From assembly GCA_963755915.1 (NCBI GenBank), contig CAVWLP010000002.1:1120001-1184000 (forward strand): a stretch of 64,000 nucleotides of DNA, read 5' to 3'. Under the pieces are notes generated by a model, which was given only the letters and a program-made list of their open reading frames with translations, was not told the DNA's origin and made no database searches. Origin of the DNA: an uncultured Phycisphaerales bacterium. Its GTDB lineage: Bacteria; Planctomycetota; Phycisphaerae; Tepidisphaerales; Tepidisphaeraceae. Position numbers and translations under genes: made by a program. Positions 1-64,000 of the stretch are shown piece after piece; the first letter of the stretch is position 1; each line of letters begins with the position of its first letter.

Positions 1-2431
1 CAGTCGATGATGAATTCGTGGGCGCATCGGCCGGATTTGCCCTTGAAGACGATCGGATAGTGGGCCTGCAATCGGGAGGCCATGTAATTGGCGTTGAGGA
101 TGGCGATTTCCGTCGCGCGTTTAAGGCCGGCGTCGCCCATGAGGGCGATGTAGACAAAGGAGATGGCCAGGATGCTGGCGCTGCCGTAGGGGGCCTGCGA
201 GATCGGGCCGATGGCGTGGCGGCCTTTTTCGGGCAGAAATTCGGCGAGATGCGCGGCGACGGCGATCGGCCCCATGCCGGGTCCTCCGCCGCCGTGGGGG
301 ATGCAGAAGGTTTTGTGCAGGTTCAGATGGCAGACATCCGCGCCCATGTCGCCGGGCCGACAGAGGCCGACCAGGGCGTTCATGTTGGCCCCGTCCATGT
401 ACACCTGTCCGCCGTTGTCGTGGACGATCCGGCAGATTTCCTTCACGGATTCCTCGAAGACGCCGTGCGTGGAGGGATAGGTGAGCATGATGGCGCCCAG
501 CTGATTCGCGATGTTCCCGCGCTTTGTTCTTCAGATCTTCAAGATCGATGTTTCCGAGTTCATCGCAGGCGACGGGCACGACGTGCATTCCGGCTGCGAC
601 GGCGCTGGCCGGGTTGGTGCCGTGGGCGGAGACGGGGATAAGGCAGATCGTTCGATTGCCCTGGGCCCGGCTTTCGTGATAGGCGCGAATCACCAGCAGT
701 CCGGCATATTCGCCTTGCGAGCCGGCGTTGGGCTGAAGCGATACCGCTGAAAAGCCGGTGATTTTCGCCAGCCAGCCTTCGAGGGTGGAGAGCATCTGCG
801 TATAACCCGCCGCCTGGTCGGCGGGGGCGAAGGGATGCATCCGGCCAAACTCGGGCCAGGTGACGGGGATCATTTCGCTGGTGGCGTTGAGCTTCATCGT
901 GCATGAGCCCAGGGGAATCATCGACTGCGCCAGCGAGAGGTCGCGGCTCATCAGGCGGAAAATGTAGCGCAGCATTTCCGTTTCGCTCTTGTGCCGATGA
1001 AAGACCGGATGGGCGAGAAACGGGGTGGTGCGCGTCAGATGCGGCTGGAAAGGGCGGGGCTTCGGTGGCCAACTGGTCGATGTTCACGCGGAGCGTCGCG
1101 CCGCCGGAGAATGATTCGAGGATGGCCTGCACGTCCTGGCGGGTGGTGGTTTCGTCGAGGGAAATGCCGATGGAGCTGTCGCCGAAATCGCGGAGATTGA
1201 ACCCGGCGGTTTTGGCGGCTGAAAGAACCGAGGAGATCGGCAAGCCGTTCACGTGAACGCGAAGCGTATCGAAAACGGGATGGTCCATCGGCGAATGTCC
1301 GAGCTTTCGCAGCGCCGCGGCCAGGGCCGTCGTCAGTCCGTAAACGCGCCGGGCGATGGCGCGCAGGCCGCCCGGGCCGTGATAGACGGCGTACATCCCC
1401 GCGATTACCGCCAGGAGCACCTGGGCGGTGCAGATGTTGCTCGTGGCCTTGTCGCGGCGGATGTGCTGCTCGCGCGTCTGGATGGCAAGTCGCAGGGCGG
1501 GATTGCCCGCGGAATCTCTGGAGATTCCCACCATTCTGCCGGGCATTTTGCGGGCGAATTCGTTTTTCGTGGCGAGATAAGCCGCGTGCGGGCCGCCGAA
1601 ACCCATCGGGACGCCGAAGCGCTGGGTCGAGCCGACGGCGATGTCAGCGCCGAATTCGCCCGGGGGTTTCAGAAGCGTGAGGGCCAGAATATCAGCCGCC
1701 ATCACGACCAGGGCGCCGCCGGCGTGGGCCGAGGAGATTACCGCGGAATAGTCGATTACCGATCCATCGGTCGTGGGATATTGAAGGAGAATCCCGCAGA
1801 ACTTTCCGATTGGATAAATCCGTTTTGCCTGCCGGCCCAATCACGCATTCCATCCCGATGGCTTTGGCCCGCGATTTCACGACGGCAATGGTGCGGGGAT
1901 GGCAATCGTCGGCGACGAAAAACGCCGGCCGGTCTTCCTCCACGATGCGCCGGCACATCACCATCGCCTCGGCGGCGGCGGTTGCTTCATCGAGCAGCGA
2001 CGCGTTGGCCAGCGGCAGGCCGGTCAGATCGCTTACCATCGTTTGAAAATTCAGCAGCGCCTCCAAACGTCCCTGGGCGATCTCCGCCTGGTAGGGCGTG
2101 TACTGCGTATACCAGCCTGGATTTTCCAGGATATTCCGCAGGATCACCGGCGGCGTGATCGTGTCGCTATAACCCATCCCCAGGCAGGTTCGCAGGACGG
2201 TATTTTTCGCCGCGACTGTGCGCAGCTCTTCAATCAGCTCAAATTCGCCGCGCCGGGCCCGATGCCCAGCGGCTGGCGAAAACGGATGGATTGCGGAATC
2301 GTCTGATCCATCAGCTCATCAAGCGAGGAAACGCCGATGACCTGCAACATCTCGGCCACATCCTCGTCGCCCGGACCGATATGACGGCGGGAAAAGTCGT
2401 CGGTCCAAGTAATGTTTTTGTTTGATGTCAT
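1..2431 (-). CDS. gcvP: Glycine dehydrogenase (aminomethyl-transferring), P protein; runs off the window start; about 4 apparent frameshifts (~2250, ~1805, ~1042, ~505)
   Basis: Consecutive ORF pieces carry [56 protein letters not shown] and [10 protein letters not shown]; directly downstream of gcvT-gcvH. Confidence 0.96.
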
Positions 2432-2538
2432 CTGCCGCGCGTAGGCTAGGAGCGTTGTGGGGGAGAATCAAGTCCGTCTGTGGCGTGATGACGTAACGAC
2501 TGGGCGGAGCAGTCACGTATGATTCCAAATCTGCAGTA

Positions 2539-2581
2539 GGCCCTCATCCCTACCCTCTCCCGGAGTACCGGGCGAGGGGGG
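2539..2581. repeat. REP-like palindrome, CCCTCTCCC family, copy 1
   Basis: GGCCCTCATCCCTACCCTCTCCCGGAGTACCGGGCGAGGGGG; near-identical to 17145 and 30061. Confidence 0.85.
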
Positions 2582-2621
2582 AAGAGCGGGTCCACAACTC
2601 GTTGTAATGGCAATGAGGGAT

Positions 2622-2652
2622 GCCGTTAAAGTGCCGTTAAACGGCCGTTAAA
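2622..2652. repeat. Three GCCGTTAAA direct repeats with 11-bp period
   Basis: Copies start at 2622, 2633 and 2644. Confidence 0.85.
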
Positions 2653-2661
2653 TGAGAAAGC

Positions 2662-3046
2662 TCATTTCGCCACTTGCTTCAGATAATCATCCGCCGACAG
2701 CAGTTTCCCCATTTCCGCAGCCGCATTGGTTGCCTTCACCTTGATCATCCATGCCTTGCCCAGCGGATCGGAATTGACCAGTCCCGGATTCGCATTGAGC
2801 TCGTCGTTGACCGCGCGTAACGGTTCCGCTGACGCCGGTATAAAGATCGCTGGTGGCTTTGACGGATTCGATTTCGCCCCACGGCGATCCCGCGGTCACC
2901 TTCGTGCCGACGGTTGGGAGCTTTACATAGGTGATGTCCGTCAGCTCATCGGCCGCGTTTTGCGTGATGCCGATCGTCACAACGTCGCCGGCAAGCTGGT
3001 GCCATTCGTGCGTTTCCAGATATTTTCGGTCTTGGGGAACAGGCAT
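2662..3046 (-). CDS. gcvH: Glycine cleavage system H protein; one apparent frameshift near 2815
   Basis: YLETHEW...GEIESVKATSD lipoyl-lysine motif; shifted frame continues VNDELNANPGLVNSDP...YLKQVAK* to 2662. Confidence 0.95.
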
Positions 3047-3055
3047 GGTGAAACC

Positions 3056-4153
3056 TCACTTTGCTCTTTTGTAAAACGGCAGCGGTACGACCTTCGCCGC
3101 CGCGATGCTTCCGCGGAGATCGATCTCCACGGCCTCGCTTTCTCCCGCCTTGGCGGCATCGACGTACGCCATCGCGATGCTGCGGCCCAGCGTTGGCGAG
3201 AACGTGCCGCTGGTGACTTCACCGATCGATGCCGGGCCCGACTTTACGATCGATCCCTGGCGGGCGATGCGCGGGGTATTCAGTTCCAGGCCGACCAGTT
3301 TCTTCGCCGGTCCGTGCCCGGCAATCACGCGCAGCGGCTCGACGCCGATGAATTGCTTACCCAGATCGACCGCCCAACTCAAGCCCGCGGAGATGGGGTC
3401 GGTGCTTTCGGTGAGTTCGTGGCCGTAAAGCGGCATGCCGGCTTCCAGGCGCAGGGTGTCGCGCGCGCCAAGGCCGGCCGGTTTGATTGGCGCATCGGGT
3501 TTGCTCATTTCTCCGGACATCGAATTCACCATATTCTGAGCGGTTCCGCCGGACACAATGACCTCAACGCCATCCTCGCCGGTGTATCCGCTGCGGAAAA
3601 GCGTGAATCGGCTCATCATGTAGGTGCCGGTTTCAAAGCCGTAGCGCTTGATCGCTTTCACATCGATTTCCAGGGCCTCGCTGATCATGTCGATGACCGC
3701 CGGTCCCTGGACGGCAACCATGGCGGTAGATTCCGTTCGATCAGAAATCTCGGCTTCAAATCCTTTTTCATCACGAACCTTGGTGATGTGCCCCAGAATC
3801 TTTTCCCGGTTTGCCCCGTTACAGACAACCAGCCAGTTCCGCGGGTGCTTGCTGACGATCACATCATCCAGCACGCCACCGGCCGAATTGCAGACCAGGC
3901 TATAACGGCTCTGCCCGACGCGCATCTGGGCGACGTTGCGCGTCAGCACCAGCTCCAGCAGCGCCGCGGCGCCGGCGCCGCTAATCTGAATTCTCCCCAT
4001 GTGCGAAACGTCGAACAGCGATCCGCTCTGGCGCGTCTGGCGGTGCTCCTCGACGATTCCGCGGTAGAGGATGGGCATCTCCCAGCCGGCGTATTCGACC
4101 ATCTTGGCCCCGCAGGCGACGTGAAATTCATGAAGCGGCGATCGCTTGAGCAT
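3056..4153 (-). CDS. gcvT: Glycine cleavage system aminomethyltransferase T
   Basis: LFDVSHMG, RSGYTGEDGVE, GLGARDTLRLEAG, GEVTSGTFSPTL motifs. Confidence 0.97.
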   Translation of the reverse strand: MLKRSPLHEFHVACGAKMVEYAGWEMPILYRGIVEEHRQTRQSGSLFDVSHMGRIQISGAGAAALLELVLTRNVAQMRVGQSRYSLVCNSAGGVLDDVIVSKHPRNWLVVCNGANREKILGHITKVRDEKGFEAEISDRTESTAMVAVQGPAVIDMISEALEIDVKAIKRYGFETGTYMMSRFTLFRSGYTGEDGVEVIVSGGTAQNMVNSMSGEMSKPDAPIKPAGLGARDTLRLEAGMPLYGHELTESTDPISAGLSWAVDLGKQFIGVEPLRVIAGHGPAKKLVGLELNTPRIARQGSIVKSGPASIGEVTSGTFSPTLGRSIAMAYVDAAKAGESEAVEIDLRGSIAAAKVVPLPFYKRAK

Positions 4154-4166
4154 TTGTGCGCGCCGA

Positions 4167-4195
4167 GCCTATGCACGGGACCAAACAGCGTCAAG
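4167..4195 (-). promoter_or_regulatory. Putative sigma70 promoter of the gcv operon
   Basis: Minus strand TTGACG-17 nt-TAGGCT, about 13 nt before the gcvT ATG. Confidence 0.5.
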
Positions 4196-4269
4196 AATCT
4201 CGGCGCTCTTGTCGCTTATGAAATGGCCGAGGGATGCGGGGTGGCGGCGCTGCGTCGACGTTTTCTCAA

Positions 4270-6147
4270 CTACGAGATACAGCCCGCTTCGAAGTTAGCG
4301 CAGAACTGCGCGTAAGTCAGCGTCGCGATGCCCTGGCTGTTTTCCAGGGAGTCGCCCGAAAAGCCCCAGGGATTTCTCACGACGAAATACATCGTCCCAT
4401 CCGATTCATAAACGCTCACCAGCGAATAAGCGTGATCTCCCACAAGATTAGGCGGAGAGGCGGGAGTGCCCAGCGTGATGGCATCGCCATCCGCGAGGTC
4501 CGTCGAGAGCGTGCTATAGAGGATGGCCTGCGAAAGCGCCGTCGGAACGAATTCCTCTGAATTGAGCCCAAAATCGCCATATACTTCTCCCATCCATCCG
4601 CTGGCAATCGAAGCGTAAGTGTTGGCGCCTGTTCGGTAAAAACAGAAAGCCTTCTCCATGACCGCCCCCCAGATCGATCCATCGGAACCTGGATGGGCAT
4701 ACAAGAATCCGTCAAACGAACCGGTCGAGAACTGATTCGAGACGCGCACGTAAGTCGGTGTGCCCAGGCTCATGAACTGAACGACGTAAGTTCCGTCACC
4801 CATATCAACGGCAGATTGGACCAAAACATTCGGATCCTGTTGTGCGATAGCCGCCAGGGCGGCGATAAAAAAGCAGTCTCCACTTGCCCCTTGGTTTGCA
4901 TCTGCCGCAACCGGACCAGTCCCGAACAACGATGCGTTTACCGTCATTGTTGCTCCTGCATCGCTGGGATCAGCAAGTGCGGCGCCATACGCCTTGCTGA
5001 CGCCTCCCGCGAAGCTGGCTACGCTGTGGACGGAGCCGGTTCCGGAAAAGGCATCCGTTGAGTCGATCCATGCGGTTACGTCGGCTCCAGCGCTGTCAAT
5101 TGTTGTCGGCGCCGCGTCAATTGTTTCCAATGTAGCCGGCGAAACCACGGATGAGGCGACATTTATCGTGTCGGTTCCACCGCGGGTGTAAATGAACAGT
5201 CCACCGGCGGTTGCCGCATCCGTGAAATTTTCCCCATCGGCATTGATGGTAAAAATATCCGCATTTTCGGAAACCGTCACGGTATCGTCCGCACCGGTCG
5301 CGTTCACGACCAGCTCATCGCCATATCGCGTCGAAAGAGTAACCGTCGATTCATTGATGCTTCGACCGAAATTCGCGGTCATCGCGACGAAATTCGACCC
5401 ACTTACAACGCCGGAATAATTGAAGTTTCCCTCATCCCAGGCGCTGACCCCCTGACCAAAGTGAGAAGCGACGATCCCAAAATCCGTGCCGTTGACGACT
5501 CCGTCCAGGTTGGCGTCTCCCACTAGCGTGTATCTTATTTCGATCTCGCCCGCAGGCAGGCCTGCCGGATTTCCCGTGTCCGCCGAATCGGCATAGCCAA
5601 CGGCATAACTTTTATTCTCGGAGGCGGCGGATGAGATGATTCCAGCGCCGTTCCAGCTTCCTGCGTTAAATCCGCTTTTTACATAGCCGGCGATGATGGA
5701 TATGGGATCTGCGCCGCTTCCATAATCGATAAAAATGGAAGAGTAGCCAACATCGAGCGTACCGCCGTTTATCTGGAGTTGGCCGACGGTCTGCGGGGCG
5801 GTCACGACAACGTCGGCGCCGCCGCCGATCATCAGGTCGTAATCGGGATATTCGGCGGCAAAATCAGAGCTTAGTGTTACGGTTCCAGTGGTTACATCCA
5901 GGGTCGTGGTAGCGCCTGAGGAAGTAATGGTGTATTGAGCACCGGAGTTGGTGTAAAGACCGACTGGATTCGTATTGGATTGGGATGAAGTCGGAAAGTC
6001 AGTAGCTACATCACTTGTGTTGGTTAGATGCGCATGCAAAGGAGAGGCATGTGACATCAGCCTTCGAGTTTCCAGTGGTTCGCAATGGCACAGGACGCGT
6101 GATTTAAGGTAACCCCGTCTGACGTTATGAGGTGTTGTGGTTTTGAT
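4270..6147 (-). CDS. Secreted LEPRxLL-type protein with dockerin-like segment and C-terminal calpain-like (C2) cysteine peptidase domain; start uncertain (6147 ATC or ORF-track 6288)
   Basis: CEPLETRRLMS; GDANLDGVVNGTDF; triad motifs QGASGDCFFIAAL, GDHAYSL, VRNPWG. Confidence 0.85.
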   Translation of the reverse strand: MKTTTPHNVRRGYLKSRVLCHCEPLETRRLMSHASPLHAHLTNTSDVATDFPTSSQSNTNPVGLYTNSGAQYTITSSGATTTLDVTTGTVTLSSDFAAEYPDYDLMIGGGADVVVTAPQTVGQLQINGGTLDVGYSSIFIDYGSGADPISIIAGYVKSGFNAGSWNGAGIISSAASENKSYAVGYADSADTGNPAGLPAGEIEIRYTLVGDANLDGVVNGTDFGIVASHFGQGVSAWDEGNFNYSGVVSGSNFVAMTANFGRSINESTVTLSTRYGDELVVNATGADDTVTVSENADIFTINADGENFTDAATAGGLFIYTRGGTDTINVASSVVSPATLETIDAAPTTIDSAGADVTAWIDSTDAFSGTGSVHSVASFAGGVSKAYGAALADPSDAGATMTVNASLFGTGPVAADANQGASGDCFFIAALAAIAQQDPNVLVQSAVDMGDGTYVVQFMSLGTPTYVRVSNQFSTGSFDGFLYAHPGSDGSIWGAVMEKAFCFYRTGANTYASIASGWMGEVYGDFGLNSEEFVPTALSQAILYSTLSTDLADGDAITLGTPASPPNLVGDHAYSLVSVYESDGTMYFVVRNPWGFSGDSLENSQGIATLTYAQFCANFEAGCIS

Positions 6148-6606
6148 AAAAAAACCTTTCGCTTTAAAAGCCGCAGTGGGGGCCTGAAGCAACTCCAAAG
6201 CAATACAACGCGATTTAATTGCGCGATATCGGTGGCGCCCTGGTTCGAAATTCGCGGACCGAAACGACCCGACAGAGGCGGTCGTCATTCAAGATGTTCT
6301 AAGAGTCAACTGAGCTTTCCGGTTCGCTCTCCGCAACTTAATGGAGGGGGCTTCCGGTCCTTCCAACGCTGGGATGCGATCATAGCCGAATTGCAGTGCC
6401 GGAAAAGTGATTTTTGTGAATGTTTTTGCAATTTGTCCTTTTTTTTGCCTTCGCCAATGGGCGACACACGTTTTCGGCTGCTCGCCTCGTCGGTCCCGGA
6501 CGGCGGCGGAAGATCGCCTTGCAGCGGGTTCATCAGGTTTTAAAACATCCTTGACCCCACGGCTTCGATTTTTGGTTGAATTTGGCATACAATGCTGGGC
6601 TCTCTT

Positions 6607-9246
<2,640 letters not shown>

Positions 9247-9250
9247 CGAA

Positions 9251-9964
9251 GTGGGGCTGGTTCGATACTTGGTGCTGATTGCGATTTCGTCCCTGGGGAT
9301 GGGAGCGTGCTGGTGGGCAGCGGGGCCGTCGCTGGGGCTGTTCTTTGGTGGATTGCTTGTCGCGACATTTCTTACGCCTGCGGGAGTGCTTTGCGGGAAA
9401 GCCGCAGCGAGCGTTGGCGGATTCATCGCCGTCGTCGCGCCGGTTGTCGGGGTGTGGGTGCTGACTGCGACGAAAACCTCGAACACGCCGGCAGCATTGG
9501 GCGAGGCGGCTTGCGTGCTTCTCACTTATTCCATCGCTATCTCCGGGATCGCGCTGATCCTCGCGCGGGTGCGCGTGCCGGCAATTTTCGCGTCTGCCGC
9601 GGCGATCGTGCTGGGATTGGCGTGGCTCACCTGGCCGGTCTGGCTTTCGGCCCCTCTGGTTGGCCGCGGATATGATCGCGCCGTGCAGGATCTGGTGATG
9701 GCTCATCCGCCGCTCACCATCAATGGAATCCTCATTGGCGAACCCGCCTGGACGGAAAGATCAGTCGCGTATCACCTGACGGATCTCAACCAGGACGTGC
9801 CGATTCGGTTGCCCGATAATCCGGCGATTTGCGCAACCGCGCACGGAATCATCGGGATTTCGCTTTGGATTATCGCCTTCGCGTGGAAGGCGAAGAAGAG
9901 TGCCGCTGTTTTGAATTCATCGGCCACACCGCATACAGTAGTCCCCAATGTCCGAAACGAGTAA
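9251..9964 (+). CDS. Hypothetical integral membrane protein (start 9251 GTG or 9218 ATG)
   Basis: Several hydrophobic helices; adjacent to gyrA stop and overlaps the next gene. Confidence 0.7.
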   Translation: MGLVRYLVLIAISSLGMGACWWAAGPSLGLFFGGLLVATFLTPAGVLCGKAAASVGGFIAVVAPVVGVWVLTATKTSNTPAALGEAACVLLTYSIAISGIALILARVRVPAIFASAAAIVLGLAWLTWPVWLSAPLVGRGYDRAVQDLVMAHPPLTINGILIGEPAWTERSVAYHLTDLNQDVPIRLPDNPAICATAHGIIGISLWIIAFAWKAKKSAAVLNSSATPHTVVPNVRNE

Positions 9965-10544
9965 TTCCAAGTTTTCAACGCCGATCGTCGGTCTGGCTGC
10001 CTGGCTGATTCCCGGCGCGGGATATGTTCTGATCGGTGATCGCAGCCGGGGGATCACGGCAGGGGTGACGATCATCCTGCTCTTTTTCGCGGGGATTGCG
10101 GTCGGGGGGATCCGCATCATGGACCCGCCGGGGTGGGGGCAATATGGATATATGACGCAGCTTGTGCTCAAGGGCGGGCTCAGTTCCGCGCAGACGGATG
10201 ACGACTACACGCGCGTCGATCCGACCAGCAAGGAGGAGGAAAACGACCCGACAACGGTTTCGGCGGGCAAGCCGGCAGGTTCGGCAATTTTTATCGAGCC
10301 AATCAACGAGCTGGGAGACAAGCCCTGGTATGTCGGGCAGATCCTGTGCGGCCCGCTGACGATGGCGATGTCGGCGGTTTCGGTAGCCGTGGCCCATCCG
10401 CCCGAAGGAGCCACCACGGCCATCGAAAGCGTGCCCTCATCGCATTCCCGCTCGTGGGAGATTGGGGAGCTCTACACCGCGGTGGCAGGAATGCTGAATC
10501 TACTGGTCATCATCGATTCCGCGCATCGCGCGAGTTTAAGGTGA
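9948..10544 (+). CDS. Membrane protein, DUF6677-like
   Basis: LAAWLIPGAG...G and GELYTAVAGMLNLLVIID motifs. Confidence 0.7.
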   Translation: MSETSNSKFSTPIVGLAAWLIPGAGYVLIGDRSRGITAGVTIILLFFAGIAVGGIRIMDPPGWGQYGYMTQLVLKGGLSSAQTDDDYTRVDPTSKEEENDPTTVSAGKPAGSAIFIEPINELGDKPWYVGQILCGPLTMAMSAVSVAVAHPPEGATTAIESVPSSHSRSWEIGELYTAVAGMLNLLVIIDSAHRASLR

Positions 10545-10551
10545 TAGGCAT

Positions 10552-10800
10552 ATGAACATTCTCGCGACCACGGTTTCTTATCGTCCGTTCCTCGATCCAC
10601 TGCCGATCTGGGTGCGGCCCTGGTGCTGGCCGCTGCTGCTTCTGCCTCTGTGTCTTGCGGTGGCGATCGTTTACAAGTGCGTGCGTTGCCGGCGGACGTC
10701 GGAGGTGCCGCGCGAGGCGACGCAACTGTTTATTGAGATCGTTTTGGGAATGATCCTTACGGCGGCGGCGCTGGCGGGGCTTGCGGCGTTGATGGATTAG
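10552..10800 (+). CDS. Small two-helix membrane protein
   Basis: PFLDPLP...LLLLPLCLAVAIVYK; follows previous gene by 7 nt. Confidence 0.7.
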   Translation: MNILATTVSYRPFLDPLPIWVRPWCWPLLLLPLCLAVAIVYKCVRCRRTSEVPREATQLFIEIVLGMILTAAALAGLAALMD

Positions 10801-12115
10801 CCGCGGCGGATTCAGGCATCGGCAGCAGGGGCAAGGTAAAGAAATTAAGATTATTCGCGCGTAGATACTCGATTTTCGCCGGCAGATCGTCTGGCCGCGG
10901 ATGGGGATAGATCGGTCTTTCGACAGCGCCGTCGGCTTCGTCGAGGCTGGCACTGCGCTGGTAGTGGGCGATCCACATCAGTTTGTTCTGCTTGTTCTCG
11001 ACCATCGCGGATTTGTCGTCCGGATAGACGATCGCGCCGGCGTAGAGGGCCATGACCATCGCGGCGAGGACCGCGACACCGCGCGGGATTCGCGTGCGGA
11101 TCATGGGGATGGCGAGATAGGCGCCCACGAAGCCGGGCGTGATCAGCGGAATGTAACGCGAGGTCATCAGGCAATAGACGCTGACGGAGATGCGCCCCTC
11201 GACGGTGGCCAAAACGTAGAGGATCGAGAAGCCCAAGAGGCTGGCGATGATGATGGCCTTGGCGTCGGATTTGAGGGCCGCGGGAATCTGGGCGACGAGG
11301 ACGATGACGATCAGAATCGTCATGCCGCAGCCGAATATCTGGTTGAAGGGGATCGCGATGAAATTGAAGTAGTGCGAGAGGCCTATCGCGATGGCCAGGG
11401 GAAACTTGAGAATGTTCGGATCGAGCAACCGGAAAGAGGGGTTCGCGGGGTCGAGTTTGTAGTGGAGGAAAAAGAGAGCCAAAGATGCCAGGCAAACGAC
11501 GACCGCGCGGAAATTGCGGGTGATCGCGAAGGCGACTGGCGTAACCAGGCCCAGGAAAAAACCGAAGCCGGTGAAGATCGACAGGAAATTGATGCAGAGA
11601 ATCAGCCCCGTTCTTCCGGCGCCTTTTCGCAGGGTCCAGCCCAGGCAGTAGAGCATTAGCAGGAGCAGGGGGATCGCGGAGTGGGAGCTGTTGACGGTAA
11701 GCGACCAGATTTCGTACTGCCGGACGGTGAGGAAGAGGGAAGGCAGAACGATGAGGTCGTACCAGGCGAGGCCGCCGAATGCGCGGGCCTTCATGGCGAG
11801 GCAGGCGACCAGCGCGAGGATCAGAATTACGCCGATAGCGAAGGATTCGGCCCGCATGTTCCAGCGGGACAGCGGCGCGATGATGCTGGAGAGGAGCATG
11901 CCGACGCCTTCGCGATGGGGGCCGATCTGGGCGGTGAAGCGCTGCCAGTAGTTCCCGGTTCCTTCCAGCGTGAAGTAATAGTTGAAGTTGTCCCACCAGA
12001 GGATGTTGACCGAATACCGGTTGATTAGCAGGAAGAGGCGGACGACGAGGAAAATTGTATAGGCGATGCCGACCGCCCAGGCGAGGCAATGGAGAGATCG
12101 GGGCGGCGGCTTCAT
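10757..12115 (-). CDS. Polytopic membrane protein, possible GT-C-fold glycosyltransferase
   Basis: About 11 hydrophobic segments; NILWWDNF after first helix; downstream of murJ. Confidence 0.65.
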   Translation of the reverse strand: MKPPPRSLHCLAWAVGIAYTIFLVVRLFLLINRYSVNILWWDNFNYYFTLEGTGNYWQRFTAQIGPHREGVGMLLSSIIAPLSRWNMRAESFAIGVILILALVACLAMKARAFGGLAWYDLIVLPSLFLTVRQYEIWSLTVNSSHSAIPLLLLMLYCLGWTLRKGAGRTGLILCINFLSIFTGFGFFLGLVTPVAFAITRNFRAVVVCLASLALFFLHYKLDPANPSFRLLDPNILKFPLAIAIGLSHYFNFIAIPFNQIFGCGMTILIVIVLVAQIPAALKSDAKAIIIASLLGFSILYVLATVEGRISVSVYCLMTSRYIPLITPGFVGAYLAIPMIRTRIPRGVAVLAAMVMALYAGAIVYPDDKSAMVENKQNKLMWIAHYQRSASLDEADGAVERPIYPHPRPDDLPAKIEYLRANNLNFFTLPLLPMPESAAANPSTPQAPPAPPP

Positions 12116-12131
12116 TGTCGGGCGGTAAGTG

Positions 12132-13820
12132 CTAGTCCATCGTTCGCCAGAGTTTCGTGGCGTGCAGTCCGAGAATCGAGCAGGAGCCAAGATAGGCTGC
12201 GCCGCCGACGGTCATCAGGATTGCCAACTGCTCGGCGCTGGCCAAATGGCCATTTCCCTGGGGATAAAAGCCGAGCTGACGCACGCCCCAGCAGGCGGCG
12301 GCCATGACGCCGCAAGCGATGAGCATTCGCACCGTGCTCCCGGCGATCCGCCCCAGGCCAAGGCCGCCGACACGGCGGTCGAGGATGAGCAGCATCACGA
12401 CCGCCTGGATGGCGAAGCTGGCCAGGGTGCCGGCGGCGATGCCGGCTTCGCCGAGCCGGGTGAAGGAGAGGGGAATTTCCACCGCCGTGTTCACCAAGAT
12501 GGTGATGATCGAGACAACCAGCGGGGTAACCGTATCGTGCAGTGCGTAGTAGGCGCGGTTGAGAATCTGCTGAAGGCTGAATGCCCAGATCGCGGCGGAA
12601 TAGAAGCAGACGGATGCGGCGACCCAATAGGTGTCGAGCGGCCGAAAGCTGCCGTGCTGGAAGAGGAGGCGCACGGTGGGGTAGCGCACGAGGATCAGCC
12701 CGAGGCTGGCCGGGAGGCTTTCGAAGAGGGTGAAAAGGATTCCCTGGCGGAGTACGCGATTGAATTTCTCGGAGTCTTTATCGTGTGCATCGGTGCTGAG
12801 GCTGGGGAAGATCGCAGTGGCGACGGCGGTGGCGAAAACGCCCAAGGGAAACTGGTAGAGCATTTGCGCCCAGTTCAGTCGGGCGGCGGCACCGATGACC
12901 AGCGGGTAGTTCCAGATATGACCGAAGAGCGAGAGCTTCTGAGCTGAATTGGTTCCCGCAGTGAGGAACAGGGTGATTCCCTTGTCGAGCAGGACGGAGA
13001 TCTGCAGGACGCTGGCGCTGAGAGCTACCGGAATTGAAAGCGTGATCAGGCGTTTGATCGCGGGGCTGCGGAATCCCGTAATCCAGAGAAACTGGAAGCC
13101 GATCTGGCGCAGGGCGGGAAGAAGCATGCTGATCTGCACCGCGCCGGCGATGAGGACGAAGAAGCAGAGCCAGTAAGCGAGGCGGGATTGGAGGTCTTCG
13201 CGGAGGTCGCCGGGATGCAGCCCGATCAGGTAAGCCCCGATCACGATGACGGCGATGTGGATCAGGTTCAGCGGAACCTGCGTGAGAGCGGGCAGGCCGA
13301 AGCGTTTGTGGGTCTGAAGGATTCCGCTGAGGAAGGCGGTGCCGCAGACGAGGATGACGTACGGCAGCATGATGGCGGTGAACTTGACGACGAGGAGATT
13401 GTCCGGCCGGAGATGCACGAATCGGACGGTGAACCACAGGGCAAGTTCGCCCGCGATGGTTAGGGCGACGAGGGTAAGGGCCAGAAGATTCACGGCCGAG
13501 GCCGCGAATCGGCGGGCTTCTTTGTCGTCGCCGTTCTTGAGGGCCTGGGCGTAGAGAGGGATGAAGGCTGCGGAAAGTGCACCTTCGCCGAGGAGTTTGC
13601 GGAAGAGATTGGGGATTGAAAAGGCGACGCTGAAGGCCTGGGCGACGACGGTCGCTCCGAAATAGTTGGCGACGACGCTTTCGCGGGCCATGCCGAGGAT
13701 TCGGCTCAGGAGCGTCAGGATGGAGATCAGCTTGGCGTGTGCGACGAAAGCAGCGGCGGATTTTTTGCGCGCCTCGGGCCGCTGGGGGGAAATGGAAAAG
13801 CGAATCGCCTGCTGGGACAT
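12132..13820 (-). CDS. murJ: Lipid II flippase MurJ (MviN)
   Basis: LLSRILGMARE, AFSIPNLFRKLLGEGALSAAFIP, YQFPLGVF, RAYYALHDT. Confidence 0.93.
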   Translation of the reverse strand: MSQQAIRFSISPQRPEARKKSAAAFVAHAKLISILTLLSRILGMARESVVANYFGATVVAQAFSVAFSIPNLFRKLLGEGALSAAFIPLYAQALKNGDDKEARRFAASAVNLLALTLVALTIAGELALWFTVRFVHLRPDNLLVVKFTAIMLPYVILVCGTAFLSGILQTHKRFGLPALTQVPLNLIHIAVIVIGAYLIGLHPGDLREDLQSRLAYWLCFFVLIAGAVQISMLLPALRQIGFQFLWITGFRSPAIKRLITLSIPVALSASVLQISVLLDKGITLFLTAGTNSAQKLSLFGHIWNYPLVIGAAARLNWAQMLYQFPLGVFATAVATAIFPSLSTDAHDKDSEKFNRVLRQGILFTLFESLPASLGLILVRYPTVRLLFQHGSFRPLDTYWVAASVCFYSAAIWAFSLQQILNRAYYALHDTVTPLVVSIITILVNTAVEIPLSFTRLGEAGIAAGTLASFAIQAVVMLLILDRRVGGLGLGRIAGSTVRMLIACGVMAAACWGVRQLGFYPQGNGHLASAEQLAILMTVGGAAYLGSCSILGLHATKLWRTMD

Positions 13821-13844
13821 CCGTGTCCTCGAGTGATCCGCGGG

Positions 13845-14882
13845 TCAGCGGATCAGTTTAATTTTGATGGCTCTGGCCGCGGCGGCCGGGTCTTGCGAAC
13901 CGGTGACCGAGGCGGCGACGGCGATGCGGGAAATCCCGGCTGCCAGGACCTTATCGACATTTTCGGGTCCGATTCCCGAGATGGCGAAGGCCGGCAGGTC
14001 GATCTCGCGTGCCGCCTGGGCAGCATACTCCAACCCGGCAATAAAGTCGCGGGGTTTGGTGGAGCTTGGAAAAGTCGGACCAACGCCGATGTAGTCGGCG
14101 CCGTCGGCGACGGCGCGGCGGGCGTGGTCGAGATTGTGGGTGCTGACGCCGATGATTTTTTCGTGGCCCAGGATTTTGCGGGCGGCAAGGGCGGGCATGT
14201 CGTCCTGGCCGAGGTGAACGCCGTCGGCGCCCGCGGCGAGGGCGATGTCGATGCGGTCGTTGATGATGCAGACAACCGATGCCTTGTGGCAGAGGTTAGC
14301 GAGCTGAGTGGCGCGGTCGAGGAGCTGGGCGCCGGGCATATCTTTTTCGCGAAGCTGGAGACAATCGGCGCCGCCTTCAATGGCGAGCTCGGCGGTGCGA
14401 AGCCAGGGCAGGCGGCAGAAGGATTCGGTGATCAGGACGTATAGCTTTACGGCGGCCATTCGCTCGCGCGGGCGAAGGGTCAGGGCGATGCGCTGTTCGA
14501 CGGCATACAGGCGGTAACGCAAGGATTCGACCTTCCCGGCATCCGCGGGGTTTTGGGTCTTCAGGTACTCCTCGATCGAGCGCAAGGCTTCGGAGGCGCG
14601 CTTTCCGGCGGCGGTCACAACATGCGCGAGGTCTGTTCGCGATTGCTCCTGCGGGGTGGTGATCGTTGTGCCTACGTCGCCGGCGATGTCGCGATGGATG
14701 ATGGCTTCGGGGAGGGTCGGAGCCAGAACCTCGGCCAGTTCGTGGCGGAGATTTTTTATTTCTCGCGAAAGCGCTTCATCATTGCGGATGAAGCGGGCGA
14801 AGTCTTCGAGGGTGCGCAGGGCCTCGCGGGCGCGGTTGGCGCTGGCGTCGAGCAGACGCAGAATCGCGGGGTCAGCGGGCAC
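13845..14882 (-). CDS. thiE: Thiamine-phosphate synthase with N-terminal ThiD2-like domain
   Basis: RLLDASANRAREALRTLED; QLREKD, INDRIDIA, GVHLGQDD, GVSTH, GPTFPSSTK. Confidence 0.93.
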   Translation of the reverse strand: MPADPAILRLLDASANRAREALRTLEDFARFIRNDEALSREIKNLRHELAEVLAPTLPEAIIHRDIAGDVGTTITTPQEQSRTDLAHVVTAAGKRASEALRSIEEYLKTQNPADAGKVESLRYRLYAVEQRIALTLRPRERMAAVKLYVLITESFCRLPWLRTAELAIEGGADCLQLREKDMPGAQLLDRATQLANLCHKASVVCIINDRIDIALAAGADGVHLGQDDMPALAARKILGHEKIIGVSTHNLDHARRAVADGADYIGVGPTFPSSTKPRDFIAGLEYAAQAAREIDLPAFAISGIGPENVDKVLAAGISRIAVAASVTGSQDPAAAARAIKIKLIR

Positions 14883-14921
14883 AATTGCGATTATAGACGC
14901 AGGCCGCTCTTCGCTGAAATT

Positions 14922-15512
14922 TCAGGCGGTCGGAACCAGGTCGCATGCCTCGGGGGGCATCCAGTGGTTGGGCTTGTCCTGCCATTTCACGTTGCAACCG
15001 AGCGGGTTGATCTGCTCGATGGGCGGCTTTTTGCCGGCGAGGATCGCGTCGACCGCATCCCGCAGCTCGTGGGTCTTGGCCAGGGCTTCCATCTTTGGGT
15101 TGTCGTCCATCCGGCCGGTGTAACGCAGCTTGCGCTGGGCGTCGAAGACGTAAAAGTGCGGGGTGCGAAGAGCGCCGTATTTCAGCGCGACTTCCTGCGA
15201 CTCATCGCGCAAGTAGGCGAAGGGGAATTTTTTCTCCTTGGCGCGGGTGACCATGTTGTCGAACGAATCGCCGGGGTGCTCCTTGGTTTCGTTGGAGTTG
15301 ATGGCGACCATCACGAGCCCTTTGGATTTATAATCGTTGGCGAAGCGGATCATGCGTTCTTCGCTGCCGACGACGTAGGGGCAGTGGTTGCAGGAGAAGA
15401 CGACGACGAGGAGCTTGGCGTCTTTGAAGTTTGCCAGGGTGTAGTTTTTGCCGTCGACGCCGGGGAGATTGAAGTCGGGGGCGGATTGGCCGATTGCGAG
15501 TGTGAATGCCAT
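14922..15512 (-). CDS. Thioredoxin-like (AhpC/TSA-type) redoxin
   Basis: [37 protein letters not shown]. Confidence 0.9.
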
Positions 15513-15641
15513 GAGAATGATCCTCCTTTGGGGTTAGGGTCTGGGGAATAATAGCGGGTGTTATGCGATGTCTCAAAATATTTTCAGGCGGTCCCGGCCG
15601 GAAATGCCGATTGCCAAATGAAGAATGAAGAGATTCGCGAG

Positions 15642-17009
15642 TCAGCGGGGCATGAGGATTCTGGCGGGCCATTGCATGGGGAGGTCGGGGACCAGAAACG
15701 CGTCTGGCTTTGAGAGAACCGCTTCGGCGGCGAGGTAGCCGCTACGGACGGCGCCTTCCATGGTGGCGGGCCAGCCGGTGCGGGTGAAGTCGCCGGCAAG
15801 ATATAGGTCTTGGATGCCATCTGCGGGTGGCGATTGGGAGGGGCGATATTGATCTGTGCCGGGGGCGGGGGAGAAGGTGGCGCGTTTTTCGATGATGATG
15901 GAGCCGCGGAGGAGGTTGGCGCTTGCGCTTCGGGGAAGGTTTGGCGGATTTGATTGGTGAAGAGATTGAGGAGTTCGTTTGTGTCGCGCTGGAGGTAATC
16001 GCGGGCGGCGCTGATGACGCCGTGGACGGCGCGGCCGTCGGAGTTGGGTTTGCGGAAGAGCCATTGGAGCTGGCCTGAGATTAAGGCTGCGTGGGGCGTC
16101 GAGATCACGGGGCGGTCGAACCAGAGGTGAGCGCCGAGGATGGGGACACTTTGGAGTTTTTCGAGATTGGCGAATCGGGAATCGCGCGCCGCGAGTTCTG
16201 GCGGGATCCATTTTTCCAGGGCGGGGTAATTGATTGCGAGGATGACCGCATCGGCGGGAAGGAATTCGCCGGCGAGTTCGATGCCGACGGCGCGATTGTT
16301 TTCGAAGCGGATGGAGGTCATGCGGGCGCCGAGGCGGACGTCTTTGCAGGGGAGCGTGCGATAGAGCTCGCCGAGGGGGCAGGCGGGGGTGCCCATTTTG
16401 TATGCGGCGTTGTTGGCGAGCATTCCTTCCTGGAAGACCTGGATGGCGTAAGAGGCGGCGGCGTCGCGGCAGTTTTCGTTCAGGGCGCTGACGAGGACGA
16501 GATTGTAAAATTTGTCGATCAGGGAATCGGGCTGGTTGTGCTGGGAGAGCCATTGGCCGAAGGAGATGTCGGACGAGCGCCGCGCGGCCGGCGGAGCCGA
16601 GGCGGAGCATGGCGAGCATCGCCTGGGAGAGGGCGATTCTTTCGCCGAAGGTGAGAGCGCCAAAAGATGCGCCGGCGAGGGCGAGATTGAAGGGGGCGGG
16701 GAAGGCGTTGAAGCCCCAGAGGCGGTGTTCACGGCCGCGGGGGTCGAAGAAGTGAAGCGTGTCCTGCCAGTGGATGAGATGTTCGACGCCGATGCGGCGG
16801 TAGAAGTCGATGAGGTTGGTGCAGCAGCCGAGGAGAACGTGCTGGCAGTTGTCGAGGATTTCGCCGGTTTTGGGGTCTTCGAAGGAGCCGGCGCGTCCGC
16901 CGAGGGTTTTGCGGGCTTCGATGAGGGTGACAGAGAGGCCGGCGGATTCGAGGGCAACGGCGGCGGCCATTCCCGCGAGTCCACCGCCGACGATGAGGAC
17001 GCGGTTCAC
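15642..17009 (-). CDS. hpnE: Hydroxysqualene dehydroxylase; two apparent frameshifts (~16573, ~15925)
   Basis: GGGLAG FAD motif, LGGRAGSF, DNCQHVLLGC, LAGDFTRTGWPATMEGAVRSG; follows hpnC-hpnD. Confidence 0.92.
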   Translation of the reverse strand: MNRVLIVGGGLAGMAAAVALESAGLSVTLIEARKTLGGRAGSFEDPKTGEILDNCQHVLLGCCTNLIDFYRRIGVEHLIHWQDTLHFFDPRGREHRLWGFNAFPAPFNLALAGASFGALTFGERIALSQAMLAMLRLGSAGRAALVRHLLRPMALPAQPARFPDRQILQSRPRQRPERKLPRRRRLLRHPGLPGRNARQQRRIQNGHPRLPPRRALSHAPLQRRPPRRPHDLHPLRKQSRRRHRTRRRIPSRRCGHPRNQLPRPGKMDPARTRGARFPIRQSRKTPKCPHPRRSPLVRPPRDLDAPRSLNLRPAPMALPQTQLRRPRRPRRHQRRPRLPPARHKRTPQSLHQSNPPNLPRSASANLLRGSIIIEKRATFSPAPGTDQYRPSQSPPADGIQDLYLAGDFTRTGWPATMEGAVRSGYLAAEAVLSKPDAFLVPDLPMQWPARILMPR

Positions 17010-17046
17010 TTTGGCCTCCGCGAATCGGAATGAATAAATAAAGGAT

Positions 17047-17246
17047 CACCGCGAAGGCGCGAAGAGCGCGAAGGGGGGGAAGCGGAGAGAAGTGTGAAAG
17101 GTCAGCAGCGAAGGTGGGGGCTTCATTTTGCCTGATGTTTTCACGGCCCTCACCCCAGCCCTCTCCCGGAGTACCGGGCGAGGGGGAAAGGCAGTGGGTG
17201 CGACGGTGCGCCGAATATTCCTTCGCGCTCTTCGCGTCTTCGCGGT
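17047..17246. repeat. Composite repeat: inverted (CGCGAAG)x3 / (CTTCGCG)x3 arms enclosing a CCCTCTCCC-family REP (17145-17186)
   Basis: CACCGCGAAGGCGCGAAGAGCGCGAAG at 17047-17073; CTTCGCGCTCTTCGCGTCTTCGCGGT at 17221-17246. Confidence 0.85.
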
Positions 17247-17249
17247 AAG

Positions 17250-18147
17250 TCATTTGGATCGGGCGGCTCGCCAGGCGATGCGGAGTTTCGTAACCGTGGA
17301 GAGGGAGACGCGCTCGTGGAGGACGCGTGCGGGGTCGGCGGTCATTTTCAGAAGAATGCCGTGGTAGATCTGGGTCATCGCTCTGAGGGTGGGGCGGCAA
17401 TCCTGGGTAATCAGCGATTCGAGCGCGGCGGAGCGATCGTAGAAGCCGGCGGCGCGGGAGAGCTGGGACTGCATCATGGCGACGAAGCCTGGGGGCGTTT
17501 GGCCGTTGGTGAGGGATTTTGCGGTGATGTCGTGGGACTGGAGCTCGGCGTGCGGCAGATAAACCCGGCCGCGGCCGGTGTCTTCGCGGAGGTCGCGGAG
17601 GATGTTGGTGAGCTGAAACGCGATGCCGCGATCGATCGCGAGGGCCTCGGTCGCGGAGCCGCCCTGGAAGCCCCAGATATAGATGCTGGCGAGGCCGACC
17701 ACGCCGGCCACGCGATAGCAATATTCGCGGAGCTGATCGAAGGTTTCGAAGACGGGGGAATCGAGGTCCTGGCGCTGGCCGGCGATCACGTCGTGAAAGA
17801 GATGGTGCGGAACGGTGTAGGTGTGGACCATCTCGGTGAATGCGGGCCAGAGGAGATGGGCGTCGCGGCGTGGTTTGGCCGGCGAGGGCGGATTGGGTGG
17901 CTTCGCTCCAGGCATCGAGGGCTTCGGATCGCTGGGCGATGGTGTGGCCATCCTGGCCGTCGGCGATGTCGTCGACGAGGCGCATGTAGGCGTAGAGCGC
18001 GAACATGGCGGTGCGTTTTCGCTGGGGGAGAAGTTTTAATCCGTAATAGAAATTCCGGGCTTCGCGCTTGGTGAGGTCGGCGCAATATTCGCGGGATTGG
18101 GCGAGCGTGGCGTCGGCGCGGGAAGTGGCGGGAGCGGTAAGGCTCAT
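17250..18147 (-). CDS. hpnD: Presqualene diphosphate synthase HpnD (squalene/phytoene synthase family); one apparent frameshift near 17873
   Basis: NFYYG, LYAYMRLVDDIAD, YCYRVAGVVG, FQLTNILRDLRED, GRVYLP; ATGA overlap with hpnC. Confidence 0.9.
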
Positions 18148-19070
18148 GGGCGGCCTCCGGTAAAGAGGCGGCCGGCAAGGGCCGTGAGCGTTGAGAAAAT
18201 CAGCTTGCCCTTTTGCCACCTGGAAAGGGCGGGGCGGCTGGAAAGCGTGTCGTAATTCTGGCGGCGGATGGAGCTGAGCACGGCGCGGCCGCCCTTGCCG
18301 AAGAGGGAAATCTGCATTCGCACCGAGGGGCGAAGCAGAGGCAGCAGGGCGATGCCGCGGTCGAAGAGGTCGGCGGTGCGATCAACTTCGAAGCGAAGCA
18401 GGGCGCGGAAATTGTCGTCGCACTTACCGTCAACGATTTGCTGCTCGGTGACGTTGAAGCGCGCCATGGAATCGCGCGGGATGTAGATGCGGTCGCGGTC
18501 GAGGATATCGCGGCGAACGTCCTGCCAGAAGTTGGCGAGCTGGAGGGCGGTGCAGGTCTGGTCGGAAAGTTCCTGGCGCTGGGGGTCGTTGTAGCCACAG
18601 AGATAGAGGACGAGCCGGCCGACGGGATTGGCGCTGCGGCGGCAATAATCGAGGAGCTGGGGATAGTCGTCGTAGCGGGTGATGCGCTGGTCCTGCTGGA
18701 AGGCGTCGATGAGGTCGAGGAACGGCTGGGGGGACAGATGATGGCGGTCGATGGTTTGCCGCAGGGCGATGAAGACCGGGGTCTTGGTGGGGGTCTTTGT
18801 GGGGCCCGCGAAACAGTCAAGGGTTTGGGCGCGGAAATCGTCGAGGAGGCGGAGGGATTCTTCGCGGTCGCCGACTTCGTCGCCGAGATCGTCGGCGACG
18901 CGGCAGAAGGCGTAGACGTTGCTGAAATCCTGGCGGAGATGGCGCGGGAGGAGGAGGGAAACGACGGAAAAGTTTTCGTAATGGGTTTGCGCGAGCTTGC
19001 GCGTTTGATCCTGCGCGGCGGAGAGGTTTTCGGCGGCCGCGCCGGCCATGTGGATAGTTGATGCGCTCAC
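18144..19070 (-). CDS. hpnC: Squalene synthase HpnC
   Basis: HYENFSVVS, YAFCRVADDLGDE, YCRRSANPVGRLVL, LQLANFWQD. Confidence 0.93.
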   Translation of the reverse strand: MSASTIHMAGAAAENLSAAQDQTRKLAQTHYENFSVVSLLLPRHLRQDFSNVYAFCRVADDLGDEVGDREESLRLLDDFRAQTLDCFAGPTKTPTKTPVFIALRQTIDRHHLSPQPFLDLIDAFQQDQRITRYDDYPQLLDYCRRSANPVGRLVLYLCGYNDPQRQELSDQTCTALQLANFWQDVRRDILDRDRIYIPRDSMARFNVTEQQIVDGKCDDNFRALLRFEVDRTADLFDRGIALLPLLRPSVRMQISLFGKGGRAVLSSIRRQNYDTLSSRPALSRWQKGKLIFSTLTALAGRLFTGGRP

Positions 19071-19185
19071 GCGAGCGGCATTCTCACTGTTTTTGTCGAT
19101 TTTGCCAAGAGTTTATCCGCGGGCGACAGTGTTACGAGAGTTGGCCTGTTAACAATAGAGCCTCAATTTTTTGTATAAACGCAGT

Positions 19186-20172
19186 ATGGCGCTCAAAATC
19201 CTGTATATCGGCGGCAGCGGCGAAGTTTCTCCCGGATGCATCGAGGCGGGGCTGGAACTGGGGCAGGATATATCGGTCTACAACCGGGGGACGAGCGGCG
19301 TGGCGCTGCCGAAGGGGGCTAAGCATATTCGCGGGGATGCCGGCGATGAATCGGCGTATCTGGCGCTGGGGAAGCAGAAATGGGACGTGGTGTGCCAGTT
19401 TCGCAGCTTTGGGATGGACCAGTGCGAGCGCGATATCCGGGCGTTCGCGGGGAATGTAGGGCAGTTTGTGTTCATCTCGACGGCGATGGTTTATGAGCGG
19501 CCGCCGGGGAAGCTGCCGATTACCGAATCGGCGCTGCGGGGGAATCCTTATTCGCCGGATTATGCACAGAAGAAGATCGCGATCGAGGATCGGCTGATGG
19601 AGCTGCACCGCGCGAAAAAGATGGCGGTGACGATCGTGAGGCCGAGCCATACGATCCGCAGCCATTTTCCGGGGACGTTTATCAGCGGGGACGAGATTGC
19701 CTGGCGGCTATTGAGCGGCAAGCCGGTGGTGGTCCATGGGGATGGATCGAGCCTGTGGGCGCTGACGCGCTCGGAGGATTTCGGGTGGGCGTTTGCGAGA
19801 TTGCTCGGAAATGGGAAGGCGCTGGGGGAGGCGTATCACATTACGACGGACGTGGCGGTGCCGTGGGATGCGATCCACCGTGAGATCGCCGTGGCGCTGG
19901 GGGCGCCTGAGCCGAAGCTGGTGCATGTGGCCAGCGATGAGCTGGCGAAGTATGAGCCGAAGTGGGCGCAGAGCCTGCATGGGGATAAGACGGCGAGTTG
20001 CGTGTTTGATAACAGCAAGGTGAAGGAGGCGGTGGGGGGGTGGGAGTGCCGGTATGGGTTGGGGGAGACGCTGAGGATGTCGGCTGGGTGGGTGAAGAAG
20101 AGACTGCTGAATTTTTCGCCTGACGGGGAGTTGGGACGTTTGATCGACAAAATTGTCGAGAGGCATTCGTGA
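19186..20172 (+). CDS. NAD-dependent epimerase/dehydratase family protein
   Basis: ILYIGGSGEVS, YNRG, YAQKK, TIVRPSHT. Confidence 0.88.
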   Translation: MALKILYIGGSGEVSPGCIEAGLELGQDISVYNRGTSGVALPKGAKHIRGDAGDESAYLALGKQKWDVVCQFRSFGMDQCERDIRAFAGNVGQFVFISTAMVYERPPGKLPITESALRGNPYSPDYAQKKIAIEDRLMELHRAKKMAVTIVRPSHTIRSHFPGTFISGDEIAWRLLSGKPVVVHGDGSSLWALTRSEDFGWAFARLLGNGKALGEAYHITTDVAVPWDAIHREIAVALGAPEPKLVHVASDELAKYEPKWAQSLHGDKTASCVFDNSKVKEAVGGWECRYGLGETLRMSAGWVKKRLLNFSPDGELGRLIDKIVERHS

Positions 20173-20177
20173 GTTCG

Positions 20178-20206
20178 GCGCGCTTCCCTTCGGGTCGCGG
20201 CTAAAC
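20178..20206. repeat. GTAG/TTAG-tagged REP-like hairpin overlapping the hflX stop codon
   Basis: Minus strand GTTTAGCCGCGACCCGAAGGGAAGCGCGC; shares GTTTAGC head with 31499-31523. Confidence 0.6.
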
Positions 20207-21533
20207 TTGCTTCATTTCAACCTGCTCATTCCGCGACAAATCCGCGAAGACTCTCTTGCTCATCGTCGCATGAACGATCGTGCGATCCGGGGTGAATTTG
20301 CGGTCGCGGATCTGGCAGTGACTTTCGATGAACGCCAGTAGTTTCCCGTTGGTGGATTCGATTTCGAGAACGGCGTCAATCTGCTGGGCGCCGACTTCCT
20401 TCTGAACGGCCACATGCAGGCGGTCAATTCCTTTTCCGGTTTTCGCGCTTAGTGGAATTGCGTTGGGATGAAGCGTGCGCCATTCGGGAAAATTCTCTTC
20501 GCCTTCGGGCGTGTCGATCTTGTTGAGCAGAAGCATTTCCGGTTTTTCCTGCACGCCGATTTCTTCCAGAACCTGGTGGACGGAATCAAATTGCTGCTGC
20601 GCGTGGGGATGGCCGACGTCCAGGACGTGCAGGAGAAGATCCGCGTGGACGGCTTCTTCAAGGGTGGCCTTGAAGCTGGCGACGAGGTTGTGGGGCAGAT
20701 CGCGGACGAAACCGACGGTGTCGCTGAGCAGCACCTGCACGCCGCGGTCGAGCTTCCAGGCGCGGGTTTTGGTGTCGAGCGTGGCGAAGAGCTTGTCATC
20801 CGCGTAAGTGCCGGCGGCGGTGAGGGTGTTGAACAGCGTGCTCTTGCCGGCGTTGGTGTAGCCGACGATGCAGATCGTGAAGTGCTCGCGCGTTCGCTCG
20901 GCCACCATTCGCGTTTTGCGCTGCTGGATTTTCTGGATGTCACCCTGGAGCCGGGAGATGCGTTTGCGGACGAGCCGGCGGTCGATTTCAAGCTGTTGTT
21001 CGCCAGGACCGCGGGTGCCGATGCCCGCCGGCGCGCTGCCGGCGATGCGCTCGAGGTGGCCCCACATGCGGGTCAGGCGCGGGTAGGTGTATTGCATCTG
21101 GGCCAATTCGACCTGGAGCTTGGCTTCGCTGGTCTGGGCGCGGGTGGCGAAAATATCGAGGATCAGCTCCGAGCGATCCAGGACCTTGATCCCCTCCATA
21201 GGCGGGCTGGCGGCTTCCTCGTTGATGATCTTTTCCAGGCCGCCGATCTGACCGGGGGAAAGATCGTTGTCGAAGACGATGACGTCGGCCTCCTTGGCGA
21301 TGGCGAGGGCGGCGATTTCTTTGACTTTGCCGGAGCCGACGTAGGTGCCGGCGTCGATTCGCTGCCGGCGCTGGGTGATGGTGCCGACGACGCTTCGCGC
21401 CGGCGGTTTTGGCGAGGGACGCCAGCTCGCCGAGCGGATCGCGCGGATCGGCTGTTGAATTGGGCAAAATAACCCCGACCAGGATAGCCTGCTCCTGGCG
21501 GACGGAGAGTTTGGTGCGTTTCAGTTCTGCCAT
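20201..21533 (-). CDS. hflX: GTPase HflX; one apparent frameshift near 21393
   Basis: ELASLAKTAGA, LILDIFATRA, EAKLQVELAQ, GYTNAGKSTL, LFATLD, DTVGF, NKID. Confidence 0.96.
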
Positions 21534-21680
21534 AACGGTCGGGCCGGTGGTAAATGCCGATTGCCGAGCGGGACATGCTAACCAAACCTTGACTGGCGTC
21601 CATGGGAATGGGCAGCTACAATTTGAGGCTGGATTTGGGCGTTGCGACTTGAGAGATTTTACTGAGGTTATTGACAGCGC

Positions 21681-22363
21681 ATGCAATCAAATTCACCGCC
21701 CATCTCGTCGCCGGGAATCGCTTCGGGGGCCTACGCGCTCAACGCCAACGTGCTGGTGCTGAACCGTTTTTACCAGGCGATTCGGGTGATCGAATGTTCG
21801 CCGGGCGTTTTCGCTGCTGTGCCGGGAGCTGGCGGAAGTCATCCACATCGAAACCGACAACGCGGGGCAGAGCCGGTGGCAGAATTTCAACTTTGACGAT
21901 TGGCGCGAGATCAGTCAGCTCAAGGCGGAATTTGAGCCGGAGGAGTACGACTGGATTCACACGGTTCGATTTCAGATCGCGGTGCCGCGGATCATCCGAC
22001 TGCTGGGGTACGAAAAGCTGCCGCGGCAGGATGTGAAATTCAACCGGCGCAACATCTACGCCCGCGACGGCAACCGCTGCCAGTACTGCGGCAAGCGGAT
22101 GCCGACAACCGAGCTGTCGCTGGACCACGTGGTCCCCAAGAGCCAGGGCGGGCGGAGCACATGGGAGAACATCGTCTGCTGCTGCGTGAAGATGCAACGT
22201 GAAAAAGGGCGGGCGGACGCCGGAGCAGGCGCACATGCATCTGATGGTGAAGCCTGTGAAGCCGAAGCGCAGCCCGGTGATCAACATCCGCCTGGCGGAT
22301 GCGCGGTATTCGAGCTGGAAGCAGTTCCTGGATACGGCGTATTGGACGGTGGAGCTGAAGTAG
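21681..22363 (+). CDS. HNH endonuclease (McrA-like, conserved type); two apparent frameshifts (~21792, ~22192)
   Basis: VLVLNRFY, FNRRNIYARDGNRCQYCG, DHVVPKSQGG..TWENIV; shifted frame gives CNVKKGGRTPEQA...YWTVELK*. Confidence 0.9.
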
Positions 22364-22470
22364 CGCTCGCAAGCGGGGAAATGCAATAGTTGAGAGTCGC
22401 AATAAAACTTTCCCGTTGAAGAATCTCCAGGTAAAATTCCGCGCCAACCAAAACATGACACGGAGGTCCC

Positions 22471-23503
22471 ATGTCAGACGCGGCGCGGCGTAAAGAGAAA
22501 AAGAGATTGAAGCGGGAAAAGAAGCGCGGAGCAACGGCGGGAAGTCCTTACAAACGCATTGCACAAATCGGGGCGGTTCATGCGTGCTATATCACGGAGG
22601 GGTGGCAGACGAGCGGCATGGCGTCAATTCATTTCCTGCGCGTCAATCCGCAGGGGGGATTTGCCATGGCGTGCTTTCTGATCGATTTCTGGTGCGCGGG
22701 ACTGAAGGACGCGTGGGGATTGCTGGATATGCATCAGGAGGACGTCGATTGGCACCTGGAGCAGGCGCAGGAGCGTACGGCGATTGAGCGGATCGATCCG
22801 GCGGCCGCACGGCAGCTCGTGGCGGGGGCGATTCGGTATGCCCGCCAAAACGGGTTCCGGCTGCCGGGGCATTACGACCGGTGGGTGAATCTGCTGGGAG
22901 AGGTCCCGGCGCCCGCGACGGCGGATTTGCGGCCTTTTGGCAGGGATGGCCGGCCTATGTGGGTGGGCACACGTGAGGATCTGCAAAGCCGGTTGATCGG
23001 GTGCTCGGTGGAAGATTTTCTCACCCGCGCGGATGCTGATTTCGTAAGTCCGCCGGGGTTTGAAGATTTCGAGGACTTTGATGAAGAAGATGACGAAGAA
23101 ATGGATGAGGACGAAATAGAGGATGCGTGGGCGGAGGCGGAAGAAAAGTATCTGGAGGTTGCGGACGAAATTTACGAGGATTCGCTGGCGTTTTGCGCGG
23201 TGTGGCGAGACACCGTCGCCGGACCTGTACGATGGAGCGAAATTGATTGCGATGTCGATACTGGCGCTTATCGGGAAAGGTGCAACGCTGCCTGATGAGC
23301 CGGATCAGATCATCAATCAGGCCGACATCATGATTGAGGAGATGTATGAGCCTGAGGACTTGGCGCCGTTAAAGGCAGCGGTTCAGCAGATTTTCCGAGT
23401 TATGCCAAACTCGATCGATCAGGCGGAACCGGGATTAAAGCCGGCGGGGGATGAATCACCATCCGGCATCGTCCCCATCCGCGGCGTGCCAGAGATACCA
23501 TGA
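22471..23503 (+). CDS. Hypothetical protein; apparent frameshift near 23198
   Basis: GGAGG RBS; basic N-terminus, FLIDFWCAGLKDAW core, acidic tract; continues in ORF 23123-23503. Confidence 0.75.
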
Positions 23504-24106
23504 AGCGATGGTGCGATAGGGCCGCCATTTATCCGCCAGCTTTATGAACTGTTTTGCCTTGGGCATCCCCTTTAATCCATAAGCCTGTTTCGCCGCGCGC
23601 TGAAGTCCCAGGTCATCGACCGGCAAAACGTCGGGGCGGTTGAGGACGAAGATCAGGAACATCTCCGCTGTCCACCGGCCGATGCCTTTCACTGCGGTTA
23701 ATCTTTTGATGATCTCCTCATCATCGAGGCGCGAGAGGCGATGATTTGGGATGGCATTGCTGAGGAAATGTTGGGAGAGATCGATCAGGTAGGCCTTTTT
23801 CTGGCGCGAGAGGCCGGTTCCTTTGAGTTGGGCGTCGGCGCCGGTAGTGAGAAGATCGAAAACGCGCTGGGGCGTGGGCCGGCGGCGGGGGAAATGTTCG
23901 CGGAACCGCCCGAAGAGAACATTGGCGACGGTGCTGGATATCTGCTGGGAATAAATCGATTTGCAGAGCAGTACGAAGTGGTCGCGGCGGGGGCGCAGGG
24001 TGCAGGGGCCGATCGCGCTGATGATCCGGCGCATGGTAGGATCCTGCTGGAGATGGCGGCGGGCGGCGGCCCAGTCGGGGTCGGTCATATTCGGCCGGGT
24101 TTCCAT
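23456..24106 (-). CDS. alkA: DNA-3-methyladenine glycosylase II family (HhH-GPD)
   Basis: SIYSQQIS, GLSRQK, LTAVKGIGRWTAEMFL, LPVDDLG, WRPYRTIASWYLW. Confidence 0.9.
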   Translation of the reverse strand: METRPNMTDPDWAAARRHLQQDPTMRRIISAIGPCTLRPRRDHFVLLCKSIYSQQISSTVANVLFGRFREHFPRRRPTPQRVFDLLTTGADAQLKGTGLSRQKKAYLIDLSQHFLSNAIPNHRLSRLDDEEIIKRLTAVKGIGRWTAEMFLIFVLNRPDVLPVDDLGLQRAAKQAYGLKGMPKAKQFIKLADKWRPYRTIASWYLWHAADGDDAGW

Positions 24107-24172
24107 TTAATGGACAGGGGCATGGGCAAACCCTTACAATTGCTTATCTGAACGGAACAATAAGGAGCCGGT

Positions 24173-24652
24173 ATGCGCCCCCCGCTGAAATTGAGTTCGA
24201 TCGATCAGGAGCATTTGCAGGAGTTATACAACGAGGCGGGGATCGCGCGGGATGAATTGCCCTATTCCCCGGCGTTTGATTCGATTTGTCAGGGATTTCA
24301 GGACCGTACCTTCAAAAATGCCCATCCCGAGCAGGTTTTCCTTGCGATCACGAAATATGTGCGCAGCGGGACCAACTCCGCCGGGGAGGCCGCGGCGCAT
24401 TTGCTAAACGACGAGCAGGTGAAGCAACTGAAGGGTCTGCTGCCCCGGCATACCAAAGGGGGAAAGCTGATCCCCTACAGCGATGAATTCGAGGCGGTGC
24501 AGAAGGAATTCAATAAACTCGCAGCGATGGAGTTGGCGGCGGGGGATTTCTGGAGGGCGGTGCTGCAATCGCATGGCCCCAAACGGCGTCCGCCGAAGCG
24601 CGCGAAGGTTACAGCGCCGCCGGTTGAAGATGACGACAGCGATATTGAATAG
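24173..24652 (+). CDS. Hypothetical protein with an internally duplicated ~65-aa unit
   Basis: TAAGGAG RBS; DELPYSPAFD and KLIPYSDEFE units. Confidence 0.8.
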   Translation: MRPPLKLSSIDQEHLQELYNEAGIARDELPYSPAFDSICQGFQDRTFKNAHPEQVFLAITKYVRSGTNSAGEAAAHLLNDEQVKQLKGLLPRHTKGGKLIPYSDEFEAVQKEFNKLAAMELAAGDFWRAVLQSHGPKRRPPKRAKVTAPPVEDDDSDIE

Positions 24653-24692
24653 CGTTTTAAGTCTTTCAATTTAAAGCAATTATAATTCGTTC

Positions 24693-24732
24693 TTGACCGT
24701 ATTGGTCTATTTATCTATAGATTAGTAGGAAT
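24693..24732 (+). promoter_or_regulatory. Putative promoter with overlapping Rrf2-type operator
   Basis: TTGACC-17 nt-TATAGA; imperfect palindrome TCTATTTATCTATAGATTAGTAGGA in an AT-rich patch before the reductase. Confidence 0.5.
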
Positions 24733-24743
24733 TTTATCTCCCC

Positions 24744-27009
24744 ATGGCATCGCAGAATTGGAAAGAAAAGCTCGGAAGTCGTGTCCCCGCAGGGTGGGGG
24801 AAGAGATCGACCTGTTTGAGGCGCAGATCGCGCTTCGGAAGCAGGGGAAAATCGAAGACAAGGTTTTCGCCGAGACGCGCCTGCGGCGCGGGGCGTATGG
24901 GCAGCGGTATGACAATGGGCAGCGGCATGATGGGACCAAGACGCAGAAGCTGCCGTACAGCTCGCTGACCAAGGGGCCGGATACGTACTGGGAAGCGCCG
25001 GGGATGCAACGGATCAAGATTCCCTATGGGGGAATGAATCCGGAGCAGATGATCGTTCTGGCGGAGCTGGCGGAAGAATATGCCGACGCCATCTGCCATA
25101 TCACCACCCGGCAGGACATTCAGCTTCATTTTATAAGCATCGACGACACACCGGATATGTTCCGTAGGCTGGCGGCGGTGGGGATCACCACGCGGGAAGC
25201 CTGCGGAAATTCGGTGCGGAATGTGACGGCCTGCCCACTGGCGGGGGTTTGCAATACGGAGGCGTTTGACGTTACGCCTTATGCGAAGGCGCTGGCGTTT
25301 TATCTGCTGGGGCATCGGGACATCCAGGATTTCGGGCGGAAATTCAAAATCGCCCTTTCGGGTTGCGAGGATGAGGCATGCGCCTGGTTTCGCTGCACGA
25401 CCTGGGCGGGATCGCGGCGACGAAAATCATTGCCGGCAAGACGGTGCGCGGGTTCAAGCTTTATGTGGGCGGCGGGCTGGGGGCGGTGCCGCACCAGGCG
25501 AAATTGTTTGACGAATTCGTGCACGAGGAAGAGTTGCTGCCGCTCTCACGGGCGATTGGGCGCGTGTTTGCCCGGCTGGGGGAGAAGAAGAACCGCAACA
25601 AGGCTCGGTTGAAATTCCTGGTGCATAAGCTGGGGATCGACGAATTCCGCCGGCTGGTCATTGAAGAGCGCAAGACGATGCCGGACGATCCGACCTGGCG
25701 GGAGCATTTTGATCAGATTCCGAAATTTGAGGAGAAGCCGGCACTGGCGGCGGTGCAATTAAACGGCGCGCGGCGGCCGGAGGGATACGACCGGTGGGCG
25801 GCGACGAACCTCTATCAGCAGCGGCAGGCGGGGTATTACGTGGTGACCGTTACCTGCCCGCTGGGGGATTTGACGTCCGACCAGATGCGGGCGCTGGCGG
25901 ATATCTCGCGAAGATATGCCGGCGGTAACGCGCGGACGACCGTGGAGCAGAACATCGTTCTGCGATGGATTCCACATAACAAGACGATCGATCTGTACAA
26001 CGAACTGGCTGCGCTCGGCCTCAATGAGCCCGGCGCGGGAACGATCGTGGATGTCGTCGCTTGCCCGGGCACCGATACGTGCAAGCTCGGGATCGCCTCT
26101 TCGCGCGGATTGGCGGGAGAGCTGCGGCATCGGCTGGCAGCCAAGAGCGCGACGATGGATCGGGCGATTCAGAGTTTACGGATCAAAGTTTCGGGCTGCT
26201 TTAACTCTTGCGGGCAGCACCATGCGGCGGACATTGGGTTTTACGGGAACAGCCGGAATATTAATGGGTATACCGTGCCGCATTTCCAGGTGATGCTTGG
26301 GGGGCAGTGGTCGAAGAACGCCGGGAGCTATGCGCTGGCGATGGGATCGGTGCCTTCGCGGCGGGTGCCGGATCTGGTGGATCGATTGACGAGCCGATAT
26401 ATCAGCGAGCGAAATGGGGAGGAATCTTTCCAGGCCTTCTGCCAGCGGATTGGGAAGCAGGCGCTGAAGGGGATCGTGAACGAGTTCACGGCGGTTCCGC
26501 TGCACAAGGACGATCCGTCGTTTTACAGCGACTGGGGCGACCCGCGGGAATTCACGATCGGAGACATGGGCGTCGGCGAGTGTGCCGGCGAGATCGTTTC
26601 TCTGGCCCAGTTTGGATTCACGCAGGCGGAGGGTGAGGCGTTTGACGCCCAACTCCTGCTGGATGCGGGGAATTATCAGCAGGCGGATGAGAAGGCGTAC
26701 CAGGCGATGGTGACGGCAGCCAAGACGCTCGTGCAGCTTCAATGGCTCGACGTGCCGAATGAGGCGAACCTGATCGTGGAGGAGTTCCGCAAGCGCTTCG
26801 TGGAGCCGAAGATTTTCTGGGATACGTACCATCACGGGCAGTTTGCGAATTACCTGCTGAACCGGCACGAATCGCCGGACACGCGGTATACGAAGGAGAC
26901 GGCGCACAAACTGGTGGAAGAGGCGAATTTGTTTATCGACGCGGCGTATAAATGCCAGGCGAAGATTGAGGCGAGTGCCGCGAGCGCGGTTCAAGTTCCC
27001 ACGACCTGA
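24744..27009 (+). CDS. Siroheme nitrite/sulfite reductase with C-terminal extension; two apparent frameshifts (~24800, ~25382)
   Basis: HITTRQDIQLH, TREACGNSVRNVTACP, ACPGTDTCKLG, VSGCFNSCGQHH. Confidence 0.92.
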
Positions 27010-27015
27010 TAAACC

Positions 27016-27585
27016 ATGGAAGTCTATAAGATAGCTGTGAAGATTTTCGCGGCCGCGGACGATTTCGCGCCGGATCAGTTCGTGCCGATTTTTCAGCGGT
27101 GGATCCAGGAGCAATCTGTCGAGGGGCATCGGCTGATTGACGTGGCGGATTATGGGCATGTGGCCGCGGGGCCGGGGACAGTTCTCGTCAGTTCCGAAGC
27201 GAATTTTTACACCGATCGGGGGGAGAATCGGCTGGGGCTTTTGTATTCGCGGAAGCTGCCGATGGCGGGGACGTTTCAGGAGCGGCTGTGCGCGGCGGTG
27301 AGGGATACGCTGAAGGCCGCGGCGAAACTGGAAGCGGAGCCGGGGCTGAAGGGGAAGCTGAAATTCAAAACGGACGAGTTGGTGATTCGGCTGAACGATC
27401 GATTGCTGGCGCCGCCCAACGAGCAGACGGTGGCCGCGGCCAAGGGGGATATTGAGGCGGTGGCGAAGTCGGTGCTGGGGAACGGTGCGACCGTTGAATC
27501 TCGTGTGACGCCGCTGACGATGGTCGAATTTCGGATTCGCTCGAAAGAGAGCCTGCCGATTTCGGGGTTGCTGACGAAGGTTTAA
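27016..27585 (+). CDS. Conserved hypothetical protein downstream of the reductase
   Basis: IFQRWIQE...LIDVADYGHV..GPG; 6 nt after reductase stop. Confidence 0.8.
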   Translation: MEVYKIAVKIFAAADDFAPDQFVPIFQRWIQEQSVEGHRLIDVADYGHVAAGPGTVLVSSEANFYTDRGENRLGLLYSRKLPMAGTFQERLCAAVRDTLKAAAKLEAEPGLKGKLKFKTDELVIRLNDRLLAPPNEQTVAAAKGDIEAVAKSVLGNGATVESRVTPLTMVEFRIRSKESLPISGLLTKV

Positions 27586-28166
27586 TCGGGGGCAAGAGCT
27601 CGCTCCACGAGCTGTCTGGCATCGGGGGAAAGAGGTAGCTTCAGGGCGGCCTCATGGGCGAGGGGGGACATTTTCTTCCAGGTGCGGCGAAGGATGGTGA
27701 TGATTTTTTCCTCGTCGTGCTTGGGGGCAAAATCGGTGAAATAGTTTTCCAGAAAGACCAGGCAGGCGATGTCCTCGAGCATCTGTGTCTGTGGGTCGGT
27801 CTTCAGTTTTTCTTTTTTCAATAGCGAGCGGACGCGGGCGATGGTGGGCTCGTCGTAGCCGACGGAGCGGAGGATTTCAGCCGCGGTATCGGCGTGGAAG
27901 GTGTAGAGGGCGGTTCGCCACTGGTGGTATCCGGCGCGGGTTATGGGATAGGACGATCTGGGGATGGTCCAGCGGCGGATGTGCTGGGTGCGGGCGGCGA
28001 GATGGAGAGTCTCATCGGCATCCGGATAAAGGCGGGTAAGGCAATCGGTCATGCGGCGAGCGTAGAGAAGTTCGGCGGGGTGGCCGTCAGTTTGGTTTGG
28101 ATCCTGGGCGTTGGCCGCGTCGAAGGCGGCGATGGCGGCGGGGAATTTATCGGATCGATCAGGCAT
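27582..28166 (-). CDS. DUF4202 family protein
   Basis: FDAANAQDPN, ELLYARRM, LAARTQHIRRW, QMLEDIACLVFL, TWKKMS. Confidence 0.88.
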   Translation of the reverse strand: MPDRSDKFPAAIAAFDAANAQDPNQTDGHPAELLYARRMTDCLTRLYPDADETLHLAARTQHIRRWTIPRSSYPITRAGYHQWRTALYTFHADTAAEILRSVGYDEPTIARVRSLLKKEKLKTDPQTQMLEDIACLVFLENYFTDFAPKHDEEKIITILRRTWKKMSPLAHEAALKLPLSPDARQLVERALAPD

Positions 28167-28812
28167 CTGCGACTGGATTATAGGTTTGGGATTTGGCTTT
28201 GCGCTCGTGGAGAATGCTGAGGAAGCTAAAGATCGCGCCGAGAGCGCCGCCGACGTATCCGCCGAGGTGGATGCCGTAGACGGCCATGAAGCGGTGGGGA
28301 CGCCAGAGGTCTGCAGCGGCGAGGTTTTGGAAATCGGGGCTTAGGGAGTTGAGGAGAAATTTGGAGCCGGCGAGGCCGAGGATCAGTGAGGCGACGATGG
28401 CGATGACCAGGACGTGCCACAATCTGATGGCGAGGCGAGTATAGGTCAATTGCGGTCCGCGACGGCCGGGGTTGTTGGCGACGAGCATGACGGCGCCGAT
28501 AACGAGGGCGGCCCACCAACTGGCCTCGGCGCCGATGCGGGCGGCCTGTAGGCCCAGGGCTGCGGGGTCGGGCGGGGTTTGGGGGCCGAGGATGGGGCTG
28601 AGTTCTTTGCCGTAGTAGAAATATTCCCAGGAGATTCGGGAAGTGATCTGGTCGTTGAGCATTCCATATGCGCTGGCGACGGCGACGCAGAGGAGGAGGA
28701 AGAGGTATTCGCGCCAGCGGGTGGATTGGGGGCCTTTCTGGAGGTAATCCGCGATCGCGAGGGCGATGAGGATGGCGAGGCAGATGGAGATGCGCAGGGG
28801 GGAGGAGTTCAT
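28159..28812 (-). CDS. Hypothetical membrane protein
   Basis: YGMLNDQITSRISWEYF, FMAVYGIHLGGYVGG; about 5 hydrophobic helices. Confidence 0.78.
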   Translation of the reverse strand: MNSSPLRISICLAILIALAIADYLQKGPQSTRWREYLFLLLCVAVASAYGMLNDQITSRISWEYFYYGKELSPILGPQTPPDPAALGLQAARIGAEASWWAALVIGAVMLVANNPGRRGPQLTYTRLAIRLWHVLVIAIVASLILGLAGSKFLLNSLSPDFQNLAAADLWRPHRFMAVYGIHLGGYVGGALGAIFSFLSILHERKAKSQTYNPVADA

Positions 28813-28821
28813 TCGTAAACT

Positions 28822-29227
28822 CTAGGGCGACCGGAAAACACCATCTTCCATGGGCTTTTTTGCGCATTGCGACTTGGTGGGTCCCGTTGATGTCCAAAGT
28901 TATGACGGTTGCTCTGCCGATCGGCGTTATTCCTGCGACGATAAAATCGTTCCAGGCAAAGTGCTGGTTCCAGTCGTCCTGGCGGGGATTAAACAGTCTA
29001 ACAAGCTGTTTGGTTTGGGGATCGATGCCGGCGATATTTGGACCCTTGCGGCGATTACAGTCGCCGCATGACAGTGCCAAGTTTTCCGGTACGTCGGTAC
29101 CGCCATGTTGCCTGGCGATAATATGATCAATGCTAAATTTAAGTTTGCTCAGGGATTGAGGCAGGCGGCAATACTCGCATCTATCAGAGGTGCGCCGGCG
29201 AACTTCCTGTTCGATCGCCAAGTTCAT
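28822..29227 (-). CDS. Small HNH endonuclease; homopolymer frameshift near 28858 hides the stop at 28822
   Basis: RCEYC, IDHII..HGG, NLALSCGDCNRRKG, LFNPRQDDW, TPIGRAT. Confidence 0.88.
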
Positions 29228-29234
29228 GCGATCT

Positions 29235-29501
29235 TTATGCAGCGGAGTTGTGCTTCTTGAGCGAAGTGTGCGCCTTGGATTGCAAAACCGAAAGAAAGGC
29301 GTTCAGCGTTAAGAAATCGTCGATTTCATGCTCTTCATCTTTGGTCAGCGTGCCTTCCTGAGACTTTGCGGCAAGCTCGTCATAGCGAGCGTGTTCATCC
29401 GGAGTAAAATCAATCGAAAGTAAGTACTGAGCAAGTTCCTCCGAAAACCCGCCTTGCTGAGGGTCCATGATACGCTCAAGGATGTTCGCTCTCGTTGCCA
29501 C
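29235..29501 (-). CDS. Small helical protein upstream of HNH (candidate antitoxin/partner)
   Basis: 88 aa, acidic, RYDELAAKSQEGTLT..E..E; 7 nt from the HNH start; TAGAAT box 6 nt before GTG. Confidence 0.78.
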   Translation of the reverse strand: MATRANILERIMDPQQGGFSEELAQYLLSIDFTPDEHARYDELAAKSQEGTLTKDEEHEIDDFLTLNAFLSVLQSKAHTSLKKHNSAA

Positions 29502-29554
29502 GATTTCATTCTACCATACGGCAAACTCTCGGCCAGATTTACAGCGGGAGAAAT

Positions 29555-29644
29555 TCACGCCATGACAATGTGGTCGCGTTTACAGGTGACGGCGCGGGTT
29601 GCCCCGCGGGTGTCGATGATCAGCCTGGCACGGTGGGCGATCAT
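29555..29644 (-). pseudogene. Orphan diverged copy of the last 30 codons of the nucleotide-sugar dehydrogenase gene
   Basis: 75/90 nt identical to 30121-30210 by hand alignment; MIAHRARLIIDTRGATRAVTCKRDHIVMA* vs MIADHAKLIIDTRGATRTVTGKRDHIVMA*. Confidence 0.92.
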
Positions 29645-29646
29645 CT

Positions 29647-29985
29647 TCAAGTTGTTGCCGGTGTGCCCGTTGAATGGGGGGCTCTGAAGAGGACGAAACA
29701 GCGGCCTCCGTTGTTAACCATGCTGACCTGAAGGATGGTTCCACGGTGGCTGAAAATCACCGGGAAATCGACCAGGCCGTGCTTGCTGTAGAGATCCATA
29801 TTGTCCGTACCGGCGACGGACTGCATGAGGTTCAGGATGTCGTTGGAGGTGAGTTTTGGGATTTCGAGCTTTCGCATGCGGTCTTCGATGCGCAGGACAG
29901 GCGATTGGCCTGCCAGAAGCCATCCCTCGATGGCGTTACTGTTGAGCATCGTTTCGTAGAATCGTTCGATTTGAAAGTCGGGCAT
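29647..29985 (-). CDS. Stand-alone protein resembling the N-terminal domain of PilT-type ATPases
   Basis: LLAGQSPVLRIEDRMRKLEIPKLT...GLVDF...VSM..NGG...LFR parallels PilT N-domain pattern; no Walker A. Confidence 0.6.
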   Translation of the reverse strand: MPDFQIERFYETMLNSNAIEGWLLAGQSPVLRIEDRMRKLEIPKLTSNDILNLMQSVAGTDNMDLYSKHGLVDFPVIFSHRGTILQVSMVNNGGRCFVLFRAPHSTGTPATT

Positions 29986-30060
29986 AGCAATTATGACGCT
30001 TCCAGGACGTGGATCTTCCACAGATCTCGACGCGTTGTCATCACTTTTGATTCTAGCATA

Positions 30061-30101
30061 GGCCCTCACCCCTACCCTCTCCCAGAGTACTGGGCGAGGG
30101 G
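30061..30101. repeat. REP-like palindrome, CCCTCTCCC family
   Basis: GGCCCTCACCCCTACCCTCTCCCAGAGTACTGGGCGAGGGG; compensatory stem change relative to 2539 copy. Confidence 0.85.
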
Positions 30102-30120
30102 GAAGGAGGGGAAATATTTC

Positions 30121-31431
30121 TCATGCCATCACGATGTGGTCGCGTTTGCCGGTGACGGTGCGGGTTGCGCCGCGGGTGTCAATGATCAATTTTGCGTGGT
30201 CGGCGATCATTTGCCAATCGTAGGCGGAGTGGTGGGTGGCGATGATGACGCAATCGTATTTCGCCAGAGATTCTGCGGTGAGCGGAACGCTGCGCATCTG
30301 GAGGTCGTAGTTGCGCATGCGGTGCGTGGCGGGGACGTGGGGGTCGTTGTATTCCACCGTCGCGCCCAGATGGCTTAGCTTTTCGATCAGCTCGAAGCTG
30401 GGGCTTTCGCGGACGTCGTCGATTTCGGGTTTGTAGGCCAGGCCGAGGATGAGAATGTTGGCGCCTTTGACGGATTTGCCGCGGTCGTTGAGGGCGAGGG
30501 TGGTGCGCTGGACGACGTAGTCGGGCATCTGGTGGTTTATTTCGCCGGCGAGCTCGATGAAGCGGGTGGGCATGCCGACTTCGTAGGCTTTCCAGGTGAG
30601 GTAGAAGGGGTCGATGGGGATGCAGTGGCCGCCGAGGCCGGGGCCGGGGTAGAAGGGCTGGAAGCCGAAGGGCTTGGTGCTGGCGGCGGCGATGACCTGC
30701 CAGATGTCGATGTTCATGGCGGTCAGGACCATCTTCATTTCGTTGACGAGTGCGATGTTGACGGCGCGGTAGATGTTTTCCAGGAGCTTGGCGGCTTCGG
30801 CGACTTCTGCGGAGGCTACCGATATGACGTGTTTGATTGCGTGCTGGTAGAGGGAAACGGCGAGATCGCAGGAGATTTCGTCGATACCGCCGACGAGCTT
30901 GGGGATGGTCTGGGTGGTGGTGTCTTTGCGGCCGGGGTCTTCGCGTTCGGGGGAGAAGGCGAGGAAAAAGTCGGAGCCGCAGTGGAGGCCGCGGGATTCG
31001 AGCTTGGGGAGGACGATCTGGCGGGTGGTGCCGGGATAGGTGGTGGATTCGAGGACGACGAGTTGGCCGGGGCGGAGGCGGCGGGCGATTTCGTCGGCGG
31101 TTTGTTCGATGTAGGTCAGGTCGGGCTCGCGATGGCTGCCGAGGGGCGTGGGGACGCAGATGATGATGGCATCGGCTTCGGGAAGGCGGGAGAACTCGAC
31201 GGTGGCGTCGAATCTGCCGGCGAGTTTCATTTCGCGAACTAAGCCTTCGCCGAGGTGCTTGAGGTAGTTTTCGCCGCGCTTGAGGGCGTCGATCTTGGCG
31301 GGGTCGATGTCGAAGCCGATGACGTGGAATCCGGCGCGGTGGAAGGCGGAGAGGAGGGGGAGTCCGACGTAGCCGAGTCCGATGATGCCGACGCGGGCGG
31401 ATTTGGTGGAGATTTTATCGGAGAGGTTCAT
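30121..31431 (-). CDS. Nucleotide-sugar dehydrogenase (WbpA/WecC-like UDP-HexNAc dehydrogenase)
   Basis: GLGYVGLP, ICVPTP, LESTTYPGTT, FSPEREDPG, GPGLGGHCIPIDP, GLAYKPEIDDVRESP. Confidence 0.93.
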   Translation of the reverse strand: MNLSDKISTKSARVGIIGLGYVGLPLLSAFHRAGFHVIGFDIDPAKIDALKRGENYLKHLGEGLVREMKLAGRFDATVEFSRLPEADAIIICVPTPLGSHREPDLTYIEQTADEIARRLRPGQLVVLESTTYPGTTRQIVLPKLESRGLHCGSDFFLAFSPEREDPGRKDTTTQTIPKLVGGIDEISCDLAVSLYQHAIKHVISVASAEVAEAAKLLENIYRAVNIALVNEMKMVLTAMNIDIWQVIAAASTKPFGFQPFYPGPGLGGHCIPIDPFYLTWKAYEVGMPTRFIELAGEINHQMPDYVVQRTTLALNDRGKSVKGANILILGLAYKPEIDDVRESPSFELIEKLSHLGATVEYNDPHVPATHRMRNYDLQMRSVPLTAESLAKYDCVIIATHHSAYDWQMIADHAKLIIDTRGATRTVTGKRDHIVMA

Positions 31432-31498
31432 GGGGGATGTGGGTGGGGAATTATAATGGCTCGTGTTTCTCGGGCATAGGAAGGCGCCTCGCAGAACG

Positions 31499-31523
31499 CG
31501 CCCCGCAAGCGGGGCCGCTAAAC
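31499..31523. repeat. GTAG/TTAG-tagged REP-like hairpin
   Basis: Minus strand GTTTAGCGGCCCCGC-TT-GCGGGGCG. Confidence 0.7.
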
Positions 31524-31746
31524 TTGGGGATGGGAGCATGATCCGGGGATCCGCGATACTGTTTGGACAGGCGGGAGGGTGTGTTGCGGAGGGGGATGTC
31601 CGAAAATGTCCGAAAGTGCCCGGGATTCGTGCGCGGTTATTTTTCTTCCCTGGGCTGGGTTTGATGATTTGGGCAAGGTCGCAGGAGAAAATGGATCGGG
31701 GATGAGGTGCATCTATATATAGGTCCAAAAGGTGTACGTTTTGTAC

Positions 31747-32181
31747 CTATTTTGGGAAATCGGAGGATTTTATTGAAAAATTATTTGGGGTGGAGGGGCG
31801 AAGGGGATCGTCCTGATTATGCCGGTTTTGAATGTGAATTGACGAATTCATTGTCCGGATCATTCGGCAGTATCTGCTGAATTTTGTTTGGGCGTGCACC
31901 GTCCAAATGCTGATCAGATCTGGATTCTCAACCACCTCGCCGGTCGACCGCAACCGGTATACGCCCGGTTTCGCTTTTTTCAGTGCACTAGTATCGGGAG
32001 GCAGCGAGAAGGTCTGACCATTGCTTTGCCGGATATGAATACCGTCATCGTCAATGTGCGTGATAGTTCCATGGACCTGGAGTTGCTGGATTACATTGCC
32101 GCTGCTATCGAGGTAAGTAACGCCGGCAAGGACGCGCTTGTGGATATATTTGGGGAAGGAGGTTGATTTGTTTTTTCCCAT
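31747..32181 (-). CDS. Hypothetical protein (lower GC); true 3' end uncertain
   Basis: KRVLAGVTYLD...QVHG...LPPD...AKPGVYRLRSTGEVVENPD looks like a folded domain. Confidence 0.65.
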   Translation of the reverse strand: MGKNKSTSFPKYIHKRVLAGVTYLDSSGNVIQQLQVHGTITHIDDDGIHIRQSNGQTFSLPPDTSALKKAKPGVYRLRSTGEVVENPDLISIWTVHAQTKFSRYCRMIRTMNSSIHIQNRHNQDDPLRPSTPNNFSIKSSDFPK

Positions 32182-32235
32182 TTTGGCTCGTGTTTGCCAC
32201 AAACAATACGCTCGACGCCTCGAATGAGGGAACAG

Positions 32236-32457
32236 TCAACTCTGGTTGCTCGAATCCAAAGATGCGAGAAAGCGCGACCCGCACCGGCGACATATAAAGC
32301 GGATGCGGAGGACGGGGTATAGAAGCAGGGCCGAGAGTGTCGTCAGGCACAAGCGCAGCAGGTTTGCGGCGCTAATCTCAACGCGCACGAGATTGCCACT
32401 GCATGATGGGCAGTGTGGTCGATGCAATCGGAATGAGCGAATGGAATTTGTGGGCAT
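32236..32457 (-). CDS. Small protein with split CxxC...CxxC pair around a hydrophobic segment
   Basis: HCPSCSG...LLRLCLTTLSALLLYPVL...ICRRCG. Confidence 0.45.
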   Translation of the reverse strand: MPTNSIRSFRLHRPHCPSCSGNLVRVEISAANLLRLCLTTLSALLLYPVLRIRFICRRCGSRFLASLDSSNQS

Positions 32458-32491
32458 ATGAAAGCGCCGCCTTGCGGCGGCAATTTGGGGG

Positions 32492-32833
32492 CTACTGCCC
32501 GGTGATACCACCAGAGGCGATTTCGACGCTATTGACGCCTGCGGCACGGAATCCACTGCAGATTCGCTGGGCGTCGGAGTAGCTTACGACAACCCCGGCA
32601 TTCCCGCGAATGATGATCGATTGGGGATGGTATTCCTGCACCAGGTTGGGAATGTCCCTGGAGGTGGCATACCAGCCTTCCCAGTTGAAATTGTCCATGC
32701 CGAGGAGATAGACCGTGACCGTCTTTGAGGCACCGGCGTTTGTGGCCGAGGCTGGAGGCGTTCGGTCATTCATGGATGCGCAGGCGGTGGCGAGAAGGAC
32801 TATGCCGAGGGTAAGGGTGAGTGGGGATTTCAT
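32492..32833 (-). CDS. Putative lipoprotein
   Basis: MKSPLTLTLGIVLLATAC signal and lipobox. Confidence 0.65.
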   Translation of the reverse strand: MKSPLTLTLGIVLLATACASMNDRTPPASATNAGASKTVTVYLLGMDNFNWEGWYATSRDIPNLVQEYHPQSIIIRGNAGVVVSYSDAQRICSGFRAAGVNSVEIASGGITGQ

Positions 32834-32855
32834 GCGGTGCTCTCAGGTCGAAGAT

Positions 32856-32903
32856 GCGCCGCACGGTTCGACACGGCTCACCGAATTCAAGTGCGGCGGC
32901 TAC
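32856..32903. repeat. GTAG-type REP with a second element inserted in its loop
   Basis: GCGCCGCAC-[GGTTCGACACGGCTCACCGAATTC]-AAGTGCGGCGGCTAC. Confidence 0.7.
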
Positions 32904-32911
32904 GCGGGGGA

Positions 32912-34167
32912 TTATAGCGAACGGGTGGCTGCGAGGGTTTCTTTGTAAATCTCGATCAGGCGATCGGTTTTCTGCGCCCAGTCGTAGAGATTCGCCTGCA
33001 CGCGCCGGCGGCCGGCCTGGCCCATTTGTTTTCGCAGCGCGGGGTCGCGGGCGAGGCGGAGCATGGCGTCGGCGAAGGCCTGGACGAAGCCTTCGCGGGT
33101 GGTGGGGGGAATCTTGATGCCGGTTTCGTTGGTGACGTGGATGGCGGGGCCGCCCCAGTCGGTGGCGATGACGGGGAGGGCGACGGCCATGGCTTCGAGG
33201 AGGACGATTCCGCCGACTTCGCGGAGGCTGGGCATGACGAAGACATCGGATTGACGGAGATGGCGATTGGCCTGGTCGGCGGTGACCCAGCCGTGGAAGA
33301 TGACGCGGTTCGTCAGGCCCAGGTCTTGGGTCATTTGCTCGAGGAGTTGGCGGCGTTCGCCGTCGCCGAGGAGGTCCAGGACGGCGCTGGACTCCTGTTC
33401 GGCGACAATTTTGAAGGCGGGGATCAGGAATTGGATGCCTTTTACGTCCGCGAGGCGGCCTAAGTAGACGAAATGGATTTTGTCATCGGTGCGCGGGGGG
33501 AGATCGGGGGCTTTGTCCCAAATGGCGAGATCGACGCCGGCGTCGGGGATCTCGTAGATTTTTCCGGTGATGCCCATGGGAAGGGCGTTTTTGCGCGGTC
33601 GTTGGCGACGATGAGTGCGGCGGCTTTTTTCTTGCCGGGCATGAGAGCATTTAGCGGGGCCGAGAGGGCGCGGCCGAAGATTTCGACGGCGGTGGAGCCG
33701 CGGGTTTCGAGGTGTTTGAAGGCGGGGGGGTAGGTCATGCCACCGGCGAGGGGGCCGATGACGACGGGGACGCCCAGGCCGTACATCAGGCTTACCTGCT
33801 TGGGGGAAACGGGGGTCATCTCGTGGACGAGGTCGATTTTGTGATCGGCGATGAGTTTGCGGACGATTTTTTTCTGGAATCTCTGGTTGAAGAGGTGGCG
33901 GACTACGCCAAAGGTTTGGACGTCGATTTTGTCGGGGAACTGGGAGCCGATTTTCCAGAGGAAGCGGTCGATTTTGGTTTCGGGGGAGAAGTGGATGCGG
34001 TCCTGGTCGTTTGGGAAGGCGGCGAGGACTTCGGGGCGGGTGCGGGCGTGGACGACGAGGTGGATGTCGATGCCGCGTTGGCGGAGGTATTTGAAGAAGA
34101 GCCAGGGGAGGCTGGCCTCGCCGCCGAATTTGAGCGAGGCGTTTTGGGCGACGAGGCAGATTTTCAT
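32912..34167 (-). CDS. Glycosyltransferase family 4; apparent frameshift near 33590
   Basis: FGGEA N-terminus; YLGRL..KG, FVMPSLREVGGIVLLEAMA..LPVIATDWGGP. Confidence 0.9.
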
Positions 34168-34192
34168 TTATGTAGGGGAGGGTAGCGGGAGA

Positions 34193-34264
34193 GATTGTCT
34201 ATTGCCAATTGCCGATTGCCGAGTTGGGGTGACAAGGTGGCAAGGTGACAAGGTGACAAGGTGG
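34193..34264. repeat. Tandem ATTGCC(G/A) heptamers followed by tandem GGTGACAA octamers
   Basis: GATTGTCT ATTGCCA ATTGCCG ATTGCCG; GGTGACAA GGTGGCAA GGTGACAA GGTGACAA. Confidence 0.85.
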
Positions 34265-34306
34265 TGGTGTCGCCGAATTGTGGTTCCTGATTTAGAATGA
34301 GCGGAC

Positions 34307-35266
34307 ATGGACGCGAAGAAGATTGTTGGCGGGGCAGTTAAACTTTGGATTTTGGCGATATTGGCGGGGGCGATATGGTTTTTGTGGGGGGAGAGGGTGA
34401 AGCCGCCGCTGGAGAGCGATATTGAGGAGGCGGAGGAGATCAAGCAGACGAATGTGGAGGTGAGGATCGGTCAGATTCGGAAGATGGCGCTGCGGGAGAC
34501 TGTGGTGGGGTATGGGAATGTTGAGCCGGAGCCGGCGACGGCGAGTGGGCCGGCGGCGGAGGCGCGCGTGGCGGTGGAATGGCCGCCGGCGATTATTGAC
34601 GCCGTGGAGTGCATTGAGGGGGAACATGTGGAGAAGGGGCAGACGTTGCTGACGGTGCATGGGCAGGGAATTGTTTCGCCGATTTCGGGGACGGTGGTGG
34701 GGTTGAACGTACACGGCGGGGAAGTGGGGTTGCCGAATGAAATCGCGGTGGATGTTGTGGACCTCGATCGGCTGGTGATGGCGGTGGGGATTCCGGCGTG
34801 GGAAGCGCGGGGAGTTGAGCCGGGGAAAAATGCGATGGTGGAGATTCCCGCGGATCCGGCGGGGGATTTGGGGGGGGAACCGGACGTGAAATTTGCCGGG
34901 GATGTGGAGCGGGTGGATCGGGCGGCGAATGCGAAGACGGATTTGGTGAGCGTGGATATTGAAGTGCCGAAGGGGATGCACGTGCGGCCCGGGGAGTTTG
35001 GGCGGGCGAGTATTGTCAGGCGGGAACAGGGGGATTGCCTGGTGGTGCCGGCGGATGCGATTGTGCGGGATTCGCTGGATCGGCCTTATATTGCGATGGT
35101 AAGCGATGATCAGAAGCAGGCGACGCTGCAAATGATTCAGCCGGGGATGCGGGAGGGGGATTGGGTGCAGGTGATCGGGGAGGGATTGTCGGCTGGGCAG
35201 ACGATTGTGGTGGGGGGGGCGTATGGGTTGCTGTTTCGGTCGGATATTAAGGTGATGAATCCATGA
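34307..35266 (+). CDS. RND efflux periplasmic adaptor subunit
   Basis: N-terminal anchor; GEHVEKGQTL, IVSPISGTV, LVVPADAIV, GLSAGQTIVVGG. Confidence 0.9.
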   Translation: MDAKKIVGGAVKLWILAILAGAIWFLWGERVKPPLESDIEEAEEIKQTNVEVRIGQIRKMALRETVVGYGNVEPEPATASGPAAEARVAVEWPPAIIDAVECIEGEHVEKGQTLLTVHGQGIVSPISGTVVGLNVHGGEVGLPNEIAVDVVDLDRLVMAVGIPAWEARGVEPGKNAMVEIPADPAGDLGGEPDVKFAGDVERVDRAANAKTDLVSVDIEVPKGMHVRPGEFGRASIVRREQGDCLVVPADAIVRDSLDRPYIAMVSDDQKQATLQMIQPGMREGDWVQVIGEGLSAGQTIVVGGAYGLLFRSDIKVMNP

Positions 35267-35298
35267 GTCGGATTCTTCGTCGATCGGCATGCTCTCTT

Positions 35299-35422
35299 CC
35301 CCCTCTCCCTGTATTCAGGGAGAGGGTTGGGGTGAGGGCAGAGAGAAAATTCCGGGCGCACACGGCCCTCACCCGCGCGGACGTCGTCCGCTTGCCCTCT
35401 CCCGGCGTACCGGGCGAGGGGG
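35299..35422. repeat. Inverted pair of CCCTCTCCC-family REPs
   Basis: CCCCTCTCCCTGTATTCAGGGAGAGGGTTGGGGTGAGGG, then GGCCCTCACCC...CCCTCTCCCGGCGTACCGGGCGAGGGGG. Confidence 0.85.
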
Positions 35423-35446
35423 AGAAATGGCCTCGCCATCTCTGAT

Positions 35447-38400
35447 ATGCGTGAAAGTCTTCCCCGATTTGCCCTTCGTCACGCAGTTTCGATCAACTTT
35501 ATCGTCATTGCGCTTTGCGGTGCCGGCGTGTATTCGGCGTTTCATATGCCCTCGGCGCTTTTTCCGCAGACGGAGTTTCCGCGGGTGATCATCATGGTGG
35601 AAAACGGGGTGATGCCGGCGGACGAGATGATGGCCAGCGTGACGCGGCCGATCGAAGAGACGATGAAGCAGATTCCCGGGTGCCAGACTGTGCGGTCGTC
35701 CACCGGGAGGGGGGTGGCGGAAATCGATCTGTTTTTCTCCTGGGACGTCGACATGCGGCAGAGCGAGCTTTACACGCTGGGCAGGCTGTCGCAGATTCGG
35801 CCTGAGCTGCCGGAGACGGTTTCTACGGAAGTTTACCGGATGAACTTTTCGGTTTTTCCGATCATAGGGATCAGCCTGACCGGGTCGGTTCAAAATATGA
35901 CGCAGGCTTGGGAGCTGGCGCGGTATCAACTGAAGCCGGAGCTTTTGCGGATACCCGGGGTGGCGCGGGTGGATTTGGTGGGGGGGCAGGCACCGGAATA
36001 TGCGGTGATTCTGGATCCGCTGCGGATGTCGGCGATGGGGATGGATTTTGCCGCGGTGTGCGATGCGCTGGCGAAAAATAACGCGGTGATTCCATCGGGG
36101 TTTCACCAGGAGGACCATAGTCTTTATCTGACCGTGGTGGACGGGCGGATGCATGATGCGGGGGAATTGGAGGGGATGGTTTTAAGCTCGCCGGGCGGGA
36201 AAATGGGCGGGAAGATTTTTCAATTAAAGGATATCGGGCGGGTCGAGCGCGGGCCTGAACCCGTGTTTGACGTGGTGACGGCCAATGGGTCGGACGCCGT
36301 CCTGCTGAATATTTTTTCGCAGCCGGATGGGAGCACGCTGGATATTGCCAACGAATTGCACCGCGAGCTGGATGCGATTCAGCCTACGCTGCCGGCGGGG
36401 ATGAAGTTGTCGGTGTTTTACGATCAGTCGCTGCTGGTGAAGTCGTCGGTCAAAAGCGTTTGGGATGCGATCATTTTCGGACTCATTTTGGCGGTGGCGA
36501 TTTTGTATCTGTTCCTCTGGGACGCGGGAATGACGCTGGTGGCAACGGCGGTGATTCCGATTACCGTGCTGATCACCATCCTGGGGATGAAGCTGCTGGG
36601 GGAGGGATTTAACCTGATGACGCTGGGGGGAATCGCGGCGGCGATTGGGCTGATTATCGACGATGCGATTGTGGTGGTGGAGGCGATTCATGTGAAGCTG
36701 CTGGCGGGAATGGGCCGGCAGGAGGCGGTGGTCGAGGCGATTGGGGATATCCTGGCTCCGCTGGTGGGGTCGACGATTACACCGGTGGTGGTGTTTATCC
36801 CGCTGGCATTTTTAACCGGAGTTTCGGGTGTTTTCTTCGCGCCCTGGCGATGACGATGGTGATCGGATTGCTGGCGTCGCTGGTGCTGGCGCTGACGATT
36901 ACGCCCTCGCTGGCCAACTGGTTCTTGCACGCGCCAAGCTCAAGGGAGAAGCGCGAGAGCGTCGTGTTTGGGTGGATCACGTCAGTTTACGAATATCTCA
37001 TCAGGCTGGCGCTGCGGCATCGGTGGTTTTTGCTGGGAATGTGCGGATTGGTGTTTGTGGCGGCGTTTGTGCTGTATGGAAAACTCAAAACGGATTTTTT
37101 GCCGCCGATGGATGAAGGGGGATTTATCATCGATTACATCACGCCGCCGGGGACGAGTTTGACGGAAAGCGATCGGCAGATGCGGGTGGCGGAGGGGATT
37201 CTGGCTTCGGTTCCTGAGGTGGAGAGTTATTCGCGGCGGACGGGGACGGCGCTGGGGGTTTCGATCGTGGAGCCGAATACCGGGGATTTTTTGGTGAAGC
37301 TGCGGGATGGTCGAACGCGGACGACCAACCAGGTGATTGCGGAGGTGCGGGAGAAGTTTCGGGAGTCGCTGCCGCGCGTGGACTGGGAATTTCCGGGGAT
37401 TTTGTCGGATCTGATCGGGGATCTGGAGTGGTCGGATGAACCCGTCGAGATCAAGGTTTATTCGACGGACCTGGACGTGCTGAAGAAGGAGGGGCCGGCG
37501 GTTGAGGAGATGCTGGAGAATATTCCGGGAATCGTGGATACGAACAACGGGCTGATTTACACGGGGCCCACGATCAGCCTGCGGGTGAAGGGGGCGGAGG
37601 CGAGGCATTTTGGGCTTACGACGGCGGACATTGGGGATGCCGTGAACACGGCGATGCTGGGGAAAACGAGCTCGACGATTTTGGAGGGAGACCGGATTGT
37701 GGATATCCGCGTGAAGGCCGATCCAACGTCGATCGAGCATGTGGAGGATTTGCGGCGGCTGCCGATTCGGGCTGCGGATGGAACGGTGATTCGGCTGGAC
37801 CAGGTTTGCAATGTGGTCATGGAGCCGGGGCAACTGGAGCTGGAGCGGGATAATCTTCGGCAGAATATTTCGGTGACGGCGCGATTGCAGAACCGCGACC
37901 TGGGGAGCGCGATGCGGGAGGTGAGGAATATTATCGACAACGATCCCTCGCTGCCGCACGATCTGATTGAATATGGGGGCGTTTATCAGCAGCAGCAGGA
38001 GGCGTTCGCGAATCTGCTGGTGGTTTTGGTGACGGCGCTGGCGCTGGTTTTTATTGTGGCGCTCGTTGAGTTTCGCGGGTTCTATGAGCCGATCGCGATT
38101 ATTTTCGGGGCGGCGCTTTCGGTGTTTGGGATCATTCTGGCGGTGCTGATGACGGGGATGACGGTGAATATTGTCACGCTGCTGGGGGCGATTATCGGGA
38201 TGGGGATCGTGCATAAAAATGGGCTGCTGATGCTGGATGCGATCAAGGATTTGCGGGAGAAGGGGGTGGAGCTGGAGCAGGCGATCGTGCAGGCGGGGGC
38301 GAGAAGATTGCGGCCGGTGCTGATGACGTCGCTGGCGGCGGCGCTGGGGATGCTGCCGCTGGCGCTGGGGTTTGGGGCGGCGAATATGCTGAAGCCGCTG

Positions 38401-38532
38401 GCGACGGCGGTGATTGGGGCGGTGTGTGTGTCGGTGATTTTGTCGTTGATTGCGACTCCACTGGCGTATGAGGTTTTGTTGAGGAGATTTTCCCCCGCCC
38501 CCGGTACTCCGGGGGAGGGGGTCGAACGGTGA
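35447..38532 (+). CDS. RND efflux permease (CusA/CzcA-like); apparent frameshift near 36838
   Basis: LFPQTEFP, NLMTLGGIAAAIGLIIDDAIVVVE, FLPPMDEG, RRLRPVLMTSLAA. Confidence 0.93.
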
Positions 38533-38582
38533 CGGACGGGCAGCCCCCTCCCTAACCCTCCCCCGGAATACCGGGGGCGGGG
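38492..38582. repeat. Inverted pair of CCCTCTCCC-family REP variants overlapping both convergent stop regions
   Basis: CCCCGCCCCCGGTACTCCGGGGGAGGGG and CCCCCTCCCTAACCCTCCCCCGGAATACCGGGGGCGGGG. Confidence 0.8.
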
Positions 38583-40681
38583 ATAGAAGGCGCTTTCACC
38601 CAAGTAGTCCACATCTGGCGATAGGCGGCTTCGATGGCGCGGGTCCAGGCTTTGGCGTCGCAGATGGGGGAGGCACGCATTTTGGGGCGGAGGGACGATC
38701 GGAGCTCGGTGAGGCGGGCGGGATTTTCGGCGAGACTTGCCGCGATGTTGATGAATTCCTCGTCGGTTTTGGCGACGAGATCCCCGAGGTCGAGATTGCA
38801 CGCCTGGCTCCAGCCGGCGCGGCCGGCGATGGTTTTGCCGATGAGGGTGATGACGGGCACGCCCATCCAGAGGGCGTCGAGGCTGGTGGTGTGGCCGTTG
38901 TAGGGGAGGGTGTCGAGGGCGATGTCGATCCGGCGGTAGCCGTCGAGATAATCGCGACGGGTGCCGCGGTCGACGAAGCCGATGCGGGTTGGGTTGATTC
39001 CGTGCTGGGAGAGGGTTTGAGCCAGCGCGGCGCGATGAGCGCCGAGCGGTCCGAGGACGAGAAGGCGGGAATTGGAGACGCGATTGAGAACCCCGGCCCA
39101 GAGCTTCAGCACGACTGGATTGATTTTTCGGAAGCTGTTGAGGCAGCCGAAGGTGATCTGGCCTGACGCGGCCGCCGGTGGGGCGCCGGGATCGGGCTCA
39201 GCGTCAACCTCCATCGCAACGGGGTCGTAGCACCAGAAGGAATGCGGCAGGCGGATGGTTTTTTCGGTGTAGAAGGCTTCGCTTGCGGCATCGGGATCGA
39301 GATAGGGATCGGTAAGGCGGTAGTCAATGGCGCTCACGCCGGTGGTGCCGGGGTAGCCCGCGAAGGTGACCTGGACCGGGGCCGGCTTGTGTCCGAAGAC
39401 CGGCAGGCGGTTGCCGCCGAGGTGAAGGGAGAGATCGACGAGGATGTCGATGCCGTCGGCTCGAATCTGGGCGGCGAGCTTTTCATCGGTCCAGTAGGCG
39501 GTGTCGTGCCAGAAATCTGTCAGGTCGCGATATTGGCGGTTAATGCGGTCAAAATCGGTTGCGCCGCTATAGCAAAAGATCTGGAAGTTTTGGGAGTCGC
39601 GGTTTTTGAGCAGGGGAAGGATGTTGCGTCCGACGACGTGATCGCGGAAATCGGCGGAGACGTAGCCGATTTTAAGCGCCCGATTGGGATCGCGATTATT
39701 CTGGTGCGGCTGAATAGGGCGCGGAGCAGCATGTTGGCATGCCCACTTACTTGATTCTTCCAGGATTCGCGCGGAGTCGTAGTCGGGGTGGAAAAGAATC
39801 GAGAAAACCTTGTGATCGTGAGCGGCGAAATTCGCCGGCCTGAGCTGGATGGCTCTGTCGTAGCAGGCGATCGCCTCGGTGAGGCGGCCGGTTTCCATAA
39901 AGACGTTGCCCAGGGCGTTGTGGGCCTGATCGGAATTGGGAAAGAGCTCGACGTTTTGCTTGCACTCGGCGAGGGCATTGTCCATCTCGCCGCCCTGCCA
40001 GTAGAGGTTTGCCAGCTCGTCGCGAGCGTAGAGATTGTCGGCGGTCATTTTGATCGCCTCGCGAAGGGTGGCGACGGCGTCGTCGATGCGGCCAAGATAT
40101 TTCAGGGCGATGCCGAGCTTGACGCGGGCATCGGCGGTGAAGCCCGGGGGGCCGGGCTGGAGGCGGTCGAGATCGAGCAGCTTGCGGTAGCACTCGGCCG
40201 CCTGGATCCACTGGCCGAGGCCGGCGTGGGCGTCGCCTAAATTGCGCTGGAGGGGCGGATAGTCCTGCCGAATGGCCAGGGCACGCCGGGCCGCGTCGAT
40301 GGCTTGGGCGAATTCGCTCCTGGCGACCAATGCCGCCGAGAGATTGTTCCACGCGAGGAAATGATCCGGGCGCATCGCCAAAACGCGGCGATACATGGGG
40401 ATCGCTTCCTCCAGCCTGTTTCCCAGCAGCAGCGTGTTGGCAAGATTGTTCAGCGCGTCGAGATGATTCGGATTGATCTTGAGAACCTGGCGATAAGACT
40501 GGGCCGCCTCTTCGTGTTTGCCTGCCGCGGCCAGTGTGTTGCCAAGCTTGAAGTGGGCGTCGACGAAGTCGGGCCTGGCGGCGATGGCGCGGCGATATGC
40601 AGCGATCGCCTCGTCGGTCCTGCCGGCCGCCTTGAGCGAGTTGGCGTGATTGAAGTAGGTGTCGGCTTCTTGACCCGGCAT
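38552..40681 (-). CDS. TPR-containing GT41 (OGT/SPINDLY-like) glycosyltransferase
   Basis: About 8 TPR repeats; IGYVSADFRDH, DILVDLSLH, PAPVQVT, FGCLNSFRKI, DTLPYNGHTTSLDALWMGVP. Confidence 0.93.
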   Translation of the reverse strand: MPGQEADTYFNHANSLKAAGRTDEAIAAYRRAIAARPDFVDAHFKLGNTLAAAGKHEEAAQSYRQVLKINPNHLDALNNLANTLLLGNRLEEAIPMYRRVLAMRPDHFLAWNNLSAALVARSEFAQAIDAARRALAIRQDYPPLQRNLGDAHAGLGQWIQAAECYRKLLDLDRLQPGPPGFTADARVKLGIALKYLGRIDDAVATLREAIKMTADNLYARDELANLYWQGGEMDNALAECKQNVELFPNSDQAHNALGNVFMETGRLTEAIACYDRAIQLRPANFAAHDHKVFSILFHPDYDSARILEESSKWACQHAAPRPIQPHQNNRDPNRALKIGYVSADFRDHVVGRNILPLLKNRDSQNFQIFCYSGATDFDRINRQYRDLTDFWHDTAYWTDEKLAAQIRADGIDILVDLSLHLGGNRLPVFGHKPAPVQVTFAGYPGTTGVSAIDYRLTDPYLDPDAASEAFYTEKTIRLPHSFWCYDPVAMEVDAEPDPGAPPAAASGQITFGCLNSFRKINPVVLKLWAGVLNRVSNSRLLVLGPLGAHRAALAQTLSQHGINPTRIGFVDRGTRRDYLDGYRRIDIALDTLPYNGHTTSLDALWMGVPVITLIGKTIAGRAGWSQACNLDLGDLVAKTDEEFINIAASLAENPARLTELRSSLRPKMRASPICDAKAWTRAIEAAYRQMWTTWVKAPSIPAPGIPGEG

Positions 40682-40688
40682 ATTTTAT

Positions 40689-41721
40689 TTATGGCCCCAC
40701 GATGGAGTCGATTTTCGCGAGTTCTTCCGGGGAGAAGTCGCTGCGGTTCAGGGAGGCTACGTTTTCCTTGATCTGCTCGGGCCGGCTGGCGCCGATCAGG
40801 GCGCTGGTAACCGCCGGCAAGCGCAGCGTCCAGGCGAGGGCCATTTGCGCCAGCGATTGTCCGCGGGATTGGGCGATGTCGTTCAGCCGGCGGATGGTCT
40901 CGACTCGCTGGGGCGTGATCTGGTCGGGGCGCAGAAAGCCCGTGGCGGTGCCCGCGCGAATCCTTCGGTATGCCGCTCAAATATTTATTGGTGAGCAGAC
41001 CTTGAGCCAGAGGGCAGAACGCGATAACGCCCAGCCCGAAGCGCTGGGTAACGCCGAGCAAATCTTTTTCGATCGCACGGTAGAGCATGTGGTACGCCGG
41101 CTGATGCAGGATTGGCGGGGTGAGATGCTCGCGCCGGGCGATGGCGACGGCGTCGGCCGTCAGGGCGCCGGGATAGTTGCTGATCGCCGCGTAGATCGCC
41201 TTGCCGCTGCGCACGGCCTGGTCGAGTGCCCCCATCGATTCCTCGACCGGCGTGCCTGCGTCTGGGCAGTGGTGATAAAAGATATCGACGTAATCCAACT
41301 GGAGGCGCTTCAGGGAAGCGTCGAGGCTGGCCAGAAGATATTTCCGCGAGCCGAAGTTTCCGTACGGCCCGGGCCACATTTCGTAGCCAGCTTTTGTGGA
41401 GATGATCAGCTCGTCGCGATAAGACGCAAAATCTTCGCGAAGGATTCTTCCCACGCGCGATTCCGCACTTCCCGGCGGCGGTCCGTAGTTGTTCGCCAGA
41501 TCGAAGTGGGTGATGCCCAGGTCGAAGGCGGTGAAGAGCATCTTCCGGCAGTTTTCGTGGAGCGAGGTTTCGTCGCTGTGATTTTGTGCGTCGGTGCCGG
41601 CGCCGCCGAAATTGTGCCAGCAGCCGAGGCTGATGGCTGGGAGCATCAGGCCTGAATTCCCGCAGCGGCGGGACCAGGACTTGTGCGGGGATTGATAGCG
41701 CTTTGGATTGGGTTCGTACAT
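40689..41721 (-). CDS. Aldo/keto reductase, L-glyceraldehyde-3-phosphate reductase-like; apparent frameshift near 40952
   Basis: SLGCWHNFG, GITHFDLANNYGPPPGSAE, YRDELIISTKAGY, PLAQGLLTNKY. Confidence 0.92.
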
Positions 41722-41957
41722 GGGAGAAAAGCGGGTGAAGGGAATCGAAAGATTCAACATTCGGCCTGGAACGCCGAGCCGCAATGTGAGTCACCGGTTT
41801 GATTCTAGACGACTTACGTTTTTTGGGAAGGTGGGCAACGGCCCCGATTCCAGAGGGCGGATCGAAAAAACGAACCATCGGACGTATTATGCGTCATATA
41901 TGTCGCGTATTTTCTTGATATTATGTTATAAACGGCGTATATTTCGCCGATAGAGCA

Positions 41958-42347
41958 ATGGCAATGACACTAAGGCAGCTTTCTTCCCGATTGAACGCCC
42001 GGCGGCGTGACCTTGGCATTGGATGCCCGGCCCTGGCCCGGCGCGCCGGTGTGAGCTTGCGCACGGTTCAGCGTGCTTTAGCCGGTGATCCCGCTGCCGA
42101 TCCATCTTTCACGACTCTATCTAGGATCGCGGAAGCGATGGGTATGGACATCAACTTAAAGGCGAAGAATGCGGAAGCATTTAAGCAGGAGCAGGCCGAG
42201 CGAAAGGCGGCGGAGCTTGTCGCACAGGTGCAGGGGACGTCGGGCCTGGAAGCCCAAGGTGTGCCGCTTTCAGAATTGAGGCGGATGAAGAAACAGACTG
42301 CCCGCGAGCTTTTGACGGGATCGTCCCGGAAGTTATGGGCAGCCTGA
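41958..42347 (+). CDS. XRE-family HTH protein (mobile mystery protein A-like)
   Basis: RRRDLGI...LARRAGVSLRTVQR...TLSRIAEAMG; V.GT..LEAQ...LW tail. Confidence 0.85.
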   Translation: MAMTLRQLSSRLNARRRDLGIGCPALARRAGVSLRTVQRALAGDPAADPSFTTLSRIAEAMGMDINLKAKNAEAFKQEQAERKAAELVAQVQGTSGLEAQGVPLSELRRMKKQTARELLTGSSRKLWAA

Positions 42348-42956
42348 ATGGGTGCATGGGAACCGATCCCCGGCGAGACACCGATTGATCCTTCTCAGCT
42401 TGTGCCGTCGCTTAGGCGGACAATCCGCCACCGCTCTGAACTCAATATTCTGGAAGCCCGAAGCATCCGGCCGGCGGTTGTGAAGTATCTGGCGGGGAAG
42501 CCGACGCGCCGGCAGGCGCCCTTTACCCTGGATTGGATTTACAAGTTGCATCGTGAAATGTTTCGCAAGGTGTGGGTGTTTGCCGGGAAGAGAAGAAATC
42601 GGATGCTGAATATTGGGATTGAGGTTTATCAGATTGATCCTCAATTGCGCCAATTGCTGGATGACTTGGCGTACTGGGGGGAACACGAGATCCATGGGAT
42701 GATCGAACAGGCCGCGCGTCTGCATCATCGTGCAGTGCAAATCCATCCGTTTGAGAACGGCAATGGTCGATGGTCGCGATTGCTGGCAAATATCTGGTTG
42801 AAGCAAAACGATGAGCCGATCACGGCATGGCCCGATGAAACCATCGGCGATAAGAGTGTGATTCGCGGGAAGTACATTGATGCGGTGCAGGCTGCCGACA
42901 AGGGCGATTACGCCTTGCTGATTGAGTTGCACGAACGGTTTACTCTCAAGGCGTGA
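42348..42956 (+). CDS. Fic-domain protein (mobile mystery protein B)
   Basis: PGETPID, ELNILE, LHREMF..VW..AG, IHPFENGNGRWSRL. Confidence 0.9.
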   Translation: MGAWEPIPGETPIDPSQLVPSLRRTIRHRSELNILEARSIRPAVVKYLAGKPTRRQAPFTLDWIYKLHREMFRKVWVFAGKRRNRMLNIGIEVYQIDPQLRQLLDDLAYWGEHEIHGMIEQAARLHHRAVQIHPFENGNGRWSRLLANIWLKQNDEPITAWPDETIGDKSVIRGKYIDAVQAADKGDYALLIELHERFTLKA

Positions 42957-43037
42957 ATCTACGAGAAAATCGGCCGTCCGGCATGCGGCCAAGTCTCACA
43001 CGGCAGACCGAAACCAAAGGTCCAAGCCAAGCATTTT

Positions 43038-44768
43038 TTACCGGGCTTGCGCACCGACCCACCCTGTCACCACTTTTACAGCCGGCCGCTCATAACCGCT
43101 GACGTCTTGAACCGGAACGTCAAACGGCTGCTCGTTTTTCGCATGATGGGCGACGAAATCGGCGACCTCTTCGGGCCAATTGAATAGCGGTCCCGCGTTC
43201 CACGCCAGCACGGGGTTTGGCGCGGCGCCGATGGTTGGAGGCGGTGTCTGATCGTAGCCGGGCTTGAAGTAATCACCGACCAGATAAACCGCGTGTCCGC
43301 TTTGCAGGGTTTCGGCGATCTGCCGCAGGACTGGCTTGGTTGCGTAAGGGTCGTGAACCGGTTTGTCGAGCAGGTCCATTTTGGCATAAGCCAGGAAATC
43401 AATTCCCGGCAAAGCGACGAATTTTGCCGGGCCTTTGTCATAGCGCTGAAAGGTGATCCCATAAAAGAAGGGCGAAATCACGACGAGATCGCCCTGGTTT
43501 TCGACGCGCGACAGTCGATCGCAGATCAGATCGATGTTGGTCTTGCGCAGGGCGGCATTGTCCCAATTGGCCTCAGCGGTGGCAGCGCAGTAGTAGATTG
43601 CCCCCAGACAGAGAATGATCCGCACGACCGGGGTTTGCGTCGAGGACATCAGCCCATCCACGCAGGCCGCAACCAGCGCCAGCAGCGCCACGTAATACCA
43701 GGGCTGCATGACATAGGAGAGGGAATACAAAAACGCCCAGTAGCCGACGATCCCGACCAGGAGAACGGTGAGGTGATAGGTCAGCACATCTTTGCGAAAA
43801 TCGCTCGGGCCGAAGGAGTTGGGAGGATCGGCGGGGGCCGGCACAGTGGACCGACTGCGGCCAATTCGCAGCAGCGTCAAAACTCCAACCACGAGCGCGG
43901 CGAAGAACGCCGCTTCCCAGATTCGATCGTTGTGCGTATTTCTCAAAACCGGGTTCATTGAGTCATAGCCGACAGCCTCGACGAATTTGAAAATGAACCA
44001 CGACAAGCTCGGCGCATGCTGCCAGGTGCTGCGATATCCAGCGGTGCGGGCTAACAACACATGATACGGCACCATGGAAACAGCACAGACCAGCCCGATG
44101 CTTCCGATGAGCAGCACCCGCTTCAATTTCCGATGCCGCAGCGCCACGATCGCCGCGCCGCAGCAGATGGCGAACAGGATGACGCTGTTATAAAAAAGGA
44201 CCTGCACGCCGGCGAGGGCGGTGAGCGAAGCGAGGGCGACGCGCGGCGCAGTCGGGCGAGTGGCCACATCCCACATGAATCCCAGCGTGAGAAGCCCGAG
44301 CAATATCCCCAGCCCATAGGCTCGAATGGAATCGCCGTCGTAGACGAAAGCGCTGGTGAAGCCAAGCAGCGCCAGCATGGCGATGGGCGCAGGCAGGCGA
44401 AACCGCCGCGCGTTGGCCCAGATCGTGGCCAGTATTCCCAGCCCGATCAGAAGGCCGAAGAGGCGAATCCCGCGATCGCTCGTGCCAATTCCGCTGCGAA
44501 TCCAGACGCGGAGGATGAGATGCCAGAGCAGGGGGAACGAATCGTATTGAAGATTATTGATGACGTCGGAAATCGTGGGGCTGTTGCAGAGATTGACGCT
44601 GGTGATTTCATCGCGCCAGAGTCCTCCGGCGTGGAGAAAAAACCGGAGGTGAAAAACGATCCAGGCCAGCGTTAGCGCCCCCGCCAGGCACCATTCAAAA
44701 ACCGCGGCAAAGCGCGAGAGCGTGAATTTTCTTCCGTGCGGGTTTGGGGCAAGGGAAACCTGATTCAT
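43038..44768 (-). CDS. Polytopic membrane protein, probable GT-C-fold glycosyltransferase
   Basis: GGLWRDE after first helix, PLLWHLILR, IRAYG; about 12 helices plus soluble C-terminus. Confidence 0.72.
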   Translation of the reverse strand: MNQVSLAPNPHGRKFTLSRFAAVFEWCLAGALTLAWIVFHLRFFLHAGGLWRDEITSVNLCNSPTISDVINNLQYDSFPLLWHLILRVWIRSGIGTSDRGIRLFGLLIGLGILATIWANARRFRLPAPIAMLALLGFTSAFVYDGDSIRAYGLGILLGLLTLGFMWDVATRPTAPRVALASLTALAGVQVLFYNSVILFAICCGAAIVALRHRKLKRVLLIGSIGLVCAVSMVPYHVLLARTAGYRSTWQHAPSLSWFIFKFVEAVGYDSMNPVLRNTHNDRIWEAAFFAALVVGVLTLLRIGRSRSTVPAPADPPNSFGPSDFRKDVLTYHLTVLLVGIVGYWAFLYSLSYVMQPWYYVALLALVAACVDGLMSSTQTPVVRIILCLGAIYYCAATAEANWDNAALRKTNIDLICDRLSRVENQGDLVVISPFFYGITFQRYDKGPAKFVALPGIDFLAYAKMDLLDKPVHDPYATKPVLRQIAETLQSGHAVYLVGDYFKPGYDQTPPPTIGAAPNPVLAWNAGPLFNWPEEVADFVAHHAKNEQPFDVPVQDVSGYERPAVKVVTGWVGAQAR

Positions 44769-44783
44769 CGGGGAAATCTTGAA

Positions 44784-44856
44784 AGCGGGCGAAGGGAGTC
44801 GAACCCTCAACATTCGGCTTGGAAAGCCGACACTCTGCCAATTGAGTTACGCCCGC
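44784..44856 (-). tRNA. tRNA-Gly (anticodon TCC), CCA not encoded
   Basis: GCGGGCG/CGCCCGC acceptor stem, D arm CTCAATTGGCAGAG, anticodon arm TCGGC-TTTCCAA-GCCGA, T loop GGTTCGACTC. Confidence 0.97.
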
Positions 44857-44902
44857 GTTGGGCGGGAAAAGGATACCGGAAGATGGGGGATGAACCAAGA
44901 GA

Positions 44903-44962
44903 GATTGCCGATTGCCGATTGCCAATTGAAATGCAGAAGCTCCTGTCTTTCAATCGGCAATT
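44903..44962. repeat. Inverted tandem-heptamer element (ATTGCCG / CGGCAAT)
   Basis: GATTGCCGATTGCCGATTGCCAATTGAAA...TTTCAATCGGCAATT. Confidence 0.85.
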
Positions 44963-46530
44963 GATTTGACCCGCCGCCGTCTTCGTGATTCTACTCCCGT
45001 AAACCACGCGGCGATCAGGGCCGCAATCGCCCCCTGCCCCGCCACGCCCAGCCATGCGGATTTCAGGGGATGGTCCAAGGCATTGGCGATGGTTCCCAGC
45101 GGGGAATAGAGGGAAAAGAGATTCATTTTCGGGTCGAGATCGTTGACCCCGTAATAGATCACATCCGCCACGATCGGCAGGAACCAGAGCACGACAATGA
45201 TGATGAAAATGAGAATCCCCGCCCGACTGATCGCCGGCGAAAAAATGCGCAGCAGCAGGTAGGTTTCAATCAGATAGATCCCACAGGCCGAGGCGATCAT
45301 GGCCACGCTTTGGTTCACCGGGACGACGGGGATTCGCACCGAGGGAGGCGCCGGCGCGGCCACCGGGGGCAGAGTGATGGTCCGCGTGTAGACCCGGCCG
45401 TTGGAAATGCGGGTCGTCGCATAAACCGTCTGCGGCATATTCTGGAAGGAGAAGGATGTGAGGATGCTTGACTCATAGCTGGAGGTGAGGGGAATCATGA
45501 CGAATAAAAGTGAGACGGGCAGGCAGAGCCAGAGATTGCCGGGACGGGGAAGATTTTTGTCGCCCTCGTTCTGCCGCTGGGCGCGTGCGGCGTTGACGTG
45601 GGCGACGGCCCCCAGCGGCAGGATAGCCACGAGCATCGAGGTCGCCATCGCCCCCACGACCAGCACGCGCCATGCGATCGACTGATATTCCAGCATGACG
45701 GGCCGGAGGTCATGGAAGTCGTAGATTCCAAACCAGGAGAGCCCGGCCCAGATTCCCAGCGCCGCCAGCGCCGGGGCGAGGGTGAGCCCGATGGCGGCGG
45801 CATCGGCATATTTTCTCGCGGCCCCGCGGATACAAAGGATCGCCACCAGCCCCTGCGCAGCGAGCGCGACGAGGGTGCCCGGGGTAAGCTGTGGCGGGAC
45901 GCCGAAATCAAAAATCGTGTGGCCGTGCATGGGCGAGCAGAAGACCAGCAGTCCCGGCGCGATGACGAAAATAAACCCTCCCGAAAACGCGATGCCCATG
46001 ACCAGCGCGATCATCAACCCAACCACGGCGCGCGAAACGAACGCCGATGCCGCCATCGCCGTCCAGATCGACAGCGAGAATCCCAGCAGCATCGCGTTGG
46101 AGATGAGCCACGGCTGAACCGGAATTCCGCGAGCCTCGAAGAGAATGGCGCCGATCGCGAAATTGATCAGGCAGAGCGTCAGAATCTGCACGGTGGTCCC
46201 GGCGAGATATCCAACGATCGCCTGCACCGGGGAAAGGGGCATGAGGCGGTGCGATTCGATCAGATGATTGGTGATGTCGCGGCGCAGTGCCCCGGCCACG
46301 ATGTTGCCGCCCAGGATCACCAGGAAGACGCACTGGACGATCAGGTCCATGAATGAGGCGCCCTCGAGCACCTGCATTTTTTCGCCCGGACGGTCGGCGA
46401 GCTGGTAGAAGAGCTCGATGAAGAAGGCGGCGCCAAGCGTGTATGCGATCGAAGTAAGCAGCAGGTTCCTTAATCCGCCGCGGAGGCGGAACTGCGCCCA
46501 GGAGATCGCGTTGTCGACGTACAGAGCCAT
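44950..46530 (-). CDS. ABC transporter permease-like membrane protein
   Basis: Many hydrophobic helices, RDITNHLIESHRLMPLS; abuts the ABC ATPase. Confidence 0.8.
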   Translation of the reverse strand: MALYVDNAISWAQFRLRGGLRNLLLTSIAYTLGAAFFIELFYQLADRPGEKMQVLEGASFMDLIVQCVFLVILGGNIVAGALRRDITNHLIESHRLMPLSPVQAIVGYLAGTTVQILTLCLINFAIGAILFEARGIPVQPWLISNAMLLGFSLSIWTAMAASAFVSRAVVGLMIALVMGIAFSGGFIFVIAPGLLVFCSPMHGHTIFDFGVPPQLTPGTLVALAAQGLVAILCIRGAARKYADAAAIGLTLAPALAALGIWAGLSWFGIYDFHDLRPVMLEYQSIAWRVLVVGAMATSMLVAILPLGAVAHVNAARAQRQNEGDKNLPRPGNLWLCLPVSLLFVMIPLTSSYESSILTSFSFQNMPQTVYATTRISNGRVYTRTITLPPVAAPAPPSVRIPVVPVNQSVAMIASACGIYLIETYLLLRIFSPAISRAGILIFIIIVVLWFLPIVADVIYYGVNDLDPKMNLFSLYSPLGTIANALDHPLKSAWLGVAGQGAIAALIAAWFTGVESRRRRRVKSIAD

Positions 46531-47477
46531 TATTCCACCTGGCGGATTTGAGAGCGGAGATACGTTTCTTCAAGATTGCCGGCATTGGCGCTGAAGCCGG
46601 CGACGGGGATGCCCAGGCTCATCAGCGACGCCAGCAGAGAGGCCGCCTCGTCGCGGGTGATGCCGAATTCGAGCACGACGCGATCGGAATCGGCCTCGAC
46701 ATGCGAGGCGCCGGGGATTTTTGCGACCGCGGCCGCAAGCTGCGGAAAAGGGTGGGCGAGCAAAACGGTGTATCGGCAGCGATCGCCATGGGCCGCCTGG
46801 GAAACTTCCGTCACGGTGCCGCACCGGGTCATCCGGCCTCCGGACATAATGCCGATGTGCGTGCAGTATTCATCCATGTCCGAAAGGATGTGGCTGGAGA
46901 CGATCAGGGCCTTCCCCTGGTCGCGAAGATTGGCCAGAAGCTGGCGGAACTGCGCCCGCCCGGCGGGATCAAGGCCGGCGGCCGGTTCGTCGAGGAGGAT
47001 CACCGAAGGATTAGGCAGCAGTGTCCGCGCAATGCCGACGCGCTGGCGCATGCCGCGGGAGAGCTGCTTGATTTTCTGGTCGGCCTTCTCGCTGAGCCAG
47101 ACTTTTTCCAGCCAGAAACCGATTCGCTCGTTGATTTCGGAGGTGGAAAGATCGTAGCCCATGCCGACGAAGTGCAGAAACTGGCGCACCGTGAGGTTGT
47201 CGTACATGGGCGGCGTGTCGGGCGTGAACCCGACGTGGCGGAGCACGTCTCGCGCTCCGTTCAGCGGTGAGCCCAGGATCTGAATCGCGCCGCAGCGAAT
47301 GGGCTGAAGCCCGACGGCGGCGCGCATCAGGGTGGTTTTGCCGGCGCCGTTGGGACCGATCAGGCCCAGGAGGTTTCCGCCGTGAAGTCGCAGTGAGACG
47401 TCGGAAACCGCGCGAAGCGGGCCGAAGGAGACGGAAATGTTTTCCAGCGAAAGTAGGGGTTGGGCGGGGGCGGTCAT
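46530..47477 (-). CDS. ABC transporter ATP-binding protein
   Basis: GPNGAGKTT, LSRGMRQR, ILLDEPAAGLD, SSH. Confidence 0.95.
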   Translation of the reverse strand: MTAPAQPLLSLENISVSFGPLRAVSDVSLRLHGGNLLGLIGPNGAGKTTLMRAAVGLQPIRCGAIQILGSPLNGARDVLRHVGFTPDTPPMYDNLTVRQFLHFVGMGYDLSTSEINERIGFWLEKVWLSEKADQKIKQLSRGMRQRVGIARTLLPNPSVILLDEPAAGLDPAGRAQFRQLLANLRDQGKALIVSSHILSDMDEYCTHIGIMSGGRMTRCGTVTEVSQAAHGDRCRYTVLLAHPFPQLAAAVAKIPGASHVEADSDRVVLEFGITRDEAASLLASLMSLGIPVAGFSANAGNLEETYLRSQIRQVE

Positions 47478-47520
47478 TGAGTGGGAGGGTATTGTAGTAA
47501 AGACGGAGCGGGGGAAGAAA

Positions 47521-47606
47521 GATTGCCGATTGCCGATTGCCAATTGCCGAATGAAAAGGCGCCGATCCGTTTTGCATTCGGCAATTGGCAATCGGCAATC
47601 GGCATT
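47521..47606. repeat. Inverted tandem-heptamer element
   Basis: (ATTGCCR)x4-AATGAAAA...TTTGCATT-(YGGCAAT)x3-CGGCATT. Confidence 0.9.
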
Positions 47607-47639
47607 TCGTTTCGCGTTTCTTCCCCTTACACTCCCGCC

Positions 47640-48443
47640 GTGCCGATCGATTTCTCGCCTTATCAAGCGGTCTTGCTGGACCTTGACGGAACGGTTTACC
47701 ACGAAAGCCAGGCGTTGCCGGGGGCGATGCCGCTGATTCGGCGGCTGCAGGAGCAGCGCAAGAATTACGCCTGCCTTTCCAACAGCACGTCGAGCCCCAT
47801 GCGGGTGACGATGCGGCTGGCGGAGATGGGCGTGGAGGTGGATCTCGACCGCGTCTATACCGCGGCGGCAGCGGCAGCGGATTACGTCATCACGCACATC
47901 AGGCCGCCCGACCATCCCCGGCCGCGGGTGTTTAACCTGGCGACCGAGGGCTTGCAGGAAATGCTGGAGGGGATGGTCGACTGGGTGCAGTCGGAGCACC
48001 AGCCGTGCGACGCGGTGGTGATCGGCGCCCCGGCCAATTCGCATGCCACGTTCGAGCGGCAGTTCTCGGCGCTACAACTTCTGAGGAAGGGGGCGGTGGC
48101 GGTGGGGATTTGCTCCGACCGGGTCTATCCAAGCGAGCGCGGGATCGAATTCGGCAGCGGCGCGCTCACCTGGCAGCTCGCCTATGCGGCCAACGTCGAT
48201 CCGGTTTTCTGCGGCAAGCCGCAGTCGATTTTTTTCACGGAGCTTTGCCGGCGGCTGAACGTGCAGCCGGATTGGTGCATCCTGATTGGAGATAACCTGG
48301 AATCGGACATCGAAGGGGCGAAAGCAGTGGGGATGCGGACGGTGCTGACGCTGACGGGCGTGGCGCGGAGTGCCGACCTGGTGAATCTTCCGGCGCAGTG
48401 GCAGCCGGATTTGGTGGTGCAGGATTTGACGGAGCTGCTGTGA
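47640..48443 (+). CDS. HAD-IIA family hydrolase (NagD-like)
   Basis: LLDLDGTVY, LSNS, CGKP, IGDNLESDIEGA..GM. Confidence 0.92.
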   Translation: MPIDFSPYQAVLLDLDGTVYHESQALPGAMPLIRRLQEQRKNYACLSNSTSSPMRVTMRLAEMGVEVDLDRVYTAAAAAADYVITHIRPPDHPRPRVFNLATEGLQEMLEGMVDWVQSEHQPCDAVVIGAPANSHATFERQFSALQLLRKGAVAVGICSDRVYPSERGIEFGSGALTWQLAYAANVDPVFCGKPQSIFFTELCRRLNVQPDWCILIGDNLESDIEGAKAVGMRTVLTLTGVARSADLVNLPAQWQPDLVVQDLTELL

Positions 48444-48672
48444 TTTTTTTTGCGCCGTCCCATCGATTACAAAACTTGACACTCCGCAACAAAATGGGGG
48501 TTTTGGGCAATCTGGGAAGAATTTGGATAAGAAAGCCGAATTCTGACGATTTTTGCAACTCTGATGGGGATAGCCGCATTTCAGATGTGTATCCCGGCGT
48601 AATGATTTGTGGTCGAATCATGCGCTAACCAAATCTTTAAATTTCTGTGGACATTTCAGAGGAGGGTTTGCC

Positions 48673-51084
48673 ATGGCAAAGCAACGCCGCCCTGTTTTTG
48701 CGGAGACGCTCGAAGCGCGCATTTTGATGTCGAGTTATGTGCTGAGCGATCCACTGCTGGCCAATGTTTCGGGGCAGATTGGTATCGGCGATGTGATCGC
48801 GGATTCGGCCGGGAATGTGTACGGGACTGTGACCACGGCAAACGGCGCGACGGATATTTTCGAGGTTGCCGCCGGCACACACACCATGACCACGCTGGCT
48901 TCGATCGACGAAACCTACGTTGGCGATTTGATGGTGGATTCGCAGGGGAATATTTACGGCGCCACCGGGTCGAACAACTACACTGTCAGCAGCGTCTCCA
49001 GCGTCTTTGAAATCGCCGCGGGTTCGCATCAGTTCCAAACCCTGGCGACGATTCCCAGCGAAGATGGCATCGGACCGGCCGGGCTTGTCTTAGACTCCTC
49101 CGGCAATATTTACGGCATTACTTATGAGAGCAGCCTATTGGGTAATGCCACCTTGTTTAAAATCGCCGAGGGGACGCATCAATTCTCGGTGGTGGTGAAC
49201 TTCGAATTTGTGTTCGATGGGATACAGGCGCCCTACCCGTGCCTGGCGGTCGATGGCGCCGGGAATATCTATGGGCTGGCCAGTCAGACCGGGGATACGA
49301 ACAACCTGATGGTTTACGAGGTGCCGGCGGGGTCGAATACGCCCGACGTGCTGCAGACCATCCCCGCCTCCGAGGCGAGTTGGCCGAATGCGGGGCTGGT
49401 CGTCGATGCCCAGGGGAATCTTTATGGAACGACGCAAAACGGCGGGTACGGCTGGACGGGAAATCAACTCTCGGGAGATGCGCCCAGCGAGCCGACGGGC
49501 GATGGGACGATTTTTGAAATTGCCGCCGGAACGCATCAATTTTCGGTGCTCGCTCAATTTGACGGAACCAATGGCAGCGAGCCGTACGGCGGATTGGCCA
49601 TCGATTCCAACGGAGATCTCTTCGGGACCACGCAATTTTCAGGCTCGATTGCAACGGATGGCTCGGTATTTGAATTGCCGGCGGGAAGCCAGACGATCAC
49701 GACGATCGCGTGGTTTAACAGCACAGATGAGCCGGCGGGCGACTTTTCCGTTGATTCAAATGGGAACCTCTATGGCTCATCGGGGGCGGGGGTATTTGAA
49801 TTGAGTCCCCAGGCGACAGCAGCGAACAAACTGGTCTTCATCGATCAGCCCGCGGGCGGCTTCGACAGCATTTCCAGGTATCAGGCGATGCCGCCCATCA
49901 CGGTGGCGATCGAGGATGCCAACGGCAACGTGGATACGGACTTCAATGGCCTTGTGACTTTGGGAATCGAAAGCGGGCCGTCGGGAGCGGTACTTGGCGG
50001 AACGCTGACGGTGGCGGCCGTGAATGGCCTCGCGACGTTTACCTTTATCGCCGAGGCAACCCCAGGGAAGTATACGCTCGATGCGTCCAGTGCCGGGTTC
50101 GTCGCCAACAGCGGAGTGTCGGCAAGCTTCAGCGTCACCGGCATCAGTTCGATCGACGAAGCAAACATGAATGTCATCAGCGGGTGGGTGTTTGATCCGA
50201 ACAACCCCAGCGCTGAACTCAATATTGAGATCGATATCCTTGGCGGACTGTCGCAAACGATCAGTGCGGACCTGGACCGTCCCGACATCACGTCGGTGAC
50301 GGCGGGTTATGCGGATCACGGCTTCACCTATACGACCCCGATGCTCAGCACGGGGGACCACACGGCGTATGTTTATGCGATCCTGAGCGACGGATCGAAG
50401 GTGCTGATCGGAACCGAGACGCTGGTGAGCCAGAACTCGCTGTTCGACGAGCACTATTACCTGGAAAAGTATCCGAACGTCGCGGCAGCGGTGGCGGCCG
50501 GGCAGTACGCCACGGGGTACGACCAATATGTGAAATATGGGCAGTATGAGGGGTACAGCCCATCGCCCTTCTGGAACGAAACGTGGTATTTGCTCGAAAA
50601 CCCCGACGTGTCGCTGGCGGTGGTAACGGGGAAAGTCAGTTCGGGCTTCATGCAATATTATCTGTACGGCCAGTACGAAAACCGCGGCGGGCTGCTTTAT
50701 TTCAATTCGGGTTACTACTTGTCGCTCTATTCCAACATTGGGGCTGCGATCTCGGCAGGGACCGTAACCTCGGCTTATGAGCATTACGTGGATTTCGGGC
50801 AGTATGAGGGGTACAGCCCGATGATCTATTTTTTGCCGGCGGTTTACGATGCGGATAATCAGGACATCGCCCCTTACGTGAGCGGGGAGCCGTTCACGTC
50901 GGACTTCGAGCAGTTCCTGGAGTATGGACAATTCGAAGGCCGGGTGGCGTCATATTATTACAACGAGCAGACGTACCTGGCGAACAATGCGGATGTGGCC
51001 GCGGCAGTGGAGGCAGGGGTTTTTGCGGATGGGTTTATTCAGTGGCTGGAGTATGGGCAGTATGAGGGAAGGATATCGGTGTGA
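48673..51084 (+). CDS. Large secreted LEPRxLL-type repeat protein (beta-propeller-like repeats, Ig-like domain, Tyr-rich C-terminal repeats)
   Basis: AETLEARILMS; about 7 DxxGNxYG...FEIAAG repeats; FDEHYYLEKYPNVAAAV...YGQYEG repeated 5 times; GGAGG RBS. Confidence 0.88.
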   Translation: MAKQRRPVFAETLEARILMSSYVLSDPLLANVSGQIGIGDVIADSAGNVYGTVTTANGATDIFEVAAGTHTMTTLASIDETYVGDLMVDSQGNIYGATGSNNYTVSSVSSVFEIAAGSHQFQTLATIPSEDGIGPAGLVLDSSGNIYGITYESSLLGNATLFKIAEGTHQFSVVVNFEFVFDGIQAPYPCLAVDGAGNIYGLASQTGDTNNLMVYEVPAGSNTPDVLQTIPASEASWPNAGLVVDAQGNLYGTTQNGGYGWTGNQLSGDAPSEPTGDGTIFEIAAGTHQFSVLAQFDGTNGSEPYGGLAIDSNGDLFGTTQFSGSIATDGSVFELPAGSQTITTIAWFNSTDEPAGDFSVDSNGNLYGSSGAGVFELSPQATAANKLVFIDQPAGGFDSISRYQAMPPITVAIEDANGNVDTDFNGLVTLGIESGPSGAVLGGTLTVAAVNGLATFTFIAEATPGKYTLDASSAGFVANSGVSASFSVTGISSIDEANMNVISGWVFDPNNPSAELNIEIDILGGLSQTISADLDRPDITSVTAGYADHGFTYTTPMLSTGDHTAYVYAILSDGSKVLIGTETLVSQNSLFDEHYYLEKYPNVAAAVAAGQYATGYDQYVKYGQYEGYSPSPFWNETWYLLENPDVSLAVVTGKVSSGFMQYYLYGQYENRGGLLYFNSGYYLSLYSNIGAAISAGTVTSAYEHYVDFGQYEGYSPMIYFLPAVYDADNQDIAPYVSGEPFTSDFEQFLEYGQFEGRVASYYYNEQTYLANNADVAAAVEAGVFADGFIQWLEYGQYEGRISV

Positions 51085-51130
51085 TGGGCGGGGGCATTTG
51101 CATCCGAAGTCACCGGATCAAAATTAAGTG

Positions 51131-51483
51131 CTAGGCGCGAATTCGAATTCCAGCTTCATCGACAATCCACAGCGTGCCGGAGAGGGTTTCGCTTGCGAGA
51201 CGATTAACTGCCGATCGCAATAGCTTCAGAACATGGGATTTTGCCTGGATATTTGGACGCAGAACAACGAGGCCGCTGTATTCGGCCGGTGGATATCTCC
51301 AGATGTTAGCGAAGTCCAAATCGAGCGTAACCAAAGCTCGTCCTTCCAACTTGCAGACCTGCGCCAACTTGGAATCGGGTCCACCGCCCATCGCCTGATC
51401 GATTACCGTCAGCGCGTCATGGCTTGCCTGGATGAAGATTTCTGCCGATTCCTGCGGCAGATTCTCATCAATCTTGAATCGCA

Positions 51484-51484
<1 letters not shown>
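51131..51484 (-). CDS. DUF5615 PIN-like protein (putative toxin)
   Basis: MRFKIDENLP, HDALTV, D, RALVTLDLDFAN, GLVVLR. Confidence 0.88.
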
Positions 51485-51732
<248 letters not shown>

Positions 51733-51771
51733 TCATCGAATGCAAAAAATTGTAAGACCAGGGGCGGAGTG

Positions 51772-52167
51772 TCAATCGCGTTTGAGTTTCGCCCGGTGCT
51801 CCAGCCGTTGGAACACATTTTCGATTTTCGTGAGTGTTCGCACGCTTGGGATAGTCACAGCCCGCTCGGCGCGGTTGAGGACTTCAGCCCGGATCCCAGC
51901 AAGTTTTGCCAATCCGGCCTGCGAAAGCCCCAGGCGCTTGCGGCGCTGAACGATATTTCGGGCGATGGCGGCATCGGCAAACGCCAGCGCGGGGCGATTG
52001 CCTTTCGAGTCGGCGGGGGGTAGCGGGGGCAGTCAGTCGTGTCCGCCGTTCGTTTTCTCTGCTTTCAAGCGAGCCAGTGGAACTTTTGTAGAAGCGATTT
52101 TGAGCCAATCGGATTCCGGAACCAGCACGAAGTTTCGATGGTTGAGAACGATTTTGGTTGCCGTCAT
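51772..52167 (-). pseudogene. HigA-like XRE HTH antitoxin interrupted by an in-frame TGA at 52033-52035 (not in ORF track)
   Basis: AGGAG RBS; MTATKIVLNHRNFVLVPESDW...GHD*LPPLPPADSKGNRPAL...RRKRLGLSQAGLAKLAGI...TLTKIE, all one frame. Confidence 0.8.
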
Positions 52168-52179
52168 ATCTACTCCTGA

Positions 52180-52432
52180 TCAGTCATAAACGTCGCGGCG
52201 GTTGCCGATTTTCCATACGGTCACGACATCGCCGCTTACACGGAAGACAATCCGGTAATCACCCGTGGCGAACCCGAAAATGTCCGGCCAACTCGCCCCG
52301 CATCGGCTTGGCGCCGCTGACATCGGGCCAATTAACCAGTCGCTCAAATACGGAACGCACTCTTCTCTGGATCGGCAAGGGCAATCGCTCAAACCGAGCC
52401 TGTGCTTCAGCCGTAATGATGAGCTGGGCCAT
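52180..52432 (-). CDS. RelE/ParE-family toxin (HigB position); apparent frameshift near 52268
   Basis: MAQLIITAEA..FERLP..IQRRV...KPMRGELAGHFRVR, then TGDYRIVF...VWKIGNRRDVYD*. Confidence 0.85.
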
Positions 52433-52442
52433 CGCATAATGG

Positions 52443-52472
52443 ATAATAGGAGCATTGACTTTCGAGTCAATG
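52443..52472 (-). promoter_or_regulatory. Promoter with perfect palindromic operator for the RelE/HigA pair
   Basis: CATTGACT-TTCG-AGTCAATG at 52453-52472; minus strand TTGACT-16 nt-TATTAT. Confidence 0.65.
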
Positions 52473-52613
52473 GCAAGTGGTCGATCCAAATTTCCGAGAC
52501 GCCGTCTCGGGAATCCGGCCAGGCGTCAGTCGGACGGCGTTCGCAGTGGAATCCGCAGTGAAACCGAAACCACTCTTGGTTGGGGAGTGTTCCCTCTTGT
52601 ACCCGACCCGCAA

Positions 52614-52979
52614 CTAATTCTGATCCTGCTGCCAGTTCGGATCCCATTCGTACTGCGGCTTCATCATGATGTAGCGCTTGCCGTCTTTCTGGAAGATGAT
52701 GGCCTGGGGGGTGTCGATGACGAAGGTGCCCTTGTTGACGGTGCTGGGAAGGATTTTGCCGGTGGCCTGCAACTGGGCGGAAGTTTGCGTGGCGGCGGCT
52801 TCGAGCTGGTCGATGGCCTGGGTGGTGGCCATCTCCGCCTGGGTGGCGGCGATTGCGGCAGCTTGCTCGGCGGCCTGGGCAGCCAGGGCGGAGGCCACAG
52901 CGCCGCCGGTTTCAGCGCAGGCGGCCAGCACCAGTGCCAGCGCTGCGACGAATACGACAACAAACATTCGGAGGAGCAT
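52614..52979 (-). CDS. Hypothetical exported protein or lipoprotein
   Basis: Hydrophobic signal ending VLAAC; Ala/Gln-rich helix. Confidence 0.65.
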   Translation of the reverse strand: MLLRMFVVVFVAALALVLAACAETGGAVASALAAQAAEQAAAIAATQAEMATTQAIDQLEAAATQTSAQLQATGKILPSTVNKGTFVIDTPQAIIFQKDGKRYIMMKPQYEWDPNWQQDQN

Positions 52980-53025
52980 GCGGGTAGGGGGTATTGTGCC
53001 GGATTGGGGGCGGGGACACAAATAT

Positions 53026-53131
53026 ATTTCCGATTGCCGATTTCCAATTGCCGATTGAAATGCCGAGATGCGTCTTTCATTCGGCAATTGGCAATTGGCA
53101 ATTGGCAATTGGCAATTGGCAATCGGCAATT
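53026..53131. repeat. Inverted tandem-heptamer element (longest copy)
   Basis: ATTTCCG ATTGCCG ATTTCCA ATTGCCG ATTGAAA...TTTCATT followed by seven YGGCAAT units. Confidence 0.9.
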
Positions 53132-53134
53132 CCG

Positions 53135-53890
53135 TCAATTTCCCCCATTCATTCCCGGTCCCGGATTGTATTTATTGGACGGAATGGCCTGGGCCGGTTG
53201 GGTTGCCGCTGTTGCCCCTCCGGGCTCGATAATCATGGTTACCGGCGTGCCGGGGGGTGGGACCAGGTCGGGGTTGAATTCCCATTCGAGGGTCTCGTTG
53301 GCGTTGCTGGCCAATTCGGGAACGTCGATCATCGTCAGGTCGAAATTCACGATGCTGACGACGTAGCCGGTCAGGTCCGCAGCGTAGCGGCCGTCGGGGA
53401 GAAGGCGGGAGCCGTCGAAGACCCAGGTCATTTCGGGCATTTCTTGTTTGGTTTTAACCGAGCGCATCATTCGGCAAGCGCTCACGGTGATGGGGGAGCC
53501 GTGGAGGACGTAGCTGCAGGAGATTTTCAGCGGCGGGCCGGTGGGGGCGTACCAGAGGGATTGGTCGGGGCTGAGATGGGCGGGCTCGCCGGGCGTGAGG
53601 CCGAGGGCGAGCAGGCCGAAGTGGATGTTGGAGGGGCGGGCGTCGGTGCGGAGGACGGTCTCGTGTTCCTGTCCGCCGCGGACGACGCAGAAAAATTCCA
53701 GGGGCATGTGGGCGTTGATCGCTTCGCATTTGACGCGGATCTGGCGGTGCTTGAGGTCGATCTGGACGTTGCGAAGAGGGGGGAGGGATTGATCTGTGGG
53801 TTGGGTGGCGGGCGGAGGCGGATTGTCGTCTGCGCGAAGGGCGGGTGCGAAGGTCAGAAACAACAGGAGAACGGCGGTGGTTCGAAGCAT
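53135..53890 (-). CDS. YdjY-like domain exported protein
   Basis: Signal peptide; LEFFCV...EHETVL, IHFGLLALG..PG, WVFDGS, SIVNF. Confidence 0.72.
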   Translation of the reverse strand: MLRTTAVLLLFLTFAPALRADDNPPPPATQPTDQSLPPLRNVQIDLKHRQIRVKCEAINAHMPLEFFCVVRGGQEHETVLRTDARPSNIHFGLLALGLTPGEPAHLSPDQSLWYAPTGPPLKISCSYVLHGSPITVSACRMMRSVKTKQEMPEMTWVFDGSRLLPDGRYAADLTGYVVSIVNFDLTMIDVPELASNANETLEWEFNPDLVPPPGTPVTMIIEPGGATAATQPAQAIPSNKYNPGPGMNGGN

Positions 53891-53958
53891 ACCTCATTAG
53901 TGTATGCCGAGAGACGCGCGGCGAGCAAAATAGTTGGGTCGATCGGATAACGGTTTTG

Positions 53959-53997
53959 CCCTTACCCCAACCCTCTCCCGGCTCACCGGGAGAGGGG
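53959..53997. repeat. REP-like palindrome, CCCTCTCCC family
   Basis: CCCTTACCCCAACCCTCTCCCGGCTCACCGGGAGAGGGG. Confidence 0.85.
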
Positions 53998-54024
53998 CAG
54001 GACGAGCGGTGGTGTGGTCGAGAT

Positions 54025-54456
54025 TCAGCGGTCTTGAGTTTCGTTGGTTTTGTCGACGAAGAATTCCATCTGGTCGCGATTGAAATGGAGCGCGCCTTCG
54101 TACCAGCCAGGGGCGGCAACGCGGCAGCGGTAGAGGGTGCAGGGAATCGCCAGGGTTTTGTTTGAGCTGGGAGCCTGCATGCGGACGATGCCGCCGTAGC
54201 CGAGGGGGAGACGCTCGCGGGTGACGAAGCCGATCCCCCGGTGGTTGGCATCGCGGGTGTAGAGAACGCGAGCGGGACCGCCCGGGGAATCGGCGAAAAG
54301 CCAGAGGAGGGCTTTGACGCGAAACGCGGCTCTCGCGTGTTCGCGGCGCTCGTCGTTCCATGAGCCCGCTTCCAGGGCGGTCATGACCATCCCCGCTTCC
54401 AGGGGCCACGCAGCGTTTTCTCCGTGCAGTTCCGTACTTTCTGTTGGCGCGATCAT
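54025..54456 (-). CDS. PilZ-like domain protein
   Basis: ERREHAR (RxxxR) and RDANHRGIGF (DxSxxG-like); AAGGAG RBS. Confidence 0.7.
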   Translation of the reverse strand: MIAPTESTELHGENAAWPLEAGMVMTALEAGSWNDERREHARAAFRVKALLWLFADSPGGPARVLYTRDANHRGIGFVTRERLPLGYGGIVRMQAPSSNKTLAIPCTLYRCRVAAPGWYEGALHFNRDQMEFFVDKTNETQDR

Positions 54457-54537
54457 CAGACTTCTCCTTGAACCTGAAACTACGATACATTTGCCGGGGA
54501 AAACAAATGGGGGTGGGGAATTGTGGGGGTCCGATAA

Positions 54538-54664
54538 AAACCAGAAATCCGAAACCAGAAACCAGAAACCAGAATGAAATCCGAATGACCGAATGACGAA
54601 TGGGCGACTGCCATTCGGGTTTCGTCATTCGGACATTGATTCGGAATTCTGGTTTCTGGTTTCG
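54538..54664. repeat. Inverted tandem-heptamer element, GAAACCA/GAATGAC variant
   Basis: (GAAACCA)n...GAATGACCGAATGACGAA...TTCGTCATTCG...TTCTGGTTTCTGGTTTCG. Confidence 0.85.
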
Positions 54665-54677
54665 ACAATAGGCTCTT

Positions 54678-54706
54678 TTGACAGTGTGTTAAGGGGGTTC
54701 TACATT
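54678..54706 (+). promoter_or_regulatory. Sigma70 promoter, probably giving a leaderless mRNA
   Basis: TTGACA-17 nt-TACATT-6 nt-ATG(54713). Confidence 0.7.
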
Positions 54707-54712
54707 TCGACG

Positions 54713-55246
54713 ATGCGAATCCTTGGGCGTGTGCTGGCGGTTCTGGCGCTTCCTCTCGTGTCGGCATGTTCACTGAATCCCGCGCCGGCGCCGCGGACGG
54801 CGGAGGAGAGCCAGCTCTTTGGTCCGGTTTCGATGAAGCTGGACACGTTTTCGAAAGTGAAGGACTGGACGGGGAGCGGAACGCCAAGCGGCGTCGAGGC
54901 GCTGATCGAATTTGACGACCGCTTTGGCGACCGAACCAAGGCTGCGGGAACTGTGGTTTTCGAGCTTTACGATTATCGGCCCTACTGGCCGGACCCGCGC
55001 GGGGACCGGCTGGCCAGTCCGTGGACGGGGGCACTGCTCACTTACGAGCAGCAGAAGGCGCACTGGGAGACGGCCAGCGGGGCGTATCTGTTTCGGCTGG
55101 TGTTCGACCATGCGATGTGGAATCACAGTTATGTTTTAGACGCGACATTTCAATCGGGCGGCGGGACGCGTTTTTTTTCACAGATCGTCCTCCCACCGCA
55201 ACTGCCGGAGAATCGGGAGTCAAGCACCAGTGCCAGCGTCCCCTAG
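54713..55246 (+). CDS. Putative lipoprotein
   Basis: MRILGRVLAVLALPLVSAC lipobox; DRFGDRTKAAG..FELY. Confidence 0.75.
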   Translation: MRILGRVLAVLALPLVSACSLNPAPAPRTAEESQLFGPVSMKLDTFSKVKDWTGSGTPSGVEALIEFDDRFGDRTKAAGTVVFELYDYRPYWPDPRGDRLASPWTGALLTYEQQKAHWETASGAYLFRLVFDHAMWNHSYVLDATFQSGGGTRFFSQIVLPPQLPENRESSTSASVP

Positions 55247-55262
55247 CGTGAACCTTTGCGAG

Positions 55263-56692
55263 ATGGAGCCTGTGGCGACGCTGCTGAAGCGGCTGCGGGC
55301 GGAGCTGTCGCACGACTTTGCGCGGGGCAAACAGATTCGCGTGAGCCGGGCGCCCGGGCGGCTGGACGTGATGGGGGGGATCGCGGATTACACGGGGTCG
55401 CTGGTTTGCGAGGCGACGCTGGACCGCGCGGCGGCGGTGGCCGTGCAGGGACGCGACGACCGGCAGGTGCAGGTTTTCTCGTTCAATCTGTTTGACGATC
55501 ATCAGGCATTTACGTTTCGGATTCCGCTGGAAGCGCTGGCGGAGACGCCGATCGAAACGCTGCGCACAGAACTGGGACAGCCGGGGCGGAGGTGGGCGGG
55601 TTATCTCGTCGGGTGCCTGGCGATTTTGCATCAGCGCAAGCTTTTGGATTTGAAGAATCCGGCGATTGGGGGAATCAATTTGGCGCTGCTGAGCAATGTG
55701 CCGCTGGGGGCGGGGGTGAGCAGCTCGGCGGCGATCGAAGTGGCGGCGATGATGAATTTCATGGATCACCTGGGGATCAGGCGGGACGACCCGATGCTGC
55801 TGGCGTCGATGTGCCAGGAGGTGGAGAATCGGGTGGTGGGGGCGCCCTGCGGGATCATGGACCAGGTGAGCAGTTGCCTGGGTGCGGAAAATTCGCTGCT
55901 GAGGATGATCTGCCAGCCGCACGAGCTTCAGCCGACGCTGCGCCTGCCGGAGGGGATCAGGGTCGTCGGCATCAACAGCGCGGTGAAACACAGCATCGGC
56001 GGCGGGATGTACGGCAAAACGCGCTGTGCGGCGTTCATGGGGCACAAGATCATGCTGGAAAAAATGCGCGAGATGGGGAAGACGAATGGAGCGGTTTTAG
56101 TGTCGGACCCGATGCGCGGCTACCTGGCGAACCTCGACCCGGAGGATTACAAGAAATTTTTCCGGCCCCATCTTCCAAATCAGGTTGAAGGGAAGGTTTT
56201 CCTGGCGCAGTACGGCGGAACACACGACACCGCGACGAAGGTGGAGGTGGAGCATACTTATCACGTGCTGCAGGCGAGCGACCATCACGTGCTGGAGGCG
56301 ATGCGGGTGCGGAATTTCGTGCATCACCTCGAGACGGCCGCAGAGATGCCGGCGGGATCGGCGCAGCGGAAATTGCCGCTCGATAAGGCGGGACATTTAA
56401 TGTACGGCTCGCATGTTTCGTATACGAACGACGCGCTGCTGGGGGCGGATGAATGTGACATGCTGGTGCAGGCGGTTCGACAGCGCGAGCACGCGGGGCT
56501 TTATGGCGCGAAAATCACCGGCGGAGGGAGCGGGGGGACGGTGGCGGTGCTGGCGGATATTTCGCCCCGCGCCGATGATGCGATCGCGCAGATTCTCAAG
56601 GAATATGAGAAGGAGTCGGGCGCAGGCCGGAGGCGTTTACGGGGACGAGTCCGGGGGCTTGGGAAGTGGGGACGAAAGAGATTGTGATTTGA
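55263..56692 (+). CDS. GHMP sugar kinase resembling the kinase domain of plant L-arabinokinase; homopolymer frameshift near 56620
   Basis: RAPGRLDVMGGIADYTGSLV, VPLGAGVSSSAA, VVGAPCGIMDQ, LYGAKITGGGSGGTV. Confidence 0.88.
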
Positions 56693-56722
56693 ATGCCGAT
56701 TGCCGATTGCCAAATGCCGAAT
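56691..56722. repeat. One-armed tandem heptamer tract at the kinase stop codon
   Basis: AATGCCG ATTGCCG ATTGCCA AATGCCG. Confidence 0.8.
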
Positions 56723-56739
56723 GAGAATGTGGGGAGCGC

Positions 56740-57756
56740 GTGAACATCAAGGATTCCAAAGCGATTCTGGATCGGCTGCTGGCGTTTCAGCGCAACGTGC
56801 AGGATTTGATTCTCAAATTGCGCGGCGCTTCCGGGCATAACGAGATCGGGCGATCGAGCGCGGCGGATACCATTTACAAAATTGATGCGGAGGTCGATCC
56901 GATCCTGGAATCGTTTTGCGAGGAATGGGGACGGCAGACGCCGATTGTCGTGATCGCGGAGGGGCTGGTGGGCGAGGATGGAGAGGAAGTCGACCGGCGA
57001 GTGTTCCCGGCGTCGGCGTCGGAATCGCAGGCGACCCTGCGGGTGATTTTCGATCCGATCGACGGGACCCGCGGGATCATGTACGACAAGCGGCCGGCGT
57101 GGTCGCTGGCGGGGGTGGCGCCGAACAAGGGGCCGGGGACGAGCTTGCGGGATATTGAGATTGCGGTGATGACGGAATTGCCAACGAGCAAATCCGGGTT
57201 TGCGGATTGCCTTTGGGCGGTGAAAGGAGGGGGGACGAAGGCGACGCGCACTGATTTGCGCAGCGGCGATTCGCAGCCGCTGGCATTGCGGCCTTCGGGT
57301 GCGACGACCATCAATCATGGGTTCGCCACGATCACGAATTTTTTCCCGGGGACGAAAGTGCTGGCGGGGGAACTGACGGAATATCTGGCTGCGAACCTGA
57401 TCGGCCCGGCGGATGTGACGCGGGCGACGGTGTTTGAGGATCAATATATTTCGACCGGCGGGCAGCTTTATGAGGTGATCGTGGGTCACGACCGGTTTAT
57501 TGCCGATCTGCGGCCGCTGTTTTACCGGATTCAGAATCAGCCGGAGGGGTTGTCTTGCCATCCGTACGACTGCGCGACCTGGCTGGTGGCGGAGGAGGCG
57601 GGGGTGATTCTGACGGATGGATTGGGCAAGCCGCTGGATGGGCCGCTGGATGTGACGACGGGGATTTCCTGGGCGGCGTATGCGAATCCCGCGCTACGGG
57701 CGGCGATTGAGCCGATTCTCACGAAGTTTCTGGGCGAAAGGCTCGCCGGACGATAG
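56740..57756 (+). CDS. Inositol monophosphatase / FIG-superfamily phosphatase
   Basis: DTIYKID, IAEG, FDPIDGTRG, HPYDCA..LVAEEAGVILTD. Confidence 0.85.
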   Translation: MNIKDSKAILDRLLAFQRNVQDLILKLRGASGHNEIGRSSAADTIYKIDAEVDPILESFCEEWGRQTPIVVIAEGLVGEDGEEVDRRVFPASASESQATLRVIFDPIDGTRGIMYDKRPAWSLAGVAPNKGPGTSLRDIEIAVMTELPTSKSGFADCLWAVKGGGTKATRTDLRSGDSQPLALRPSGATTINHGFATITNFFPGTKVLAGELTEYLAANLIGPADVTRATVFEDQYISTGGQLYEVIVGHDRFIADLRPLFYRIQNQPEGLSCHPYDCATWLVAEEAGVILTDGLGKPLDGPLDVTTGISWAAYANPALRAAIEPILTKFLGERLAGR

Positions 57757-57849
57757 GTTAAAAAAGTTTGCGTCTCGATCCAAAATGGCTGCTGAGTCGC
57801 GCCCCATCAGTTTTTCCCATGATCGGCACGATCGGCATTCGGCAGGCCA

Positions 57850-58380
57850 TTAGCCGCCGGCGCCGCCGCGAGCCGGCGAAATCTCATACCCGCCGATTTC
57901 CAAATTGGGATACTGGTCGCCGATTTCCCTCTTCAGGTCTCGAACTAAGCCTTCGTAAGCTTCTACGGGAATCGAGGACGCAGAGAGGCAATTGAGGCCC
58001 TTTGGAAAGGGTGCCGTGGTGAAAAAGAGTGTCACACTATTTGAAAAACCCTTGAAAGCACCGAAGCGAACGATCCGTGACCACGGCACAAATTTCTGCG
58101 TCCATGGAATGAGCGGTCGATTCATTAATATTCCACTGGCTTCGATTTTGACCAACACCTCCTGATCCAGAATGACGCCTACGAGAGCCGTCAAAAAAAC
58201 GTACAAGAACCCCAGTCCCACGGTGATCGGAATAAATGGCCACGGACAATGGTAACGCAGAAAGAAGACCGTTACTCCCACGGCGAGCGCCGTGAGGACA
58301 AGACAAGCCACGCCTCGCGCGGATCGGTAGCGCATGCCCAGCACGTAAATAGGCCGAGAATAGTCCAGCGTCGTTGCCAA
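57850..58380 (-). CDS. Hypothetical membrane protein (lower GC, PH-like C-terminus)
   Basis: Two helices then VKIEASGI...FVPWSRI; TTG start. Confidence 0.6.
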   Translation of the reverse strand: MATTLDYSRPIYVLGMRYRSARGVACLVLTALAVGVTVFFLRYHCPWPFIPITVGLGFLYVFLTALVGVILDQEVLVKIEASGILMNRPLIPWTQKFVPWSRIVRFGAFKGFSNSVTLFFTTAPFPKGLNCLSASSIPVEAYEGLVRDLKREIGDQYPNLEIGGYEISPARGGAGG

Positions 58381-58477
58381 TTGTGCCTGCGCTTTCGGCG
58401 ATATTGTAAATAGCCTGTCTTGATACAGAAAGTGGCCCGGTCGGTGCCAAATTCGTCGATTTGCAATCAGGGCGCGG

Positions 58478-59584
58478 CTAGTGCATGTGGTTGAAGATCG
58501 CCAGCAGGATCATCAATGCCGCCACGATTCCAGCGACTAACATCGCGATCTTGATGGCGCTATACGGCCGCTCACCCTGCACGGCGCCGGTCCGGGCATT
58601 TACCAGAAATCGAAACGTCCGCTCGTTGTAGTGATAGGCGCTGATCCACAGCGGCAGAAGAATGTGGCGGAAGAAGATGTCGAAATAGCGGCTCTCCATG
58701 CCGGCGATCTGCTGGTGGTCGCCGCCGATGTCGCGGCAGATGGTTCGCTGGATTTCGGGAGCCATGATTTGCTTGGCGGATTCGAATCCCTGGCCGAGAT
58801 CGATCTGGTAGCTCTGGCAGGCCATGCCGCTGATAAACTCGTCGGCGTAGGGGACGATGTGGCCAAGGTCCCAGGGCTGGAGATGGTCGGCCTGTTTGGC
58901 TGGCAGCGATTGCGTGGCGAGGACGAGCAGATCGCGGAAGCGGTTGTCGACGGCGCCGCTGACGTGCGTCCAGCGCGTGCGTGTGACGGGGCGCTCGCGG
59001 GTTTCGGGGTGGCCGTTGACAATTTCGGTGTAGGTTTCCATGACCGTGTAGTCGTCGCCGCGCTGGCCGGTGTAGGCGGTTTGGGCGGCGGCGTCGTAGG
59101 TCCAGCAGGGAATGTAAGCGCCGTCGATGCCGGCCTGATCGGATCGCTTCGACAGGTCGCTCGGGGCGAACCAGAGGCTGGAGATCCACTGCCGGAAAAG
59201 GGTATTTGCCTGGGCCTTGTTGACGAGGAAGGGGAGCAGGCCGCCGGGCTTGATCAGTTTTTTCGATTGGCCTTGGGCGACGACGGGAGCGCCGCAGAAG
59301 GCGCATCGGCCGGCGGTGACGTCCTGGGCCAGATGCGTTTCAGCGCCGCAGTTGTCGCAGCGAACCACGACGGCGTCGTGGATTTCCGTCGCGCCGGCGA
59401 GCTCCTGCTGATAGACGTTGAAATCGAGGAGGGGGACGAATCCTTTGGGGGCGGTGATGGTGTTGGTCGTTCCGCAGTAGGGGCAGACGAGGGAATCGGT
59501 GCCGGGCTGGAACTGGAGTTTCGCGCCGCACTTGGTGCAGGGAAACTGTCGCGCAGCTTCGGCGGTGGCGATGGAGTCAGCCAT
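58478..59584 (-). CDS. Zinc-ribbon membrane-anchored protein (YdjG-like)
   Basis: Four CxxC pairs; ILLPLWI..Y, FLVNARTGAVQGERP; C-terminal helix. Confidence 0.85.
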   Translation of the reverse strand: MADSIATAEAARQFPCTKCGAKLQFQPGTDSLVCPYCGTTNTITAPKGFVPLLDFNVYQQELAGATEIHDAVVVRCDNCGAETHLAQDVTAGRCAFCGAPVVAQGQSKKLIKPGGLLPFLVNKAQANTLFRQWISSLWFAPSDLSKRSDQAGIDGAYIPCWTYDAAAQTAYTGQRGDDYTVMETYTEIVNGHPETRERPVTRTRWTHVSGAVDNRFRDLLVLATQSLPAKQADHLQPWDLGHIVPYADEFISGMACQSYQIDLGQGFESAKQIMAPEIQRTICRDIGGDHQQIAGMESRYFDIFFRHILLPLWISAYHYNERTFRFLVNARTGAVQGERPYSAIKIAMLVAGIVAALMILLAIFNHMH

Positions 59585-59599
59585 GTGGGAGCGCGGGGC

Positions 59600-60688
59600 T
59601 TATGCTTTTGGCAGCGGCGGCGGGACCGATCCAAAAACGCTCGACAATTCCGGCACCGATTCAGCCGGGCTCCAGGAGGACATTCCCTGCCGCCAGACCA
59701 GCGTCTGTCGCGTGAACTGTCCAGAAGCGGCCTGCGAGGAGAGATCGGCGACCGAATGCGGACCCGACTGCTGGCCGTTAATCGCGGTATAGAACGCAGC
59801 CGGCTGCGGAACCGGCGGCGGTGAATTTGCGGCAGCGCCGAAGGCCTGGCCCATCTGGCCCGCCATCTGGAATCCCGCGGCAAGGCCCGCCCCCGCGCCG
59901 GCAAGCCCGCCGGGATTCTTGGCGGCGTCGCGGATCGCGCTGGCGCTTTCATACTGCGTGTACTGCTGCATGTTCCCGATCACACCCATGCTGCTCCGCT
60001 TGTCGATGGCCGCTTCCACTTCCGGCGGCAGCGAAATGTTTTCGATCAAAAAGTTGCAGATCTGAAGCCCGAAGACGTCGAAGTCCGGCTGGATGGAAGC
60101 CGAGGCCCAGCGGCTCACCTTGTCGTAATTTCCCGCCAGGTCGAGCACGGGCATCTTGTTGTTCCCCAGCGCATCGGCGAATCGCGAGACGACCATGTCG
60201 CGCAACTGCTGCTCGATTTCATCGACGGTGAACCGTGCCTCGGTGTCGGCGATATTCTTGATGAACGCGCCGGCGTCTTTGACCTTGATGGCAAACGACC
60301 CGAAGGCGCGGATGCGCACCGGGCCGAATTCCGGATCGCGCATCATGATGGGGTTCTGCGTTCCCCATTTTTTGTCGGTGAAGGTGCGCGTGGAGACGAA
60401 ATAGACCTCGGCCTTGAAGGGGCTGTTGAACCCGTATTTCCAGCCGGCGAGGGTGGAGAGAATCGGCAGGTTCTGGGTCTGGAGCGTGAAGGTGCCCGGC
60501 TGGAAGACGTCGGCAAGCTGCCCCTGAAGCACGAACGCCGCGACCTGCGATTCGCGGACGATGAGCTGCGCGCCGTTCTTGATCTCGTTTTCGTAGCGGG
60601 GGAATCGCCAGACCATCGTATCGCGGGAATCGTCCGTCCACTCGACGATGTCGATCAACTGGCTGCGGAGTTTGTCGAAAATGCCCAT
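59600..60688 (-). CDS. SPFH-domain protein with C-terminal GYF_2/DUF4339-like domain (YdjI-like)
   Basis: IKNGAQLIVRESQ, FNSPFKAEVYF, KWGT.NP, ENISLP; NGQQSGP...TLVWRQGMSSW. Confidence 0.88.
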   Translation of the reverse strand: MGIFDKLRSQLIDIVEWTDDSRDTMVWRFPRYENEIKNGAQLIVRESQVAAFVLQGQLADVFQPGTFTLQTQNLPILSTLAGWKYGFNSPFKAEVYFVSTRTFTDKKWGTQNPIMMRDPEFGPVRIRAFGSFAIKVKDAGAFIKNIADTEARFTVDEIEQQLRDMVVSRFADALGNNKMPVLDLAGNYDKVSRWASASIQPDFDVFGLQICNFLIENISLPPEVEAAIDKRSSMGVIGNMQQYTQYESASAIRDAAKNPGGLAGAGAGLAAGFQMAGQMGQAFGAAANSPPPVPQPAAFYTAINGQQSGPHSVADLSSQAASGQFTRQTLVWRQGMSSWSPAESVPELSSVFGSVPPPLPKA

Positions 60689-60810
60689 GTCTTTCTCCTG
60701 GTGGAAATTACTGTGGGATAATACCAGAGCCGACGGGGCTGGACAAAAACCGCAGTTGTTATAAATGCGTGGAAATTCTCAACCATCGAGATTTTGAGTT
60801 GGCCACGAAA

Positions 60811-60833
60811 CGGCCCACAAGTGGGCCGGCTAC
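60811..60833. repeat. Canonical GTAG-type REP
   Basis: Minus strand GTAG-CCGGCCCAC-TT-GTGGGCCG. Confidence 0.75.
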
Positions 60834-60846
60834 ACGGTTTTTTCGT

Positions 60847-62791
60847 CTACACCACCTTCACCTCAATCGCCCCCGGCCTATATCCCACGCCGCGCTCAAG
60901 CGCCATGTCGTGGGCTTCGTTGTAGTACTCAACCAGCTTCGACCAGTCGAAGGCTTCGCTGAGCCGCTCGACTTTGTTTCGCATTTCGATGCGCTGCCGG
61001 CGCTGGAGCTTGAGGAAGTTCAACAGGTGCTCGACGAGTTCGTTAACCGTGGCGTCAAAACCGCGGGTGCGGCGGTTAAGGACATAGATCCCCTGCTCAT
61101 TATGATCGGGAATGTGCCGCTGCACGTAGGCGCCGAAGCCGCTTAGGTCGGTGGTGACGTTGGGGACGCCAAGGGCGGCGCATTCCATCGGCGTGTAGCC
61201 CCACGGCTCATAGTAGCTCGGGAAAATCCCCATGTGGCAGCCGCGGACGAACTGGTCGTAGTCGAGGCTGATCAGCGGGCTGGTTGCGGTGACGAATTGC
61301 GGATGAAAGATGATTTTGACCGGGTCATCCGGCGCGTTGAAGAGGCCGCGGTTGCGGAGGTGCTGGAGGATCGGATCGTTGGCGTCGTCGACGAGATCGT
61401 GGGTGACGATCGGCGGCTGCCGGCCCGTGCGCCAGGCGAAAATCGCCTGCTTAAGGCGGACGGCGTCGTCGTCGGTCACCAGGTCGTCGGTGACGATCCG
61501 GCCGTTGACGGCGCCGCGGAAGAGGCGCTGGCCCATCTCCTCTTCGATCTGCTCGCAGGTTTTGTGCAGCTCGTCGAACATCGACTGGCTCTGGAGAGTC
61601 CCGACGTTGATGTTGCGCGTCGCGGCCTTGGTGACGATGAAGGCGACGACCGTCGGCCCGTCGTTTGAGCCGCGAAGCCGCTGGTCGCAGGCGAGCGAGA
61701 GCTTCGATGAACAGGTCCATCCCCTTGTTGCGATATTCGTAGCGCCCGCTGGTGAAGAGGTAGATGGTTTTGTCGAGGTCGAAGCTGTAGGCGGGGAAGA
61801 AATGCCCCATCACGAATTCGTGGATGGCTTCCTTGTACTGCCGGTGAAGGTTCTGGAATTCGTGCAGCGCGGCGAAGCGCTGGATGTTCAGGCCGTTGGG
61901 GAGAATCAGGTCGGGCTGGCGGCCGAGGAGTTTTTCGGCCTCGAAACTGGTGACCTGGCTGACGGTGGTGAAAACCGTCGCCGCGTGCGAGGCGGCTTTT
62001 TCGATCGCGAAGCGCGGATAAATATCGCGCTTGGCCGCTTCTTCGTCCGGGTTCAGGTAGGGGAGATGGTCGTAGAAGTAGGGATTATCGCTGGCGAGAT
62101 ATCGCCCCAGCAGCGTGGCATGGGTGGTGAAGACGGTGGCCACGGGAAGCTTCAGATGCGCGATGCGCGGGACGGCGACGCCGGCCATCCATTCGTGGAA
62201 ATGGGCGATGATCGGCGTCTTGCCGCCGAGCTCGGCGCACAGGGCCGCGAAGAATTCCGCGACGGTGAAACCGAACGCGACGACTTCGTTGACTTCCCCG
62301 TCGCCCGCGACGGTGGCGATGAAATTGTCTTTCCAGAGGAGGTATTTGTCGGAATCAAGCTGCGAGAATCGGCCGCGATAGTCGAGCAGGATCACCCGCG
62401 GCCGACCGGGGATGAGCCAGCGGCCGTAATGGCAGCCGATGCCCATGTTGCGCAGGCGATCCAGCGTTTTGCGGATGACGCCCTCGGTGGGCTGTTCTTC
62501 AAATTCCAGGGCGGCGGTGTGGGGGTTGTAGGGACCGATGAGGCAGTAGCGTTCGCCCCAGCGCTGGAGCATCGCCGGGACCTTTGAGCGCAGGACGGTG
62601 TAGATTCCACCAAGCTGCCAGCAGACTTCCCAGCCGATTTCGAAGAGAAGGGGATCAGGGGTGGGCTGAGGCGAAGAGTCCGTATGCGGAGGCGAGGGAG
62701 CGGGCGTCGGCGTCGGAGTCGGGCTGGGGGTTGGCACGGTGCGTCGCTCCACGGTTCGCTGGCCGGTCCTTCCGCGTCGTCGGGTGGGCAT
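60847..62791 (-). CDS. Glycogen synthase, GT3 (eukaryote-type); apparent frameshift near 61688
   Basis: FEIGWEV..LGGIYTVL, AHFHEWMAG, FTTHATLLGR, SGRYEYRNKG, GCHMGIFPSYYEPWGYTPMEC. Confidence 0.93.
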
Positions 62792-62975
62792 CGGGGGGTA
62801 TTATGCCGAAACTTGGCCGCAGGCCAAACGGACTAAAAAGCTGGCGAGTCATTATGTCCACAACGGCCCCCATTTGCCTTTCCCCCCTCCCGGTGATACC
62901 GTTCTTCGCCCAAATTCATCCGGCTGACGTTGGGTCTTTTGACCCGACGCACGATCGGATGCAAGGAGTTAACAC

Positions 62976-63218
62976 GTGAAAGCCAAGATTCATCCCCGGT
63001 ATCAGAAGTGCACCGCTCACTGTGCGTGTGGAAATACGTTCGTAACGCGGAGCACCATGTCGAAGATCAACGTCGATATCTGCAACGTCTGCCACCCCTT
63101 TTTCACGGGGAAGCAGAAGTTTGTGGATACCGCCGGCCGCGTGGAGCGGTTCAGCAAGAAGTTCGGCGGGACCTACAGCTTCCAGAAGACCGCGGCGCCC
63201 GCGACGGCGAAAAAATGA
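62976..63218 (+). CDS. rpmE: 50S ribosomal protein L31, Zn-binding type
   Basis: [43 protein letters not shown]. Confidence 0.97.
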
Positions 63219-63796
63219 GCGGCCTTTTGCGACCGCTGGGGCGATTTGTTGCCATAGTTTCGGTGGTTTGTCTCTGTGCGTGCGCGGCTCGCCCACAGCC
63301 GCGCATGGTCCAACCGGTCTGGACCGTGACGCGATCCGGGCCTCTTAGCGGGCTGGCATTTGATCCCAATGTAAATGCGGTTTGCGCAGCGCCGGCGGGA
63401 TGGAAGAGCCAGCCGCTGGTCAGCGACGCCGACCATAACGACCAGGTATGGCTGAGCCCGACGGGGGCGACGGCCTATGGGGTTATTCATTTCGTCATGC
63501 CGTTTCCAGTTGGCGTGGACTTCGCGCTGTCGGCGTTTCTGGATCACATGCGAAAAGACAAGGGGGAGGCGACGCTGCTTTCGCGCAGCCACGATCCGAC
63601 TTTGCCGGGAATTCGGTTTGTGGCGGAGGACCAGACGCACGTGATTCATGCGAATTTGTTTGTGGCGGGATGGGAAGGGTGGGCCGTTTATGCGGGGACG
63701 CTGCGCAACGCGCCGATCAACCAGGAAGAACTTGACATCGCCCAGGTCGCGCGGGAAAATACGCGTGTCGGGCAACCGGAAAAGGTGGAAAATTAG
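63215..63796 (+). CDS. Putative lipoprotein
   Basis: ATGA overlap with rpmE; signal ending LCAC; PAGW...VWLSPTG.TAYGVI. Confidence 0.75.
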
Positions 63797-63915
63797 TGCG
63801 TTCCGCCGTCTGGGTTTGAAGCGACAGTTTGGGCCAACCAACTCGAATTTGAAGTGAAGTAAGTTCCGCACGAAATCGCTCCGTGTGCCATTGCCGTTAG
63901 GCGTATGGAGAGCTT

Positions 63916-64000
63916 ATGCACGCCGGGTGTGGTCGTTGGATTCAATTGGGCATTTGGGTGGCCATCGCGGCGTTGTCGGGGTGCCAGATTCACACCGTCT
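63916..64000 (+). CDS. Putative lipoprotein, N-terminus only (window end)
   Basis: GGAG RBS; MHAGCGRWIQLGIWVAIAALSGC lipobox. Confidence 0.5.
   Translation, partial: MHAGCGRWIQLGIWVAIAALSGCQIHTV

Follow-up and report, generated by a model that had tools for sequence, protein, structure and literature searches.

How can the end of a gene come to stand a second time behind that gene, with a foreign gene in between and no recombinase at hand? This question is raised by a locus of an uncultured Phycisphaerales bacterium (genome G000), which we studied in a stretch of 64,000 nucleotides, hereafter called the window. The locus is read along the minus strand, on which its genes and both copies lie. 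It begins with udg (30121..31431), an intact gene for a 436-aa nucleotide-sugar dehydrogenase with the N-terminal, central, and C-terminal UDPG_MGDP_dh domains of Pfam. The protein scored 428.7 bits against NCBIfam TIGR03026 (cut-off, 189.8); no NCBIfam equivalog model reached its cut-off. Its amino acid identity is 94.7% to the counterpart in the closest relative, G001, and 78 to 86% to those of ten further members of the genus.

The final 29 codons of udg and its stop (copy A, 30210..30121) recur 566 bp downstream (copy B, 29644..29555). The two copies are identical at 75 of 90 positions without a gap, and a TGA in register closes both. When the 90-mer was slid along both strands of the window (127,802 positions), the background averaged 23.3 matches (standard deviation, 4.7) and the second-best site reached 44/90, which bears out the recurrence reported in a first-pass annotation of this DNA. 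The whole 6.6-Mb genome holds no third site with at least 55/90. A repeat search of the window returned the same pair as 111 nt with 79% identity. As the annotation had also remarked, many of the differences fall on third codon positions (9 of 15, against 4 on first and 2 on second positions).

Upstream, the likeness between the copies probably extends for another 21 nt (A to 30231, B to 29665), with 13/21 positions matching A and 13/21 matching the gene end of the relative G003; on the B side, this extension underlies the last codons of the inserted gene in a different frame. Apart from this 13/21 stretch, no clean microhomology was seen at the junctions of B, including the point where B breaks off in G001 (see below). 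We rejected a decayed full-length udg duplicate in the region of the inserted gene: the best local score was 18 (shuffle maximum, 19.5), and a comparison of the 60 nt that precede the two copies gave a score that was reached in 51 of 500 shuffles.

Past the stop codon, a search for a continuation of the repeat returned only a weak match of 27 to 28 nt at a promoter-like motif. On the A side, this motif (30032..30058, with a -10 element TAGAAT) resembles the promoter and beginning of the small gene behind B (20/27 in G003). Its z scores are 3.4 for the B side of G000, 3.5 for G003, 3.7 for G002, and 1.7 for G008, which is not significant alone, and the motif is possibly a faint remnant of that promoter and gene start. 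The earlier statement that the repeat ends exactly at the stop codon is correct for ungapped identity. Between the motif and udg, 9 nt past the udg stop, lies a REP-like hairpin of the CCCTCTCCC ... GGGAGAGGG type (approximately 30060-30114, no strand assigned). With 121 blastn matches in the genome, four of them in the window, and a predicted folding energy of -31.1 kcal/mol, the REP noted between the copies indeed belongs to a true repeat family. Relatives also hold many REP copies, and G001 has a half-copy at the same site (19/21, reached by 0 of 200 shuffles). The left junction of the insert is unreadable, because the spacer on the A side has turned over between the two genomes.

The DNA between the copies encodes a single protein, OrfX (112 aa; gene at 29647..29985), whose stop codon at 29647-29649 lies 2 nt from copy B, exactly as first described. 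BLASTP aligned OrfX with residues 5 to 106 of a 418-aa T2SSE/PilT protein of the same genome (E = 1e-10, 27% identity). The AlphaFold model (pLDDT 87.1, below 50 in the tail of residues 106 to 112) retrieved PilT chains 6okv, 3jvu, and 5zfq by Foldseek (E about 1e-6, TM 0.80, rmsd 1.4 Å over 97 to 99 columns). In sequence and predicted fold, OrfX is thus a stand-alone PilT N-terminal domain. It stayed below the threshold of the Pfam T2SSE model, and NCBIfam pilT_fam covered it only at profile positions 2-79, with 19.4 bits (cut-off, 319). PilT/PilU type IV pilus retraction ATPases share this N-terminal domain but have about 350 to 420 aa with an ATPase domain, whereas OrfX ends at residue 112 and lacks the Walker-type ATPase domain. 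We regard it as a candidate modulator of pilus motors.

The gene is found in 2 of 13 genomes of the genus, shows a dN/dS of 0.18 relative to G001, and has a GC skew of 0.14 to 0.19, compared with 0.28 to 0.47 in the flanking genes; by these three measures, orfX is a real foreign gene under selection. The search for relatives at high identity yielded short stand-alone proteins only (P0004-P0008, 69 to 89% identity). We searched for the contigs that encode them: a first metagenome scan gave 212 pattern matches, none of which was confirmed, a second scan with a degenerate pattern gave 0 matches, and a scan of genome collections returned only the G001 record. Stand-alone orfX-like genes are also present in G104 (39%) and G022 (34%), in both cases without an adjoining dehydrogenase gene and thus without a donor context.

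Which of the two copies stands at the old end of the gene? Behind B, the locus continues with at88 (29235..29501), an 88-aa gene of unassigned family (no model above cut-off in Pfam and NCBIfam searches) that opens an older variable cassette. It is followed by a gene for an HNH endonuclease with a disturbed frame (28826..29227; Pfam HNH, E = 2.2e-13) and by a gene for a 217-aa membrane protein (28159..28812), the conserved right-hand neighbor of this variable spot by synteny (pS, 0.141 relative to G001). In G003, G008, and G002, the end of udg leads through a spacer directly into the at88 counterpart (65 to 71% amino acid identity), colinear with the order B, spacer, at88 of G000, and HNH is the partner of at88 in G003 and G008 as well. 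In G010, G004, G007, G006, and G014, the membrane-protein gene follows udg directly. At this place, orfX is missing in 10 of the 11 relatives that have the locus. The empty site, a check proposed with the first-pass annotation, was thus seen in three relatives, and its view that DNA was inserted behind the gene is supported, copy B being the displaced, non-functional copy in the ancestral context.

The one relative that carries the insert is G001. Its orfX-to-B junction is the same as in G000, which argues for a single origin. G001 retains the first 40-42 nt of B, followed by 82 unrelated nt and the membrane-protein gene; the at88-HNH cassette is kept behind B in G000 but not in G001. The agreement between these two independent genomes also bears on the trivial explanation, an assembly artefact or chimera. 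G000 was assembled from a metagenome and has frame errors (at position 28856 and in the AcrB and sulfite-reductase frames), yet independent short-read contigs bridge both copies, B at 29331-29735 without a difference and A at 29823-30730 with one. They come from four runs of one study and may derive from the source sample. With contigs spanning each copy and the same arrangement in G001, a chimera, which the annotation had named as fatal to its reading, can be set aside as having a negligible probability. The contigs contained neither a joint that skips the 566 bp nor a circular form, although rare variants are invisible in contigs.

To see how the copies are related, we compared those of G000 (A0 and B0) with those of G001 (A1 and B1). 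Over the 90 nt, B differs at 12 positions from the A copy of G001, at 15 from that of its own genome, and at 20 to 29 from the gene ends of other genus members; A differs at 8 positions from the gene end of G001 and at 13 to 14 from those of G008, G003, G002, and G010. Judged by these distances, copy B arose within the lineage of G000 and G001. In the 40 nt kept in G001, each of the four copies has private changes (5 in B0, 3 in B1, 3 in A0, and 1 in A1) and none is shared, indicating that A and B were still alike at the split of the two lineages; this star pattern comes from 40 nt, and gene conversion could produce the same picture. From the inferred ancestor of A0, A1, and B0, B0 has changed at 10 positions and the gene copies at 5 and 3. 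Over the 40 nt, B0 and B1 differ at 8/40 positions and A0 and A1 at 4/40, and B has a cysteine codon in place of a glycine that is invariant in 12/12 gene copies. On this count, B is decaying faster than the gene copies.

Copies that were alike at the node, with a faster-decaying B, would also be expected from a plain tandem duplication of the udg end into which orfX was inserted by a separate event. This would need two events at one spot, and none of the 11 relatives has the duplication without orfX. Moreover, the orfX frame runs into the upstream edge of B, which ties the cargo closely to the junction in both genomes. We therefore consider this sequence of events very improbable.

The udg gene itself carries a trace of later exchange. 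Between G000 and G001, pS is 0.153 over nt 1-990 of the gene and 2.8 times as high, 0.433, over nt 991-1308 (Fisher p = 2.2e-6); pN stays flat (0.027 and 0.032). In windows of 90 nt, the two genomes differ at 2 to 8 positions in 10 of 11 windows up to nt 990 (14 in the remaining one) and at 11, 14, and 11 positions thereafter, which places an approximate recombination breakpoint at nt 990 ± 45 (position 30441). Trees of the 5' and 3' parts of udg agree, and the terminal branch of G001 is 0.032 in the former and 0.12 in the latter, where that of G000 is 0.055. The jump in synonymous divergence over the last ~320 nt indicates that the cassette has also moved by homologous recombination, and the longer branch makes G001 a likelier recipient of this later exchange than G000.

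These data bear on the origin proposed in the first-pass annotation, namely that A and B were functional alleles of different strains, already diverged when incoming DNA brought its own udg 3' end. In that case, the udg 3' end of another lineage would have entered an empty site by homologous recombination together with orfX and an old B, with the right crossover inside B; the functional gene end of G000 itself would have become the present B, and much of the difference between A and B would be divergence between alleles. The pS contrast supports the movement, at this locus, of DNA that carries its own udg 3' end, and the breakpoint shows that 3' ends travel with the cassette. Entry into different haplotypes would also fit the presence of at88-HNH behind B in G000 only. 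A foreign-allele origin of the copies themselves is a different matter: no other lineage has an allele nearer to B than A0 and A1, with which B groups, and the long branch in the 3' tree belongs to G001 and not to G000. The synonymous changes, which the annotation had suggested examining, gave a divided answer. B0 has 6 synonymous and 4 non-synonymous changes, whereas random substitution on the ancestor would give about 7.2 to 7.5 non-synonymous changes in 10 (P(<=4) = 0.013-0.03). B may thus have spent some of its history under coding constraint, as the annotation supposed. Its claim that the alleles diverged before they met was not supported, since the four copies share no change over the 40 nt, 3 of the 5 private B0 changes there are non-synonymous and postdate the node, and the B branch is the longest. 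Overall, we regard this origin as unlikely.

We favor instead, with moderate confidence, the view that the locus is the scar of one recombinase-independent insertion whose cassette was later exchanged by homologous recombination. The insertion would have taken place in an ancestor common to G000 and the genomes closest to it, once the clade of G003, G008, G002, and G010 had split off, on a chromosome with the order udg, small gene, HNH, membrane protein. Short foreign DNA with one gene, orfX, would have been joined into the udg end, leaving the last 90-111 nt of udg, perhaps with the spacer, on either side of the insert. The upstream copy A would then complete udg and be kept by selection, while the downstream copy B, at the old gene end, would decay. 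Later, the cassette and the adjoining last third of udg would have been swapped between related lineages by ordinary homologous recombination, and the right-hand end of B would have been lost in G001.

This view is supported by the lack of a dedicated enzyme. Among all frames of at least 30 aa between 27.5 and 32.5 kb, none has the size of an integrase or transposase; the long ones encode DUF4202, the membrane protein, HNH, OrfX, Udg, and unnamed products of 151, 113, and 189 aa. Pfam searches on 6 + 23 proteins, out to ±15 kb, likewise gave no integrase or transposase, none of the 10 inverted-repeat pairs listed brackets 29555-30210, and no recombinase was found at the G001 locus. The unit of about 0.5 kb thus has no recombinase, as had been noted from the start. 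We rejected a transposon or insertion sequence on the same grounds (no transposase, no flanking inverted repeats) and because duplication lengths of 90-160 nt differ among this and three other scars described below. A diversity-generating retroelement was also rejected: no reverse transcriptase occurs in the scanned frames, and at the 15 mismatches B has C, G, or T, never A.

The locus could nevertheless be what is left of an island or prophage that brought an integrase and used the udg 3' end as its attachment site, since shrunk to orfX and flanked by attL/attR-like repeats as a remnant mobilizable in cis. In the cryptic prophage e14, the icd end is borne by the element itself. In Escherichia coli K-12, the icd 3' end forms a direct repeat around e14 in which the upstream copy completes the gene, the C-terminal pseudogene icdC stands at the far end of the insert, and recombination between the repeats restores a single gene (PMC13626634). 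The order icd, e14, icdC, seen also with phage 21, has the same architecture as our locus, with a duplicated gene end and a displaced C-terminal fragment downstream of the insert; the target-end direct repeats at both borders (75/90) and the empty site in relatives also fit. However, e14 has 15 kb and a site-specific recombination system of its own (PMC13626634), unlike the 0.57-kb unit with one cargo gene and no recombinase described here. The unit is already reduced to orfX in both G000 and G001, the other scars have no evident common attachment site, and the copies were alike at the earliest reconstructible node, neither of them foreign, even if the synonymous bias on B leaves some room. 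An eroded element is in our opinion improbable, and the likeness to integrative elements at tRNA genes drawn in the annotation applies to form and not beyond it.

Those other scars came to light when the genome was checked, as had been proposed, for gene 3' ends repeated downstream. In three other genes, the last 97-160 nt recur 0.8-2 kb downstream with a foreign-looking gene in between. The genes and sequences involved are unrelated, and no common attachment site is therefore evident. Genome-wide, 3'-end remnants were counted for 19 genes compared with 4-12 in five control classes, a modest enrichment in raw numbers that include paralogues.

The duplication could have been made by two routes. 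Foreign DNA may have been captured at a staggered break, or a molecule that already carried part of the target may have entered through a homologous crossover, single or one-sided; either route to the first copy is inferred. For the second route, a circular molecule that integrates by a single Campbell-type crossover yields segment, insert, segment, with copies that are initially alike and RecA as the only requirement. Insertion of this type is familiar from laboratory work, and DNA from such a carrier can then transform an empty site via the two flanking copies. In nature, a source for a circle with 90-110 nt of udg plus orfX is not evident, and no circular form occurs in the contigs. For the first route, Ku is encoded in the genome (146.6 bits), and in Sinorhizobium meliloti Ku and LigD (NHEJ) capture heterologous DNA at chromosomal breaks with neither homology nor recombinase (PMC6379672). 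The present integration is alike in lacking a recombinase, but only a staggered break would be expected to leave 90 nt duplicated on both flanks; the S. meliloti report mentions junction deletions, and the word "duplication" is absent from its main text (PMC6379672).

A third comparison is offered by displacement arrays, such as orphan immunity genes behind type VI secretion effectors in Vibrio cholerae and orphan Rhs/CDI tips. These have been attributed to homology-facilitated illegitimate recombination, in which DNA enters behind a conserved gene that acts as homologous anchor, and the former gene end persists further downstream as a remnant (PMC5361080). An anchor tract beside heterologous DNA and with its own history is present here too (udg nt 991-1308), beginning inside udg and running into the cassette. 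Unlike the toxin/immunity modules with their variable C termini, our locus combines a conserved end with an unrelated cargo.

The gain of a single gene is usually ascribed to an integrase, a transposase, or a double crossover within conserved flanking DNA. At this locus and its three look-alikes, a foreign gene sits at the end of a resident gene with a duplication of 90-160 nt and no dedicated enzyme. Since orfX has the end of a single conserved gene on either side, ordinary RecA recombination with DNA from a carrier could install the cassette behind this gene in all relatives. It is conceivable, though we hold it for doubtful, that the repeat pair makes orfX a portable gene cassette free of any recombinase and not merely a scar. 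If so, the downstream context would be irrelevant and recombination between A and B would also remove the cassette cleanly; the separate history of the last third of udg with orfX, the differing downstream neighbors in G000 and G001, and the same architecture at at least three other genes of the genome would all be explained. Supplied with such homology arms by the duplication, accessory genes would have a route into variable spots without common downstream synteny. For annotation, orphan copies of gene 3' ends flag old insertion points and help to date them.

Finally, contigs X1 and X3 are one base shorter at position 28856, and the disturbed HNH frame is thus a probable 1-nt assembly error, an extra base at this position. 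Split AcrB and sulfite-reductase frames are further frame errors of this metagenome-assembled genome.

The last 90 nt of udg, a 436-aa nucleotide-sugar dehydrogenase gene (31431..30121; matches to three UDPG_MGDP_dh Pfam domains and NCBIfam TIGR03026), recur ungapped at 29644..29555 with 75/90 identical positions. An in-register TGA terminates both the copy within the gene (copy A, 30121-30210) and the displaced one (copy B, 29555-29644); this gene and all others discussed at the locus lie on the minus strand. The next-best match of the 90-mer in the window was 44/90 (background mean 23.3, sd 4.7), and no further place in the 6.6-Mb genome reached 55/90. Between the copies lie a REP-type hairpin, of which the genome has 121 copies, and one open reading frame, orfX (29985..29647, 112 aa), whose stop is 2 nt away from copy B. 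This arrangement, described in the first-pass annotation, was thus reproduced in full. An assembly chimera, the artifact considered there, is contradicted by short-read contigs, drawn from four runs within a single study and possibly including the source sample, which bridge B (29331-29735) with 0 differences and A (29823-30730) with 1. Because the closest relative, the independent genome G001, has the same arrangement as well, we conclude that the structure does not stem from assembly. Probable single-base errors lie nearby: at 28856 the assembly has one base more than the contigs from two runs (X1 and X3), the probable cause of the HNH frame continuing into a 333-aa ORF with a nonsense tail, and the split frames of AcrB (35447-38532) and sulfite reductase (24758-27009) suggest more of them.

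By sequence and model, orfX is the N-terminal domain of a PilT-type pilus ATPase standing alone. A 418-aa T2SSE protein encoded in the same genome matches it over residues 5-106 (E=1e-10, 27% identity), and its AlphaFold model (pLDDT 87.1) superimposes on PilT chains with a TM of 0.80 and an rmsd of 1.4 A. Residues 106-112, where orfX reads into the B region's 5' edge in another frame, are disordered in this model. Purifying selection acts on orfX (dN/dS of 0.18 versus G001), which was found in 2 of 13 genus genomes and in six metagenomic clusters at 69-89% identity.

Downstream of B follow at88 (88 aa, no known family), an HNH endonuclease gene, and genes for a 217-aa membrane protein and a DUF4202 protein. 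Across the genus, udg and the membrane protein-DUF4202 pair are kept while the gap between them varies. The membrane-protein gene directly follows udg in five genomes (G010, G004, G007, G006, and the unpublished G014, on which alone nothing rests); a 225-nt unrecognised spacer follows it in G011, and DUF4202 in G009, where no membrane-protein match was found. The empty site anticipated in the first-pass annotation does exist, since udg runs into at88-HNH in G003 and G008 and into at88 alone in G002. In the source genome, G000, B, the spacer and at88 are colinear, across the stop codon, with the udg end, spacer and at88 of these three relatives, and B therefore sits at the former gene end. The new material is A, the REP and orfX or, equivalently, a foreign gene flanked by its duplicated target. 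In G001, udg is followed by orfX, a B cut short after 40-42 nt, 82 unrelated nt and the membrane-protein gene. Sequence likeness between the two genomes extends from the orfX start codon across the junction and into B, and their udg-orfX spacers are not alignable except for half a REP.

From 26000 to 33000 G is strongly enriched on the plus strand (GC skew 0.2-0.47) regardless of gene direction; this skew is a property of the replication strand rather than of coding and can be used in this genome to recognise recently acquired DNA. The at88-HNH cassette (28800-29500) and a stretch upstream of udg (31600-32300) have 43-53% GC and a skew near zero, versus 57-68% and 0.28-0.47 in resident genes. 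The region at ~31850-32830 is also without a counterpart at the G001 locus, so that variable spots flank udg on both sides.

We then asked where B came from. It differs at 12 positions from the A copy of G001 (A1), at 15 from that of G000 (A0) and at 20-29 from other genus members, and it shares the lineage-derived states ATR.VT.KRD, where the others have AMRHVTGRRD. Over the 40 nt retained by the B of G001 (B1), to which the four-copy comparison is limited, private changes number 5 in the B of G000 (B0), 3 in B1, 3 in A0 and 1 in A1, and none are shared, indicating that A and B were identical at the G000/G001 node. The first-pass annotation, which had B as an old gene end displaced by a diverged allele, was right that DNA was inserted, that B lies in the ancestral context and that no recombinase gene is present; the prior divergence it proposed was not supported. 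Between the two genomes the B copies differ at 8/40 positions, twice as many as the A copies (4/40). Since the inferred ancestor, B0 has acquired 10 changes (6 synonymous, 4 non-synonymous, one of them replacing a glycine kept in all 12 gene copies by cysteine), A0 has acquired 5 (4 synonymous, 1 non-synonymous) and A1 3 (2 synonymous, 1 in the stop codon). This pattern fits a remnant decaying after duplication of the lineage's own sequence. Random substitution would make 7.2-7.5 of 10 changes non-synonymous (P=0.013-0.03 for 4 or fewer); this deficit in B0 cuts against plain decay but, with ten changes in all, is suggestive only.

No integrase, transposase or reverse transcriptase was found at the locus, no inverted repeats bracket the A-B unit, and the orfX region holds no trace of the remaining udg. 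A template/variable repeat pair was rejected because B has no adenine at any mismatch. The data show that a foreign gene was inserted, that its target is duplicated, that B has decayed, that a recombinase is absent and that homologous exchange came later; the origin of the duplication is inferred, and two routes are compatible with it. Foreign DNA could have been captured at a staggered break; the genome encodes Ku. Alternatively, a molecule that brought the gene end with it may have entered by a single or one-sided homologous crossover, Campbell-type integration being one form of this route. Ku/LigD capture of foreign DNA has been shown in Sinorhizobium, though no duplications are described there (PMC6379672). 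The crossover route corresponds to the displacement model of PMC5361080, and the closest formal analogue of udg-orfX-B is icd-e14-icdC (PMC13626634). The feature is a real insertion scar of a generally known kind in an unusual form, recombinase-free and miniature. A bolder and less probable idea is that the repeats would confer portability on the cassette.

Homologous exchange followed. Between G000 and G001, synonymous divergence (pS) of udg rises from 0.153 in the first 990 nt to 0.433 in the last 318 (Fisher p=2.2e-6), as deep as that of either genome versus G003 (0.46-0.56), and non-synonymous divergence (pN) is unchanged. The pS value is 0.284 in orfX and back at 0.141 in the membrane-protein gene. 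The two genomes remain sisters in trees of both udg parts, and from first to second part the terminal branch grows from 0.032 to 0.12 in G001 and from 0.034 to 0.055 in G000. The tract that begins near nt 990 of udg and extends across orfX to B thus has a history of its own. At least one transfer of the cassette and adjoining gene end between lineages has taken place by homologous recombination, with G001 as the probable recipient.

Self-alignment of the genome, proposed in the first-pass annotation, revealed three further cases. Of 297 direct-repeat pairs within 5 kb, 24 were isolated two-copy pairs after filtering, and 4 of these, udg included, join a gene 3' end to an orphan copy downstream. 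At C2:946480-946639 and 944495-944636 (C2, contig coordinates; 160 and 142 nt, 18-nt gap, 97% over a 108-nt ungapped core), the end of a 217-aa gene recurs 1985 bp downstream, with the stop codon ending both copies and a 512-aa PEP-CTERM gene between them on the opposite strand. G001 shares this arrangement; in those other genus members that were searched, neither gene nor the orphan copy had a match at the locus. With 13-25 differences in about 160-180 nt, the four copies show an unusual likeness, as would be expected of a constrained or gene-converted orphan. At C2:1112401-1112505 and 1114300-1114404 (105 nt, 88%), ~6-8 kb before the window start, the end of a 274-aa gene recurs 1.9 kb downstream behind a membrane-protein gene. 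Both copies are also present in G001 (A-A identity 91.7%, B-B 82.5%); between G000 and G001 the gene body is only 73% identical and the insert 86%. At C2:4212662-4212758 and 4211835-4211931 (at least 97 nt, 90%), a membrane-transporter-like gene end plus ~35-55 nt downstream is duplicated around a ~650-nt insert; this contains a REP from another family and a membrane ORF that is small and AT-rich, and G001 has an empty site with only 188 nt. This orphan has three states in common with the outgroup G002 that are absent from the gene copy and G001. In raw counts that include paralogues, 19 of 3,590 ORF-defined genes had a 3'-end-only downstream match, several of them in neighbouring paralogues, versus 8, 11, 4, 12 and 8 in five control classes. 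Two of the four scars have a REP hairpin, of a different family in each, directly after the gene-attached copy (30060-30114; C2 ~4212600-4212660); REPs may contribute to the joining or may simply prefer gene ends.
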